A stretch of DNA of 63,175 nt, counting the filler, from Guillardia theta CCMP2712 (lineage: Eukaryota; Protista; Cryptophyta), in assembly GCF_000315625.1 (NCBI RefSeq). It is 4 parts of 4 records of this genome, joined end to end, with 100 filler letters (N's around TTAATTAATTAA, not from the genome) between each part and the next. Parts side by side here need not be neighbours in the genome. Positions count along the whole stretch, not along the records: positions 24,364 to 44,350 come from NW_005434618.1; 3 more parts are not named here. One strand, 5' to 3'. Positions 1 to 63,175 of the stretch are shown one piece after another. The notes beneath the pieces are model-generated. The model was not told the origin of the DNA and did not search any database. It worked only from the letters and a program-made list of their open reading frames with translations. Position 1 is the first letter of the stretch; every line of letters starts with the position of its first letter. A program made the position numbers and the translations under genes.

Positions 1-197
1 CCCTTTCCCTCCTCCCTCCTCCCTCCTCCTCCTTCCTTCCTCCTCCTCCTCCCCTCCCCTCCTCCTCTCTCCCTCCTCCTCGCCTCCCCCTCTCCTCTCC
101 CCTCCCCCCCTCCCTCCCCTCCTCCCCTCCCCTCCTCCTCTCCCTCCTCCTCTCCTTTCCTCTCCTCTCCTCCTCTCTCCTCTCATTGTTCGCTCAG

Positions 198-245
198 GCT
201 CTCGCCAAGGCTCTCGAGACTTTCCAGGAGCTCCGCGCGTCATAG
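198..245 (+). CDS. Probable terminal exon of a gene starting upstream of the window (ALAKALETFQELRAS*)
   Basis: A long polypyrimidine tract (1-190) ends in an acceptor ...gctcAG at 196-197, followed by 15 codons and TAG. Confidence 0.5.
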   Translation, partial: ALAKALETFQELRAS

Positions 246-1104
246 CGACCGCACGTCTCAGTCTAAAGTAAACTGAACGCTGCGGAGATCATCGCCCTCC
301 GTCCCTTAACTCATCGCCCTCAGTCCCTGCCTCAGTCCACCCAGAAGCTGTTTGATACCAGTTCGATACCAGGTTTCAACTTGATGTGATACCAAGCACC
401 TAGCCTAGTAGGCTAGTAGTACCGTAGCTCTGAGAGCTCAGTACTGCCTGTGACACTAGTGACTAGTGGCGAGTCACTGAGTCAACCCGGAAGCTCCGGA
501 AGCTCGAGTCCGACCGTCCGACTCACTTCCGACTGCCGCGGCGCCGTCACGAAGTAACTGTCCGGCAATAACTGCCAATACCGTTGTACCTTAACGGCCG
601 CTGAGGAATAACGGCAGCACTGCCCTGAATAACGGAGCCGGTAACGGAGCGAGGATGTTGGGTATGAGGGCGATGACACAACTGGGAACCCTGGAAGTTG
701 ACTGAACTTACAGGTACTGGAGGGGGCCAACCGAAAATGGGGCAATCGCCGATTAACTCTTTGAGAGGGGTGGGTGGTATAAGGGAGGAATGGGGGGTAG
801 AGGGGTCCATCCGAGGGCGAGCGAGTAGGCACATGCGGCGCGTTAACTTTTTGTGGAGGTGGGTCCTACCGGTACTTTTTAGTAGATTTGAGGGGTAAAG
901 GGGTACTGAGTTCTTGTTGCAATCAGATTCAAATACCCGCACGGCCCCAGCTCTTCCCTCCCCTCCCCTGCCCTCCCCTCCCCTCCGCGGCTTCCGCCCT
1001 CCCGCAGCCCTACAGCCTGTTTGCCTCCTCCCTCCATCCCTCTCTCCCTCCCTCCTTGTCAGTCCAGGAAACAGCCATCGCTGCTCTAGCGCTTTCATTT
1101 CAAG

Positions 1105-3129
1105 ATGGCGCCGCATCCATTGGATCAGTTCGGTATCAACCCGGAAGCCTTGCTGGCATCGACTATGTCTACGGCTACCTTCAGCCTCCCGAAGAGCAAG
1201 TGCTCGTCACCATGCTTGAAATCTTCCCAGTTCAAAGTTAGGGCTCTCAACGATACATCAAACAAGCTTATACTTGCTTGGGTTGACTTCAAGGGAAGAT
1301 TTGTGCCGTCGGCAGTGGTCGAGCCGAGTGAGCCCGTAGAGCTCCAGTCATATCCGGGACATCAGTGGGTCGTGTTTGAGATGAACCAGGGTAACACCCA
1401 AATCTCGGCTGCTGTGGTGTTCGACACTGGTGGATACATTCAGCTTTCTCAAGTTCTGTCCAAGTTCAAAGAGGCGCTGCAGGCGAGCAGCACAGCCTCC
1501 AACGAAGAGAATGCCACAATCACCAACATGTATCCTGAGACCTTGAACCTTGGCATGGAGTACTGCGAGGCGATCAAAGAGAACCAGGTCATCGGCTTCA
1601 ACATCCACGACTGCAACCGCATGGTGGTCAGCAAGTGGCGTGAGGTGGAGGAGCCTTACATTGAGAGCCTGAAGCGGCTGACCAAGAGTATGTCCTCCAA
1701 CATCAAGATGGTGGAGCTCTTTGCTCAGAAGGCTGAGAAGATTCAGGACAGCGAGGATGGCGGGGGCGACGCAGTGAGCGTGAAACTGTCAGACCCTATT
1801 GAAATGGAGAAGGAAAAGAAGAAGATGAAGGTGGTCAGCTCCTACAAGAACCAAGCTGATCAGTCAAGCTACTTCATGTCAGAATGGATCCGGACCCTCA
1901 GCCACTGGAGCTTCCAAGAGAACGTTCTTGGACTTGGTTTCAAGCATGAAACCGTGTTCCTTTTCCTGCCCGCTCATCTTGTGTTCATTGCCTTGCTGTG
2001 GGTCTGCGCAGCACTCCAGTCCAACACCGTCGCAAGCCCAGAAGCCCGCGCCCCCAACGCAGGAATCAACAACAAGTGAGTATTCCATCACCGTGATGTC
2101 TGTCTCTTGACGCTGACTTCTCTTTTGTCAGCCTTGTAAATACACTCATCGTGCAGATAGTGCAGGCTTTCATCGCAGGCCCCATGGCGATCTACGGTCT
2201 CCGCCCCATCCATCCCACGGGGAAGAGGATGAAGCGAGAGGCCTGGAAGCAATGGTTCCTGGTCGGAGAGATCAGCTTGAAATGGCAGAAGATCGTGTTC
2301 CGCGTCACCGTCTTCGTGTGGTTCCTTGCGTTCGTCGGGCTGGCAGCGCAGGCTCACTGCACTGCCATCACGGGCATCCAGTCAGCCGCCCTCAGCTGCC
2401 AGACGCAGTCTTCCAGCCCTCCCACCTGCTCTCCCTTCGAGCTTGCCATGTGCTGCGACGACGCTACCAAGGCGAAGGACTTGGCGACTGTAGGTGATGT
2501 GCATGCTGTGACGAGACTCCTGAGGTTCCTGGCAGAGCTGCTCCTCCTCCTCCTCCGTCCAGCCCTCCGCCGTCTGCGAAAAGGACACCAAAATGACCTG
2601 CGTGCTTGCTTGGATCCTTCCGGCTGTCGCTGCGATACTGTGAGGGCACAGAGCTGTCGCTGCCTCTCGCTGACTCGCTGGCAGGGAGAGCATCGTCGCT
2701 ATCTTCTTGCTGGTGTGGTGGCGCCCGAACCTCCCTAGCCTCAAGAGAACGATCCGGCGGCCCAACGAGACCATCAGGCCGAGCCTCGCGCCGGAGATTC
2801 GGTTGCCCAACGAGGTCGGGAAGAAGGTCTTTCATGCTTGGAGTGTGGTCATTCACGGTCACGGGCCCATGTTCCCCATCCGGGTGACCCTTCCCAAGGA
2901 CGCAGCTTACAACGCCCACAAGAACTTCATGGGCTTGCGGGAGCAGGTGATCCTGAGCCAGGCCAAGGAGCACTGCCGGCACTGCAGCCACAAGAGTGGA
3001 GGCCTCTTCTCAGGCACGTGCAAACACAAGGCTGAAGGCCCCAACAAGGACCTGATCCCACCACGAGGACGCGGGAGCTGGAAGAAGTCCTGGGCTTTCA
3101 AGTGGAAGTTTGGTCTCAACGAAGCCTGA
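1105..3129 (+). CDS. Multi-exon membrane protein with an N-terminal VHL beta-like domain
   Basis: VRALNDTSNKLILAWVDFKGRFVPSAVVEPSEPVELQSYPGHQWVVFE follows the VHL beta pattern (N.S...W..F.G.......PG....SY.GH.W). GT-AG introns near 2074-2130, 2490-2524 and 2640-2684 join ORFs 1105, 2151 and 2707. There are about 4 hydrophobic segments and a Cys-rich loop. Confidence 0.7.
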
Positions 3130-5381
3130 GTATCATAAGGCACCGTGACCGTACAGGCTCAGTGCTGACAGGCCGCGCGGCCCAGGCAGTCCGTCGGTCA
3201 GTCTGAGCCTCGGACTCGAGCCGCTCGGAACTTGCTGCCCCCCGTGTCCGATCAGCCTGCCAGAGCAATGTTTCGGAGTCCGACTAGCCTTGAAGTAGGC
3301 TACTTACAAGTTCAAGTTCAAGATGTCACTATATTATATCAGTCTCAGTCACGATCTTGTTGTCACAGTGTCACTACTCTGAGTGTCTCGCGATCCGATG
3401 ATCGCAGCCGGGCAGTAGGCTTACCGTACAGTGCGCCGCCTCAGTGACTGTAACTAGTAACTAGTAAGCCTCCCGGGGCCGGGGTCCGCCCACGGGGGCC
3501 GCCGCGCCGCGGCTGCGGTCGCGCGCCGCTCCGATGCTCGCCAGCGCCGCCGCCGACTCCGCCGCGGCCCGGGACTCGCCGGGCCGGCCCCCGAGTCGAT
3601 CGCCGACTTCAACGGCAACTTCGGAACTTTTCAGTGTTCGTGGCGGCCCGCCGGCCTCAACTGAAAGTTGATCCGACGCCCCGGGGGTCCGCTGAATGAT
3701 CCGATAGTATGAGTAACTTTACTCAAACGGTAGCTCAGTCAGTGAGTTGTACTCCTGATTGTCCTCCTACTGATTCTTAACTTAACTTTGAGTAAACAAA
3801 GTTTATTAGTACCCACCACCCGTCGGGGAGAAGTACCGGTCCGAGGCCGAAATTCGGAATTATGTAACCGGCAGCCTTTACACCGCACGTGATTCTTGTG
3901 GTACGATTTGGTCCTAGTATTGTTCTATGAAGGTCCTAGAGACATACACAAGGGCCTCAAAACATCAAAGGTAGGGTAATAACTCTAGGTTGCAGGGAGG
4001 TCCGAGGAATACCTTAGGGCCTATTGATTAAATGGTTTTAAATCAAGCGATTGATCTAAAAATATTCTTAAAATGATTATAGTTCGTAGGTGCATCCAAC
4101 TTGGGTCCTAGGAAATCATAGGATCTGAAACTGGACGGAGTGCTATAGTCCTATACATACAGGGTGGTCGAAGGGGTAGGTGGTGGGGGTGGGGGAGTCT
4201 AGTCTACGCCTGTGGTGTAGGGGTATATCGAGGGGTCTCATTCTGGTGACCCGGTGGGTACTTTGAGTAATGAAGGGGTTAAAAACTTACTTCCCAGGGG
4301 TGGGTAGTGACAACCAGTGACAAAGCTATGGGTGGTTAGGAAGGGATCTGAGGGGGTAGGTCCTACAGGAGGTGGGGTAGGTCACAGAAGAGAGGGGGTA
4401 GGGGTAAAGATGAAAAGAAGACATTATGAACAGGGTGGGTCCAAGGTATTGTTGTGGGGGTACTGCTACTTTTTGTTGGGCATGGAAGCAAGTAGACCAG
4501 GTAGGGTCATGTACGGATGAGTAGGGGGTGCAACAAGTCAAAACTGCGGTTCTGATACGGGTGGGGCTATATAGGGGTGGGTCCTGTGTCAGGGGTAGTT
4601 TACAAGGGGATGGGGGTAGGGGTCAACGTGGTTTAGGCCAAGTGAACCATCAAAACAACGGAGAAAAATATTTCAAAGAGGGTGGACTTCATTGGTACTA
4701 TTGAAAATACGATGTACATAACATAAAATTTGCAAGTCAAAATAAAATACGACAATATAATTTTGAAATACTCATACCGAAATGTTATTAAAACATTTTT
4801 TTCGCTGAACCCCTCTGGAAGCCAGGGTTTTCAGATTGATTTTGCCTTGCATCTCTAGTCAGATTTGTGGGCTACATGAAAATATTTCACCGAAACAGAA
4901 ACAAGTTTGAAATTACATCGACAGATTCTACCAACCCATTGAGAACACGAACCATCGCAACTTGGCGTGCGCCTCTGTGGAAATGGCGGGAGGGGAAAAT
5001 GGCATGCTGGGTGTTGACAAACTGGAAGGTGCAGGAGAGGAGAAAATGAAGTAGCGCAGACTGATCCATGAACAAGTTATAGCATGATCCCCGCTCTTAG
5101 CATGCTCTGAGTGATTTATGTGGTTTTGCACTCTTGGCGAAATGGCAGCGAAACAGGCGGCCGCATTGGAGATTGAAGTGATTTGTTGGGCGAGAATGAG
5201 GGGAAGGACGTGTCGTGCTAGAGCATGATTCATGTAGAATCAAGTAGCGGGGAGTATAGAAAAGATTCTTTCTTGTATGAGTGGTGTATTGCCGCCTTTG
5301 GCTAGTGTGCATGTTTTCCCTGGTGAGTGACTCGTTGGTACAGGCTGAGATTGGAAGTTTTGAGCGCCTAGAGAGAAAAAG

Positions 5382-7580
5382 ATGTCGGGTCCTCTGGACG
5401 AAATCAGCAAGAGAGACAGTGGGCGTGTGGAGGACGAGCCTGGACTGATGGGGAAGGCCGAATCGGATGAGATGCAAGCGAACATTGCTCGCTTCAATGG
5501 CGATAACAGGAACGCTGTGATCAACGTTGGAGGCCCATCCACCCGTGCTGTGCATGGGGGGGAGAGACAGAAGGGTGGCATGAAGGCTCGAGCCACCTTG
5601 GATGCTCTTGCAACCCCTATCGTGCAGACAGCCACTTTTACATTTCGCAACACGGCTGAGATTGTTGCATACAACGAGGGCACTTACGAGTCATTCGAGT
5701 ATGGGCGCTATGGTAATCCCACTGTGCGCGCCTTGGAAGAGAAGATCATGGCGCTTGAGAATGCTGAAGATGCTCTTGTCTCATCTTCGGGTATGAATGC
5801 TGTTACCACCATGTTGTTGGCCCTCGTGGATCAAAATGGACATGTCGTCTCGACTACGGATTGCTATCGTCGTACGAGACAGTTTGTGACAACAGTCTTG
5901 CCAAAGATGGGGGTTAAGCTGACTGTGATTGATCCTGCTGATGTTGACGAGTTGGAGCGTATCCTGTCAACCCAGGGCGCTACCCTCTTCTTCTCTGAGC
6001 AAATCACCAACCCCTTGTGCAGGGTGATCGACACTGAGAGGATTGCCGCGCTGTGCAAGGCTCACAACTGCATTTGCTGTATTGATACAACCTTTGCTAC
6101 CCCTGTGAACCACAGGCCTATTGATATTGGATCCGACCTGGTCTTGCACAGTGGTACCAAGTACCTTGCCGGTCACAATGACGTGATGTGTGGAGTTTTG
6201 GCTGGAAAGAAAGAGTACATTGACAAAGTCAGGAAGTTGCACGGTGTCCTGGGTGGTGTCTGCGATCCGCATGCTGCTTACATGGTTCTCCGGGGATTGA
6301 AGACCTTGTCTCTGCGCGTTGAACAGCAAAATCGAACTGCTGAGGCTTTGGCGAAATTTCTCGACACTCATCCGTGCGTTGAGAAAGTTCATTATCCTGT
6401 CCTTCCGCACCATCGGGATCATGCAGTTGCATCTCGCAAGTCGATGTTTGCCAAGGGCTTTGGTGGTGTTTTGTCTTTTGAAATCCGTGGTGACGGCAAT
6501 CCCTGGTCACAAGACACTTTCGATGCCACAGCAAGGTATCAAGAAATTTGCTTTTCCTGTGGAGGATAACTTTTCGATCTCCATTTAGATTTATTGATGC
6601 GCTCAAGATTCCTTACATTGGACCCTCGCTGGGTGGTGTGGAGACTCTTGTTGAGCAGGTTTGTATTATGAGCGCAATGTTGATTGTAGGTTGATCTGCA
6701 TGACAGGTCAGAGTTGTAGGCTACTACGATCAGCCTCTGGAAGTTAGACAGCGCTTGAGTATCACAAATGGCTTGGTCCGATTTGCTTGTGGTATCGAGG
6801 ACACTGCAGACCTTATCGCCGACGTCGAGCAGGTGTCGATGCTGGCGATAGGCAGGGGTTGAGTCTCACTCGATACGTGACAGGCACTGACATACGTGAA
6901 GCCCGGATCTGTCGTGCACCACGAGATGGAACCTCCCATGCCCAAGGGTGATGGCGAGGAGGACCCGTGAGTGAAATAATGTCTGCAGCTTCCTGCCTCA
7001 CTGGTGCTGATGCAGTCACGAATGGATGAGAAAGACGATCATGGAGCTTCCGGATCTTCGCAGGCCGATCACTGTCCAGGCTGACACGACTTGCTCGGTG
7101 GCAGTGAATGTCATGAAAGCCAACGGCATTGATCAGCTCCCAGTGGTCCAGCCATTCCCGGTGATAGATGATGTTGATCGTCTCGTGGCCTAATTGGGTT
7201 TTCCTCAGGGTGGTGTCGAGGGTGAAGAGGAAGTGCTTGCAGTGCTTTCCATGGCTTCTCTGTCTCGTGTTATGCTCCAGAAGCCCGACATCTTCGATTC
7301 TCCTTGCTTTCCTTTCGCGTCTACCAAGGTAAGCCAGCCTTGTCGCCTCATCTTTCCATGCTGACGAAGTTGTTAGTTTGTTGTTGTGGAGCCAACTGCA
7401 ACGCTTGAAGAAGTTGCCGATGCCTTGAATGCATACACTGACCGCCGCACGGGCGACATGGGTTGCGTCATCGTTGCGGAGAATCGGGGAGGCAAGAGAC
7501 TCCTTCGCAACATCGTATCGCGGGTGGACGTGTTGGCGTTCGAGACAGACAGCCTGCATAAGAGGCAGACCAAGCATTGA
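5382..7580 (+). CDS. CGS1: Cystathionine gamma-synthase (Cys/Met metabolism PLP enzyme) with a C-terminal CBS-domain pair
   Basis: Plant CGS-like motifs: [46 protein letters not shown] lysine [21 protein letters not shown]. Later exons give [27 protein letters not shown] and then a CBS-like [43 protein letters not shown]. Confidence 0.88.
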
Positions 7581-7895
7581 GGGCTGTCTCGTGTGTTTTA
7601 CTGCAGACGTGGGTTGGCTCTGCTTAGGCTCGGCGGTTCTTTATGTGGCAGCTGTCCTCGTGGGGTAGAGCGAGGTAGCCGGCGCGCGAGATCAGAAGTC
7701 GAACGTTGGTCGGTCTAATCTTCTACTCTGCTTGTTGCCAAGTTGTACTCAATAAACGATGCTGAAGCATTGCCAATTTTGGTCAAAGTTGAATCCTCCG
7801 AGGCAGTCCGAGGGCCGTACACTCAGCCCCGGGCCGCCCTGCGGGCCGCCGGAGAGGAGGGAAGGGTTGGCCCGCTTCTTGGACCTGCTACGGCA

Positions 7896-9444
7896 ATGGC
7901 GAGCCGGATGAGGTTGGAGAGGGAGGAGGACGAGCTGGAGCCGCAGAGAGCGTTGGAAGTGGAAGTGAGATGAACATGCTCGCATGCCGCTCTCTCTCTC
8001 TCTCTCGCCCCATGCTCTCCCTCCCCTCGCTCTTGCTCTTACCTTGCCTTCCTCTTTCTTGCTCTGTTCCTTTCCCTCCTCTTGCCCGCACGTGTGTTGG
8101 TCTTCTTCACGTCTTCTATTCGCTTGATGGGAAGGATCATGAGTCACTCTGTGCAACAGGATGACTCAGACGACGATTGGGAGGAGGAGCAGGAGGGGAC
8201 TGCTGCTGCTACTGCACAAGAATACCTCAGGAGGGTTCGGAGGGAGGCCAAGAGAATGGGAGATATCATAACAAGACCGCGAATGCAGGAGCAGGGGAAA
8301 GAGCAAGATACTCATTATGCACAAGGTGACTATCCTTCCTCCTCTCAATCCCTCCCTCCCTCCCTCCCTCCATCACCTCCCTCCCTCCCTCCATCACCTC
8401 CTCCCTCCCTGTATCACTTCCCCCCCCCTCCACTTCTTGGACACTTTTCAGATGGCCTGACGTTTCTTCCTTCCCCCCCTTCCTTGCTAAATGTCAATCT
8501 CTCACGTTGCTATATTCGTTCAACCGCCACTCCTCCACCATCTTCACTTCCAAAACCTTCCCCTCCAACATGTTCTCGGATTGTCACGTTGGGCTTTCTC
8601 CTCCTCCCCTCTTCCCTCTCCTCTTCCCTCCCCTCCCCTCCCCTCCTCTTCTCTCCTCTCCTCTCCTCTCCTCTCCTCTCCCCCCTCTCTTCCCCTCTCC
8701 TCTCCTCTCCTCTCCTCTCCCCCCTCTCTTCCCCTCTCCTCTCCTCTCCTGATCTCCTTGCCTTCTCATCATTGTCCCTCCCTGATGTCTGCTTCGCCAG
8801 GAGCTGTAGAGGTAACAGCGCAAGACGACTTTGCGTCATGCAGGGAGGAACTCATACCGTCCGTCCGCTGGGAGCGAGTCTACCTGCGCTACTTCACGCG
8901 GCTGCACGAGATTGTGGATGGGAAGAGGGAGGAGAGGAGGGGCACGGCAGGCTGGAAGCCGATGCCTCCACTTGTAACGGCAGAGGAAGGTTGGGCAGCC
9001 AAGTGCCACGAGGAGGAGGGAGAGGAGCCTTCACTGAAGCAGATGCTGTTCCTCGATGCTCGAAGTCTGCTGAGGATGCTGTGGGCCTTCTCTTCCTTCC
9101 TTGAGGGGGTGGAAGAGGAAGAGGCGAGGAGGCGCCTGCTGCGAGGGCGAGGAGGCGCCTGGCTGTTTGCCATGCTGGTGTTTGTTGAGAAGCCCTGCGA
9201 CGCTGACACGCTGGCGGCGCTAAGGAGCATCGTGAAGACGTTGTGCAGGGTGAGGAGGGGGATGAGGGGAGAGGAGGAAGAGGTCAGTGCAGTGAACGTG
9301 CTGGTGACCATCATCGGCACTTTCTACGGCCAGTTGCCTGTGAGACCCGAGGTATACGAGGAGGAGGAGTGGGAGGAGGAGGAGTGGGAGGAGGAGGAGG
9401 AGGGAGAGAGAGAGAACACGGGGAAGGAGGAGGAGACAAAGTGA
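7896..9444 (+). CDS. GEMIN2: Gemin2 / SMN-interacting protein 1
   Basis: TAQEYLRRVRREA near the N-terminus, and GAWLFAMLVFVEKPCDADTLAALRSIVKTLCRVR...VNVLVTIIGTFYGQ near the C-terminus, match the Gemin2 signature. Introns are CT-rich. Confidence 0.85.
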
Positions 9445-9641
9445 GTGAGAGGAGGAGCAGGAGGAGCATTGATCATATCCTTTAAACTATCCAGAACTTA
9501 CAACCTCCTTTACCTCCTCCCAAGTACCCTTTCTCTCTCCTCCTCCTCGCTCCTTTTGCTCCCCTCCCCCCCATGTGATCATAAGCGCCATCACATTTCA
9601 ATCCCTCGCCGCAGGAGCTGCCAACTTTTCCTCCACCTTCT

Positions 9642-12363
<2,722 letters not shown>

Positions 12364-14177
12364 CCTCCCTTCCAGGTGGTGCAGTGAGTACGTTGGGTGC
12401 GCGTGACCAGGTCTTGCGATGCTCCACCAGACTGTCATGACCAGTCAGAACATGCGCCAGTAACTAGCTCGACCGCCCTTGCACTACATCCCTTCCTCGC
12501 CTACTCAATCCTCCATGCTCTCGGGCTCTGCTGATCGCCCCCCTGTACGAATCTCCCCTCAACTGCCACTGCGACGCTCTTGCAAGAGCATGCTAAGGCC
12601 CACCTACAGTTGGCAGCTAGCATACATCTTCGTTCCGCGGATCTCTCCTCACTCATCCCTCCTGTCCTGCTCTTTTTTTCTTGGGATCTTGAGGGATACA
12701 AGCAGAGTTTCAACTCTGACCCCACCATTCCTGCATAACTTCGGACCTCCTCCTCCTCTACTCGAACTTGACCCTCGTCATCGCACCATCTCCTCAACTT
12801 ATTGTTTCTTCTACCTCAAGATCCCTGCTATCGTCACCTTCACGCTCTCTTATGATTCACACAGTGACCTCCGCGGGCAACTGCGCTAGCTCCGCTCCTC
12901 CGTTCCTCCGCTCTTCCGCTCATCTCCCCCCCACCCACATCCTCCTCATCCTACTCGATGTTCATGATACTCATTGTGATCTCTATTCTTCTTCTCCCCC
13001 CTCTTCTTCTCCTCGTCCCCTCGTCCTCTCTTCCTCTTTCCACAATCACGCCATGTTGGCGTAAGATTTCCCACAGGCTGCTATAGGTCTACCCTACCCT
13101 CTGATGTCATCCATATTTTGGGGTGAAGACCAGGGTGGGTGGCTATACCCTACCAGGAATGTATGAAGAAAATCAGATATGAAAGAGAGGGTACTTGATC
13201 CCATTGGATCAATGACCCCACCCAAGTCAACGTTCAAGTGATCATTGGGGAAAGGTGGGGTGTGGACAAAATATCCCCACCCCCTTAACAAGGATATTAT
13301 GAGCCAAAATTTCGGGGTAGGGGTGGACGAGGGGTAGTCCTCCCACGGGCTTGAAGGGATTGAGTGATCTGGGGAAGGGTAGGGTACTATTCAGAGGATA
13401 GGTAGGGTTAATATTTATCGATATCCCATGAAAATGATATCAAAAGTACCGGTGTTGGATTAACCCCCTACCCCTATGCTTCAAGTACCCACCGTGTATT
13501 TCCCATGTCCCTGCGTTCGAATCCTGACTACCCCCCAACCATGACATACCCTAATCTACACATACCCCCCTGTTCTAGGAAATATGCTTGGAAAAGAGAG
13601 GTAGTGGTATATACCCCTACCCCTTATTTTCCATTTGAAACGACGGGCTCAGCAGCTACACCCCTTGCCATGGACATGCGGGGGGAGGAGGTCCACCATC
13701 GTTTGCACCCTACCCAACAAAGCTACAAACAGTACCCTACAATCGACTACCCCTACTCTTGACCTTGATATACCCACCTTTTGTACCACTTGCAATGCTG
13801 TAGAGTAGAGTACCCCTAGATGCTATGTGGCAGGGCTCTAGCAGGGGTAGGGTAGACCCGCCGCTCACCCCCACTTGCCATCGAAAGGTCATGGGGTACA
13901 GTGGCGGGGCGCATGGACTGATGAGGGTAGGGTCCTTTACCACACCGGTGTATTTTCCAGATTCCTCCAGTATGAACACTGGGTGGGGTAGTTTGATGAC
14001 TAAAATCTGAATTAAGATCTTTTCGAGCGCGAGATCGAGATCTCCGTACCAGCAACAAGGGAGCCACGAAACGTGGTACTGTTTTAAATTACTTCTAAAG
14101 ACCGTCAGGGTCTTTAAAAATAGTTTTTGTACTCCTCAAGTTGCCCCCCGCAGCTGTAAGGCGTCGTGGAAGGCGAC

Positions 14178-14393
14178 GTAGCCCGAATGGTAGCCCCATA
14201 GAGCAGTAGCCCCATAGAGCGGTAGCCCCATAGAGCAGTAGCCCCATAGAGCAGTAGCCCCATAGAGCGGTAGCCCCATCAGAGTGGTAGCCCCATCAGA
14301 GCGGTAGCCCCATAGAATGGTAGCCATCAGAGTGGTACGGTAGCCAGAGTGGTAGCCCCATCAGAGTGGTAGCCCCATCAGAGTGGTAGCCCC
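14178..14393. repeat. Tandem minisatellite, 16-17 bp unit GTAGCCCCAT(C)AGAG(C/T)G, about 13 copies, abutting the 5' LTR
   Basis: The repeated unit is directly visible. Confidence 0.9.
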
Positions 14394-14874
14394 TCAGGTT
14401 CTGACAAACCTCTCAGAAGTTCTTTCAGACGCGATAAGTTCAAGGGATGCGTCTAATCAGGTTGTGAACCAAGTGAAGCCTGCAGGTCCAAGCTAGTGGG
14501 CTGGAGCTTAGTCTGTGACTTAGAAGATCCGGTTGGTTGGAGCCTGGGGAAGCTGAGGCGGCGCCGGAGGAATCAAGAGGCGCCGGCTGTCGAAGAGGCA
14601 GCACTCGTACAGTGGTGGAAGTAAGGCGGTGGTGTGTGAAGGGAAGCTGTTTGGTTGGTCTTGCTGCTACGAGTGTTGGGAATAAAGTGCTGGGGATTGT
14701 TGGGAAGTTGATCTGAGTTATCTGAGGTGTTTGGTTGGCTGTGAAAGTCATTGGTGTCTTCGTGCGCACATCATCTGTGAGTCTTGGTCTTTGGACTTAT
14801 CAGTCAGCTGTTGAGCTGTTCTACTAGTCATTCATCTGTGCACAGACTCTAGGAGTCAGGAATTGATTCCAATA
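14393..14874 (+). repeat. 5' LTR (lacks the first 8 nt present in the 3' LTR)
   Basis: Matches 20474-20955 with two substitutions found by eye. Confidence 0.9.
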
Positions 14875-15084
14875 CAAAAAGAAAATTTTCTTTTTGTATT
14901 CACGAACAAAGGAATACAAAAAGACTCTACGATAAGATTCCAAGGACAACGAGTTAAAGGGCTCTTGGTCTTTGTGCGTCGAATTGACAACGAGTTTGAA
15001 GGCTCTTTAAGGCTCCTGGTTGTTGTACTGTACGCTGTTACTCATTTTTTTTGGAACGGTATTGGTAACTCCAAGTTGACGATC

Positions 15085-15918
15085 ATGAGCATGCCAGATC
15101 TGCAAGAGGAGTTGAAACGAAGCCATGGTGATGTTCAGGTCGACAAGCTGAAGCATGGGAAGGTTACCTCCAAGGAAAAACTCGAGGACCTGTTCCTTCC
15201 TTTCTCAGGTGCCATGAGTCGTTTTCGTCCAAATCTTGGGGCTTGTTTCTTAAAACTGTTGGACTTGTTTCCGATTGACGAGACTGGATCGTTTGTTGGA
15301 GAATTTCATGAAATGTGGGAGTCGTCTCCAGAAGGTCTAGAAAAATTCTCTTCGCTGGAGTGGAAGATTCAGGTCACGGCGTTGTTTCTGCATGCTGGGT
15401 ACATTTGGAAGAATGGGAAGAAATTCAAGGATGCTCTTGAGAAGTTTAAGAAGTTGCGAGGAAAATTCGAGGAGGCAATCGCAGCCAGCGAGGATGTGAT
15501 TGATGGTGCTTCAGAGGATGGAGAGATGGGTAATCCACTCGATACATCTGTGGTTTTCTCTCCACACAAGTACCAGATATCACCGAGGTTGTTCAGATCC
15601 TCAGCTGATCGACAGGAGGTGGAAGTCTTATTTGAAGATATTGCTGAGGTACTTGTAAGCACGAACAGTTATTTTCGAGTGAAGCTAAAGGATGATTTCG
15701 ACATAGAGTGGCAGATGTCAGGAGGAGGCAACTATCCTTTGGCATTCTTCAAAACTTTGGCACTGGTACGCTGGAATGTAAAGCAACGAAGTGGAGCTGA
15801 GCTTATCGAGCTTACTGAGGACGAAGGGAGAGATCAGCTCAGAGCGCTAGCGAAACAGCCACTTGAGTCTGAAGAAGCCTTCTGGAGGAACGTGGACAAA
15901 AATCAAGCTACTGTTTAA
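15085..15918 (+). CDS. Gag-like ORF of the copia element
   Basis: Intronless, helical-looking ORF in the gag position just after the 5' LTR. No CCHC knuckle is seen, and the 3' end may be frameshifted. Confidence 0.55.
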   Translation: MSMPDLQEELKRSHGDVQVDKLKHGKVTSKEKLEDLFLPFSGAMSRFRPNLGACFLKLLDLFPIDETGSFVGEFHEMWESSPEGLEKFSSLEWKIQVTALFLHAGYIWKNGKKFKDALEKFKKLRGKFEEAIAASEDVIDGASEDGEMGNPLDTSVVFSPHKYQISPRLFRSSADRQEVEVLFEDIAEVLVSTNSYFRVKLKDDFDIEWQMSGGGNYPLAFFKTLALVRWNVKQRSGAELIELTEDEGRDQLRALAKQPLESEEAFWRNVDKNQATV

Positions 15919-16047
15919 GAATCTCAAGGATAGTATTCAAGGTGTTGTGGGGGCACACCAAAGGATGGGGCCGTTAGAGATCCAGATCGCTGAACTCTTG
16001 CATGCCAGGTGTAAAGAATCGACTTGTGAAATTGGAAGAAGAGTAAT

Positions 16048-18932
16048 ATGAGACCAGAAAAGATTTCTCTCGACGAAATATTCCACTGGGGGCGCATCTT
16101 AAAAACTAGAAGCAAGACGACTACGACCGTGACGCCCGCGATGGATGCGAAGGGAGACGTGTCAGTGGTGAATATCACTGTGGCAAGTGAACCGATGGTA
16201 CCGAATGAACCGCAGGCTGTCGGAGAAGTTGCAGTGGGCAAGAAGAGATCCTCGGGGTCAGGCGAAAATAGTGGTCAAACGGATTCGGGAGAGAATTCTC
16301 ACGTCGATCCCAAATGGTATGGTAATTACCCAGTTCGTGGGAGTATACCTCCATCATATCGCAGAAGAACACGGAGGGATTTCAAGGCGGAGCGAGGGGT
16401 CTTGGAAAGCAAATATGTCAATCGAGATGTCGAAGTTCTTGTAAATGGTCAAGTAGAGCAAGGCAAAATTTTGCAGATGGTTTTCAAGGAGGGAAAGTTT
16501 CTCGCGCGGATTGTTTTCCCAACTCTCGACAATTACTGGGTGTTACGGTCTGTCACTGATCCTGACATCAAGTTTTTGGAACAAACCGAACAGAAGGCAA
16601 TGGTGGTGCTTACAAGTGGGGAGACAATATCAGAGGCCTGCATGTTAGCAGATTATTACTCGTGCAGCTTTCCACCGAACGTCTTTGGTGATATGACCGA
16701 CCATACCAAGGTTTTTAAACCCTGTCTTGATCGTGCAGCGGATGAGATCATGGATGTTGTCGAAGCTACAGTTGGGGGTTCGCCTGAAGTGGTTGTACTT
16801 TCCCAGCACAAGAAATTTCCACAGTATCTGCAAGTTACACATATTGTGCAGGGGTCGACTGAATCTGAAGAGATCTTGTATGTTTGGGACAGGGGGGAAG
16901 ACAGGACAAGCCTTCAGCCAGCATCCCAGCGTTTTGTTCCAGTATGGAGGGATGAGATGTACAAAACTCGTTTACAGCATGTCGATCCTGTGTCATCTGC
17001 CCCACAGGTCAGTGCTAATGTGGACCCTACTTTCAGGGATACGCGTCTTCTTGTGGCGAATCTAGCGTTGGTCTCTCCCGTATGGGACGCGGTGGAGCTG
17101 GCGTCTGACCTGTTATCTCTGATGTCTTCCGACCGTGACAATCCAGCTGCAATGCCTGAGAATCAGGCAGATTACGCGATGACAGCGGCTTGCGATGCAG
17201 GAGATGTGGAGAACGAAAGTAGTTTTGACAAGTTACCAGATCCCAAGACAAGGTCAGAGATGTTACGTCGTCCGGATCGGCATCTTTGGGAGCAGGCTGA
17301 AAAGGAGGAAATTGCGAAGATCGAAAGTCGTGGGGTCTGGGAAGTTGTTACGCGTGATCAGAAAAACAGGGAGTCAAATCATTCCGTCCTTGCTCGCGCC
17401 TTGTGGGTGTATGCTTCAAAACGAGACTTGAAGGGCAAGATCTTGAAACGAAAGGGGCGGCTAGTTATCATGGGCAACTTACTTCCTTCATCTGAAGAAT
17501 TGTTCGCACCGACTACATCGTTGGACAATATCCGGCTCTTGCTGAGCATCGCGGCAGGCAACCGTTGGAGAATCACATTCAGGGATATCTCTGCTGCTTT
17601 CGTGTATGGTGAAAAGAATCTCCAAAAAGCGGTATGCTGTTTGCATGGNNNNNNNNNNNNNNNNNNNNNNNNNNNNNNNNNNNNNNNNNNNNNNNNNNNN
17701 NNNNNNNNNNNNNNNNNNNNNNNNNNNNNNNNNNNNNNNNNNNNNNNNTGAGTCTTCCTCCTGAAAACCTCCTCAAAGTCTTGAAGTCGCTCTATGGACT
17801 TCGCATTGCACCAAGGAGATGGTATCTTAAGTTCACGCAGGTGTTGAAGACGGTGGGAGCAAGTGGGATAGGACATGATGAGATCATCTACCGATACTCC
17901 AACTGTGCGGGGGACGTCTTGCTTCTGACTGTCTTCGTGGATGACTTACTCATTGTCTCTCAAACTGAAGCAGTTAAGATTGAGTTTCTTGAGAAGCTCA
18001 ACACAGTATTCGACTTTTCGGGGAGTGAGGCAACAGGTACCTTCTTGGGCATTAAAATAGAACAGAATGACGATCAGGGTCGGATAACTTTGTCACAACA
18101 GCATTTCATTGAAAAGATTGTTGAACGCTTTGAAATCGTTGCCAGAGGTGTCAAAACGGTATTACCTGGTCACTATCTCAAGACTTATCACTTGGAGGGT
18201 AAGTTGTTGAACAAGAAGGAAGTCCGCACTTATCAGAGTCTTCTGGGGTCCATTCTCTACGTGGCAAATTGTACGCGGGTTGATATCGCATTCGCGACGA
18301 GCGTCCTTAGTCGCTTTGCTCGGGCTCCTAGGCAGTGCGATATGGATGCCTTAATTCATCTTCTACAGTACCTTTACACTACTCGGGAGGTTCAGATCGT
18401 ATACCATTGTCACGGAGTATCTTACCACCAGGAGTGTTTTGTCAATGAGATGATTGCATTCAGTGATGCTGGTTGGGGTACCGAGATTATTACGAGACGG
18501 AGTCAAAGCGGATATGGAATCGTTCTGAATGGTGGGGTAGTCGTCTTCGGTTCAAAAATGCAGAAGGTTGTTGCCCTGAGTTCTTCAGAAGCTGAAATTT
18601 ATGCTGCCACCACATGCGCGAAACTAGTCAAGCTTTATAGAAATCTCTTGGGTCAGATGGGATTTACGCAGACTCGTCCTACTCTCTTGTTAATCGACAA
18701 TGAACCATGTCTGAGGCTTTTGTGGGACAAGCGAAGTTATAGTCGACTCAAACACATTGATATTCGAACGAAGTATGCTGTTGATTTGGTAGAAAAGGAC
18801 GAGCTCTATCCAGAAAAGATTCATACTTCTTATCAGCCTGGTGATTTGCTGACGAAAGTTCTGCCTTTGAATCGGTGGAGGCTCCTTGGTGAATTTCTCT
18901 TCGGAGACCCCTTACCGGATATGCTGCTCTGA
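16048..18932 (+). CDS. Truncated Pol: integrase tail/linker, copia-type reverse transcriptase and RNase H (interrupted by an N gap at 17649-17748)
   Basis: DPKT..EML....W..A..EE, WVYASKRD..G...KRKGRLV, DISAAFVYG, LKSLYGLRIAPRRW, VFVDDLLI, RVDIAFA. RNase H motifs: FSDAGWG, ALSSSEAEI, IDNEP, KHIDIR, GDLLTK. Confidence 0.92.
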
Positions 18933-20465
18933 GGATGCTCGCCTGTCATGCTCTCTGCGCTTCTGTCAGGGACAGTGCTACTCTGTTCCCATGCCGTCAG
19001 TCGCCAAAGTTGTATGCCCCGTGTGTGATTGACGGTGATCCGAGTTCCAGTCTCCGACAAGGAGATTTAACCGATCCTGCTGCGGTGGCTTCCAGGCTTT
19101 ATCTTCCGTCTTTTCTCCGATTCAGGGAGGGTGTCTCGGACCCTTGCCACCGAGTCCGTGTCGCTCGAGAATTGTCAGTCTTCCGTCTTCTATCCGATTC
19201 AGGGAGGGTGTCTCGGGTGATGTCACCGAGGAGACTCTCATGGAGAACGTGAAGGAATCGGATGAATCGGAAGGAGGATAAAGACAGACACGTCTTCCTC
19301 AAGCCTGTGGCTAGCTGCAACCAAGACATCTGTTCTAGGTTAGTATCTTAGAAACTCGCTCATCCTGATCTATGGAACCCATGACGGTAGTGAACGATGA
19401 AATTGAATGGCCAAAAATGAACATTGAGAAAGAAATGACGGATGAGTCGAGATCGATAAGTCATGTGGTTGAAATGAAAGCGCTGACGTCAAAAATGATT
19501 GTGCCTTGGCAAAACAATGATCCCCGGGGTAGATAGGATAGAAAGGGCCCATAGATTAGAAACGAGAAAATTGTGTTCAAAACAATCAGAGATCAATCAA
19601 TGCATTGCAAGAATTCTGAACCTGATCTCTGGAGCTTGATTGGAATTCTAAATTCTTGGCATCATCAATGGGTGGAGATGTCTTCATTGCTCAATGCGCA
19701 AGCTTCAGAGAGGTCACATGATGACCAATCCCATCATGAGGATCAGGTTGAAGAGGAGGAGGAGCTGTCTGACTTGAAAGATGCAGATGTGTTCAGGACT
19801 TAGTCTTGAGCTGACACTGCAGGCAGCTGGGAAGAGTTTATGATGGAAGGTGAGGAGGAGCACAGGTGCATGCGGACAGCGCAGGCGGATGAGGAGCGTC
19901 TCTGTGGCATGCGGATGGTACAAGCTGAGGAACCCGTGTGCACGAGCCTCAGGATGCGCTAGAGGAGGACAGCGCAGGTGCTGCAGGAGTGCTGCTGAAG
20001 CGCAAGCGCTGGAGGAGCAGCGCAGGCCCTACGATGGTGGGGAGAAGCCGCAGCGCAGGTGGAGGAGCAGCACAGGTGCACTGTTGGCGGGGTGCGACCG
20101 CACTGCATCCGCAGCGCAAGCGGAGGAGGAGCGCAGGTGTCACAGGAGGAGAAACGCAGGCGCACCAGGGTGCACACTTGAAGCGAAGGAGGAGCGCAGG
20201 AGGCATGCAAGATGGGGGATGAGCCTGTGCAGAACGGTTGATGGAGTGGTAGCAGCAAGATGACCTTGGAGAGGAGAGCAGCATGGAAGTCAGCTTGGGA
20301 AAGATGTTGATGGTCAGGTGATGGGAGCAGCTGACAACGCTGCAAGAAGCTAGAGCGATCGTTGGAAAGGAGGACATCGCAGGGGACAGCTGCTTAGCTG
20401 TCAAGCAGATGATTTTGACAAGCTGAGAAGGTTGCAGACTTCCGACTTGCTTCACAAAGGGAGGG

Positions 20466-20955
20466 TGTAAGAACTCAGGTTCTGACAAACCTCTCAGAAG
20501 TTCTTTCAGACGCGATAAGTTCAAGGGATGCGTCTAATCAGGTTGTGAACCAAGTGAAGCCTGCAGGTCCAAGCTAGTGGGCTGGAGCTTAGTCTGTGAC
20601 TTAGAAGATCCGGTTGGTTGGAGCCTGGGGAAACTGAGGCGGCGCCGGAGGAATCAAGAGGCGCCGGCTGTCGAAGAGGCAGCACTCGTACAGTGGTGGA
20701 AGTAAGGCGGTGGTGTGTGAAGGGAAGCTGTTTGGTTGGTCTTGCTGCTACGAGTGTTGGGAATAAAGTGCTGGGGATTGTTGGGAAGTTGATCTGAGTT
20801 ACCTGAGGTGTTTGGTTGGCTGTGAAAGTCATTGGTGTCTTCGTGCGCACATCATCTGTGAGTCTTGGTCTTTGGACTTATCAGTCAGCTGTTGAGCTGT
20901 TCTACTAGTCATTCATCTGTGCACAGACTCTAGGAGTCAGGAATTGATTCCAATA
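20466..20955 (+). repeat. 3' LTR (TGTAAGAA...ATTCCAATA)
   Basis: Starts with TG immediately after the polypurine tract and duplicates the 5' LTR. Confidence 0.92.
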
Positions 20956-22345
20956 TGATCCGACTCTTTTAAAATCACTCAGTCAGTTTACTATGCCGCG
21001 CGGCGGCTCAGCGGCATCTCGCGGCGGGCCGCTGGAGTCCGGGGCCGGGACCGTGATCGGACCGTCTAGCCTCGGGGCCCGGGTCGCTGGGCCGCACCGG
21101 GTACGCGCCCGTAACTTAGCCTGTGTATGCGGCCGCCGTCACCGTCACGCGGCCGCTGTACGGTCGGGCTCGGCCCAGCCCGCCGCCGGCCTGATCGGAC
21201 AGTTCAACGTTAGCCGGGCCCGCCGGCGCCGGTCCCGCGGCGGCGGGCTGGCGGGCCGGGGCCGAGGCGAGTCCCGGGCCGCGGCTGGTAAATCCGTTTC
21301 AAACGGTTTTCGACGGTATACCCGTACCTATAGCAGGATCTTTGGGGGTAGTGTCAGAACAATAGGGGAAAAGAACCCACCCACGTCTTCAGCTCGAAGC
21401 AAGTAGCTTGTCATATGAGGTGGGTAGGGGTACTTTTGTACTGGTACTGGAATGTAACATTGTCTGGAAAATTTCAGGTAGGGTACACCAAATTCGGGGT
21501 GGTAGCTATTTTTGCTTTGAAACACCGGTGGATTAGAATTGGAATGTGAGAGGGTGGAGGGTAGGGGTGGTAGTTGACTAATTGAAGAGCCGACGATGGC
21601 GACTAAAGTAGCAGGTAAAGATGGCGGAGGGGACGAGGAGGAGGAGGAGGAGGAGAGGGGGGAGGGGGGATATGAGAAAAATGGATACATGCATAGATGG
21701 TATAGAGCAGGTAGAGATAGCAAGTTAGGAACTTGAAGACAAAAACAATAGCGAAAAATACCCCCATGGGGAAGGAAGAGGTCAGGTGATATCCCGAGGG
21801 GAAGGAGGGGTTTGCAACGTTTTGAATGTTTGTACCGAGAAAGAGAATCCTTTCTCTTACAGCTCAAACTCACAGATTGATTCTTTGAAAGTGTGGGTAG
21901 AGAACGTAGATGTAATGATGTGCAAGTCTTATCCCTGCCAAATAGAGCAGAAATTTGTTCATGAGATCTCTCTGACCTGAATGCGAGGATAACGAAACTG
22001 ATGTGAGCTCAACCATTGTGAACGTGCTGATTGCCTCCATGTGGATGCATTGCCTTTTGAAGCATTACTTCCTGTTTGAAATACTGAGGCCGGAATGGGG
22101 TATCGTGTGAACAAGATACGTCTTTTTGTGAAAGCAAACTTTTACCGGATGAGGAGGTCAAGATAGCAGGAAGTAGAATGGAGTGTAAATTCAAAGATAC
22201 AGAGAGCAAGTGAGCGCTCTGGAAGGCAGGCACATTATCCTCTTATAGAGAAAGTTCACTGTTGCATTCGTTGACTCGAAGGAGGGAAAAGCGGAGATTT
22301 AGGACGAGGAGTTTGTTCTCTCGTAACCTCGCCCTCCTGCTGCAG

Positions 22346-22592
22346 GCTTGACGAAGCTTCTTGGTCGTCGCATCACAAACCCTCAGGGAGTGTTCCGTCC
22401 TCTGAGAGGAGGCGATCACCACCACCAAGAGATGGCGGACCCTGCCAAGTACGGGCATTTCCCCATTCCCCACGTCTCGAGCATGCACAAGAACTTGGCA
22501 AAGGTAAGATCATGCAGATGAAGAGAGGAGGAGAAAAACTTTGGTGGAGATGATGGTGGCTGTGATGGAGACGGTGGTGGTGGTGGTGGTGG

Positions 22593-22636
<44 letters not shown>

Positions 22637-24170
22637 GTGATGATGCGGAAGGAAGGATCAAAAGGAATGCAAATACATTGGGAAGGAGAGGAGGAGGAGG
22701 GAAGAGAGGAGAGGGAAGAGGAAAGGAGGGGAGGGGTGAGTTCTGAACTCTTCACAGGGGTTCGGCACGGTTTTTTGGTTTTGGATTTTCTATCGAACTT
22801 ATCATGTAAGAAATTATTGGGAGAGTGGAGGGAGGTTGGTGAAAGTGAAGAGGAGAGGGGGAGAGGAGGAGAGAAAGATGAATAGGGGAGAAGAGGCAGT
22901 TGAAAGGAAGGGGACGATGACGAGGAAAGAAAGTTGTTTGGGGGGAGGGGAGAGCAGGAAGAGGGAAGGACAGAGGGAAGCGGATGAGGAGGAGGGAAGG
23001 AGGAGAGGAAGGAGGAGGAGGAGGAGGGAAGGAGGAGAGGAAGGAGGGAAGGAGGAGGAGGAGGAGGGAAGGAGGAAGAAGAAGGGGTCTGGAGGAGAAG
23101 ATGACGTGCGAGGCAGGACGGAAATGCCGTGTTTCTTGGTCACCATCCATTTCATGAGGAGCATTGAGAGCCTCGATGACTAGCGATAGTCGGAGAATTT
23201 TGTGCTGATGTTGCGGGAATAAACGGGAGAGACAGAACTGTTTTCAACGATGTTGTTATCTTTCGTTGGCTCAGAATTGACGCTTGCTTGTATCTTGTAG
23301 CTTCATTATCTCTACATCACACCAACACAATTGTCTTGACAAGATACAAAGTTCCCGGCCTATTTTACATAGTTTGCATGGCGTTTACGACCATTCTGAT
23401 GTCATTTGATCATATGATCGGGAATCCCTGTTATGACTTTCCCGCTGTCAAGGATCCGAATATCGCACAAGATTCTCTGAGCAGAAAGGAAGTCAACATG
23501 AAAATACAACCATGAAAGAGATCATGAGCATGAAGGAAACATCAAGACAGGCAGCGGAGAAGAAAGTTACATCCGGCAAACAAACAATCAACAGGCAAAC
23601 CACTTTCCACCCTCTTTGAGTCATCTCACATCTCCATCGGAGTAAACTTGCATCAGGTCCGCCTTTTGATTCAAGTACAACACCTGTCACCCAAACTTCA
23701 TTCCCTTCCCTCCCCTCCTTCCACCCCTTCCCTCCTCCCTTCCCTCCTCCATTTTGCTTGCTCCCTCCCCTCTTCCCCTCGCACCTCTTTCGTCTTCCCT
23801 CCCTCCTCTCCTTTCTGCTTCCTCCCTCCCCTCCTCTCCTCCCCTTCTCTTCTTGCAGTATTCCTCTCCTCGCCTGCATGCTCCTCTCTTCTCCTCACCG
23901 GGTTCATAGGAGCCTGCACACTCCCTGCTGGTAGAAATTTCTCCCCCTCCACGTCAACCTTGAGCTGCAGCAAAGGTTAGATGAGAAAACCAACCTCCGC
24001 CTCCCTCACCTCCTGAATTCCTCCCGTATCCTCTCCTCCCTCCTCCTCCTCCTCCTCCTCCTCCTCCTCCTCCTCGAGCTTCGTTCGGCTCTGAACATCT
24101 TTGTGCTGCAACAAGTTCATGGCTGGTCTCCTGAGGTGCCTCGCTCACCTCGTGAAGTCTCTGCATGTAG
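22346..24170 (+). CDS. Fragmentary multi-exon hypothetical gene, weakly sulfotransferase-like
   Basis: AG/GT-bounded exon at 22346-22503 (LTKLLGRRITNPQG...HKNLAK), plus small downstream segments reading DGNAVFLGHHPF and ENFVLMLRE. The gene structure is uncertain. Confidence 0.3.
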
Positions 24171-24307
24171 GAGACGACATGGCGACAACCTCGCACGATC
24201 ACTTCCTGCGGGGGCTGCGAGACAGTGAGGAGGACAGCAGAGGGGAAGTGGAGGGAACGAGGGNNNNNNNNNNNNNNNNNNNNNNNNNNNNNNNNNNNNN
24301 NNNNNNN

Positions 24308-24319
24308 TTAATTAATTAA
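24308..24319. other. Artificial assembly linker TTAATTAATTAA within an N gap (also at 44395-44406 and 60932-60943)
   Basis: An identical 12-mer with stops in all six frames sits centred in 100-nt N gaps. Confidence 0.95.
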
Positions 24320-24427
24320 NNNNNNNNNNNNNNNNNNNNNNNNNNNNNNNNNNNNNNNNNNNNCTCTCCCTCCCTCCCTCTTTCCCTCCTCTCCTTCTGA
24401 CTTCTTCTTCCTCTTCCTCTTCCTCAG

Positions 24428-25691
24428 GTTTCGGGACTCACGTCGAACTCTGGAAGGACGCGCTCAGCGAGCGAGCCACATCCCCGTACATGACCCATCA
24501 CACCAAGGCGAAGCAGTCGCTTGCTTGTCCTCCTCCAGCTGACCTTGAGCAGGGCATGCGAGTCAAGGACGTCTACTTCCGCCCCTTCGAAGACGTCCTC
24601 GGCATCTCTCACTCCCACGGCTTCAGCAGCATCTTGGTGCTCCTCCTCCTGCTCCTGCTCCTCCTCCCCCTCCCCCTCCTCCCCCTCCTCTCCTCCTCTC
24701 CTCCTCCTCTCCTCCTCCTCCTCCTCCTCCTCTCCTCGTCCTCCTCCTCCTCCTCCTCCCTCCCTCCCTCCTCCTCCTCCTCGTCCTCCTTGCCGTCTCT
24801 GAGCTGATCATGGTGAAGGTCCCTGGCTCAGGAGAGCCTAACTTCGACTCCTTCGAGGCTAATCCGTTCCAAAACAAGAAGCAGAGACGAGAAGCAGAGG
24901 TGAGAGAGGAGAGGAGGCGAAGGCTGAGACGAGGCCAGGAGAAGTACAGAGCAAGGGATGAGGCGGAGGAGAGGAGTGAAAAGAGGGAGGAGAGGAGGAG
25001 AGGAGGAGAGGAGGAGAGGAGGGAGGAGGAGAGGAGGGAGGAGGAGAGGAGGGAGGAGGAGAGGAGGAGAGGAGGAGAGGAGGAGAGGAGGAGAGGAGGG
25101 AGGAGGAGTGGAGGAGAGGAGGGAGGAGGAGAGGAGGAGAGGAGGAGAGGAGGAGAGGAGGGAGGAGGAGAGGAGGAGAGGAGGGAGGGAGCGTTCAGCT
25201 ACTGATGTGAAGCAGATTCATGCGTTGCTGGAGAAGTTGGATCCCGACATGATTTCGCTCAACCCCAACTTCATCGGCAACGTCGACACTTACGGTGAGG
25301 AGCGATGGGGAGCTGACAGCCCGTCTCACTCTGCACAGACAAGGACGTGATAGCGGAGGAGAGGAGACTAGCAAGAGAGGAGAACCTGACTGAGCGCCAG
25401 CGACAGAAGAAGGAGAAGCGACATGCCAGGTGCTGCTGACGCCTCCCCTGCTCGCGAAGCTGACGGTGAGAGTGAAGGGGGAGGGATCGAGCAGGCAAGC
25501 GATACAAGAAGAAACAGTTCAACGTGATCGAGGAGCGGAAGGAAGACGCGAGGAGGTGAAGGCACTTTCTCTTCAAACCCCTGGATGTGACGCACCGCAG
25601 GCACATTGCGGGCAAGAAGGAGGACAAGGAGGACAAGGAGGACAAGGAGCCGGTCGGGGTGCTCGATCGTTTTCGCGTTAAGCTTGACTAG
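24428..25691 (+). CDS. WDR46: WDR46/UTP7 (BING4) C-terminal exons; the N-terminus is lost at a gap
   Basis: [69 protein letters not shown] (BING4CT), ending [11 protein letters not shown]. Confidence 0.9.
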
Positions 25692-25832
25692 TCTTGTACA
25701 ATATGTGAATAGAAGCATTTGCTTACATGCTCATTTGCTTATATGCTCATTTGCTTATATTTACACACACACACGCTCTTCTCGGCTGCTCGCAAGCCTC
25801 AAGAAAGTCTGGCACGGTCATGATCCAAGGGC

Positions 25833-27134
25833 TCAAACGGCCTCGGACTCCTGCATGGCAGAGAGCTGCTTGTTGAGGTCGGCGATCTGCTTCATCGTCG
25901 ACGAGATCTCCTGGTCCTTCTCGTGCACTTGCTCGTCCATCTCCCGGCTGTCGGGCAGCCTCCTCCCATCGTCATGGTGGTCCCAGCGAGGGTTCATGTA
26001 GTCTCCTTCCGCCCTCTTCCCCTTGCTCGGACGCATGAAATCTCCGTCCTCTGAATACTCCATGCGGCTCTCTCGCGTCTTCGACGGTCGGATCTGAGGG
26101 ACGACGTCACGATACCTGACGCTCTTGAGCTCATCGAGCCAGACGTCTCGCTTGTCCACCCCCAGCTGGAACTTGAGCAGGGCGAAGCCGTACACAGACT
26201 TGGCGGCGACGTCCATGATGACAGTCATCACGTGGGCTGCCAGCTGGGAGATGGCTCCGAACTCGGTGAGAAGCCAGAGGGCCGGGTAGCCGCACCAGAT
26301 GCTGAAGTAGAGGGTGAGGGAGAGCTTGAGAGGCGCTCGGATCTTCTTCGCGTCCTCGTTGAGAAACTGCTGGAACCGCGCGTAGACGAGGCGGATGATG
26401 CTGATCCACGTGAAGGCAAAGATGAAGCAGCCGAACATGAACCAGAGGTACCGCGCGGGAGGCTCGAACGCGTTGCNNNNNNNNNNNNNNNNNNNNNNNN
26501 NNNNNNNNNNNNNNNNNNNNNNNNNNNNNNNNNNNNNNNNNNNNNNNNNNNNNNNNNNNNNNNNNNNNNNNNNNNNATGCGATGGTCAATCCGACGAAGA
26601 GAGAGTAGGTGATCTTGTAGGGGAGGTTGAGCGACCACAGCAGATCCAGCGTCTGATGCAAAGGCAAGCACGTCAGTCGCGGCCATCCAGAAGCAGCGAG
26701 GTGAAGCGAGGAGCAGGAGCAAGGAGCAGGAGGAGCAAGGAAGAAGGAAGGAGAGTACATACCAGGATAGGACAGGTGAAGATGTAGTCCAGGTACTTGA
26801 AGTAGTTGACAGACAGAGAAAGGCCCATGTCATTGTTGAAGTGAGCGCAGATACGGCCCCAGTAGGTGATGGCAGCGATGAGGTTGACGTAGATGGAGAG
26901 GCACTTCTCTTCCCGGTAGCCGACGAAGAACTCTTGGTCGCCATCGGGGCCCTTGAACGACATGAGCTTGTACATGAGGGCGAGAGAGGCACCAAGAAGA
27001 CAAAGAAATCCCAGCCAATCAACTCCGATCACGGTCGGGTCGTGAAGATTGAAGTTTGGAAGGCGAGGATTGTTCCATCCTCCCATGCCATATTGCCAGT
27101 TGGGATCGGAGAGTGAAGGGGCAGACGTCGTCAT
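25833..27134 (-). CDS. CCR4: Bacteriorhodopsin-like (DTD) cation channelrhodopsin, cryptophyte BCCR family; appears to be GtCCR4
   Basis: Exon 27134-26763, intron 26762-26653, exon 26652-26577, N gap, then 26476-25833. Helix C reads FKYLDYIFTCPILTLDLLW, helix F WCGYPALW, and helix G MDVAAKSVYG with the retinal Lys. Seven hydrophobic segments precede a ~110 aa hydrophilic tail. Confidence 0.93.
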
Positions 27135-27561
27135 TCCCTACTTGAACGTTGTTGAGAGCAATATCGACGTGGTGAGAAGCTGCAGAAAGCAGCAAAGTAA
27201 GTGAAGCAGATGCCATGCTAGAGACGATTGACCTGAATTCCTGCTTCGAGAAGCACAAAGGATATCCGAAGTCACGTCCGGTACTGCTGTTACTCAAGTT
27301 TAGCGACAGCAGCATTCCTGCTCCAAGGCACAGGGTGCGATGTATGCATCGTTGGAACACACAGACGATGGGACATTTCAACATGCAAGAACAGGTGGTG
27401 GAGATGAAATGAGCAGCCAGATATCAGTGCGATCGAGAAGACCACAGCAGCATGAGAGGTGTGTCCAGCTATGAATTTATGTATGTACAATGGACGATCC
27501 TGGGTCAGTCGAATGGGAATTCATACAAACAATGCCTGCAGGAGGGAGAATGAGAGAGGAT

Positions 27562-27716
27562 GAGGAGCAAAAGGACTAGAGCAGCAGGACGGGAGGAGCA
27601 AGAGGACTAGAGCAGCAGGACGGGAGGAGCAAGAGGACTAGAGCAGCAGGACGGGAGGAGCAAGAGGACTAGAGCAGCAGGACGGGAGGAGCAAGAGGAC
27701 TAGAGCAGCAGGACGG
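27562..27716. repeat. 31-bp tandem repeat x5 (GAGGAGCAAGAGGACTAGAGCAGCAGGACGG) upstream of the rhodopsin
   Basis: Near-perfect copies are directly visible. Confidence 0.92.
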
Positions 27717-29107
27717 GAGCGATTCTTTCAGTGCAGGCAGCATTAACGAGGACGCAGCGAGCGGGAGCGGTGAGTCGCAGTGTGTAGAAACAAGAGGGGT
27801 AGGGGGTAGTTCGATATCCATAGGGGGTCCTATGAGAAAGGGGTATAGAGAAGGCCTGGGAGGGGTAGGGGGTGGATTTGTTTTTGGTCCCTTGGTACGG
27901 GGTAGGGTGATCTAGCTGATCTTCCATCGGGCTGCCGTCATGTCGGGGATCATGGACATAGAAGGGGTGGGGTAGGGCAAGTAGGTGCAGATGGTATCAG
28001 GGGGGGTAGGGGTTGTTTTTTGTTGGGTCATCATCTTACGTGGGGTCGTGATGGTGTTTCGTAGGGCCGGCGGCTCGACAACAAGGGTAGGGTGGTTAGA
28101 TGGGATTAGAAGGGGTAGGGGTTCATGGATGACTCCAGCAAGGGTGGGGGTACATGCATAACCCTAGGGATGTTGAACAGACCAGGACATGACACGAAGA
28201 TAGGGGTAGGGGGGTTGAGTTACTAGATGCTCGAAGGGGGTAGGGTGTAGAGAACCGATGAGGCGTGTAGAGGAGGGGTGGGTCAATCAATAAAATGCAT
28301 TGTACAGCCGAGGAACAAACCCCTCAAGGGGGTGGGTTAGGAGTTGACCGAGGGAGGGGTGTCTTCCTCTACTATCATGGGCCACCTGCACCACCTCTTT
28401 TAGGCTTGGCAGTTGCGAAAGATTCCCCTACCCTACCCACTGGGCCCCATACCAACTAGATGGGGGTACCCCACCCCACCCCCGTTCATCAGGCTGAGCC
28501 AGGGGACGCAGCGGCCTGTCGCGCTTGTTCCCAGGAGGCTTTTGAAGTTTACTCGCCATAAAACCATTAAGGCCCTACCCCTACCCCACCCCTCTCTCTA
28601 CCCTTTCCTACCCCTCCATAGTTTCAGTTGTCTCAGTGTCCCCTTTGCCCCCATTACTCGATACGGCCCAACCACCCACCCCTCTTCCTTCTGCAGGCCC
28701 TACCAGCACTTAGTACTTAACTTTGAGTAAAACTTTGCGGCCTCCCAACATTATTACTCATCACCCGGCCGGCCACTCGCCGAGTCGGAGCTTCAAGTCA
28801 GGCGGGGCCCCGGCCTCTACTCCAGCCATTGTCCTCGTACTACGGTACTGATTTTTAACTTAACATTGACTGAGTGAAGCATTTTACGTTGACAGTGATC
28901 CTTCACTGGAAGTTATCAAGACAGATGCGGGCTTCCGAAGTTCTCTCCGAAGTTCAAGTTCGGCGAGAAGCGAAAAGAAAGAGAGCCTTGAAGGTACTCA
29001 TCAGTTAACTAGTAAACTTTTCAGTGGAGGCCCGGCCCCGTGGCGGCATCCGAGTGACTCCAAAGTTGTCCTCGTACTGATTTTTAACTTAACTTTGAGT
29101 AAAGACT

Positions 29108-30455
29108 GATGGAACGTATGCCAGCCGTGCCAGTCAGATAGCGCCGAGTTAACAAAAACTCTCCTGTAAACCAAGACGACTTACGTGGCAGGCGGCCAAT
29201 GTAGCGTATGGGACGAAGAGGGGGTCTTTCCTAGCCGTCTTGCTAAGGTCCTCTCATGTCTGGATGCTTGGGTCTCACATCCTAGCATACAGTCTATCTC
29301 TCATGTGCTCCTCAATTCTGGTTTTGTGTGCATTAAACTCGGTCTTGAGCAAAAACTGTCTTGTTACCAACGAAGGTCGATGTGATGTCTGCGTGACTTT
29401 GGACTAGTACAAGTCTAACAAACTTGTATTCAGTCGGTTATGGGCCGCAAGTTGCTTAGGCCTCTCATCCCAGCCTCAATTTGTTTGATTGATCTTCGAA
29501 TAGGAAAAACAAGCCTTTCCCCAGCCAGATTGGTCGGTCGAATATCTGCTTAACCGTGTGGAAACGCACTTGAAGCTGATTCGATTCTTATTTTCTTGAT
29601 CTTTGAGTAGGATCACATGGAACTACCAGGAGATCTGGCGGAAGTTTCATGTCATGGAGCTAGGCTGTGGCATGCATAACTGGAGCTACTTCTGGATCGG
29701 CGAACAAGGTACAACTGCAAATTATCTTCAGATGCCTTGAAACGGATGTTCCAATCTCGCGGCAGCAATCTCTGGTCACAAGTTCTTTACGGTTCAAAAA
29801 TTTATCTTTTGGTCTTCAAATGCTGGCGAGCAAACTTCTCTCGTCTTCTCTTTTATTTTCTCTCTTCTCAGACACTCTTATCTTTACTCTATCTCTCTTC
29901 ATTGCATCCGCTCGCTATGCATCTCCTTTATCTCTTTACTGCACATCTAATAGCCCTGCATGAAAATCTTCTTCAGAATGGACAATCCTTGAATGGTTAT
30001 TGCCCACTCAGCATGACTGTGAACTTGAAGTTGTATCATCGTATCTTGACTTGGATCTGCTGACATTCTTGTTTGTGTGACTTTCTGCCGTCCGATGTAA
30101 CGTACTATTTCAGAAACTCGGGGGGAGGATGGAACGTATGCCAGCCGTGCCAGTCAGATAGCGCCGAGTTAACAAAAACTCTCCTGTAAACCAAGACGAC
30201 TTACGTGGCAGGCGGCCAATGTAGCGTATGGGACGAAGAGGGGGTCTTTCCTAGCCGTCTTGCTAAGGTCCTCTCATGTCTGGATGCTTGGGTCTCACAT
30301 CCTAGCATACAGTCTATCTCTCATGTGCTCCTCAATTCTGGTTTTGTGTGCATTAAACTCGGTCTTGAGCAAAAACTGTCTTGTTACCAACGAAGGTCGA
30401 TGTGATGTCTGCGTGACTTTGGACTAGTACAAGTCTAACAAACTTGTATTCCGTC
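29108..30455 (+). mobile_element. Non-autonomous TRIM-like LTR element (328-bp LTRs, ~690-bp non-coding core)
   Basis: LTRs at 29108-29435 and 30128-30455 are identical except for one base. Copia-type PBS GGTTATGGGCC at 29436-29446, [11 protein letters not shown] before the 3' LTR, and a flanking duplication AAAGACT. Confidence 0.92.
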
Positions 30456-31031
30456 AAAGACTCCAAGGAGGTGCAGCCTGAGGAGCAGGAAGTACCGTAC
30501 CGGGCCGGCGGCGCGGCTCATCAAGTTAAAGAGACCGGCCGCGCGTCCGACTGGCACGGCCCAGTATTCTTGCAGTGCCCCGCGGCCCAGAACGGAGCTT
30601 CAGTTTGCCAAGCGGGTATCACTGACGGTCACCCGTGAGTTTTGGGGGCCGCTGTGTTTAAGGGTCTGTCATGTCTCCTGTCGCCGTATGGCCTGTGCGA
30701 CAGTAGTGTCAGAACGGTCAAGCCTCCCAGGCTCTACCGTACTCTCCTGATTGTCCTCGTTATGATTTAACTGGCTTTGACTAAAGTAGCTTGTGCCTCA
30801 CCGATCCGATCGGAGGCCGCAGAATGCCGCAGGAACGGTCAACTTCTATAGTCAGACTGATCGGATAGCACGGGCGAGACATCGCTAGTATCTTTAATCA
30901 ATGTGGTGCGAACTGATTTCCATCAAGCGTCCAAACCCGAACCGTGTGACTGATTTCAAGTTTCTTGCTCAATCAGTAAAGTTGCGTCATCAAGACTCTA
31001 TGCCGGGGCAAGTTTGGCTTCAGGATCGCCT

Positions 31032-32144
31032 TTAGGGTCCATCCTGCAGCTGCGTCGCGGCTTCTGCGTCCTTGGCTTCAGTCCATGCTTTCCAGAGCAA
31101 CGACTTCTCAAGCAGGCGGACTTCCATCTCCTTCACTTGATAGTAACTCGGTAGCAATCTGATGTTCTCGATGCAGTCACGGAGGTTGTGCGCTTTGCTC
31201 GTGACTCCTGCACTGAGGGCGAGGTCGACATGAAGAAAGTGGACATGCAGGTGCCAGAAAGTTGGAAGGTAGTGTATGTGAACGATAAGTTTGTCTGGGG
31301 TAACGCCATACTTCTCCAGTATGGCACCGCAGCCTTGGTGGTATATGTTCTGAAGCAAGTCGAGGTTCTCGTCGTTCAGTGAACGTAGACACACCAAGTC
31401 TTTCCGGTTCACAATGGCGAGGCAGTATAAGTTAGAAACGTTGGTCTGGTCCCATTTCAAATCTGGGAGTAGCACAAACCCGTCTCGAGGATCATTGTTA
31501 TGGTAGATAATTCTCTCCTGCTCCGCAGATCCATCCAAAATGTTGTGAACCCATTGTATCCGACGGCCTCTCTCGTTCTCCTCTACGAATGGAAGGACGA
31601 CATTCTTGTAGATGTCCACGGTCTCCCACAAGACATGTATCTCATCCTTTCGATACTTGTTGATTTGTTGATCAGTGGCAGGGAAGATAGTGTCACACTT
31701 GATTGCATTGAGAGCAGGAGGTACTTGTAGGTTGTAGACGCAGTACTCAGCGTTCTGGAAGTCAAGCTTGTACTCGGCTCCGGCATTGGGTGCTAGCATT
31801 CTTTTCACGTCTTCGACATCGAAGGGTTTTTTCTCTAGGAGAACGACAGCCTTGCCCTCCTTACCCGGGATCCTAGCTTGCACAGCTATCCACTTCCTCC
31901 AAGGACTTACATCCAGCACTTCCTCCACCTCCAGCCCCTGCATGCCTGCTCCCACGCCTACGACTGCTTCCCGGCAACCAGATTGAAACCCACCCTACCC
32001 CTCCAAATAAAATTTCCTTCAACACCCCTGTATTTCCCTTTCAAATCACCCCACCATCTACGGTATTTCTCAGCCCCAGACCTCTCCACCCCCTTTATCT
32101 GTACCTTCAACACACGCCAGGTCCGCCTCGATGTTTTCCCTCAT
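31032..32144 (-). CDS. DCPS: m7GpppX diphosphatase (scavenger decapping enzyme)
   Basis: AVVLLEKKPF, TIFPATDQQINKY, QWVHNILDG..EQERII, GFVLLPDLKWD, HIT motif HYLPTFWHLHVHF. A short first exon at 32144-32105 is inferred. Confidence 0.93.
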
Positions 32145-32787
32145 AGTTCTTGTAACGATATGTAACGCATTTTGAAACGATGGTAACGGGCAATTCGACA
32201 CCTGTCCTGGGCTTGCAATGCAATCGAGGATACAAATGGGCGAGGAAGGGAGGGTAGGCGCGAAGACCATGCTCGTACACGACAGAATCAGGGCATCAAG
32301 CATGCACATATGATTGAGGGAGCAAGGGGAGAGGATAGAGAAGGGGAGGGAGGGAGTGGGGAGGGGGAGAGGAGTTGCGTAAAGACGAGGTAATTGTATG
32401 TAGAGGCAAGAGTCAGCTACCAGCAGGCAAGTTGGAAACAGTGAAGGAACGAGAGAAGTAGTCCCTTCAGAGGAGCGTTATATGAAAGAAGTCGAAAGGA
32501 GGTGCGGAGAAGGTCAGGCAACCATTCAAATGAGGGAAGAATCCTTGGTTATGAGATTCAGAGCTTCTGTTTCATTAGTTCTCCGAGTGTGTGATGTATA
32601 TGAAAGGGAGAATGTTACGTACAGGTTCAGTAGATAGTGTTGATAAGAGGTGCTGTTTTTTTATGCACTTCATGTGAAACCTTTCACTTTCAAACTGTTT
32701 CGGACGGTTTCGTGGTCCAAACTGGAAGATAGAATTTGACTTATCTTGGTTTCTTGTGTTGTCAGGCGTTGATCGAAACTCTTTGGG

Positions 32788-33602
32788 ATGGGAGACTCTG
32801 ACTACAGTTTCTCTCTCACTACCTTCTCTCCATCTGGCAAGTTGGTACAGATTGAGTATGCCTTGAATGCGGTGGCGGCGGGTAGCACCTCGCTCGGGAT
32901 TAAAGGTGAGACCAACGTTGCTTCATGTTCTTTCCTGCGATAATCGTTTGACTTTGGTTCCAGCAACAAATGGGGTTGTTGTAGCGACAGAGAAGAAGGT
33001 TAGTTCTCCTCTAGTGGATGAATCAATGGTGAAGAAGATTGCGGAGATCGACAATCACATTGGAATGGTTTATTCGGGAATGGGACCTGACTCTAGAGTG
33101 CTTGTGGCCAAGGCACGGAAAATTGCGCAGAAATACATGTTGACATATGGTGAACCGATCCCCACCAACCAGCTGGTGAGAGAGATCGCGTCGGTGATGC
33201 AGGAATTCACGCAGTCGGGAGGAGTTCGACCCTTCGGAGTCTCCCTACTCATCATCGGGTCGGACGACAAGGGCCCGATGCTGTATCAGGTCGACCCTTC
33301 TGGCTCTTACTGGCCATGGAAGGCTTGCGCCATCGGCAAGAACATGGTCAACGCAAAGACGTGAGTGAAGAAGAGGTTGTTCTGTGATGAGTGACCGTTT
33401 GTACATCAGTTTCTTGGAGAAGAGGTATAACGATGATATCGAACTGGAAGACGCGATACATACAGCTATCCTAACGCTCAAAGAAGGCTTCGAAGGCCAG
33501 ATCTCTGAGAACAACATCGAAATCGGAATTGTAAATGACCAGAAGAAGTTTCGCGTCCTTACGGCAGCTGAGATCCTCGATTACCTCGGGGAAGTAGAGT
33601 GA
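32788..33602 (+). CDS. PSMA2: 20S proteasome subunit alpha type 2
   Basis: [56 protein letters not shown]...[18 protein letters not shown]. Two short introns. Divergent from DCPS. Confidence 0.97.
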
Positions 33603-33801
33603 GAGGTGGCGTTGCTTGATGGGAGGACGAATTGGATGATAAAATTCAGTCAAACACAGGCTCTGCATTCTCCTTCTCCTCCTGCCGCTTCTCCTCTTGC
33701 TTGTCGTGATCCTCAAACTCTTCCTGGCCAGTTCCCAGCACGGATTGCAAGTTGGAATCGAGCTGGCCAAGTGACTGCATCAACGTACTGAAGGAGCTTT
33801 C

Positions 33802-36800
33802 TCAGTCTCTCGTTCTGGTTCCTTCTCTTGTCTCAGCTCCCTCGTCCTCTGTGCTGCAAGCAGCTCGATCTTCTTCCTTCTCGTCGTGTTCTGTCGCTGC
33901 CTTCAGTTTCACACTCGATGCCACGTCGTCGTTCTCTTCCTCTTCCTCTTCCTCGTCCTCGTCCTCGTCCTCGTCCTCTGACTCCCCTCTGTCTTCTTCG
34001 TCCCCCTTGTCGCCTCGTGTCCTTCTGTCGTAGATGTACTTGCACCACTTGTGGAAGGCTCTGCCCTCAGGCGACGAGAAGCGGCTGGTCTTGGGCCCGA
34101 GGCTGCTCGTGGGGACGTCGCAGGTCTCCTTGCGGAGGCTCTTCCACACGGAGAAGCAGAGCGCGACTTGGTCAGCCCACAAGTTGCAGAGGAGCGACTG
34201 CCCCTGCTCCCTCATCCTCCTCTGCTCCTGCGCCGCCTCCTTCCACCTGCTGAAGGAGGCGATGGAGCGCCGGAGGGTGAGGAGGCGGTTGATCTTGAGC
34301 TGAGCGGAGCGGCGGGAGAATCTGGTGCTGATGCTGACTGTGAGCATGGAGTCGAGAGCGAGCATGGCCGGGATGGAGTGGCCGACCCGCTGGATCTTGC
34401 AGAGGGCGTTGACGGCAGCTCTGTGAGGAGAGTCAAGAGAGGAGGAAGGGAAGCGAGAGGATGCGGGAGACTGGGGTGAGAGGAGGGAACTACAGCTCGA
34501 GAGAAGCCAAGGAAGGGAGGGAGCCGGGGAGGGAGGGAGGGGAGGGGAGAGATCTTACTTCAGGTAGGCGAGTTTTGGAATCTTGAGAGAGGCAGCGCTT
34601 CTTAGCCTCCTGGCTCCTTGTCATCCTCCATTCACACCCTCCCAGCCCTCTCGCCCTTCTCCTCCTCGCATTACCGGAGCGCGAAGACAGCCTTGGCTAG
34701 AGTGAAGGAGGCGGAGAAGGCGTCAACCTGGGCTGGTGGTGAGCAGCGGGAGGAGAGGGGGAGGCAGAGTCACGTCGCCGAGCAGCATGCCGTTCTGACG
34801 CATGGAGGAGATCTGACTAGGACATGGGGCGAAGGAGGATTCCTGCAGCGAGTCGACGGAGATCTTGGCGAACACCTTGAAGGGCCTGAGGAGGAGGAAG
34901 AGGGTGAGGCTGAGACAGGAGAAGCCAAGAGGGAGGGGGGGGGGATGGATGAGAATGTGGACAGGAGGAGGGAGGAGGGAGGGAGGAGGGAGAAGCTTAC
35001 CTTGCTCGATCGTTCCCTTCCTCCTGCTCCGCGAGGGTCTCGAGGATGTCGCGGATGTCGGAGAGGAGGGAGATCCGCTCGGAGTCAGGGAGGCAGGTGC
35101 CGGTGAAGGACAGCTTCAGTCCTACTGCGAACTTCTCGTGCTGACTCCTCTTGCACCTCCTCTCCCACGCGTCCAGCACATCCAAGGACGTCGTCTTCCT
35201 CAGCGTGCTGAACTTCTTGCTTTCGATGGTCTCCTTGTTGGACACCCACACGCACGTCTCCTGCTCGTATCGCTGCGCGATGTTGATGTAGCGAGCAAAG
35301 AGCAGCTTCTTCTCCTGCACCAGCCCCATGAAGGTCGCCCGCCTCCTCATCCTCATCTCCTCCTCCGAGTAGATGTCTCCGTCCTGCAACGTGAGCTGCT
35401 TCTCGTCATCAAGGCTCCTCAGACTCTCTTGGCTCCTCTCCCTCTCTGACTCGCTCAAGGCTCCCGCCATCTCCTCCTCCTCCTCCGAAGACGAGGACGA
35501 GGACGAGGACGAGGACGAGTCGTCCATTGCAGGAGCAGCGTCTGCCTTGGCATCGGGAATGACGATCTGAGAGCCCGAGGAGGGGGGGGGAGCAGCTCCT
35601 TCTCCCTCCGCTAGCTCCCAGGTGATCTCCGGGAACCTCTCGAAGAGGAGGAGGAGGAGATTCTTCGCCCTCGTGTAGAACTGCGGCCCCGCTCCCTCCT
35701 CCGCCACCTGACGCTGCGACTTCCCCGAGCCCTTCCTGCTCAACTTTCTGCTCCTCAGTTTCGGTCTGCCTCCTCCTCCTCCTCCTCCTCTTGTTCCTGT
35801 TCCTTCTCCTCCTCCCCTTGTTCCTGCTCCCGCTCCCGCATTTGCTCCTGCTCCTCTTTTCTTCACTTTCGTTTCTCCTGCTCTCTCTGCTACTCTCTCT
35901 CGCTCTGAGCTGACGTGCTTAAATCTGCTCCCGAGGGTCTTCTGGAAGACTTCTTCCAGGGAGTCTCGAGCTGGCGGCTCGTGCTCGTAGATGGAGCTAA
36001 GGAAAGAGCTGTAGGCGGAGACGACGGCAGGAGTGATGGAGGACCGAAAGCTCTTGTGTTGGAAGAGCGCGTCGACCTCTTCAACCATCCTCATCTCCTC
36101 CATGGCAGCGTGACAGTCTTGATGCTCCGCTAGCGCAGCTCCCAGCTCCATGCTTTCCTTCAACGTCCTCCCCGCTCCTCCCTTGAGCCGCCTGCTCTTC
36201 TCCTCCACGCAGCTCTGCATGATGAGGAGGAGGGTCTGCAGGAGACCTCGCGCGAGCATCTTGTGCCGCAGCTGCTTGAAGTCGGCGCAGCAGGAGAGCG
36301 CGAAGAGCGAGTCTGTCGGGTGATGCCTGAGCCTCTCGAGGAAGAAGCGGAGGAGAGGACGTGCGAGCTGCGAGTGCGGAGAGAGGAGGAGCGAGCGAGT
36401 CTCCTTGCAGCGTAGGGAGGAAGTGAAGACAGCAGCAGCGCCGCGCGAGACTTCGGGAGAGGAGGAGAGGAGGAGGCAACTGAGTCGCTTGAAGACGCCG
36501 AGCTCGAGCAGAGGCTGATGGAACTGCTTGAGTCTGGAGAGAGGAAGGAGGACCCCTGCCACCACCTGCCGCTCCACCTCCTGATGCTCCTCGAGCTCGC
36601 AGGCACAAAGGATGTCAGCGATGGTGCGGAGGTTCTCGAGAAGGAGGAAGAGGGAGGAGCGGGACCAGGACCGGATCGCCTCCTCCCTCTCCCTCCCTGT
36701 CAGGACGCGATCATGGAGGATGGGAACGTGGTTGGCGTAGGCGTCCTGGTAGCGTTTGAGGTGCTCGGCGAAGTCGGGATGGATCTGACTGAAGATGGCG

Positions 36801-38219
36801 AGGTCGCAGCGCGAGAGCTCCAGGAGCTGGCAGGGGCTCATGGCGATGGCGGTGGAGGGACGCGGGTCGCTGAGGAAGAGGTGGGAGACGCCGAAGCTGT
36901 CCTGAGGGCCGAGAATGGCGATCTCCTGCGATGAGGTGAGGGATCAGTGGAGGAGGAGCGGAGGAGGAGCAGAGGAGGACGAGCAAGATGTAGTGGAGGA
37001 GGAGCAAGAGGAGCAAGAGGACGTCGAGGAGGAAGAGGAGGAGGAGGAGGAGGAGGAGGAGGAGGAGGAGGAGCAAGAGGAGGAGGAGGAGCAAGAGGAG
37101 GAGGAGGAGGTGATGGTGGTGGGGCAGGAGGAGGAGGAGGAGGATGGATTTTCTTGCTAACCTTCATCTCGCTGCTGTCCTTCTTAGACACGAGGACTCT
37201 GACGTGGCCGGACAGGATGATAAAGCAGGAGGTCGCTCGCTCCCCTGACGCACGATCACCGCCTCCTCCTCCACCTCATGGAACGCGGCGAGTTTGAGCA
37301 GCTGCAAGCAGCCCTCCTGACTCATCCACTTGAAGGGTCTGCTCTCCCCGGCCTTCCCCAGCACCTCCATGCCCTGCTGCTGCTGCTGCTGCGGGATGAG
37401 AAGGCTGCCGAGCCTGAGGGAGTGGAGGAGGACGGACGAGAGGCAGAGGAGGCTCCTGCGCGTGACCTCCTCCTTGTACGGGGAGGAGGGAGGGAGAAGG
37501 CAGGAGAGCAGGACGTCTGGGAAGTGGAAGGTGAGGAGGAGGTCGAGGGACATGCTGTGAATTGTCTTGATCCTCTCACTGCTGTTCGCCCCGGTGATGA
37601 TGCAGAACCCCTCCAGCAGCATGCTCAGCGTCTGACTCTCCGCCCGCTGCTCCTCCCTCCTCCTCTTCGTCACGCTGAGATCGTCCCCTTGAAGCTTGCT
37701 GGCCAGCTGCTGCATCAGACGGAGGACTTCGACGATCCCGTTGGAGGAGGAAGAGGAGGAGGAGAGGGAGGAGGAGGAAGAGAGCTTCATGTTGTGTCCC
37801 CGAAGGCTGGACCACATGACCTGCCGCTTGTCTGCAGCAGTCGAGAGGTCGCGGAAGAGACGAGCAGCTCTTAGAGAGCACTCAAGGTCTCCCCCTCCGA
37901 TGAACTTTGACAGGCCTGTGAGGATGCTATCTGAAAACCTCTCGTTGCTCTCCACCTGCCCTCTCAGTGTCAGACCTCCTCCTCCTCCTCCTCCTCCTCC
38001 TCCTCCTCCCCCTCGCTCTCTGTCGACTTGCCTGCGAGTGGAGGAGGGCGGCTGAGAGCAGCTGGAGGGCTTCGAGCCTCACGGAGGAGGAGGAGGAGGA
38101 GGAGCATCTGACTGTCAGTCGGAGACCCTCCGAGTTGATGAACTCCTTGCTCGCATCGCTGCTTGCTCGCACCAGCTCCTCCAACGCCCTCAGACAGTCA
38201 ACCTGCGCCCCGTCAGCCC

Positions 38220-38267
<48 letters not shown>

Positions 38268-41200
38268 CTGCCTTCGCTCTTCTTTCTCTTTCTCCTCTTG
38301 CATCTCCACCTCCTGCTTGTCCTCCTCGTCCCCCTCCCTCTCTCTTGCCTGTATCGATGGCTTTGTGTGCGGGTTGGCAAAAAGTTCGACGAGCGGCTGA
38401 ATGCCACAAGACCCCATGAGGATCTGCAGGAGGTTCAGGACAAGGAGGGAGAAAGCAGGGATGACGAGGAGGAGGAGGAGGAGGAGGAGGAGGAAGAGGA
38501 GGAAGAGGAGGANNNNNNNNNNNNNNNNNNNNNNNNNNNNNNNNNNNNNNNNNNNNNNNNNNNNNNNNNNNNNNNNNNNNNNNNNNNNNNNNNNNNNNNN
38601 NNNNNNNNNNNNAGGGTGATGACAAGGATGATCATGCTACTTATCATGTTGATGACCGTGATGGTGATGGTGGAGACGATGAAGCTCAACTACTCCATCA
38701 TGATCATCGTCGTCTTCTGCTCCCTCCTCCTCTTCCTCGTCCTCCTCTTCTTCCCCGGGTCATGCTCACCATCCTCCTACACCATGAGCAGCACCATCAA
38801 GAGGAGGGAGGCGGCGGAGGTGGAGGAGGAGGAGGAGGAGGAGGAGGCTCTAAGGGCAGAGAGCGGAGGAGCTGAGGTCATCAAAGGATCTCACGGAAGG
38901 GTTGATCTGAGCGATGGCTGCTAGAGCAGGAGAAGCTTCTTTCTGCAGCTCAAGACAAGAACCATCGACTGCAATGTCGAGAAGCAAGTCGAGAGTCTCG
39001 TTACTCGTCCTGTACAGCTTTCAGCGTCTCCTGTTCCTCCTTCTCTCCCTCCTCCTGTTCCTCTTCCTCGTCCTCCTTCTTCTACTCCCCCTCCCCTCCT
39101 CCTGTTTCTCGCTTCATCCTCGTCCTCGCCTCGTCCTCGTTCTTTGCTTCCCCTTCCCCTCCACAAGCTTCACCGGCTTTCACACAAGTTGATTCCTGAG
39201 CGAGGAGACTTGGATGGCTTGCAGGAGGAGGGAGGGCGAGGAGTGAGCGGAGGATGCGCATGCTTCTCCTCCATGACCCATCGCGCTCCTCGCGAGGACA
39301 GAAGTCTCTTCCTGCTCCACCCGGTGAGTCTCTTGATAGCGAAAGCTGAAGGGAGAGAAGAGAAGGGGGAGGACGAGGGGGAGGAGAGGAGAGGAGAGGA
39401 GAGGAGAGGAGAGGAGAGGAGAGGAGAGGAGAGGAGAGGAGAGGAGAGGAGAGGAGAGGAGAGGAGAAGGGCTCGTTACCGATGCAGACGAGGAAGGTAA
39501 TTCCACATGTTGCTCAAGCTTTAAGGCCTTTTTCTTCTCTTGTGCCGCCTGATCCGCAAGACACCATCACTATCCTCCTCCTGCCCCTCTCCCTCCTCCT
39601 CCTTCTCAGTTCCCCCTCGGCCTTGTCTTCTTCCTCCCTCACTCTCTCTCACCCTGAAGATCCGGTTCTGCTGGTTTTGGATGAGACTGAAAACCAGGCA
39701 GAATGAGAAGACAGTGGCGGAAGAGGAGGAGAAGGACACGAAGGAGAAGGAAGAGGATGGGAACAGGAGGAGGAAGAGGATGGGAACAGGAGGAGGAAGA
39801 AGACACAAGGAGGAAGACGATGAAAGAAGAGGATGGGAACAGGAGGAGGAAGAAGACACAAGGAGGAAGACGATGAAAGAAGAGGATGGGAAGAGGAGGA
39901 GGAAGAAGACACAAGGAGGAAGACGATGAAAGAAGAGGATGGGAATAAGAGGAGGAGGATTGTCTCATGGTTTACCCCCTGACAGCCTTGGCAAATGAAG
40001 ATGTCTCCATGCTGAGCGGAGAAGTAAGATCCAGTCAGGAAGCAGGCAGATGACAGTGAGAGTCAAGAGGAAGAGGAAGAGGAAGAGGAAGAGGAAGAGG
40101 AAGGGAAGAGGAAGGGAAGAGGAAGGCGGGGAGGAGGGAGGAGAGGGGAGGAAGGAGGATGAGGGGAAGGGATGGATGGACTGACTTGACTCGGATGATG
40201 ATTCTTCCCTGCTGCTGCACCTTCTCCTCGCTCCTCGACATCCTGCAGGCAGCCCAGCTCAGCCCCAGCAGGTGTCAAGGAGGTTCCTCCCACCTGGGCT
40301 TCTCCACCTCGAGCTCTGCCTCGAAAGCTCCTCTGGCCTCGGACTCCTGCACAGACGTCAGCTGGTCCTTGTCCCCAGCTCCTGCCCAGGTGTTGCCTCA
40401 ACGATCGTCTGCAATGTTGTTTCTAACTTGCCGATCGTCACATTCAGCCGCGCAGTCTCCTTGTCCGAAGTTATGTCTGCCTGACGTCAATCCCTGTACC
40501 CTCCCCTCCCTCCTGCCCCTGCCCCTTCCTCTCCTTCTCGTTTCGCCACCTTCCCTCTCCCTGCTCTCTCCCTCTCCCCTCTCCTCACCCCCCCCCCCCC
40601 CACTCGCTTTCGCTCTCTCTCTCCTTTTCTTCCTCCTCCTCGTTCCTCACCAGGGTTGTCAAACACGCAGAACTTGAGCGGCTGCGACTTGTCTGGCCCG
40701 TGATATCGGATCCTCATCACCTTCTGGAACTTGGGGCAGGAGCTCTCCGTAACCCTCTCAGTCCGGAAGGCCTGCGAGCATGTCGTCATGATGATGAAGA
40801 GCGATCCTGCTGCTGCTGCTGCTGCTGCTTGTCCTGCTCCTGCTCCTGCTCTTCCTCCTGCTCTTCCTCCTCCTCTTCCTCCTCCTCTTCCTCCTCCTCC
40901 TCGTACTTCTTTCCATAGGTCGTTCTTATCGAAGATCAAGTCAGGATGCTTGTACACCACGCAGATCGGGTCGACGCAGATGGCTCGCGGCAGCAGCGGG
41001 AGGTCCTCGCAGGCGATGGAGAGCTCGATCACCTTGCTCACGTCCTTCTTCGGCACCTTCAACCCGCTCCGGTTGAACTGAACGTTGAGAGATTCGGTGG
41101 CAAGAATGTCAGTCAGGTCGTACTTCCCCCGCACAGCGTTGTGCAGCCTCGTCTCGTTCTTGAGGAGCGCGAGCACGTTCCTGTTCTCCAGCTCCTCTGC

Positions 41201-41401
41201 ATGCAGCAGGAAGGTGTTGTCGTGCATGCCGGACGTGTACTGCTCGTAGATGGGCTGACTGCTGAGACTTCTCCAGGTCTTCCTCGAGCCCTCCATGCTC
41301 GCAGGCTCAACGGAGGCGACGCGAGGGGAGAGGAAGGAGGTGTCGGCATGAAGCAGCTCGTAGAAGTTGGAAGGCTTCCCTGTCCTCCTCCTCCTCAACA
41401 T
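33802..41401 (-). CDS. Large multi-exon protein: copine-like C2 domain, ARM/HEAT repeats and Sfi1-like W-containing C-terminal repeats (could be two genes)
   Basis: IELSIACEDL...DPICVVY...WKE.FRTERVTESSCPKFQKVMRIRY...QPLKFCVFD...IGKLETTLQTIV (C2). LLELGVFKRLSCLLLSSSPEVSRGAAAVF (ARM-like). SFSRWKEA, CFSVWKSL, RAFHKWCKY. The exon chain continues through microsatellite introns. Confidence 0.6.
39700..39950. repeat. Degenerate ~50-bp purine-rich tandem repeat inside an intron
   Basis: Recurrent GAAGAGGATGGGAACAGGAGGAGGAAGAAGACACAAGGAGGAAGACGATGAAA units. Confidence 0.7.
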
Positions 41402-41773
41402 CCTACCCCCCTACGTCTACCGGCATGTGGACATTTACTGATTCACGACCGTTGAACAAAAGGTCAAAAAAAACGTCAAGGTACAACCGGCCGTCAAACT
41501 TTCTACAGGCTCACTGTCAGAGCAGAAGGAACAGGCCGACTACCCGAGAGATTACGGCAGGTCCTCAGACGTGGCCGCGACCTTGTCCGATCTATCACCT
41601 GACTGTCTACAATTCACTCAGTTGTGAACGAGTGTCCGTAGTCAGGCATGTATAGAGCAAAGTTGAGTTAGAACGGGCCTGGAGGTCGAATCGTTCCAGC
41701 AAGTATGTGACGGTATAAAGGATAATTCATAGAGATCTCATCGACTTCCTACACTCATTTCTCCATCACACTC

Positions 41774-44033
41774 CTATGGTACATCTCTCAACATCGTCCA
41801 CGCCCATCTGTCGTCATTGCTCAAGGCGAGGCAGAGTACCTGAAGGACCTGGCGGCTCCCTGAGGGTTCAGATCGACCTGACGGATTCGTTACACTTCTT
41901 AGCAAGGAAGGAGAGGACGAACACCTCAGACAGCCCGGGATCACTTCGATCTGCACCGAGCGGCTGGAAAGAAGGCTTCACCTGAACCTGCAATGGACAT
42001 CATTCGCAGAAGCGCCTCGATATAGAAATGTTGTCACTTCGGTCTGAGAGGGGAAGATGGTGAAGGCGGCCGGCAGATCATCGTCGAGCTGAAGCTGAAT
42101 AGAAGGGAGGAACTCCTTGTTGTGCCGGACGAGGAGATTGTCATCCTGCAACAAGAAATCGATCAGTCCAGACGTGAAGGATCACCAGAAAGAAAGAGAG
42201 AGGAAGGGAGGGAGGGAGGAAGGGGAGGGGGGAGAGAGAGGGAGGGGAGGGAGGGAGGGAGGGAGGGCAGTAGATCTCATGATTGACAAGCCATCATGAG
42301 GAAACAGCTTTTTTGATGTTTGTTTTACCAAGGACGGGGTTCGCAAGACTTGACTCTCCTTTGAGATCTTTCAGAGTCATGAGTCGTAAGTCGAAATTTC
42401 CACAAGACAATCTCTTACGATTCCAGGGGAAGCCAAGTACAGGGCCTTGTCCTGCACGTAATGACTCGAATCTTGACACTTGAAATGATTCAGTACCTGA
42501 CGGTGGGGGATGGTAAAGTCCAAGTTCTTCTTTGCAGTCCCATACTTTTGACTCCTCCTGAACTCAGAGTTGAACTCAAACTGCATCAGGTTCTGCTGGT
42601 ATATGAGGGCGTCAACTTCAAGCATCGACAGCCCATTGTCGGTCCTCGTTGGACTACTGCGGATCTGCCGACTCGTGTCAGCCGCAAAGAAGCCTCCAGG
42701 AGGAGAACGTGCCATGTCGAGCTCGAGGTTGTGACTGTGCTCGAGTCGTCGGACTGCCACCATGAAGCATCAGCAGCGTGTTTGTCACTTGGTCGACTCC
42801 TTCGACATCACCAGCAGTTTCGATCATCTTCGTCTCTGCTATCAGGTACTCGTCCACTCGCTGCAAGGGCATGTCATCCATCAGGCTTCGCGCATTCGAC
42901 GTCATACCTGGAGGGCCATGCTCACTTGCACAGCCTCCTGCAGCCTCCGCTCTAGCTGCTTCTTCTCTGCAGGGCAGCTCACAGCTGGGTCATGCGCAGA
43001 CTTCATCACCTTCTTCCGCCAGCTGCAAGGCTGCGTTGAGCTGAGAAGAGTATGCGTCATCAACGACGTCTGCAGGTCAGAGCAGCCTAACCCGCTCGCA
43101 TTCTGCCGTATGAAGCTCGTCCATGAGAGCGATCTGATTCACGTAGCTCTGCCATGCGCGTGAGGGCTGGCGGCATGCCGGCATCAACCTCCACCTCCTT
43201 GATGTTCTCCAGCAGGCTTTTCTCCCTCTCATGCTTCAGGATCTGGTCAGCAGGTCAGCTAGAGAGTGGCCGACCAGTCCCCATCGCCCTACGTGCTCGC
43301 TCGAAGACTTCTCTTGGAGCTGCGAAACACAGTGACCGGGGTTCACGTTGCATGCAGCATGATCACCTGCTGGAGCCGTTCTTCGTAGTCCCTCTGCAAC
43401 AGCAAACTCAGTGCGGTCAAACGACAGGGAGGACTTGATACTTTGGTCTCCTGAAGCAGGTTGAAGTAGAGGGAGGCAAGCTGCTGCTGCTGCTCGCTTC
43501 CTTTCCCTCCGCCATATCCACCGCCATCGCCGTATAGCTGCAAGCGGGTTGACTGGAAGGCTTCTTCTAGTTGAGGGTCAAGGACCTGGTGGTTGTGCTG
43601 AGATACCAGGCGCTTCAGCTCCTTCAGTTCCATCCTAGCACATGCTCAGACTCCTTGTCAAGACTGTTGGATGCTGACTTGACGATCTCGAGGGCTTGCA
43701 CCAACCAGACATCCATCTGCGCCTTAGAATCAGTCGAGCTCTCACTGACAGCAAGCAGACCTGCTCTCCCCCCGTCACCTTCTCTTCCATGGACATCACG
43801 AAGGACAGCAGCCTCATGATTGCGTCATCGACGGGCTCGCTACTTCTTCCTCGGTCGTTGTTGGTGCTCGCCTTCAACCCGATGCTCGTCTCTGATTCGA
43901 CAGCTTGGACATAGAATGTTCGTGCTGACTCATCGGCAAAATCTCTTGTCCTTTCACTCCCGTGCGGTTCTTGTTCTTGTTTGTCGAAGGCACTGAGATT
44001 GAGCAGCCCTTGCAGCCCTCGTGTGAAATCCAT
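41774..44033 (-). CDS. Multi-exon hypothetical protein with a central coiled coil
   Basis: Chain of minus-strand ORF pieces separated by ~45-60 nt GT-AG introns. No family recognised. Confidence 0.5.
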
Positions 44034-44538
44034 CGCCTCCTCTCCGATTCCCCTCAGTCGGAAGTCGCGCACATCTACTCAGAAACGAGGACACGTCAAC
44101 TCCCAAACTTTGATTGCCTTACCGGCTCAGATAAGTAGTCTCTAGGACTTGGAGTGCTTCCTTCTCCTGGACTGACGTTCTCTTTGTCTCCCTGTCCTCA
44201 ACTGTGCTTCTCTCCTGCTGCTGCTGCTGCTCCTTCACCTCCTCCTCCTTCACCACCACCACCACCACCACCACCACCACCACCACCACCACCACCACCT
44301 CCTCCTCCTCCTCCTCCTCCTCCTCCTCCTCCTCCTCCTCCTTGTCCTCCNNNNNNNNNNNNNNNNNNNNNNNNNNNNNNNNNNNNNNNNNNNNTTAATT
44401 AATTAANNNNNNNNNNNNNNNNNNNNNNNNNNNNNNNNNNNNNNNNNNNNGGAGGGGAGGGGAAGAGACGATGAAAGGAAGCAAAAGCGAGGACAGGACA
44501 GGATATGACAGGAGGCGGGGAGAGGTAGCAGTACCGAC

Positions 44539-45116
44539 AGGCCTTGGAGCGGTAGAATACGTTGGTGTCCTCCAGGTACTTCATGATCTTGGTGACCTGC
44601 TGGAAACTCTCGATAGTCGAGTAGTTCCTTCAGAGAATGGGCGTTCAGTGAGGAGAGGAGAGTGAAGAGGTGAAGAGGGAGGGAAGAGAGAGGAGGGGGA
44701 GGGAGGAAGTGGAGGAGAGGAGGTAGGAGGTGGGAGGGAGGTGGTGAGAGGGAGTAGGGGGCTTACGAGCTTTTGGATGTGGAAGTGGAGGGTCGTTTCA
44801 TTGGCACTGATCTTGTCAGACTTCGGGGTGTATCCTTTACTCCAGCATCGTCTCAAGGTCTTTCTGCTGTATAATTGAGCTTCCCTTCTATTCCTCGTTA
44901 CTGCCAGAATGCTCTTCGGTTAGGAACATAGACTATCCCACTCTTCCTGCTGGTCCGCATTCATTCTATTCTTGCACCATGATTCACTCAGTTGGTTTGA
45001 ACAAAACTTTGGTTCAATCCCTCCTGCAACTGCACGCTAGGGAGAAAACCAGGCTCCCTCCTTCGGACTCGTTTCATTCTTAGCCATGCTCTCCCATTCC
45101 TACTGTCGTTCTCCAT
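44539..45116 (-). CDS. 5' exons of a hypothetical, possibly HEAT-repeat, gene cut by a gap
   Basis: The spliced reading ...SKSS/NYSTIESFQQVTKIMKYLEDTNVFYRSKACR is followed by a donor and then the gap. Confidence 0.35.
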
Positions 45117-45184
45117 GACTGGGTACACAAAAATTCGCATAATATGCTTCTCCTCCTGCTCCTGCCCCTGCTCCTGCTCCTGCC

Positions 45185-45215
<31 letters not shown>

Positions 45216-46749
45216 GTCCTCCTCCCCCTTCCCCTTCAATCCTCCTGATCCTCTTTCTCCTCCTTCTGCTTCTTCTGCTCCATCTCCTCCTCTTCCTCGC
45301 TCCTCGTCCTCGTCCTCCTCCTCGTTCCTCTCCTCCCAGTTCTCCGACTGGAAAAAGATGTCTGTAAAAGTTAAAATGAACACCGTAAAGGTAAAAAAGA
45401 ATTTGCTTTCTTCAAACGTTTCTATAACGGTCGATGGTATAGAATGGGTGGGTAGTCTAGTGGGTAAAAGGGGGTGGGGTAAGAGACAGGCAAGGGGTCA
45501 TCTGAGGTGATATTGTTGTGAAAAAACAGGGTAGGGTCTTTGTTTAACCCCTCCTATCCTGTCAAATTTTGTGGAAATTTATAGGTGGGGGTAGTTCCAA
45601 ATGTCTTGTTTGTGGTCCCGAGGCGATCTGCAGATGTGGGTAGGGGACTAGAAGCCTCTAGTAAGGGGGGTAGTGGCGATAGGGGTGGTCGGTCAAAAAG
45701 CCGGCCGGATGCGGTTTGTATTTTTGGGGTTTACACCGTATGGACAAAATTGAAATGAGAACTTTAAGTTTGAAAAGTAGAGTGATAATTTCTTTTAGTT
45801 AAATTTTATTGAGTAGAGATTTCGAGTTCATTTTTCAAAGATCTCGAAATTTCAATTCAAGATTTTCAAGGAAGCGGCATAATGAGATTTGATGGTGGGG
45901 GTGAATTTGGGGTAGGTGACAGATTGAAAAGGTGGGTCAATCTAATGACTACCCCTTATATGTATGAAAATGAGTGCATCATAGGAGGGGTACTTTCATT
46001 GTCATTGGTCAGAACAAGGGGTGTCAAAATTCAGGAAGGGGTGGGGGTTGCCCTGTGTGATTATGGGGGTAGGGTAATCAAAGGGGTTCAGTGCATGGCG
46101 GTGCAGTGTGAGAAAGATGGAGGAGGGGAGGAGGAGACGAGAGGAGGAGAAGAATAGGACAGAGGATTGAGATGACGATGTGCTCGATTGATAAGAGGAA
46201 GCAGCCGCATGGTCGAGAGCTCTGCATTCGCTCATATGAGGGAAGGAACATGGCTGGATTTCGACAGTCACTAGAGGCGGATATGGTGCAGTAAGAATGT
46301 TAGAATAGGCCACATAGAATGACCGGAGGAAGGCAATACATAACCGTCGTTGTGACTGCATGTGCGCAAAAAGAGTGTCTGCAACAAGGGGCTATCGTTT
46401 CTAACGTATGGATGGGGACGGAGAGTAGGAGGTTTCTTCCATTCCAATCCTAGCTACCAGACTATACAGATAGCAGGCGGAAAAGCGTTTGTCGGAATGT
46501 CGAGTGCCGCATTGACACGAACACTTGCTAGGACTATGCATGAATCTCAATGCACATCCAAAACTTCTCACTGTAGTTTGTAACCGACAATGATATCGTT
46601 TATGCGAGGTTTCACTTGAATTCAGTTTCACTTGAGTATGGGCTCGGCATCATATTTTCCCTTGCCAACCAACATTTGAACTTCTTAGAGCTTGACTTAT
46701 CCTGGCTGCTGACTGTTTGTGTGCAGCACTTGTTGCTGTGCTGTTAGCA

Positions 46750-48137
46750 TGGACAAGCCTAGTAGGAAAGGGGACGCCCTGGTTCGATCCTAAGAGGGAC
46801 GGGTCTTGATTGATGTCTTCGACGTGGACTGAGAGGGACCAGTGGACACAATCGTTCTCCTCTGAGATTGGCGATGAGGTCTTGCCATGAGCATGAGCTT
46901 TTCGATTTCTCGAATGATGACCTCCTTAGCTGGGGGCCACTGGAAAGCGAGCCAAGTCTCCCGAGGAAGCGAATGGTCTCCCCCTGTACGATGAGCATGA
47001 GATCATGATGAACTTTGATAGATGATGATTCGGAGCAAGGGGACAACTCTGCTGGCTCTGAGGTCAGATGAGCTTGCTGCAGGTTTGTCTCTGTGCTCGC
47101 TGACCGTGGAACCAGAGCTCTCGCAATCGATACAAGTGCGGTCGATGCGGCCAACCAAAGAAAGGGCACACTTGTTTCAAGCTGAAAGAAGCCAAAGGTC
47201 CTGTCATCCTTGTCCGAGGCTTCAATGACGGTGGGTCTGCAGACGAGCTGTGGAGCGGCGATCCTATGGTCAACTATCATAACGTCAGGCTGGACAAACG
47301 TCAGCACCTCAAGTCAAAGTTGATCGAACGACTGTCTCGCCGTCTACAATCTGCTGGAATCCCGACAGGAAGCGGCTACTCCTTCGACAGCAGGTGGCGA
47401 TCGACCTCCTCGTGCTCGTGCTCACTCTCTCGATCGCTTCCTGGCAGATTCATGCCCTACATGGCCCCCTACCACCCCTGGTCAGGGCCTCCTCCCTCCA
47501 TGCCACCATTTCCAGGTATGTTCGCCTCCTCCTTCCTCAAGACGACTGAAGCTTGTTTGAAGGATTCAACCCTAACATGCGCTTCGGTGGTATGCCTGGG
47601 ATGATGCTCCAAGTATGAGCTCTCGCCTCGTACCCTCGTCCTCCTCCCCTTCCCTTCCTGCCTTCCTTCTTTTCCTCCCTTCTTGCCAGACATTATCTCC
47701 ATCCTCTGCCATCCTGCCATGTTCGCTCCTATTCCACCAATCCCATTCCTTCTGCCTGTTCACTAACATCCCCCTGCTCACTTTCACTCTCAGAGCCCCG
47801 TTGGTTTCGGTCAGGGTCCTCATGGCGTTCCGGGAATCTCTATACCCATGAATTTCGGTCCTAACGTGTCCTCCGGGCCCATCACGCCGCTCATGGGCAT
47901 TGCGGGAATGCCGTACGGAGGTGATGGGGAGAGGAAGAGAGAGTTTTTGGAGAGGAAGGAAAGGGCTGAGGCGTGACCAGATGGTGGAGGGTACGGGGAC
48001 ATGTCTTGGCAGGAGCCTCCGAGCGTCAATGGTGCGATCATCCCACGGTGAGGGAGGCGAGTGACGAGCGTGTGGCCTCAGGATCGGGAGACAAGCAGAA
48101 GAAGAGACATAAGGCAAACATGAAAGAAAACAAGTGA
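46750..48137 (+). CDS. Multi-exon hypothetical protein with Pro/Gly/Met-rich low complexity
   Basis: Short exons with GT-AG introns, e.g. HLKSKLIERLSRRLQSAG and FMPYMAPYHPWSGPPPSMPPFP. Confidence 0.4.
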
Positions 48138-48761
48138 AGCTGCTTGTTGGACCTCCGCTGCTGAAGGATCATGACGACAGTCTCCCCTCGCCCCCTCCCC
48201 TCTCCCTCTCCCTCTCCCTCTCCCCTCTCCCCTCTGTATTCTTTGAAAACGTTTTTCTTTCCAAGTTTTAACGCGCAAACAGCATTTTGACAATGAGTTG
48301 ACAATGGAAGGTTAATAAATGAAATCCCTTACTCCACTGCGGCCCGATGATGTAACGGTGAGAAGGGGAGAGGCAGAAAGGAGGATGTGGTGGAGGAATG
48401 TAGACGAGTAGCGGATGTCGGGCTTCAAGCCCAGCAGGGCCCAGCCTCTGGCACTCTAAGACACGGCCAAGTCGGACTGGCAGCTGAGTGGAGTTGCAGT
48501 CACTACGGTGCTGGTTCTGTTGTAGCAGTTGCAGTCTGAGTTGCAGTCTGTTGCAGTGCAGGTTGCAGTGCGGCAGGCGGGACTGGGAGGGGATGGGGGG
48601 CGAAAAGTGTCGGGGCAAGGGAATGCACGAAGGGGAGTCAGGATAGGAGGAGGATGTGAGAGGAGAGGAGGAGAGGAGGAGAGGAGACAGGAGAGGAGAA
48701 CATCACAAGAGGATTTGAGAGGAGAGGAGGAGGAGGAATCCTGGCTGCCTGACACTGCGAC

Positions 48762-51700
48762 ATGGCGATGGATGGTGTGTTTCGGCAGGGAAGGATTTCT
48801 GTCCTCGCCCTCGCATGCCTGTGGCTCGTCTCCTGCAGCCATGGCGCTCAAGACTTCCGTGTGCTCCAGGAGTTCTCTCCTCGTCCTGCGCTTGCTTATC
48901 TCAACTTCTCCTTCAACGCCGACGCCTTCGTAGCATGCAGGCAGCGCGTCCTGTCGTTGGTGATGGCAGGAGAGAAGGCGAGGACAGGGGAGGAGGTGGA
49001 GGTGGAGGTGGAGGTGGAGGTGGAGTTTGCTGTCTTGAACCTCATCATGGGAGAATCTGCCGGACGTGTCCTCGTGTTCTTGGATGGTATAAACGTCGGA
49101 GAATGTCCAGCTCAGGTGTGCAGCATCAGGATCGCCGGAGGGGCTCTGGGGGCAGGAAGCAGCCGCGAGCTTCTCCTGTCCTTCATTGCGTCCGAGCAGA
49201 CGCTGGCGGCTCAGGTGGCTGTCGCTCTTGGGACGACGATCCAGATCGAGCTCGAGCAGCGGGGGGGGAACGGGGACGGAGGAGCAGCAGAGCGACTGAG
49301 AGCAGGGGAAAGGTTCAATGCACTTCCGTGCGTACAGCCAGCGGGAGCCGAGGAGGAGGAGGAGGATGGAGAGGAGGGAGATGGGCTAGCGAGGGACGGG
49401 AGGGCAAGCTAGAGGAGCCAGAGAGGCTTGCAGGGGAGGGGGAGAGCCATCAGGTTCAGAACGACTTCATGAGGGATTTCGTTTCCTCACACTTCAATAT
49501 CCGTCGGGTCCTGGAGATTGGGTTCCATGCAGGAAAGTCGTCCAGGGCCTTGTTGGCGGCAAGGCCAGACGTGCATGTCACTTCCTGCGACATCGGCCGC
49601 CATGGCCACGAGGAAGCGTTCTGGACCTTTACCATCAACCAGTTCCCTCGCCGCCACTCGCTCGTCGTCGGTGACTCGGCACGAGCCATCCCAGCGTTTG
49701 CAAGGATGAACCAGGTGACAGCGATGTCCTCCCCTCCTCTGCCTCCCCCGCCTCCTCCTCTTCCTCTTCCTTCTCTTCTCCTCCTCCTCCTCTTCCTCTT
49801 CCTCCTGCTTCTCCTTGTCCTCTCCTCTGGCTCCAGCTCCTTAACATTGTTCCATCCTACCTCAACCTCCTCCGTCTCCTCCACCTTCTTTCCTCCCTGT
49901 CCCCCTTGTCCCGCCGCTCACAAGCATGCAGCTTCAAACCTTCGACCTCTTCTTCGTCGACGGCGGACATACGCTGGAGCAGGCGCACTCGGACATGATC
50001 AACTGCCAGGCACTGGCAAGGAGGAGAGCAGGGGAGGAAGCGTCTTCCGTCGTGATGATGGACGACTTGACCCCCTGGGTCTACTGGGGACGGGGCCCGA
50101 CAGCAGCATGGGAGCGGGCGATGGAGGAGGGAGTGATCGAAGGGGTGGAGTTCTACAGGCAGAAGACGACAGAGGAGCTGCTGTGTGTCTCCGATGAGGA
50201 GAGAGGAGCTGGAGCTGGAGCTGGAGCTGGAGCTGGAGCTGGAGCTAGAGCTGGAGCTGGAGCAGCAGGGGGGAACGAGGAGGGGACATGCAACAACACG
50301 ATCGGGTGGGTGAGGATGAGTGCGAAAGAGTTCGAGGAGCTGAAGGAGAGGTACGGGGAGCTGCGCAGCTCTTTCAACGGATCGGACGAGCAGTTCGAGA
50401 CTATCAAGGTGAGGAGGGAGACGGGGAGACTTCGCTGAATGAGGTTGTGCAGGTGTGGGCTGTTGGGAAGTTCACTGGGAGGGGTGGGGAGAGGGAAAGA
50501 GTCGAGCCTTTCGTGATGGAGGTGAAGCACGAGGGAGCGATGTTGAAGTCCGATGAGGGAGAGGCAGGGAGGCAGGAGCAGGGAAGTGCGCAGACTTTGG
50601 GTGAGAGGTCAAGGGGAGGACAGGAGGTTGGGGATGGAGTTGCGGTCTGCGTGATCGGCAAGGAAGAAGAGATCGACGCTCTCCTGCTCGCTACTTCCAC
50701 CATCGTCAGCATGTTGCCAGGGTGGTCATTACAGGTGAAGATCAGGAGGAGGAGGAGGAGGAGGAGGAGGAGCAGCAGCAGCAGCAGCAGCAGTCTGCAT
50801 AGGAGGAGGAGGAGAATGACGTTGGATTGCAGATATTCTACATCGGGAAATTTGGAGAGGAGCTCAAAGTCCGAATGAAGCCTGTATTCACTCCTACTTG
50901 CTCTAGAGGGTGCGGGAAAGGCTGAGAGTGAAGCAGATGCTGCAGCTGCAGGATATGCAGGAGAAAACTAGCTTCATCGAGATCCCCGAGCGCGTCAACG
51001 GTTTCCCTCCTCTACCTTACATCTCCTCTTCGTCCGCTCTCATTCTCCTCCTTTGCTACATCCGAACTCTTACTCTTTCTTCAATGCTCGCTCCTCCTTC
51101 CCCTCCACCTTTGTTGTAATCCTTCCCATCCTTTCCTCCCTCCCACCGCCATCCCCCCCCTTGCTCGAATTCTCTAACGCCTCTCCCTCTCTTTCAGAAC
51201 GCTTCCTTCGCAACGAGACGAGCAACGAGCTCTGGCACTCGCACCACGACCATCCCGATGGAGGGATGAAACTGCTGTGCGAGCGGGGAATTCACTACGA
51301 CACGCTCCTCAAGACGCGATGGTCTGCTCATTGACTGTGGGGGAGGAGATCGTTGGCTCAAGGACCTGCGGCAGGTTCTGGGAGCAGGTGGAGCAAGAGA
51401 AGGTCCTGATCTATCAGGCCGACAGTCTGTTGTGTAGAGATGCAGAGCTTGACATCGAAGCTTTCCTCGAGTTCGACTATGTCGGGGCCCCGTGGAGGTG
51501 AATGGCTGCTGCTGCTCTGTCCCCTGATGCTCCGCTTCCTCTTCTCATGCTGCTGTTCCTGCTGCAGGCAGGGGGCATGCCCACACGACAACGACAGGAG
51601 TGTTTCGATTTGCATGCATGACTTCATCCAGATGGTATTCTGCTCCTCCCTCCTTCCTCCTCTCCTTTTCCTCCCTTCTCTTGCCATACCCCCTCATCTT

Positions 51701-63175: not shown

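What the first reader, a model, noticed from the sequence alone, without database searches (positions are those of the whole stretch)
25833..27134. Pump-like (DTD) rhodopsin that is predicted to be a light-gated cation channel
Seen: after splicing, helix C reads NYFKYLDYIFTCPILTLDLL. Aligned to bacteriorhodopsin (WARYADWLFTTPLLLLDL), D85, T89 and D96 are kept, R82 becomes K, W86 becomes Y, and T90 becomes C. Helix G has D212 and K216 equivalents (MDVAAK). There is no chlorophyte-type Glu series within helix B. Known: cryptophyte bacteriorhodopsin-like channelrhodopsins (the GtCCR1-4 and ChRmine class) carry the proton-pump DTD motif yet passively conduct cations, and evolved channel function independently of chlorophyte ChRs. 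The protein matches my memory of GtCCR4, a highly light-sensitive optogenetic tool. An automated pipeline would probably call it a bacteriorhodopsin-like pump or break the model at the intron and gap.
Basis: partly seen in the sequence, partly recalled or inferred. Interest (0 to 1): 0.92.

Follow-up and report, generated by a model that had tools for sequence, protein, structure and literature searches.

The report
Known channelrhodopsin gene GtCCR4

Summary
A minus-strand gene at 25833-27134 encodes a type-1 rhodopsin. Splicing out a 110-nt GT..AG intron (26653-26762) gives helix C as NYFKYLDYIFTCPILTLDLL, and helix G has MDVAAK.

The 100-N gap really hides 12 bases. These code for five residues, CGVFC, in frame. 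Two DNA-run contigs, a spliced transcript contig and the solved protein all agree. The filled CDS is 1104 nt and 367 aa, with K113, D116, Y117, T120, C121, D127, D242 and K246.

The protein matches PDB 8YEL, "Cation channel rhodopsin 4" (GtCCR4), at 365 of 367 residues. The window is 100% identical to Guillardia theta CCMP2712 scaffold JH993020.1. The next closest solved chains are GtCCR2 and ChRmine. Archaeal and cyanobacterial pumps score far lower.

Published patch-clamp work on this protein shows passive, inwardly rectifying, Na+-selective photocurrents with very high light sensitivity.

What is added here:
- The RefSeq model XP_005828956.1 ("hypothetical protein") jumps the gap and lacks four TM4 residues.
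- The genome and reads give M237 and S290 where the cryo-EM construct has T and G.
- There is a 53-nt 5'UTR intron and a poly(A) site near 25718.
- A paralogue (probably GtCCR5) is 97-98% identical in DNA, intron included, but has a different tail.

Verdict: already known, low interest.

The parts
27233..27288 (-). 5'UTR exon (minimum extent; true transcription start not determined)
   Evidence: Transcript contig L002 bases 26-81 are 100% identical to this stretch. The first 25 nt of L002 look like an assembler hairpin artefact.
27180..27232 (-). 53-nt intron in the 5'UTR, GT..AG
   Evidence: Absent from L002. On the minus strand the ends read GTCAATCGTC...CTTTCTGCAG.
26763..27179 (-). Exon holding the rest of the 5'UTR and codons 1-124 (ATG at 27134-27132). 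Covers the N-terminal extension, TM1, TM2 and most of TM3. K113 is at 26796-98, D116 at 26787-89, T120 at 26775-77.
   Evidence: Translation. Identical to 8YEL_A residues 27-149. 100% identical to L002.
26653..26762 (-). 110-nt phase-0 intron, GTATGT...CATCAG, containing a GGAGCA-rich low-complexity run
   Evidence: Spliced out in L002. Retained in the DNA contigs of X3 and X11.
26577..26652 (-). First part of the last exon: residues 125-149 (TLDLL...GLTIA) plus the first base of Cys150. D127 is at 26644-46.
   Evidence: Identical to 8YEL_A residues 150-174.
26477..26576 (.). Assembly gap written as 100 N. The real content is 12 bases (minus strand GCGGAGTCTTCT), completing C150-G-V-F-C154 of TM4, in frame.
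   Evidence: Bridging contigs in X3 and X11 (tables 5 and 5c). L002 bases 575-586. 8YEL residues 175-179 read CGVFC. The paralogue locus L001 4606-4617 has the same 12 bases.
25833..26476 (-). Rest of the last exon's coding part: residues 154(2/3)-367 plus the TGA stop. Covers TM5-TM7 and a 100-residue cytoplasmic tail ending in a conserved predicted coiled-coil-like stretch. M237 is at 26226-28, D242 at 26211-13, Schiff-base K246 at 26199-201, S290 at 26067-69.
   Evidence: Identical to 8YEL_A residues 180-392 apart from M237/T and S290/G. Pfam PF01036, E=9.6e-10.
25718..25832 (-). 3'UTR with the poly(A) addition site at about 25718-25722. Contains a 16-nt tandem repeat at 25716-25760.
   Evidence: Raw RNA reads of X24 pile up on this strand, with a T-run loose end at 25718 (tables 2 and 7). 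L002 ends at 25722. Tandem repeat.

Best explanation
The gene is GtCCR4 of Guillardia theta CCMP2712, at locus GUITHDRAFT_164280 on scaffold JH993020.1. It is a 367-residue bacteriorhodopsin-like cation channelrhodopsin (BCCR).

The protein binds retinal through K246 in TM7. It keeps the BR proton-pump triad as D116/T120/D127 in TM3 and the second counterion as D242. On green light (about 525-530 nm) it does not pump. Instead it opens a passive, inwardly rectifying pore that carries mainly Na+. In the family, gating is coupled to proton transfers among the pump-type carboxylates. In the alga it most likely depolarises the membrane as a photoreceptor for light-guided behaviour.

Shown here: identity, gene structure, gap content, transcription and polyadenylation. 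Taken from published experiments on the same protein: channel function, ion selectivity and light sensitivity. Inferred: the native physiological role.
For: - Identity. Exon pieces match PDB 8YEL 'Cation channel rhodopsin 4' at 122 of 122 aligned residues in the first coding exon (the start Met is replaced by the construct's tag), 25/25, and 211/213. The filled protein has 367 aa with D116, Y117 and D242, exactly as numbered for GtCCR4 in the literature.
- Source. The window is 100% identical to JH993020.1 of GCA_000315625.1, with the same neighbours.
- Family placement. After GtCCR4, the best solved matches are GtCCR2 (E=2e-14 and 3e-18) and ChRmine (about 1e-10 to 1e-12). Halorhodopsin and archaerhodopsins score only 1e-5 to 1e-7. 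No chlorophyte ChR2, C1C2 or Chrimson chain passes E=1e-3.
- Expression. The spliced transcript contig L002 encodes the full protein. 3'-biased RNA reads with a poly(A) junction appear in run X24.
- Function. PMC10172181 reports photocurrents of GtCCR4 in ND7/23 cells, an I-V curve with inward rectification, an EC50 of 0.025 mW/mm2, and action potentials in neurons. PMC10435232 reports almost no H+ or Ca2+ conductance and high Na+ selectivity. PMC8818676 describes BCCRs as passive cation conductors whose gating is coupled to proton transfers among the BR-type carboxylates.
Against: Nothing found here contradicts it. There are four caveats.

- The genome-encoded protein differs from the solved construct at two residues (M237 against T, S290 against G). 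The native variant as such may not be the one that was measured.
- The original description (Yamauchi 2017) and the structure paper (Tanaka 2024) could not be read here.
- The transcript contig L002 carries paralogue-type letters at two synonymous sites (26457, 26340). It may be a mosaic of the two near-identical paralogues in that stretch.
- The role in the alga's phototaxis is inferred, not shown.
Confidence: 0.97

Rival explanations
1. It is an outward proton pump, as the DTD motif alone would suggest and as a motif-based annotation might state.
For: D85, T89, D96, D212 and K216 equivalents are all present. Archaerhodopsins and other pumps are detectable homologues.
Against: The protein is 99.5% identical to GtCCR4. 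Published recordings show passive photocurrents with an I-V relation, inward rectification and Na+ selectivity. Its closest solved relatives are channels: GtCCR2 and ChRmine.
Confidence: 0.01
2. The locus is a broken or non-functional copy, a pseudogene or mis-assembly. The N gap would hide a frameshift, an extra intron or missing sequence, and the functional GtCCR4 would lie elsewhere.
For: The assembly has 100 N inside TM4. The RefSeq model lacks four residues there. A near-identical paralogue exists.
Against: X3 contig 18 bridges the gap with 12 in-frame bases, with GtCCR4-type letters on both sides (26457, 26340, 26590); a short X11 contig (19 letters on one side) has the same 12 bases. 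The transcript contig with the GtCCR4-specific 5'UTR, T2, G37 and tail has the same 12 bases. The gene is transcribed and polyadenylated. No other copy lies in this piece.
Confidence: 0.01
3. It is the paralogue GtCCR5 rather than GtCCR4.
For: The two 7TM domains differ at only two residues, so helix motifs cannot tell them apart.
Against: The window has T2 and G37 and the GtCCR4-type C-terminal tail, matching 8YEL. The other locus (L001, JH993028.1, XP_005827883.1) has A2, A37 and a tail only partly alignable.
Confidence: 0.01

Closest known systems
GtCCR4 (Guillardia theta cation channelrhodopsin 4; GenBank MF039475; PDB 8YEL; Yamauchi 2017, Shigemura 2019, Hososhima 2023, Tanaka 2024)
   Same: The same gene. 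365 of 367 residues match, numbering of key residues is the same (D116, Y117, D242), and the organism and strain assembly are the same.
   Different: The genome, three runs and an independent transcript contig give M237 and S290, where the cryo-EM construct has T237 and G290. Whether MF039475 itself carries T and G could not be checked.
XP_005828956.1 / GUITHDRAFT_164280, 'hypothetical protein' (RefSeq model of this locus)
   Same: Same locus, and identical over all residues that the assembly shows.
   Different: 363 aa. It skips the N gap and so lacks four residues of TM4 (TIA----CNAF). It carries no functional name.
Paralogue XP_005827883.1 / GUITHDRAFT_164579 on JH993028.1 (probably GtCCR5, XM_005827826 of PMC10172181; the XM/XP link is my inference)
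   Same: The 7TM domain is identical except T2A and G37A. DNA is 97-98% identical across about 1 kb, including the 110-nt intron and the 12 bases at the gap. The C-terminal motif KDQEISSTMKQIA(D/E)LNKQLSA is conserved.
   Different: The middle of the cytoplasmic tail is diverged and the flanking DNA and neighbours are unrelated. The published GtCCR5 has smaller currents and less inactivation.
GtCCR2 and ChRmine (other BCCRs with solved structures)
   Same: Same family. DTD-type TM3 and the best non-self PDB matches.
   Different: Only distantly similar in sequence (bit scores 57-70 against 287-479 for self). ChRmine is red-shifted.
Bacteriorhodopsin and archaerhodopsin proton pumps
   Same: Same fold and the D85/T89/D96/D212/K216 set (Pfam PF01036; PDB hits at E about 1e-6).
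   Different: R82 becomes K113, W86 becomes Y117 and T90 becomes C121. There is a long N-terminal extension and a 100-residue tail. By published measurement it conducts passively and does not pump.

Membership tests
Type-1 (microbial) rhodopsin | Seven-TM Bac_rhodopsin fold with a retinal Schiff-base lysine in TM7 | tested here: met
   PF01036 at E=9.6e-10, 38.7 bits against a 24.6 cut-off, on the C-terminal piece. K246 lies in MDVAAK. Identical to a solved rhodopsin chain.
Bacteriorhodopsin-like cation channelrhodopsins (BCCRs) | Asp-Thr-Asp at the BR 85/89/96 positions of TM3, instead of the E-T-H/K of chlorophyte ChRs | tested here: met
   D116, T120 and D127 after splicing. D116=BR D85 is stated for 8YEL. 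The DTD motif of GtCCRs is stated in PMC10172181.
Bacteriorhodopsin-like cation channelrhodopsins (BCCRs) | Sequence closer to known BCCRs than to pumps, ACRs or chlorophyte CCRs | tested here: met
   PDB ranking runs GtCCR4, then GtCCR2, then ChRmine, all well above halorhodopsin and archaerhodopsins, which rank above GtACR1. No chlorophyte ChR passes E=1e-3. No formal tree was built.
Bacteriorhodopsin-like cation channelrhodopsins (BCCRs) | Absence of the TM2 glutamate series (ChR2 E82/E83/E90/E97/E101) | tested here: met
   TM2 has Glu only at its start (E75, E76). E90 is not conserved in GtCCRs.
Bacteriorhodopsin-like cation channelrhodopsins (BCCRs) | Light-gated passive cation conductance (reversing photocurrent) | not testable with these tools
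   Published for GtCCR4 itself (PMC10172181, PMC10435232, PMC8818676). Not measured for the M237/S290 genomic variant as such.
Bacteriorhodopsin-like cation channelrhodopsins (BCCRs) | Trimeric assembly | not tested
   Reported for ChRmine and related BCCRs (abstract of PMC13078637). No prediction was run, because a solved structure of this protein exists.
GtCCR4 (the specific gene) | Same sequence and same genome locus in G. theta | tested here: met
   365/367 identity to the 8YEL construct. The GtCCR4-specific T2, G37 and tail are present. The window is 100% identical to JH993020.1.

The most novel reading that the evidence does not exclude
The native, genome-encoded GtCCR4 (M237 in TM7, nine residues before the Schiff-base lysine, and S290 in the tail) is not the variant that was solved and used in optogenetics (T237/G290). 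It might therefore differ measurably in kinetics, spectrum or light sensitivity. Separately, the near-identity of the GtCCR4 and GtCCR5 7TM-coding DNA, intron included, next to a diverged tail may reflect ongoing gene conversion between two channel genes whose tails have different cellular roles.
Probability: 0.1. Interest if true: 0.25.

Novelty: already known. Interest (0 to 1): 0.08.

Why it matters
GtCCR4 matters as a highly light-sensitive, Na+-selective optogenetic actuator and as a case of channel function evolving from a pump-like scaffold. All of that is published, so this finding adds only curation-level facts.

- The public genome has an artificial 100-N gap where 12 bases belong.
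- The RefSeq protein therefore lacks four TM4 residues and has no functional name.
- The reference genome encodes M237 and S290 rather than the T and G of the solved construct.

Anyone mining the G. theta proteome for rhodopsins by sequence would get a damaged TM4 for this gene.

Tried and rejected
- Yamauchi 2017 (PMC5468465) and Sineshchekov 2017 (PMC5692563) are not held. The origin of the T237/G290 residues and the primary mechanistic data therefore could not be read. The Tanaka 2024 Mol Cell paper was not among the papers the searches listed.
- Pfam found nothing on exon 1 or on the 25-residue piece alone. These are fragments too short for the model, so this is not evidence against the fold.
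- The first homologue search with the C-terminal piece did not return the locus's own protein. It sits inside the 90% cluster of the paralogue and came out only through the listing of cluster members.
- The runs guessed to be RNA (X1) gave only 3' contigs and no spliced junction. The splice evidence comes from L002 and from the solved protein instead.
- tblastn found no second rhodopsin copy in 24364-44350, and there are no tRNAs.
- No structure prediction, complex prediction or tree was run, because an experimental structure and published trees of this very protein exist.
- I did not align to bacteriorhodopsin directly, because no BR sequence was available by reference. The BR equivalences rest on motif spacing and on the statements read.

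Full report
**What is in the sequence**

The feature lies on the minus strand. Reading 27134 down to 26763 gives 124 codons. They begin MTTSAPSLSDPNWQYG and end NYFKYLDYIFTCPIL. A GT follows at 26762/26761, and an AG at 26654/26653 precedes ACG CTG GAT CTG CTG, which reads TLDLL.

After 25 more codons (…GLTIA) and one base (T), the assembly gap 26477-26576 begins. After the gap come GC and then an open frame of 213 codons (NAFEPPARYLWF…MDVAAK…SAMQESEAV) to a TGA at 25835-25833.

**The gap**

This was the first test asked for. Contigs from two public runs, X3 and X11, still contain the intron and so derive from DNA. They bridge 26476 to 26577 with exactly 12 letters, AGAAGACTCCGC on the + strand (tables 5 and 5c).

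- The X3 contig carries the letters specific to this locus, not the paralogue, on both sides of the gap (26340, 26457 and 26590).
- A 1341-nt JGI transcript contig (L002) has the same 12 letters.
- On the coding strand the join reads A-TGC-GGA-GTC-TTC-TGC-AAC, that is CGVFC. This equals residues 175-179 of PDB chain 8YEL_A.
- The filled CDS is 1104 nt and 367 codons with a single terminal stop.

The two sides are therefore continuous and in frame, and the "100 N" stands for 12 bases.

**Identity**

Against all PDB chain sequences the three pieces match 8YEL_A, "Cation channel rhodopsin 4":

| Piece | Residues of 8YEL_A | Differences | E-value |
|---|---|---|---|
| First exon | 27-149 | none | 1.8e-85 |
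| Second exon, before gap | 150-174 | none | – |
| After gap | 180-392 | two | 1.2e-143 |

The locus fetched through the annotated protein P0012 (XP_005828956.1, GUITHDRAFT_164280) is Guillardia theta CCMP2712 scaffold JH993020.1. It is 100% identical to the window over 10,558 + 2,113 nt, with the N run at the same place. It has the same neighbours: a BING4CT-domain gene, DcpS, and a proteasome alpha subunit.

Native numbering derived from the genomic sequence gives K113, D116, Y117, T120, C121, D127, D242 and K246. A 2026 preprint that analyses 8YEL names Asp116 and Asp242 of GtCCR4 as the equivalents of BR Asp85 and Asp212. It names Tyr117 as the equivalent of BR Trp86. The locus is therefore GtCCR4 itself.

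**Family placement**

After GtCCR4, the best solved matches are GtCCR2 and ChRmine. Halorhodopsin, archaerhodopsins and cyanobacterial pumps come much lower (E from 1e-7 to 1e-4), and GtACR1 is at the edge. No chlorophyte channelrhodopsin passes E=1e-3. Pfam gives Bac_rhodopsin above its cut-off on the C-terminal piece. This agrees with the published description of BCCRs as closer to haloarchaeal pumps than to chlorophyte channelrhodopsins.

**How it works**

This section rests on published work on this protein and family, not on tests made here.

- GtCCRs keep the BR D85/T89/D96 triad but lack ChR2's E90 (PMC10172181).
- GtCCR4 expressed in ND7/23 cells gives photocurrents of about 53 pA/pF at -60 mV with about 20% inactivation and an inwardly rectifying I-V curve.
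- Its action spectrum peaks near 525 nm.
- Its light dependence is biphasic, with a first EC50 of 0.025 mW/mm2.
- It drives action potentials in cortical neurons and light responses in rd1 retina.
- It conducts almost no H+ or Ca2+ under physiological conditions, so it is Na+-selective (PMC10435232; PMC8818676).
- In the family representative GtCCR2, gating is tightly coupled to proton transfers among the residues that define vectorial transport in BR. ChRmine is a trimer.
- The native role as a phototaxis receptor current is an inference stated in that review.

**Transcription**

L002 shows a three-exon transcript:

- a 5'UTR exon (at least 27288-27233);
- a 53-nt GT..AG intron (27232-27180);
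- the exon carrying the ATG;
- the 110-nt intron;
- the last exon, ending at 25722.

Raw RNA reads of run X24 are 3'-biased. They cover 25707-26160 on this strand and show a T-run loose end at 25718, which is the poly(A) site. The first 25 nt of L002 partly repeat, in inverse, the region around the ATG. I take them for an assembly artefact.

**Small additions to what is known**

1. The RefSeq model of the locus (363 aa, "hypothetical protein") joins T|GC across the gap. It lacks four residues of TM4 (TIA----CNAF). That explains why the literature cites GenBank MF039475 for GtCCR4 but XM_ models for GtCCR2, 3 and 5.
2. The genome encodes M237 and S290, whereas the 8YEL construct has T237 and G290.
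   - M237 is supported by contigs of X3 and X11 with no variant called at its codon.
   - S290 is supported by contigs of X1, X3 and X11.
   - The independent JGI protein P0016 has both M237 and S290.
   - M237 is also present in the paralogue and in Hanusia phi.
3. The paralogue XP_005827883.1 on JH993028.1 is probably GtCCR5; the XM/XP link is my inference.
   - It is 98.0% identical over 558 nt, including the intron, and 97.3% over the next 400 nt.
   - It has the same 12 bases at the gap site. It then diverges over about 155 nt of tail-coding DNA and realigns only for the last 74 nt.
   - Its flanks are unrelated.
   - Hanusia phi has a GtCCR4-type tail (P0001). The split of the tails may therefore be older than the near-identity of the 7TM parts, which would point to gene conversion. 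I did not test this.

**Verdict**

Both the observation and the interpretation are correct. The gene is already known, functionally characterised, structurally solved and in use, so the novelty is nil and the interest low. The only practical output is a correction to the public gene model and the two-residue difference from the laboratory construct.

Noticed in passing
window 26477-26576; protein P0012: The RefSeq model of this locus (XP_005828956.1, 'hypothetical protein', 363 aa) treats the N gap as an intron and lacks four TM4 residues. The true fill is 12 bases (CGVFC).
   Followed up: yes
window 26226-26228 and 26067-26069: The genome, the read contigs (X3/X11 at codon 237; X1/X3/X11 at codon 290) and the JGI protein P0016 encode M237 and S290. 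The cryo-EM construct 8YEL has T237 and G290. The origin of the difference is unknown, because MF039475 could not be inspected.
   Followed up: partly
L001:4049-5273 (JH993028.1) against window 25833-27134: The paralogue (probably GtCCR5) is 97-98% identical in DNA across the 7TM-coding part and the intron, but has a diverged tail and unrelated flanks. The pattern suggests gene conversion or a very recent duplication of the gene body only. Reads and contigs of the two copies cross-map, for example at 25878 G>C and 27021-27027.
   Followed up: partly
window 25836-25950 (minus strand; last ~35 residues): The C-terminal motif EKDQEISSTMKQIADLNKQLSAMQ is conserved between GtCCR4, the paralogue, Hanusia and more distant homologues (P0005). 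There is a weak, sub-threshold Syntaxin_2 hit (E=0.007). It may be a coiled-coil for targeting or assembly.
   Followed up: no
window 27562-27719: A perfect 31-nt tandem repeat (5.1 copies, 99% identical) lies about 270 nt upstream of the furthest 5' transcript evidence of the rhodopsin gene, in a purine-rich stretch with strong GC skew. It could be a promoter-region repeat. Its function is unknown.
   Followed up: no
window 29108-29435 and 30128-30455: Two 328-nt direct repeats, 99.7% identical and spaced 1020 nt apart, lie in the ORF-poor region between the rhodopsin and DcpS genes. They could be terminal repeats of a small mobile element or an assembly duplication.
   Followed up: no
window 24810-25690 (+), 24965-25188: The convergent neighbour has a BING4CT (NUC141) domain followed by a long GGAGGAGA repeat coding an E/R/G-rich run. 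Its transcript end abuts the rhodopsin 3'UTR (+ strand RNA reads at 25650-25706).
   Followed up: partly
window 31032-31955 (-), 32867-33364 (+), 38513-38612: A DcpS scavenger decapping enzyme gene and a proteasome alpha-subunit gene are ordinary housekeeping neighbours. A second 100-N assembly gap lies at 38513-38612, inside a region of long ORFs with no Pfam match. The NCBI gene calls of L003 show a 2011-residue product beginning near there.
   Followed up: partly
window 26676-26789: The intron's GGAGCA/GGAAGG low-complexity run attracts very high k-mer depth in DNA runs (15,000 against about 110). It is a genome-wide simple repeat, not a copy-number signal for the gene.
   Followed up: partly
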